Made by a program: the position numbers and the translations under genes. This document shows, piece by piece, positions 1-14,191 of a DNA stretch of 14,191 nucleotides. Location: IMG/VR virus record IMGVR_UViG_2529292908_000005; one strand, written 5' to 3'. The first letter of the stretch is position 1. Every line of letters begins with the position of its first letter. This DNA is from a virus (taxonomy: Duplodnaviria > Heunggongvirae > Uroviricota > Caudoviricetes). The notes beneath the pieces were generated by a model, which was not told where the DNA came from, did no database searches, and saw nothing but the letters and a program-made list of their open reading frames with translations.

Positions 1-1578
1 ACCAGCATCATGCTCAAGGTACCAGGGGGCTCTTCCTGTTTCCTTGGTCAGTTTCATTGCCTTACCCCCGCTGGCTCCGGCATCATCCACGATTTGAGCC
101 TTGCCACCTCCGGCAGCCCAACCCTGTGGTGTCAACCGTCCTTCAGACTCAGATGCCCGGTAAGCAAATAGCGTACTCATCGTCGTGGTGTCTGCGGGTG
201 GCGTGGACGGTTTTGATGGTGTATCAGGTGACGGCTTCTCATCCGGTGGTGTCACGGTCTGCCCGCGCATCAGTTCAGCCGTGCGCCCTGCATGGAGCAT
301 AATAGCTGAGGCCAGACGGTCTGAAATGACGCCCCTGCGTGCCCATGAGCTGAAATGGCTGTCACGCTGTGTCGAAACAAAACTGCCCTGGGTTCGGGAT
401 GCTGCACCGTAATACCCGACAGCCACAATATCCGGGTCTTCCGCCGGAGCATTCGTTGGCGTGCTCTGTCCATTCTCATCCGTCAGGAACGGTACAAAGA
501 AAATTTTCTGTGCTTCCTTGCCTTTGTAGCCACCGTATACTGCCTCATATTTATCGGTGCCAGCGTTTTTCCAGTAATACGTGGTATCACCGCAAATCCA
601 CGGCACCGTGGTGGCATTTCCACTCACGCACTGCGCAGCAAGCGGAGCCAGGTCAGTTCTGAACTGCTGAACCATGGTCGTGAATAAACTATTATGCTGC
701 TGGCTTCCTGAGGCAAGGTCTGCCTCTCCCTGCATCCAGACCACAGCCAGAAGTTTGTTTTTCGGGTTTTTCGCCAGCGCGACTTTGGTGCGGCTTACCA
801 GGTCCTGATACAGAGGTTTACCGGCCCCCCAGCGTGAAGAATCAGCGGAAGCACCGCTGGCCTCACTGAATGAGCCGTCGGCTCCAGTGGTGAATGCTGA
901 CCCGCCACGACAACAGGGCACCAGAAGTATCCCGGCATTCTGTGGGATATAGGGAAGCAGTTTTTGGCAATATGCAACCCCTGACCGACAGTCCCGTACT
1001 GGCCTTTTGCCAGATCAGCTTTCGGGTGGTTTATCCCGCTCATATCCTGAACATCATGCAGGCAGTGGTCCGCCGGAATGATGTCGTTGTATGTACACGA
1101 CGTACCGTTGGGCGTTACCGTACTGCGGCGTGCCAGTTGCTTAATGCGTGGGTCCGGGCGGTCAAACGAATCCGGTAACGGCAGCCCCTCGCCGTAGGCC
1201 ATGCCATTTGACTGACCCGCGAGAATGACAACAAAGTAATATTCCGGCTCTGAACTGCTGCCATTCGTGCTACCGGAAGGCCCGGCGTTATCCGGTGCAT
1301 TCCAGTCGGAGGGCGTGAGCGTTCCGGCCACGTCAGATGTGATTGGAATGATGCCAGTCACGCCTGAACTGGTGATTTCTGCACTGGGATTACCGGATAC
1401 CGGCATTACCCATAATGGCTCTTTCGTGCTGAAGCGGATCACGCAGTCTGCGAAGGTGATCCCCCTTTATTACCCGAAGGGCGGAAGGGCTTTCAATAAA
1501 TGCCACCGTGCCACCGGCAACCTTGACTGAAAACTCTCCGGGCATGGCGGAGAGCATTTTCCACTTGGAGTCTGACAT
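1..1578 (-). pseudogene. nanS: NanS-p-like sialate 9-O-acetylesterase (SASA/SGNH domain) with extra N- and C-terminal regions; frame broken twice; 3' end runs off the window
   Basis: Minus-strand translation gives ...YYFVVILAGQSNGMAYGEGLP... (GQSN motif, ORF 795..1442) and, in the frame open from 960 to 1, ...LLPYIPQNAGILLVPCCRGGSAF...AVVWMQGEADL...GYYGA...; this matches NanS/YjhS-type esterases as recalled. N-terminal piece is ORF 1390..1578. Frame switches sit at C5 (1461-1465) and T5 (961-965). Pro/Thr-rich linker then a further domain towards position 1. Confidence 0.6.
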
Positions 1579-1663
1579 CGTCTTTTCTGCCTGTTTCTGA
1601 ATTAAACAGAGTCAGAATAGCGACCGCTGAAAAATATGTGTTTTGCGGAAATTCAAAAAAGCG

Positions 1664-2236
1664 TCACGGTACTTTTGGTGACGGAGCTGGTGAGGCAGGA
1701 AAATAACGATAAAGGGTGGAAAGGCCAATATCAAATATCAGTGCGATTTGTTTACGGGACTCGCCATTAGCCAGCAAACGGGCGATTTGCTCCCGCTCTT
1801 TCTCTGTCAGTTTCTGAGGTCTGCCGCCATGACGCCCCTGAGCACGGGCAGCAGCAAGACCCGCACGTGTACGTTCAATAATGAGTTCCCGCTCCATTTC
1901 CGCCAGCGCGCCCATTATATGGAAAAAGACACGTCCCATGGGAGTGGATGTATCAATATTGTCCGTAATGCTGCGGAAGTTAACGCCGCGTTGCCGGAGT
2001 TCTTCTGTTAAAAGGACAAGGTGCTGCATACTGCGTCCAAGGCGATCCAGTTTCCAGACCAGCAGGGTATCCCCTGGCCGGAGTCGCTTTAATGCGCGTT
2101 TAAGTCCGGGACGCTCCCTTGTCTTACCGCTTATTCTGTCTTCGAAAAACAGCTCACATCCTGCACATTCCAGCGCATTTCTTTGTAGCGCCGTATTCTG
2201 GTCATTTGTTGACACCCTGATATACCCAATCAGCAT
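1664..2236 (-). CDS. gin: Serine-recombinase DNA invertase (Gin/Pin/Hin/Cin family)
   Basis: 190-aa ORF starting MLIGYIRVSTNDQNT, with catalytic-domain pattern and C-terminal HTH ...LSTLYRYFPAS closely resembling Mu Gin as recalled; AAGGAA SD 5 nt upstream of ATG; start lies 66 bp from the left gix-like site. Confidence 0.95.
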   Translation of the reverse strand: MLIGYIRVSTNDQNTALQRNALECAGCELFFEDRISGKTRERPGLKRALKRLRPGDTLLVWKLDRLGRSMQHLVLLTEELRQRGVNFRSITDNIDTSTPMGRVFFHIMGALAEMERELIIERTRAGLAAARAQGRHGGRPQKLTEKEREQIARLLANGESRKQIALIFDIGLSTLYRYFPASPAPSPKVP

Positions 2237-2301
2237 ACGATTTCCTTATTATAAAAAGCCGGAATTGTCGCATGAGGAATAAAACAGAGTTAATCCTGGC
2301 T

Positions 2302-2327
2302 TTCCTGAAAACCTCGGTTTACGGGAA
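2302..2327. other. gix/hix-like 26-bp invertase crossover site (left)
   Basis: TTCCTGAAAACC|TCGGTTTACGGGAA: two inverted half-sites around a central dinucleotide; right half nearly identical to the Mu gix half-site TCGGTTTACAGGAA as recalled. Confidence 0.8.
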
Positions 2328-2687
2328 ACGGTAAACAGGGCGGCGAATGCTCTGCCATCGGACGGCACCGCCGTTGCCGCGAATAGACTCGCCACCCCAA
2401 GAAATATTAATGGGGTTCCCTTTGACGGGACGCAGGACATAAACATCACTTCTGGTATAACACAGCAGGATGCGGATTCCCGATATATCCAGGATATCAG
2501 GCTGGGAGCAGAGAACAGGCAGGTAATGTACGGTGGGGCATATTACTCTGCGTACGGTAATGTTATGGCAGGCCTGCAGATTGACAGTAAAGTTGATGCT
2601 TCAAAACGATTTTATAGCATTCAGACCCCTGCAAAAATTAGTCGGAGGTACATGGATTACGGTATCTCAGTTATAAATAGTCAGTAA
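2313..2687 (+). CDS. Silent alternative tail-fibre C-terminal cassette (Sv'-like); no start codon of its own
   Basis: Frame open from the left crossover site to TAA 2685-2687, encoding [48 protein letters not shown]...YMDYGISVINSQ. The first ~25 residues repeat the peptide encoded across the right site in the expressed fibre gene, so inversion would fuse this cassette to the constant fibre region. Confidence 0.7.
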   Translation, partial: LGLRETVNRAANALPSDGTAVAANRLATPRNINGVPFDGTQDINITSGITQQDADSRYIQDIRLGAENRQVMYGGAYYSAYGNVMAGLQIDSKVDASKRFYSIQTPAKISRRYMDYGISVINSQ

Positions 2688-2765
2688 ATAATATATTTTA
2701 AAACAGATTTATTTCCAGGAGGATTTTATGGAACTAAAAATATAACCCGTTATTATCCTGAAAAT

Positions 2766-3248
2766 ATGCCATATGGTAATAATGTTCAGTATTTCCAGAG
2801 TGAAGATGGTAAGGATTTCTACGAATCCCTGTCATTATTCACCAAAAAATATAAACTTTGCATAACACCTGACAGCGGCGTTATCTGCTCAATATCACAG
2901 GACGCCTCGGCGCTGTATCCTGCGGGGTTTTCTGTGGTTGAGGTCGATGAACTCCCTGAAGGCACGGATATTTCAGGAAACTGGAAGTTTGATAATGGCA
3001 TAATCTCCCGTATTCCGGTTAACTACGCAAGAAAACTGGAAGCAATGCGCCAGTCATATCTTAATCAGGCATATGAAAAAATTAATGACTGGAGAACGGA
3101 GCTACAACTGGGCACCATCAGCGATGAAGACAGAGCAGCACTTACCCAATGGATGGCATACATCAGTCAGGTGAAGAAAATGGAACTACCCGCCATTAAA
3201 ACAGAAGCTGAATTTAACGCCATTAAATGGCCTGAGCAGCCACAGTAA
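2766..3248 (+). CDS. tfa: Tail-fibre assembly protein (Tfa / Mu U-like chaperone)
   Basis: 160-aa ORF ...YFQSEDGKDFYE...ALYPAGFSVVEVDELPEG...GNWKFDNGIISR...KWPEQPQ, the characteristic Tfa pattern. ATG 2766 has no SD; a stronger start (AGGAGG + ATG 2728) lies upstream in another frame (see findings). Confidence 0.85.
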   Translation: MPYGNNVQYFQSEDGKDFYESLSLFTKKYKLCITPDSGVICSISQDASALYPAGFSVVEVDELPEGTDISGNWKFDNGIISRIPVNYARKLEAMRQSYLNQAYEKINDWRTELQLGTISDEDRAALTQWMAYISQVKKMELPAIKTEAEFNAIKWPEQPQ

Positions 3249-3251
3249 TAA

Positions 3252-3271
3252 AGAAGGCCGGAAGGCCTTCT
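3252..3271. terminator. Hairpin between convergent tfa and fibre genes (probable bidirectional terminator)
   Basis: AGAAGGCC-GGAA-GGCCTTCT: perfect 8-bp GC-rich stem with 4-nt loop, 3 nt after the tfa stop; T-rich run (TTATTACTG) on the minus-strand side. Confidence 0.5.
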
Positions 3272-3385
3272 GAATATCATTATATACTTGCAGCCGTCAC
3301 CCATGCTCCATTTAACAGATACTGCAACGGCCGGTAATACACGCCGCCGACGTTATCTGCCGTATTCTTACCGACATCCTGTACT

Positions 3386-4162
3386 TTAATTCCGGTAAGA
3401 ACATTGCCGCCCCCCCAGATTCAGATCCCAGCTTTCCCATGTTCCGGGCATATGTGCGGTCACCGACCCCAGTCTTATGGCGGTTACTGTTCCTGATGAG
3501 ATAGTGATATCCTGCGTCCCGTCAAAGGGAACACCATTAATTGTGTGGGCATTTGCCAGCCTGTTCGCGGCAACGGCGGTGCCGTCCGATGGCAGGGCAT
3601 TCGCCGCCCTGTTTACCGTTTCCCGTAAACCGACGTTATCGATAAAAGCCCCTTTATCCGGAATGTCTGCGCCGTTCTGCTCCCTGCGCAGGTAACGGTT
3701 ATCACCTTCGCTTTTGCTGTAAACATCCAGATTATTACGGGCGGTTCCCTTATTCTCCAGGTCGGCGAGATTCTGATCCTTCGCCAGGGCATTAACGTCA
3801 CCGGGACCAAGACTGTTTTTTGTGGCAAGCGTCCCCAGACCAAGATAACCACGGGCCAGACGCTGGGCCTCCGCACCGGCATCAGCAATTTCTTTCAGGT
3901 TATTTTTCCGGGAAAAGGCATTCGCAGCGATAATGGCTTTAATGGACAGCGTAAGCTGGTTTAACTGCGCCTTATCCGGCTGAATACTGGCTTCAGCCAG
4001 AATATTCAGCAGTTCGGCCTGGAGAATATTCAGCCAGTCCTGACCAATCCAGCTGATACCTTTTTGTCCGTCACCTTCGGTAAACCAGGTGGTGGTATTA
4101 CTCTGCGCCGGTGCCAGCGCAGGCATATTCGCCACGCCGGAATTATTATCAACATGAAACAT
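3386..4162 (-). CDS. Tail fibre protein (Mu S / P2 H-like): constant N-terminal part plus variable C-terminus inside the invertible segment; C-terminus probably truncated by a frameshift
   Basis: 258-aa ORF with ...[48 protein letters not shown]... crossing the right gix-like site; ATG overlaps the upstream gene stop (TAATG). A C7 tract at 3410-3416 is followed by a stop 8 codons later, while the -1 frame stays open to 3280. Confidence 0.85.
3620..3645. other. gix/hix-like 26-bp invertase crossover site (right, inverted)
   Basis: Reverse complement reads TTATCGATAACG|TCGGTTTACGGGAA; same TCGGTTTACGGGAA half-site as the left site and TTATC...AAC outer half as in Mu gix as recalled; lies inside the fibre coding sequence (encodes FIDNVGLRE). 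Confidence 0.8.
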
Positions 4163-4722
4163 TAAATAGTCTCCTCTTCATGGCTGTTTGCATACACGTA
4201 AATAAACGTCTGCCATGCAGGCTTATAACGGTTCAGAATACATTCCAGCGCACCGCCTTCATAAATACGCAGCGGCGTGAGAATATCATCCAGCACATTC
4301 ATATTCCGGTAGCCGGTTTCACTGTTAATCGTGACAATACTGACCCACTGCGAATCCGGTGAGGGCTGAATGTCAATCTGATAACCAAACTCCGCCGCAA
4401 ACCGGATATAAAATTCACGGTTCAGCGAGGGCTTCATCCGGTATTTATTTCCGGCATAACGCTGTCGCTCCGTGAGGGTGGCTCCGGCCATATCACACTC
4501 GGGAAGCCCGAGATAACGCTCCCAGTCTTCCAGCAGCAGGCGCGACGTGTCAGGGAAACGCTCGGCAAGCAGCTGTTTACCCGTCCAGGATACACGCGCT
4601 GTCGAATGACTGAGGCCCAGACATAATGATGCCAGTACGGATGACGGACGCTTGTCCCATGCCAGCCCGTCAGGCAGTAACTGCAACAGGGCGCGCTGAT
4701 GCGGGGTCAGGGTTACAGCCAT
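4162..4722 (-). CDS. Phage tail protein, DUF2313 / Mu gp48 / YmfQ-like
   Basis: 186-aa ORF in the conserved slot between baseplate J and tail fibre; start overlaps the J stop region and its stop overlaps the fibre start; composition and position match the gp48/YmfQ family as recalled. Confidence 0.75.
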
Positions 4723-5795
4723 GTGATTTCTCCTACCGTCAGCAGCTCACTGTCTCCCGCCTGAACTGACGTCAGCGGACTGCGCACTTCAAAATCCTCC
4801 AGATTTTTCACCCCTGCCACCGCCCGCCAGAAAGACGACGGCAGAACCAGACCGCCGGGCCGGGATTCGTTATACAACAGGTCGGTCAGCGCCTGTTTTA
4901 CGGCCGCCTGATTCTCCGGTGTTTTCGGGATGATCCTGATGCTGAAGGGCACCGGCTTATTGGTCAGTTTAAACACGGTCACCGTCGGCCCCAGAGGCTG
5001 TCCGACAGGCTGGCCGGTCGCCGGATCATCATGACTGCGGATATAATCCGCCACCCGCTGAACATCACCGTCACCGGGGAAAATATCCGGGTTATTATCC
5101 TGAACAAACGTTACCCCCACGCTGCCCGCCTGCGGCCATTCCGGGCGGCACCATGCCCGCGTCACGCCCGGCACTTCACGCGCCCAGCGTTCAAAATCAT
5201 ACTGCGTGCCGCCGGACGGTGGATTCTGCACCCGGAAAACCAGACGGGAAAGCAGCTCCGGCACGGTTTCCACATCCGCACCACCGGTGATCCCCGTTCC
5301 GGTCACCGTGGACGTCTGGTTGATCCCCGCCTGCGGTGTGATAAATGTCAGTTTTGTCCCTGCCGGGGCATTCCCCGCACGACCGGCACTTTCGGCTTCC
5401 ACACTGACATTCAGCGTACCGGCCTTACCGGTCAGGGAGGTGGTGATACGGTAAACCACGCCATCACTTCGCTGGAGAAGCACACCTTCCTTGATCCCCG
5501 CATCCGTGGTCAGCATCAGCTGAACCGGCCCGTCCCCCCGAGAGGCAGGCTTACGCATGACGCCCCAGAATGCACAGTGTTTCAGCAGTTCGGCTTCATC
5601 GGCTTCGGTCGGGATGATCTGACGCGCAATCCAGGCCAGATGCTCATGCTCCTGAGCAGATAACCCTGCCTGAGCGTAAGCAATGGCATTCAGGGTGGTT
5701 TCATTCACACCCGGCTGCGAGCCGGGCAGGCGCTGGCTGATATCCTGCTGTGTCTGCGTGATTAACTGTGCCAGCGGTAAAGGCTGATAAGGCAT
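4713..5795 (-). CDS. Baseplate J-like protein (Mu gp47 / P2 gpJ family)
   Basis: ORF-track frame 4713..5837 starts at TTG; a better start is ATG 5793-5795 (MPYQPLPLAQ...) with a GGG-containing SD. Translation shows the J-family layout (...ADEAELLKH.AFWGV.RK.A..A.G...GGADVE...) recalled from P2 J. Confidence 0.85.
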   Translation of the reverse strand: MPYQPLPLAQLITQTQQDISQRLPGSQPGVNETTLNAIAYAQAGLSAQEHEHLAWIARQIIPTEADEAELLKHCAFWGVMRKPASRGDGPVQLMLTTDAGIKEGVLLQRSDGVVYRITTSLTGKAGTLNVSVEAESAGRAGNAPAGTKLTFITPQAGINQTSTVTGTGITGGADVETVPELLSRLVFRVQNPPSGGTQYDFERWAREVPGVTRAWCRPEWPQAGSVGVTFVQDNNPDIFPGDGDVQRVADYIRSHDDPATGQPVGQPLGPTVTVFKLTNKPVPFSIRIIPKTPENQAAVKQALTDLLYNESRPGGLVLPSSFWRAVAGVKNLEDFEVRSPLTSVQAGDSELLTVGEITWL

Positions 5796-5954
5796 TAACC
5801 CTGTTCGATAAGGGGCTGATTTCCCGTGAGGAGGCAATACATATTATCAATCTCGCTCAAAAAAACTCTACCCCGGAAAATGCAGAAGATATCCAGGATG
5901 GCTCATATATTAATACCGACTGGCATTTCGACAATCTCCGGGCCTGTATGGGGA

Positions 5955-6242
5955 TTACCGCTGAAAAAGATTAAAAATTTTTGCATAATGTTCAGATGTA
6001 AGAATTGCTGAACCATCAACACCGAGCCTGCGGCGAACGTATTCCTCGCGGGCTATTTTATTATCCAGAGATACAGCATCCTTAATCAGGTTAATCTCCC
6101 GCTCCATTATCAAAAGGGCTTCTCTGGCTGCAAGATTTTCTTTTATCGCATATTCGATAATGTCCCGCATACGTTCAAGCATGCCGATTTTAGCCAGTTC
6201 TTCGTCGATAGATTTAGGCGCAAATTTGATTTCTTTTTCCAT
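5955..6242 (-). CDS. Hypothetical protein, predicted all-helical, encoded in AT-rich DNA
   Basis: ORF-track 5955..6257 (GTG start); preferred start ATG 6240-6242 (MEKEIKF...) with GAGGA SD 8 nt upstream, 1 nt after the stop of the upstream zinc-ribbon ORF; markedly lower GC than neighbours. Confidence 0.5.
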   Translation of the reverse strand: MEKEIKFAPKSIDEELAKIGMLERMRDIIEYAIKENLAAREALLIMEREINLIKDAVSLDNKIAREEYVRRRLGVDGSAILTSEHYAKIFNLFQR

Positions 6243-6243
6243 A

Positions 6244-6387
6244 TTATTCATCCTCACAATTTATACATGCAGTGTCGTCGCCCATATCGCAGTGGTTACA
6301 TTTTATCTCACCACAATGTGGGCACTCTTTCAGATACTCCGGGTCCTCATTTCCACAGGTGGGACATTCAACAATTTGCTCATCCAT
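6244..6387 (-). CDS. Small 4xCxxC zinc-ribbon protein (47 aa), not in the ORF track
   Basis: ATG 6385-6387 to TAA 6244-6246 translates MDEQIVECPTCGNEDPEYLKECPHCGEIKCNHCDMGDDTACINCEDE: four CxxC pairs in 47 residues; AGGGGA SD 7 nt upstream; start overlaps the stop of ORF 6380..6712 (ATGGATGA). Confidence 0.5.
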   Translation of the reverse strand: MDEQIVECPTCGNEDPEYLKECPHCGEIKCNHCDMGDDTACINCEDE

Positions 6388-6712
6388 TATGTATCCCCTG
6401 TAATTCCGGCAAGGCCGAAAGATGGCACCAGTGCGTCACCTGTCCGTCCTCATCTTCAAGGCAGGCTCCGGTTTCTTCATCAATAAAAAAGCCTTCATAC
6501 CCCATATGGCCGATGCGCAGTTCCTGTTGGTCACCATACTGAACAATCAGCACGACAGCCTCCATATCAGGCGGAAATGCGTCATCCAGTGAATGCCAGG
6601 GATAACCGCGCAAATCCCCGAAATAAACGCCGGTCAGCGTTCCGCCACAGAGCGGCATTCCGGCGGCACACACAAGAGGTTCATCTGATTCAACAAATAA
6701 GGTCGTTATCAT
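6380..6712 (-). CDS. Hypothetical protein (110 aa)
   Basis: ORF with ATGA start/stop overlap to the upstream gene at 6709-6712; acidic C-terminal half; no family recognised. Confidence 0.55.
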   Translation of the reverse strand: MITTLFVESDEPLVCAAGMPLCGGTLTGVYFGDLRGYPWHSLDDAFPPDMEAVVLIVQYGDQQELRIGHMGYEGFFIDEETGACLEDEDGQVTHWCHLSALPELQGIHNG

Positions 6713-7260
6713 GGCGTTAACTCCCGTAATACAGCGTCCTCGGCAGTCCGGCGACGGTAATAAACTGCGTGAGCAGAATGTTCAGATATTCCAAACTTTT
6801 CGCCAATTTCCCGGAATGACAGACGGCGTGGGTAATCGGAATCACGCAGCGCACGTATAAGACGTACATCATCATCAGATATGCGCGTGCCGGGGCGTAA
6901 CTCTCCGCACTTTGTTAATCCAGCACCAATCATTCCTGCCCGACATCTGACAGAATCTTTATTACGTCCGAGATATTCTCCCATTTGCTGGCAGGTCATT
7001 GTTCTGGCATTTTTTCGAATAAACTTATCTTCATCAGGTGTAAATCTTGGGTGTTTATATTTCAGTAACTCCGGGTATGAACTGCGCAATACACCAGTCC
7101 GGTTATATACAGCCCAGACAGTTCTTTTTATTCTGGCAGCAATATCCTTAACCGGGGTGGATGAATAAAGCGCAATCAGTAGCGCATCTTCTTCAGGTGT
7201 CCACGCGCGGACATGAGCGGGTGTACGACCTTTTCGCCCCATGGGTTGTAATTTCATCAT
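6709..7260 (-). CDS. Putative DNA-binding protein with tandem Myb/SANT-like HTH repeats
   Basis: 183 aa; repeats ...RAWTPEEDALLIALYS...IAARIKRTVWAVYNRTGVL and ...RFTPDEDKFIRKNARTMTCQQMGEYLGRNKDSVRCRA, plus a third weaker HTH-like segment; strong AGGGGGTGA SD; start 3 nt after the upstream stop. Confidence 0.6.
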   Translation of the reverse strand: MMKLQPMGRKGRTPAHVRAWTPEEDALLIALYSSTPVKDIAARIKRTVWAVYNRTGVLRSSYPELLKYKHPRFTPDEDKFIRKNARTMTCQQMGEYLGRNKDSVRCRAGMIGAGLTKCGELRPGTRISDDDVRLIRALRDSDYPRRLSFREIGEKFGISEHSAHAVYYRRRTAEDAVLRELTP

Positions 7261-7263
7261 GCA

Positions 7264-7779
7264 TCACCCCCTGACTCGCTTTTCAGCAGCATAAAACTCA
7301 TCAGACAGTATTTCGGTCATTTTCTGTTTTGCGGGTTTTACGCCGCACTGAAGGTAAATCACATCGTCAACGCAGAACCACTTCACAGGGCCAAACAGGA
7401 TTGCCGAGAAATCAATACCCAGCCAGAACAACAGCGCATCGGTTCTGGCATACGTGACGGGTGAATATTCACGCCACAGACTGTTCAGTTCATCAGAGGC
7501 AACACGCAGGGTTTTAGGGATACGTGATGTGCGCGGTGTGCAGCTCCAGCCATTCGACGCAGTCGGTTTTCGCCATAAGTCGCGATGAAAAGGATATTTG
7601 TCCTCCGTAAAACGCAGTCCCTTAAAGCAAAATCCACTGATACCGGATACAAATACCGACCGGCACGCAACATTCAGCACGGCCTCAAGGCGTTTTGCCT
7701 CATCCTTAACTTTCTGGCAGTCCTGCTGGTATTTTTGCCACGCAGCCAGCGCGGAAGGGTTTGATGTTTTAAAGAACAT
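7264..7779 (-). CDS. Hypothetical early-region protein (171 aa)
   Basis: ORF whose ATG shares a nucleotide with the upstream stop (TAATG at 7777-7781); no family recognised. Confidence 0.55.
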   Translation of the reverse strand: MFFKTSNPSALAAWQKYQQDCQKVKDEAKRLEAVLNVACRSVFVSGISGFCFKGLRFTEDKYPFHRDLWRKPTASNGWSCTPRTSRIPKTLRVASDELNSLWREYSPVTYARTDALLFWLGIDFSAILFGPVKWFCVDDVIYLQCGVKPAKQKMTEILSDEFYAAEKRVRG

Positions 7780-8312
7780 TACGCCACCTCCGCAGATATC
7801 CCGGCAGGCGCTGCTGTCCGGTCAACAATCAGGTAGCGCAGAACATGTTCAGTGATATTCCAGCCGCTTAAACCGCAGATAATGACGCCCAGGCGTATGT
7901 CGATATACGCCATCACAAACTGGGGCACGCCTTCTTTCATGGCCTGCTCATCAACTTCAGCCACCACATAAACGGTTTCACAGGTCAGAACGCCCTGAGC
8001 AAATTCCCACGCCATCGACGGAATATCATGCCCCTCAATCCATGGCAGGGATTTTCTGAAGCCGCACCACTGAACATCATCAGCCGCAGATTCCTGGCTG
8101 CATTTGCGACGAACCGGCTGCACCGGGCGGGGGCGCGGAATATCATAAAAACCGTTACATTCCGTCAGCACGCCTGCATCAACCGCATCACGCAGAAAAT
8201 AAACCATGGAGGATGGCGGCATATTCATTTTTTCAGCCAGTACACCGCAGGTCAGGCGGCCATAAATACGCAGCCAGTTTTTAACCCCTTCAAGCACTTT
8301 TGCATCAATCAT
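7779..8312 (-). CDS. Hypothetical early-region protein (177 aa)
   Basis: ORF with GGGGAAA SD 7 nt upstream of ATG 8310-8312; first gene after the 145-bp AT-rich gap downstream of gam; no family recognised. Confidence 0.55.
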   Translation of the reverse strand: MIDAKVLEGVKNWLRIYGRLTCGVLAEKMNMPPSSMVYFLRDAVDAGVLTECNGFYDIPRPRPVQPVRRKCSQESAADDVQWCGFRKSLPWIEGHDIPSMAWEFAQGVLTCETVYVVAEVDEQAMKEGVPQFVMAYIDIRLGVIICGLSGWNITEHVLRYLIVDRTAAPAGISAEVA

Positions 8313-8457
8313 GATTTATTTCCCCACCACATTATTAATGACGATATAAACGTATTTCATATTTCTTAACCCTTATTTTCTGTTTTCAGGCGCAAGCAGT
8401 CCCCTGACGCGAGCGCCATAATTAAAATGAAGTGATATTTAATTGATTAATGCGGTG

Positions 8458-8988
8458 TTATTTATTCAGTCCGGCGTCCTGTTCAAAAGGCTCGACATAA
8501 AAACTTTCAGCGCCTTTATTCACCTTGATACCGGCAATGCCTTTCACAGCATCCGGCTCCGCCAGGACGGCTTCCTTGTTCACTTCCTCTTTCGTGCGGA
8601 TGAAACGCTCAAGCCCCATACGGCGCAGCATTTCAATCACACCTTCCACATCACGGCTGACGCTGCATGATGGCGTTCCCAGCCGCCATGACACCGTTCC
8701 GGTGGTCAGATTGGCTGTTTTGGTTTTGCCGCCGTTCGTCAGCTCATCACGGTTGGTTTTGCACCAGTCCTGAATCCCTTTAAAAAGCACTTTGATTTGC
8801 TTTTTAAGATTTTCAATCTGCGGCGTATAACGGGCGGTGATTTCTGCCACTTCGTCATTCATCGCCGTTTCCAGGCGCAGCGCCTCTCGCTGAATATCTC
8901 CCAGGGTGCGGATATCACGGCTGACTTCTTCCCGGGTCTGCGGTGCCGCCTCGGCTGCGGCCTTTAATTTTGTAACGCGTTTAGCCAT
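8458..8988 (-). CDS. gam: Gam-like host-nuclease inhibitor (Mu Gam family, DNA-end binding)
   Basis: 176-aa ORF MAK...DIRTLGDIQREALRLETAMNDEVAEI...DWCKTNRDELTNGGKTKTANLTTGTVSWR...ERFIRTKEEVNKEAVL...EPFEQDAG, co-linear with Mu Gam as recalled; AGGA SD. Confidence 0.9.
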   Translation of the reverse strand: MAKRVTKLKAAAEAAPQTREEVSRDIRTLGDIQREALRLETAMNDEVAEITARYTPQIENLKKQIKVLFKGIQDWCKTNRDELTNGGKTKTANLTTGTVSWRLGTPSCSVSRDVEGVIEMLRRMGLERFIRTKEEVNKEAVLAEPDAVKGIAGIKVNKGAESFYVEPFEQDAGLNK

Positions 8989-8999
8989 TTTGTTTTTCC

Positions 9000-9293
9000 T
9001 TATTGCAGTGTGCCTGATGCTTTATGCACGCGGTGGCGTTTAATGATGGCATCCGCTCCAAAAGACTGTGCAGATGCCTGAAATTCCGCTGAGAGAAACT
9101 GAATAATTGCAGGACTGTGATACTGGAGAATACTTGCATAAACGTCACAGAGTGACGTCGGCCTGTTATCCGTATCACGTTCTGTTTTTACATCCACACC
9201 AATCTTTTCATGCACTTCAACACTGTCATTGCCTGCCGGTTTTTCGTCATGCGAAACATGCTCAAATTCAAAAATAACGCGTACTTTGCTCAT
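9000..9293 (-). CDS. Hypothetical small early protein (paralogue 1 of a tandem pair)
   Basis: ORF-track 9000..9320; preferred start ATG 9291-9293 (MSKVRVIFEFEHV...) with GGGG SD, 4 nt after the upstream gene stop; N-terminus parallels the upstream gene (MSKVVRIIFEYKE...). Confidence 0.55.
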   Translation of the reverse strand: MSKVRVIFEFEHVSHDEKPAGNDSVEVHEKIGVDVKTERDTDNRPTSLCDVYASILQYHSPAIIQFLSAEFQASAQSFGADAIIKRHRVHKASGTLQ

Positions 9294-9297
9294 GGAA

Positions 9298-9570
9298 TTA
9301 CCCCTGCTGATTAAATTCATTACCGTTAATAACCCCGGAAGCCATGCCTCTGTCTTTCATGAATGCACTGGCTTTCATTGCCACAAACTCTGCGAAGTTT
9401 CTGCTTTCTGCCAGCATAACCACCCCAAAAATCATGGCGGGTCCATTATCTTTCTTCTTTATTCCGGTTGAACGTATATCCAGACTTACCCCTCTGTGCG
9501 TGCTGCCATCAGAGTTTTTGCAGATAACATCTTCCTTGTATTCGAAAATAATGCGTACGACTTTACTCAT
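9298..9570 (-). CDS. Hypothetical small early protein (paralogue 2 of a tandem pair)
   Basis: 90-aa ORF MSKVVRIIFEYKEDV...; 4-nt start/stop overlap with the upstream gene. Confidence 0.55.
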   Translation of the reverse strand: MSKVVRIIFEYKEDVICKNSDGSTHRGVSLDIRSTGIKKKDNGPAMIFGVVMLAESRNFAEFVAMKASAFMKDRGMASGVINGNEFNQQG

Positions 9571-9848
9571 CCTCTGGTCCTCGTTCTGTTTGGATAACTG
9601 ACCCGGCGTCTAACCTCACGGCAGAACCGAATCATGGCATTAAAGGCTTCTTCCTCCGTCACCGCTTCCGGTATCCCAGGAACCAGTAGCTGTTCCTGTT
9701 CATCGCGTCCATGACGCGCCATAACCTCAATCACATGCCGTACCGTGGCAGGCTTTCCGGCAACTATCGGCAATGCACCTTCCGGCAGGACGTAACCAAA
9801 CTCAATAAGACCACTCGACCACGCCCATGCAATGAGATTTCGTTTCAC
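9567..9848 (-). CDS. Hypothetical small early protein (93 aa)
   Basis: ORF packed between neighbours in the B-to-gam interval; no family recognised. Confidence 0.5.
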   Translation of the reverse strand: MKRNLIAWAWSSGLIEFGYVLPEGALPIVAGKPATVRHVIEVMARHGRDEQEQLLVPGIPEAVTEEEAFNAMIRFCREVRRRVSYPNRTRTRG

Positions 9849-9849
9849 C

Positions 9850-10116
9850 TCACACCTCCCAGTAAACCGTGCAGCCGCTGATGCGGGTGGCCTTCACACG
9901 GCGGCGCAGGCCGTTGGTCTGTATGGTGATTTCAATTTCACCGGTTCCCTGCACGTTGCCTACCGGCGGCGTGGTTTTCAGTGCAAAACGTTGCGGATAG
10001 CGCTTACTGCGTTCCAGTACCGCACCGGCAAGTTCGGTCAGACGGCGCGCGCTGTTCAGGGAGTCGAATAAATTCATTTTGTTACCGCAGGATTGCATAT
10101 TCATATAACACCTCAT
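9850..10116 (-). CDS. Hypothetical small early protein (start ambiguous: ATG at 10116, 10104, 10098 or 10077)
   Basis: ORF directly following the upstream stop (TAA ATG); several in-frame ATGs, GAGGTG SD-like element before 10104/10098; sits where kil-type genes lie in Mu, but no sequence recognition. Confidence 0.45.
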   Translation of the reverse strand: MRCYMNMQSCGNKMNLFDSLNSARRLTELAGAVLERSKRYPQRFALKTTPPVGNVQGTGEIEITIQTNGLRRRVKATRISGCTVYWEV

Positions 10117-10338
10117 TTAGCTGACTTGTTTCGCACCAACAGAACGGCATATTCCGCTGTAAACTTCTGTCGCACCTTCGCGATCAAGTCCGGCAGATAT
10201 CACCATTCGTGTGCGGTCATTAAATTCAAAAAGTAAATCGCCACATTCTTTATTTTCGGCCAGTGAAATCACCTTCACGTTATCGAAATTAACCAGGTAA
10301 AAGCGTCCGTAAATATCAGGAATATTAAATACCGCCAT
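10117..10338 (-). CDS. Hypothetical small early protein (73 aa)
   Basis: ORF-track 10117..10344 (GTG); ATG 10336-10338 with AGGTG SD 5 nt upstream is preferred; begins 2 nt after the B stop. Confidence 0.5.
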   Translation of the reverse strand: MAVFNIPDIYGRFYLVNFDNVKVISLAENKECGDLLFEFNDRTRMVISAGLDREGATEVYSGICRSVGAKQVS

Positions 10339-10340
10339 AA

Positions 10341-11273
10341 TCACACCTGTGAGAGTAATTCAGGGTTGGTATAAACCTCTTTAAAGGCCGCATTAATATG
10401 TTTTTCTGTCAGCGCCGCGCCTTCACCGCTGGCGGTGAGCCACGCCTGGTTAAGCGTATGTGTCAGAACGCGTAACGCTCCCGGCTTTTCAGCGATAGCC
10501 TGCATGACGGCCAGCTCGGCCTCACCACTGATACCCCATGCCCTGGCAATGGCCAGCACATCCGCCTTTTTGGCCTTGCGAAGTTGTTTTGTACGGGCAA
10601 GACGGCTGAACAGGCGCGATAAATCATCAAAGGCGCGGCGTCCACCTTTAAACAATCCGCGCGGGTTACCAATAAGCACCATCCCGATCCCCGTGGCGTC
10701 CTGAATTGCCCGGAGTTGCTCCAGACCGTCAATACCAAGATGATCCGCCTCATCCACAATCACCAGTCCACGCGTTCCCGTCAGGCGACGGCGGATGGCG
10801 CGGGATAATGCCCCTTTGTTCGCGCGGGTGTAATCAATCCCCAGCGCATCGGCCAGCTCCAGCAGACACTCCGTGACGCTGGAGTGCGCGGGTGACAGGG
10901 TGATCATCCAGGTGTTTGGTTGCTCCTGGCAGTAATTACGGGCAGTGGCCGTTTTACCCACACCCGGTACGCCCACAATAACGTTAATACAGCCCATCAG
11001 GCGAACCGCCTGAAACAGTGCGCGCAGCTCCTGGACTGTCTGAGTTTCCACAAACTGCGGCGGTTCCGGCAGTGCGCTTTGTTTATTCCAGTTCTCATAC
11101 CAGGAGCGCAGGGAAGCAGCCACAGCGGCGTTATCGCCTTTATATTTCCCCTTGCGGAAAGCCGATAATGTGCCGTCGGAAATTCCCGCCTCTCTGGCGA
11201 TGGCATACTGCGTCAGCACGCCGCCATCAATAAGTTCATCAATGGTCTTGATTACATCGTTTATATCGGTCAT
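10341..11273 (-). CDS. B: MuB-like transposition target-capture protein (AAA+ ATPase)
   Basis: 310-aa ORF with Walker A VGVPGVGKTATARNY, ...LVIVDEADHLG..., N-terminal HTH-like region, and co-linearity with Mu B as recalled (...GDN..V...L..W...PEPP.FVETQTV...KPGALR.L...); GAGG SD; directly downstream of the transposase. Confidence 0.92.
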   Translation of the reverse strand: MTDINDVIKTIDELIDGGVLTQYAIAREAGISDGTLSAFRKGKYKGDNAAVAASLRSWYENWNKQSALPEPPQFVETQTVQELRALFQAVRLMGCINVIVGVPGVGKTATARNYCQEQPNTWMITLSPAHSSVTECLLELADALGIDYTRANKGALSRAIRRRLTGTRGLVIVDEADHLGIDGLEQLRAIQDATGIGMVLIGNPRGLFKGGRRAFDDLSRLFSRLARTKQLRKAKKADVLAIARAWGISGEAELAVMQAIAEKPGALRVLTHTLNQAWLTASGEGAALTEKHINAAFKEVYTNPELLSQV

Positions 11274-11312
11274 ATTATTACCTCGCGTTTGTGTAGTTCC
11301 TTTGTTTAATCA

Positions 11313-11348
11313 AATAACCTGAGTCGCCGCTCGGGTTATTTTTTATTT
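11313..11348 (+). terminator. Stem-loop plus T-tract in the A-B intergenic region; reads as an intrinsic terminator on the strand antisense to A/B
   Basis: AATAACCTGAG-TCGCCG-CTCGGGTTATT (11-bp stem with one G-U pair on the plus-strand RNA) followed by TTTTATTT; on the sense (minus) strand the stem has a C-A mismatch and a weaker U-tract. Confidence 0.35.
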
Positions 11349-13438
11349 CAGGCCAGAGGGTCATTTTCTTTTAATTTCGCTTCAAGCAGCTGCAATCCCC
11401 GCTGGAAATTACGCTCGTATTCTTCATCAGGTTCATCGTCAGCGACCGGTTGCTGAACGATCACCGTATTACCCACAGGGCGGTATATATTTTCCAGCCA
11501 CGGCTCCTGTGGCTTGTGCTCCAGCACGTTGACAATCTCATCCTCGGCATCACGGATTTTTTCCTCTGCGCGTTTACGCATGCCTTTAAGGCGCTGCTGC
11601 TGTTTGTGGTATTCCGCGCTGACCGGGAAGGCTTCGCGTTTATTGCCGTCCCATACCGCCTCGCAAATCACGCTGCCATCCGGGCGACGTACGGTAATTC
11701 GTTCGGCATCATGAATGTCATAGCTGATAAGCACCTTACGACCATGCTCGTCACGCAGCTCGGGCGCGTAGTAAATATTATTCAGCCAGCGTATTTCACA
11801 GCGTCTTACAGGGCGTTCCACCATCGGCCGGAACATATCCCGCAGCTCAACATCGGACAGCCATTCAATTTCCGTGTCCTCTTCCGCCAGGCGTTTTTTT
11901 CTGAACTCCGCCGGGCTGTAATGCTTGCCGTTCGGCTTCACCGGTAATTCATCGTGCGGCCGGTTGTTGTACCACTCAACACCATCACGAATGGCATCAA
12001 TCAGTTCAGCCCAGGACGGTAAATCACGCATCGCTGACTGCTGCCGGGCGTTCAGCCGTTTGCCCTGTTGCAGGGCAGTAAATGCCGAGCGTAAATCGCG
12101 GTTGGTTTTGCGTAACGTCTCGCGATCTGCACCTTTCCCGAAATAGGTGCGGTATTTACGGGCTATGCGCATCGGTAATGTGCGGTTAAGCCGTTCGATA
12201 ATGCCTCGTCCCTGCGGATTACCGGCAATCCCGGTCGGGTGATTAATCCCCAGTCGCGGCAGTATCCCCACAACCTCCTTATCCAGGATGTCGGCGGTTT
12301 CCCCGGAGCCGTTATCCGAGTAATACAGAAACGGTTTGCCGTGATGGCGAATGCCGTGCTGTATGGCACCGGCTACGGCGAAAACATTTTCAGCCAGGTC
12401 AAGGCTCCAGCCCACCACAAAGCGCGTGCCACCGTCGATAACAAAGGTCACTTCCGGTGCAAATGGCCGACCGTGAACCGGGTGTGCGCATTTCAGCTTC
12501 ATGCCGTGACCGTCACCAATCCAGACATAATTCACCGGCATTTTTGACCAGTCGCGGCGCGTGAATCCCTCAAGCTGGCGGTATTCACTGCCGGTCACCC
12601 GGCCTTTTTGTTTCACCACTTCCGGCAGTTTCTTCATTGCGCGGCGAATGGTGTCATAAGACGGCATGATATCGAGCATATAAGGCTCATCAGCGTGCCG
12701 GTGCTGCCATTCAGCAACAAAATCCTCGTAAGCCTCGGTCATTGGTCGGCCGTTTGACTGGCGATACTGCGCCAGAAATTCGGGCAGCCAGTTAATATCT
12801 TCGGCTTTTATTTCCTGGCGCTTACCCGGTGCCAGTAAAAGCAGGCGTTCAGCGGCGTTCTGCGCCTTGTTAAAGGCCGCAATCCAGCGTTTCAGCGTGA
12901 TTTCACTTAACGCGCGGCTGTTTCCCTTTTTGGCGTTCGCCGTCTCAACCATTGCCACAATGCGCTCGTCCAGCTGCGAACGTGCCAGGTTGTCAACGAT
13001 AAACCGGATAGCCTTCGCACAGCTGAAACCAGGTTGTTGCGCGACTTTCAGCACCTCGCTGACGATCGCGATTCGTGCATCAGCCACCTGGCGCTGGTTT
13101 TCAGTCAGGGCATTAAGGCGTTCAACCATCAGTTGTGGTGATCCGCGATATGCCTCCACCGCATCAACCACGGCAGGCGAGCGTCTGGCCTTTGTCACCA
13201 CTGGAGCCGGTGATTCATCGACTTTTTGAGTCATCAGTTGCAGGGCGTAGCGTTCACGTAATGCCTGCTGCGTCACTTCAGGTAAACAGTCGATGCTGTA
13301 TTCAGTTGCTTTAGAGCCTGAGCGACGACGGGAACAACAGCTTTTCCCTTGTACGTAACGTTGTAATGCCTGGCGAATACCTTTTGTTGTAGCAGGCATT
13401 CCGGGCGCGCCAATCAGTTCTTTTGCAATGACATACAT
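11348..13438 (-). CDS. A: Mu-type DDE transposase (MuA-like)
   Basis: 696-aa ORF of MuA size, immediately between ner-like and B-like genes; start 1 nt after the ner stop (TGATATG); internal ...YVWIGDGHGMKLKC... core region. Assignment rests mainly on size and conserved ner-A-B synteny. Confidence 0.9.
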   Translation of the reverse strand: MYVIAKELIGAPGMPATTKGIRQALQRYVQGKSCCSRRRSGSKATEYSIDCLPEVTQQALRERYALQLMTQKVDESPAPVVTKARRSPAVVDAVEAYRGSPQLMVERLNALTENQRQVADARIAIVSEVLKVAQQPGFSCAKAIRFIVDNLARSQLDERIVAMVETANAKKGNSRALSEITLKRWIAAFNKAQNAAERLLLLAPGKRQEIKAEDINWLPEFLAQYRQSNGRPMTEAYEDFVAEWQHRHADEPYMLDIMPSYDTIRRAMKKLPEVVKQKGRVTGSEYRQLEGFTRRDWSKMPVNYVWIGDGHGMKLKCAHPVHGRPFAPEVTFVIDGGTRFVVGWSLDLAENVFAVAGAIQHGIRHHGKPFLYYSDNGSGETADILDKEVVGILPRLGINHPTGIAGNPQGRGIIERLNRTLPMRIARKYRTYFGKGADRETLRKTNRDLRSAFTALQQGKRLNARQQSAMRDLPSWAELIDAIRDGVEWYNNRPHDELPVKPNGKHYSPAEFRKKRLAEEDTEIEWLSDVELRDMFRPMVERPVRRCEIRWLNNIYYAPELRDEHGRKVLISYDIHDAERITVRRPDGSVICEAVWDGNKREAFPVSAEYHKQQQRLKGMRKRAEEKIRDAEDEIVNVLEHKPQEPWLENIYRPVGNTVIVQQPVADDEPDEEYERNFQRGLQLLEAKLKENDPLA

Positions 13439-13439
13439 A

Positions 13440-13688
13440 TCATGACGCCTTTCTCATATAGCTCTTAACCTGGTATCGACTGGGCCAGATTTCTTCAGGC
13501 GATACCCCAAGAGCATCAGCAATTATTTGCTGATACGGTCGGCAAGGAGTACGTAATACGCTTTTCAGCGAATCCCTGCTGTAACCAGCCTTTAAAGATA
13601 AAGAGCGCAGTGATAAGCCAGCCATGTGTAAGCGCGCCTTGATGATTTCAGGCGGCCAATCGTGATCTGAAACTTCTCTTCTACTCAT
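13440..13688 (-). CDS. ner: Ner-like DNA-binding regulator (Ner/Nlp family)
   Basis: 82-aa ORF ...DWPPEIIKARL...GLSLRSLSLKAGYSRDSL...QQIIADALGVSPEEIWPSRY..., co-linear with Mu Ner / E. coli Nlp as recalled; first gene of the early operon, divergent from the repressor. Confidence 0.88.
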   Translation of the reverse strand: MSRREVSDHDWPPEIIKARLHMAGLSLRSLSLKAGYSRDSLKSVLRTPCRPYQQIIADALGVSPEEIWPSRYQVKSYMRKAS

Positions 13689-13855
13689 ACTTCCTCTATT
13701 CTAAAAAGTTACCCGCGCGGATATTCGTGCGGATATCTGTACGGGTAAATAATAGAACAAGCAAAAGAACCAAATCAAGGTATTTTGTTCTTTTTATTCT
13801 TTGCGGTGTTTTTGTTATTAATATCAATAAGATAAATAAAAAGGAACCTGAGAGC
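13689..13855. promoter_or_regulatory. Divergent early promoter/operator region between ner and the repressor gene
   Basis: 167-bp AT-rich intergenic region. Direct repeats GCGGATAT at 13717-13724 and 13729-13736 nested in inverted arms TTACCCG (13709-13715) / CGGGTAA (13742-13748). Candidate leftward promoter: -35 TTGATT (13773-13778) and -10 TATTAT (13749-13754), 18-bp spacer. AAGGAA SD for the repressor at 13841-13846. Confidence 0.5.
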
Positions 13856-14191
13856 ATGAACATGAAAAACAGTTCTTTTCTCGACGAAGGAAAAGAACCA
13901 GTGATCGAACGGATTTTTCGTCTTGCAGAGCGTTACAAATCGAGAAGTGAGGCGGCTAGAGCATGGGGAATAAACGTTCAGACATTGCAGAACTACTACA
14001 AAAGGAGAAACAATCAGCCGCCACCACAACCAAGAAAGCACCATCTCCAGAACATTGCAGAAAGAGAACATGTATCTATGGAGTGGCTGGTCAATGGTTA
14101 TGGTGATGAGCCAAGCATGAAAAAAGAACCAATTGAACAAACAAAAAGAACAAAAAACAAAGAATTGATGATAGTGATTCCATCATCATGA
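13856..14191 (+). CDS. Prophage repressor, CI-type HTH (Phage_CI_repr-like); ends at the window edge
   Basis: ORF-track frame 13727..14191; preferred start ATG 13856 (MNMKNSS...) with AAGGAA SD 9 nt upstream; HTH segment ...SRSEAARAWGINVQTLQNYYK... and the ...VSMEWLVNGYG motif typical of CI-type repressor N-domains; divergent from ner-A-B. Confidence 0.7.
   Translation: MNMKNSSFLDEGKEPVIERIFRLAERYKSRSEAARAWGINVQTLQNYYKRRNNQPPPQPRKHHLQNIAEREHVSMEWLVNGYGDEPSMKKEPIEQTKRTKNKELMIVIPSS

What the first reader, a model, noticed from the sequence alone, without database searches (positions are those of the whole stretch)
13689..13855. Operator-like repeat array at the divergent repressor/ner promoter region
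GCGGATAT occurs twice as a direct repeat 12 bp apart, nested within 7-bp inverted arms (TTACCCG…CGGGTAA), just downstream of a candidate leftward promoter. The geometry fits a repressor or Ner binding site controlling the lysogeny/transposition decision. The repressor is CI-type rather than Mu c-type, so this immunity region may be mosaic.
Basis: seen in the sequence. Interest (0 to 1): 0.35.

Follow-up and report, generated by a model that had tools for sequence, protein, structure and literature searches.

The report
Probable Ner operator of Mu-like prophage
The repeat is real and belongs to a conserved 42-bp, four-box DNA site at the start of the early (ner-transposase) transcript of an E. 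coli Mu-like prophage; it is most likely where the Ner protein binds to throttle its own promoter, so it is an expected kind of phage control element and not the immunity repressor's operator.

Summary
GCGGATAT sits at 13717-24 and 13729-36, inside TTACCCG (13709-15) and CGGGTAA (13742-48), directly after the only sigma-70-like promoter in the region (-35 13778-73, -10 13754-49, minus strand).

In this window alone the repeat is not statistically remarkable. Comparison with 58 related loci (23 distinct arrays) shows what it is: part of a 42-bp array (13708-13749) of four conserved 7-bp boxes, about 12 bp apart, with free-running spacers. In the most distant pairs the boxes are 25/28 identical, the spacers 1/14, and ner synonymous sites are saturated.

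The array tracks ner (Mantel rho 0.74), not the repressor (0.19). It survives at least four natural immunity swaps. It occupies the position of the Mu Ner site, at and just downstream of the Pe start.

The repressor's operator is most likely the neighbouring palindrome around the Pe -35 (13751-13802). Its half-site changes with the repressor's recognition helix.

The repressor is indeed not Mu c-type. "CI-type" rests only on sub-threshold hits. The region is mosaic only within this lineage.

Verdict: a probable Ner operator, a new member of a known kind. Binding is inferred, not shown. Interest is modest.

The parts
13708..13749 (-). The 42-bp four-box array, the probable Ner operator. Read in ner orientation it is TTTACCC-gtaca-GATATCC-gcacg-AATATCC-gcgc-GGGTAAC.
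   Evidence: Present in all 58 family loci, with 23 distinct versions. A PWM built from other lineages scores it at 48 bits, unique in the window. It covaries with Ner. The boxes are under purifying selection.
13743..13749 (-). Box 1 (TTTACCC; family consensus TTTAYCC). It abuts and overlaps the last base of the Pe -10.
   Evidence: Information profile, columns 1-7. The -10 ends at array position 0 or 1 in all 37 variants.
13731..13737 (-). Box 2 (GATATCC; family consensus GATAnCC).
   Evidence: Columns 13-19 are conserved.
13719..13725 (-). Box 3 (AATATCC; family consensus GTTATCC).
   Evidence: Columns 25-31 are conserved.
13708..13714 (-). Box 4 (GGGTAAC), an inverted copy of the box. Family consensus GGnTAAC.
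   Evidence: Columns 36-42 are conserved. Column 5 of box 1 and column 38 of box 4 change together (UA 10, CG 6, UG 4).
13749..13778 (-). Early promoter Pe (predicted): -35 TTGATT 13778-13773, -10 TATTAT 13754-13749. The transcription start is predicted near 13742.
   Evidence: Only promoter-like hit in 13400-14191. A -35/17-18 nt/-10 match at the same place relative to the array occurs in 37 of 37 distinct family variants.
13751..13802 (.). Probable immunity-repressor operator. It is an imperfect palindrome centred on the Pe -35, with inner half-sites AAAAGAAC (13763-70) and GTTCTTTT (13787-94) and outer GAAC/GTTC-like boxes.
   Evidence: Inverted repeats I1 and I8. The half-site changes with the repressor's helix..TLQNYYKR.. 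goes with AAAAGAAC and ..TLNSYFK.. with AAAATACC. Operator distance tracks repressor distance (rho 0.45, p<=5e-4).
13689..13707 (-). Conserved leader CTTTTTAGAATAGAGGAAGT between the array and the ner ATG. It includes the ribosome-binding site.
   Evidence: Nearly invariant across the family (TAACTTTTTAGGATAG). Mu has TAACTTTATAGATTA at the equivalent place.
13440..13688 (-). ner gene (82 aa).
   Evidence: PF13693, 2.5e-19. 43% identical to Mu Ner. PDB 1NEQ/1NER at 9e-9 and EnrR 7F9H at 2e-8.
13856..14191 (+). Repressor gene, truncated here to 111 aa by a 1-nt deletion in the A-run at 14152-14157. It is 194 aa in other E. coli.
   Evidence: PHROG 3037, 2e-59.
13824..13837 (+). Immunity-independent motif TCAATAAGATAAAT (family TCAATWRGATA). 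It is a candidate repressor-promoter start region; its function is unresolved.
   Evidence: It lies a fixed 73-74 nt from the array edge in most immunity types, while its distance to the repressor ATG varies from 14 to 56 nt.

Best explanation
The repeat is part of the operator of the prophage's Ner protein. The element is a 42-bp array (13708-13749) of four 7-bp boxes with consensus (G/T)TTAYCC. The boxes are about 12 bp apart and alternate, or are ambiguous, in orientation. They can be read as two 18-bp palindromes 24 bp apart or as one 40-bp dyad.

The array begins at the last base of the -10 of the early promoter Pe and runs to about +35 of the ner-A-B transcript.

Proposed mechanism: once Pe fires, Ner accumulates. 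Several Ner molecules bind the boxes through their helix-turn-helix, in neighbouring major grooves. They block open-complex formation or promoter escape, and so limit their own synthesis and that of the transposition proteins. This is what Ner does in phage Mu.

The lysogenic repressor acts separately, at the palindrome that straddles the Pe -35 and -10 (13751-13802).

Shown here: the sequence anatomy, its conservation, selection on the boxes, and linkage to ner rather than to the repressor or the MuA N-terminus. Inferred: that Ner is the binding protein, the stoichiometry, and the effect on transcription. Whether Ner also shuts off the repressor promoter here is unknown.
For: 1. Position. The array directly follows the only promoter-like site. 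A -35/-10 pair sits at the same place relative to the array in 37 of 37 distinct variants.
2. Parallel with Mu. In Mu, two exact inverted 12-mers of the Ner consensus lie at 1029-1040 and 1047-1058, just after the annotated Pe start at 1028 and before ner at 1099. The location is the same.
3. The gene next door is a Ner homologue.
4. Footprint-like conservation. Columns 1-7, 13-19, 25-31 and 36-42 are conserved and the spacers are variable.
5. Selection on the boxes.
- L056 versus L008: ner synonymous third positions are 36% identical, the boxes 25/28 and the spacers 1/14.
- L008 versus L042: third positions are 39% identical, the upstream 70 nt 36%, and the array 42/42.
6. Linkage. Array distance correlates with Ner distance (rho 0.74, Mantel p<=5e-4). 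It correlates less with the MuA N-terminus (0.57) and barely with the repressor (0.19, p=0.053).
7. Immunity swaps. Identical arrays occur with repressors only about 50% identical: window versus Mu_JNE082796, L005 versus L006, L033 versus L034, and L008 versus L009.
8. Recognition helix. The predicted recognition helix S(K/R)DSLKSVLRTPC is the same in most of the family, matching the constant boxes; the exceptions seen are L016, L056/L079 (which also lack the Cys), L014 and a K->T change in L003/L054. It differs from the Mu and EnrR helices, which matches the different motif.
9. Precedent. A solved Ner homologue (EnrR, 7F9I) is monomeric in solution and binds a palindrome as two molecules through the HTH (PMC9023278).
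Against: - No binding or transcription data exist for this lineage. Ner is assigned by position, linkage and analogy.
- The array is physically adjacent to ner, so part of the correlation with Ner could be simple linkage. The selection test and the weaker MuA correlation argue against this but do not eliminate it.
- The binding register and stoichiometry are ambiguous, because the boxes are pseudo-palindromic.
- The sequence does not match the Mu Ner consensus.
- No repressor promoter could be placed, so the second half of Ner's role in Mu, repression of Pc, cannot be mapped onto this array.
Confidence: 0.75

Rival explanations
1. The array is an RNA element: a 5' stem-loop in the leader of the early ner-A-B transcript that affects mRNA stability or translation. 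The dyad symmetry would then reflect base pairing rather than protein binding.
For: The region is a 19-nt-arm inverted repeat. The RNA folds better than shuffles (z -2.7 to -3.0). On 23 arrays the nested pairing i<->43-i shows more double changes than column shuffles: 22 cells against 10.7 +/- 3.0, with 0 of 500 shuffles reaching it. Pair 5-38 is UA 10, CG 6, UG 4, and pair 17-26 is AU 15, UA 4.
Against: - Only 80% of cells pair, and columns 9-12 with 31-34 are mostly unpaired (for example 18 of 23 unpaired at pair 12-31).
- Box 1 lies at about -7 to -1 of the conserved promoter. It would not be transcribed, yet it is among the best-conserved parts.
- Conserved boxes with free spacers are a protein-site pattern.
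- The tool warns that related sequences can beat the shuffles without any structure.
- Symmetric changes are equally expected for a symmetric protein complex.
Confidence: 0.07
2. The array is an operator of the immunity repressor, as the first reader also allowed.
For: It lies in the repressor/ner intergenic region, next to Pe, and is dyad-symmetric.
Against: At least four independent pairs of loci share the same array but have repressors about 50% identical and different operator palindromes. Array-to-repressor correlation is only 0.19 (p=0.053). A different element, the palindrome around the -35, does covary with the repressor's recognition helix.
Confidence: 0.03
3. The array is bound by another protein: the transposase MuA N-terminal domain (a transposition enhancer like the Mu internal activation sequence) or a host factor such as DnaA, since TTATCC is the start of a DnaA box.
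For: - MuA here keeps the Mu DNA-binding domain PF02316.
- The repressor lacks that domain, so an enhancer, if there is one, need not coincide with the repressor operators.
- Array-to-MuA N-terminus correlation is 0.57.
- Box 1 plus the next three bases is 8/9 to TTATCCACA in a few lineages (listing).
Against: - L008 versus L042/L043: the array is 42/42 identical while the MuA N-terminal 90 aa are only about 51% identical and Ner is 85-89% identical.
- The three bases after TTATCC, which are essential in a DnaA box, are variable at every box.
- In most loci the boxes are spaced about 12 bp apart, which is not DnaA-box or Mu operator geometry.
Confidence: 0.08
4. It is a chance repeat without function.
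For: Within the single window the 8-mer repeat at offset 12 is not significant (1 observed, 0.30 expected). Box-like hexamers are common in the coding DNA.
Against: The array is conserved at the same place in 58 loci from Enterobacterales and a Pseudomonas phage. The boxes are held constant while synonymous sites and spacers are saturated.
Confidence: 0.01

Closest known systems
Ner operator of phage Mu (and of D108)
   Same: It belongs to a Ner-family HTH protein encoded immediately downstream. It lies at and just after the start of the early promoter Pe and before the ner ribosome-binding site. In Mu the two inverted 12-mers are at 1029-1058 with the Pe start at 1028. It is built of short dyad-related repeats about one helical turn apart. 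The expected role is negative autoregulation of early transcription. The downstream leader TAACTTT(T/A)TAG is also shared with Mu.
   Different: The sequence motif is unrelated: (G/T)TTAYCC boxes rather than ANYTARCTAAGT, which has no match in the intergenic region. There are four boxes over 42 bp instead of two 12-mers over 30 bp. Ner is only 43% identical, with a different recognition helix. The D108 site is recalled from memory only and was not checked here. Binding is not demonstrated for this lineage.
EnrR of Edwardsiella piscicida (Ner homologue; PDB 7F9H/7F9I)
   Same: Same fold family (E = 2e-8). It is a monomer in solution that binds palindromic DNA as two closely packed molecules through HTH contacts in the major groove (PMC9023278). 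This gives a structural precedent for several Ner molecules on a dyad-symmetric array.
   Different: EnrR is a chromosomal, nucleoid-associated global regulator of AT-rich DNA with consensus AATAAATNATTTATT. Its base-contacting Arg47 and Arg55 align with Asp39 and Thr47 in the window's Ner. The site here has GC-containing boxes and is a single dedicated operator.
Mu operators O1-O3 / lambda-type immunity operators
   Same: Same genomic neighbourhood, the divergent repressor/early-gene control region, and dyad symmetry.
   Different: The array does not follow the repressor allele. In this lineage the element that behaves like an immunity operator is the adjacent palindrome at 13751-13802. The repressor lacks the Mu c / MuA domain PF02316, so the Mu arrangement in which operators double as the transposition enhancer is not implied.

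Membership tests
Ner operator (Mu-type early-promoter operator) | Lies between the -10/start of the early promoter and the ner start codon | tested here: met
   The array at 13708-13749 starts at the last base of the -10 (13749), and the ner ATG is at 13688. The same holds in 37 of 37 family variants. The Mu equivalent is at 1029-1058, between the start at 1028 and ner at 1099.
Ner operator (Mu-type early-promoter operator) | The adjacent gene encodes a Ner-family HTH protein | tested here: met
   PF13693, 2.5e-19. 43% identical to Mu Ner. PDB 1NEQ at 9e-9.
Ner operator (Mu-type early-promoter operator) | Short repeated, dyad-related half-sites about one helical turn apart | tested here: met
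   Four conserved 7-bp boxes about 12 bp apart. An 18-bp site matrix hits three registers 12 bp apart on both strands.
Ner operator (Mu-type early-promoter operator) | Co-inherited and co-varying with ner rather than with the repressor | tested here: met
   Mantel rho is 0.74 with Ner and 0.19 with the repressor. Immunity swaps leave the array intact. The boxes are conserved where synonymous sites are saturated.
Ner operator (Mu-type early-promoter operator) | Matches the Mu Ner recognition sequence ANYTARCTAAGT | tested here: not met
   No match with up to 2 mismatches in 13689-13855, against two exact matches in Mu. This is expected if specificity diverged along with the recognition helix.
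Ner operator (Mu-type early-promoter operator) | Bound by Ner, with Ner-dependent repression of Pe (and of Pc) | not testable with these tools
   This needs EMSA or footprinting and reporter assays.
Immunity-repressor operator | The sequence changes with the repressor's DNA-binding specificity | tested here: not met
   The same array occurs with repressors about 50% identical. The neighbouring palindrome, not the array, covaries with the repressor helix.
Mu transposition enhancer (internal activation sequence) | Recognised by the MuA N-terminal domain and therefore tracking that domain | tested here: inconclusive
   The array is identical where the MuA N-terminal 90 aa are about 51% identical (L008 versus L042), which argues against it. 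Binding itself cannot be tested here.
DnaA box | The 9-mer TTWTNCACA, with conserved CACA | tested here: not met
   The columns following each TTAYCC box are variable (columns 8-11, 20-22 and 32-34).
Structured 5' leader RNA | Base pairs maintained by compensatory changes within the transcript | tested here: inconclusive
   There are some symmetric double changes. However, the middle of the stem is unpaired, the local hairpins show no covariation, and box 1 lies upstream of the predicted start.
   It is absent from the 194-aa repressor and present in Mu c at 5e-54. BLASTP gives E = 0.19.
CI-type repressor (PF07022 HTH, or lambda CI with an S24 peptidase domain) | A significant match to a CI HTH model or to a peptidase domain | tested here: not met
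   PF07022 scores 12.8 bits against a cut-off of 22 (E = 0.16), and there is no S24 domain. DicA and RstR models score far below their cut-offs. The protein belongs to PHROG 3037.

The most novel reading that the evidence does not exclude
In this lineage the immunity repressor no longer shares a DNA-binding domain with the transposase, yet MuA keeps that domain. The conserved four-box array could therefore serve two roles. It could be the Ner operator and also the transposition enhancer, or an anchoring site for a higher-order Ner/MuA complex at the left end. That would couple early-transcription shut-off directly to transpososome assembly. A related reading is that Ner reaches the repressor promoter through the extra box-like heptamer near 13830.
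Probability: 0.06. Interest if true: 0.55.

Novelty: new member of a known kind. Interest (0 to 1): 0.3.

Why it matters
It gives a precise, testable map of the lysis/lysogeny control region of the Mu-like prophage carried by many pathogenic E. coli (190 of 5426 complete genomes, including O157). The map comprises the early promoter, a repressor operator that changes with the immunity type, and a separate, immunity-independent four-box site that most likely binds Ner.

It shows that immunity cassettes are swapped at a junction right next to the array. That explains how hetero-immune variants of the same transposable phage arise.

It also defines a new recognition motif, (G/T)TTAYCC, for a branch of the Ner/SfsB/EnrR family. 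Few binding sites are known for that family.

It does not reveal a new kind of mechanism.

Tried and rejected
- Metagenome scan with the conserved leader TAACTTTTTAGRATAG. It returned 120 stretches, and none had the array with a ner-like gene downstream.
- Literature on the Mu and D108 Ner sites. The original papers are not held. The Mu consensus was therefore taken from memory and verified on the Mu sequence. The D108 site remains unverified.
- Repressor promoter. No consensus sigma-70 match is positionally conserved between the operator and the repressor ATG. I found only a conserved TCAATWRGATA motif at a fixed distance from the array. A Ner-box-like heptamer there occurs in only 7-8 of 25 types. 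This is left unresolved.
- Small ORFs across the region. The 55-aa ORF at 13696-13863 on the minus strand is open in only 6 of 37 variants. The GTG 13727 extension of the repressor frame has no support either: although one frame on that strand stays open through this segment in 23 of 37 variants, the intergenic lengths differ by non-multiples of 3. Coding is rejected.
- DnaA box and Fur-box resemblance. The DnaA-box reading was rejected because the bases after TTATCC are variable; the Fur-box reading was rejected on the spacing of the boxes, by comparison with the Fur consensus recalled from memory.
- Local 18-bp hairpins show no covariation.
- The GTTCTTTTC/GAAAAGAAC inverted repeat inside the repressor gene (13872-13898) looked like a second repressor operator. 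Its right arm encodes the conserved GKEP and is present in other immunity types too, so it is probably a coding coincidence.

Full report
**Context**

The window is the left end of a Mu-like prophage. On the minus strand it carries:
- B (10341-11273; Phage-MuB_C, 2.5e-25);
- the transposase A (11348-13438; Mu-transpos_C, 2.2e-17, and the Mu DNA-binding domain PF02316, 6.9e-6);
- ner (13440-13688; PF13693, 2.5e-19).

On the plus strand a repressor gene starts at 13856. Nearly identical DNA occurs in 190 of 5426 complete E. coli genomes, many of them O157:H7, always on the chromosome. It also occurs as a Mu-like phage inserted into two Stx phages. The finding's coordinates, 13689-13855, are the whole ner-repressor intergenic region.

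Yes. GCGGATAT is at 13717-24 and 13729-36. TTACCCG is at 13709-15 and CGGGTAA at 13742-48. The inverted repeat extends to 19-nt arms at 79% complementarity. The only sigma-70-like site in 13400-14191 is on the minus strand: -35 TTGATT at 13778-73 and -10 TATTAT at 13754-49. The repeat therefore begins at the last base of the -10.

Taken alone the repeat is not statistically striking:
- An 8-mer repeated at offset 12 occurs once, against 0.30 expected.
- Box-like hexamers are twice as common in this coding DNA as in shuffles.
- Another cluster of four lies at 5083-5111, inside a gene.

The case rests on comparison with related loci.

**Comparative anatomy**

Searches with the Ner protein and with the conserved leader gave the following:
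- 58 loci, from Escherichia, Kluyvera, Mixta, Izhakiella, Erwinia, Pantoea, Leminorella, Symbiopectobacterium, a Klebsiella plasmid, viral contigs and Pseudomonas phage VW-6B;
- 37 distinct combinations of upstream region and Ner;
- 23 distinct arrays.

All have the same layout in ner orientation:
1. a variable palindrome around a -35;
2. a -10;
3. a 42-bp GC-containing array;
4. a nearly invariant leader, CTTTTTAGGATAG;
5. the ner ATG.

The information profile of the array shows four conserved blocks:
- columns 1-7, TTTAYCC;
- columns 13-19, GATAnCC;
- columns 25-31, GTTATCC;
- columns 36-42, GGnTAAC.

These blocks are separated by variable spacers. In window coordinates the boxes are 13743-49, 13731-37, 13719-25 and 13708-14.

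They look like a perfect direct repeat only in this E. coli lineage, where both inner boxes read ATATCC. In most other lineages the inner boxes read GATAACC and GTTATCC.

A weight matrix built without the window's own lineage scores 13708-13749 at 48 bits. It finds nothing else in the 14 kb. An 18-bp sub-site matrix hits three registers 12 bp apart on both strands. The array can therefore be read in three ways:
- as four half-sites about 12 bp apart;
- as two 18-bp palindromes 24 bp apart;
- as one 40-bp dyad.

The register cannot be settled from sequence.

**Selection**

| Pair | ner synonymous third positions identical | Upstream 70 nt identical | Boxes | Spacers | Whole array |
|---|---|---|---|---|---|
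| L056 vs L008 | 36% | 27% | 25/28 | 1/14 | 26/42 |
| L008 vs L042 | 39% | 36% | 28/28 | 14/14 | 42/42 |

This is the signature of a protein-binding site.

**Whose site?**

Across 28 loci I compared distances between arrays with distances between the neighbouring proteins.

| Comparison | Mantel rho | p |
|---|---|---|
| Array vs Ner | 0.74 | <=5e-4 |
| Array vs first 90 aa of MuA | 0.57 | <=5e-4 |
| Array vs repressor N-terminus | 0.19 | 0.053 |

Four natural immunity swaps keep the array, and Ner, essentially unchanged while the repressor is only about 50% identical and the palindrome around the -35 differs:
- window type versus Mu_JNE082796 type;
- L005 versus L006;
- L033 versus L034;
- L008 versus L009.

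In the window-versus-JNE alignment the identity breaks down immediately after the array, near 13750-13755.

Conversely, L008 and L042/L043 share an identical array with 85-89% identical Ner, but their MuA N-termini are only about 51% identical.

The palindrome around the -35 does follow the repressor:
- repressors with ..TLQNYYKR.. have AAAAGAAC/GTTCTTTT half-sites (13763-70 and 13787-94 in the window);
- those with ..TLNSYFK.. have AAAATACC/GGTATTTT;
- other helix variants have other half-sites.

Operator distance correlates with repressor distance (rho 0.45, p<=5e-4). The repressor operator is therefore most likely 13751-13802, overlapping the -35 and -10 of Pe. The array belongs to something encoded on the ner side.

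**Comparison with Mu**

In the Mu genome the annotated Pe start is 1028 and ner starts at 1099. The Ner recognition sequence as I recall it, ANYTARCTAAGT, matches exactly twice. The two inverted 12-mers are at 1029-1040 and 1047-1058, against 0.12 matches expected.

The array here has the same location relative to promoter and gene. It has an unrelated motif, with no match in the intergenic region.

This fits the proteins. The window's Ner is 43% identical to Mu Ner. Its predicted recognition helix, S(K/R)DSLKSVLRTPC, is the same in most of the family. It differs from the helices of Mu and of EnrR.

EnrR is a solved Ner homologue. It is a monomer in solution, and two molecules bind a palindrome through the HTH in the major groove. 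Its base-specific contacts come from Arg47 and Arg55 (PMC9023278). These residues align with Asp39 and Thr47 in the window's Ner, consistent with a different specificity.

**Mechanism proposed**

Pe is conserved in position in 37 of 37 variants. It starts near 13742, so the array spans about -7 to +35.
- In the lysogen, the repressor occupies the palindrome over the -35 and -10.
- After induction or infection, Pe fires and Ner accumulates. Ner fills the four boxes and blocks open-complex formation or promoter escape. This limits ner-A-B expression, which is Ner's role in Mu.

These steps are inferred. The anatomy, conservation and linkage are shown.

I could not locate a repressor promoter. 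Only a conserved, immunity-independent motif, TCAATWRGATA, lies a fixed 73-74 nt from the array (13824-13837 in the window). A Ner-box-like heptamer there is present in only 7-8 of 25 types. Whether Ner also represses repressor synthesis here stays open.

**Rivals**

- **RNA hairpin.** The nested pairing shows more symmetric double changes than column shuffles (22 cells against 10.7 +/- 3.0), and the RNA folds at z -2.7 to -3.0. Against this, the middle of the stem is mostly unpaired and the local hairpins do not covary. Box 1 lies upstream of the predicted start. The box/spacer pattern is protein-like. A symmetric protein complex would give the same symmetric changes.
- **Repressor site.** Contradicted by the immunity swaps.
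- **MuA enhancer or DnaA boxes.** Argued against by the L008/L042 comparison and by the variable bases after TTATCC.
- **Coding.** The small ORFs across the region are not conserved.

- The repressor is not Mu c-type. It has no PF02316 domain, whereas Mu c scores 5e-54, and BLASTP gives E = 0.19.
- 'CI-type' has only sub-threshold support: PF07022 at 12.8 bits against 22, with weak DicA and RstR hits. The firm assignment is PHROG 3037.
- Every relative whose repressor gene could be read intact carries this repressor family. The lineage as a whole differs from Mu, and the mosaicism lies between immunity alleles within the lineage.

**Novelty**

I found no paper in the held library describing this control region. 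Papers on the O157 Mu-like prophage Sp18 treat it only as an intact Mu-like prophage (PMC2669165). The element is a new member of a known kind, a Ner operator with a new motif and four boxes rather than two. It is useful, but not surprising.

Noticed in passing
window 14152-14157 (repressor gene 13856-14191): The A-run is A6 here and A7 in the O157 copy aligned directly (L001); all 20 listed E. coli matches likewise span 793 nt against the 792-nt query. The frameshift cuts the repressor from 194 aa to 111 aa, and the new stop codon is the last three bases of the window. It is either a homopolymer sequencing error or a real truncation that removes the C-terminal half of the repressor.
   Followed up: partly
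window 13751-13802: An imperfect palindrome is centred on the Pe -35. Its half-sites change with the repressor's predicted recognition helix across the family (QNYY with AAAAGAAC, NSYF with AAAATACC). It is the probable immunity operator.
   Followed up: partly
window 13824-13837: The motif TCAATAAGATAAAT (family TCAATWRGATA) is conserved regardless of immunity type. It lies a fixed 73-74 nt from the array, while its distance to the repressor ATG varies from 14 to 56 nt. It may mark the repressor promoter or start region. A Ner-box-like heptamer overlaps it in only some lineages.
   Followed up: partly
window 11348-13438 (MuA) versus the repressor: MuA keeps the Mu DNA-binding domain PF02316 at its N-terminus, but the repressor of this lineage lacks it. 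The Mu arrangement, in which repressor operators double as the transposition enhancer through a shared domain, may therefore not hold here. The enhancer, if any, is unlocated.
   Followed up: no
window 13750-13755; L002, L005/L006, L033/L034, L008/L009: There is a recombination junction between immunity cassettes directly at the array edge. The same ner-A module is found with two or more repressor/operator modules in several genera.
   Followed up: yes
L003 (Pseudomonas phage VW-6B, MF975721, left end): A phage isolated on Pseudomonas fluorescens carries the same repressor-array-ner module, 69% identical in DNA to the E. coli prophage. The control region therefore crosses bacterial orders.
   Followed up: partly
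window 5083-5111: This is a second cluster of four box-like hexamers ([AT]TA[ACT]CC), inside coding DNA. The full-array and 18-bp matrices do not score it, so it is a chance cluster. The hexamer class is about twofold enriched throughout the coding DNA, with a strand bias of 54 to 26.
   Followed up: yes
window 13696-13863 (-) and 13727-14191 (+): A mechanical 55-aa ORF lies across the intergenic region, and a GTG-started extension of the repressor frame reaches into it. Neither is supported in relatives: the minus-strand frame is open in only 6 of 37 variants, and the extension crosses variable DNA whose length differs by non-multiples of 3 between relatives, although one frame on that strand stays open through this segment in 23 of 37.
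   Followed up: yes
window 13872-13898: The inverted repeat GTTCTTTTC-N9-GAAAAGAAC at the 5' end of the repressor gene resembles the operator half-site. Its right arm encodes the conserved GKEP and also occurs in other immunity types, so it is probably a coding coincidence.
   Followed up: partly
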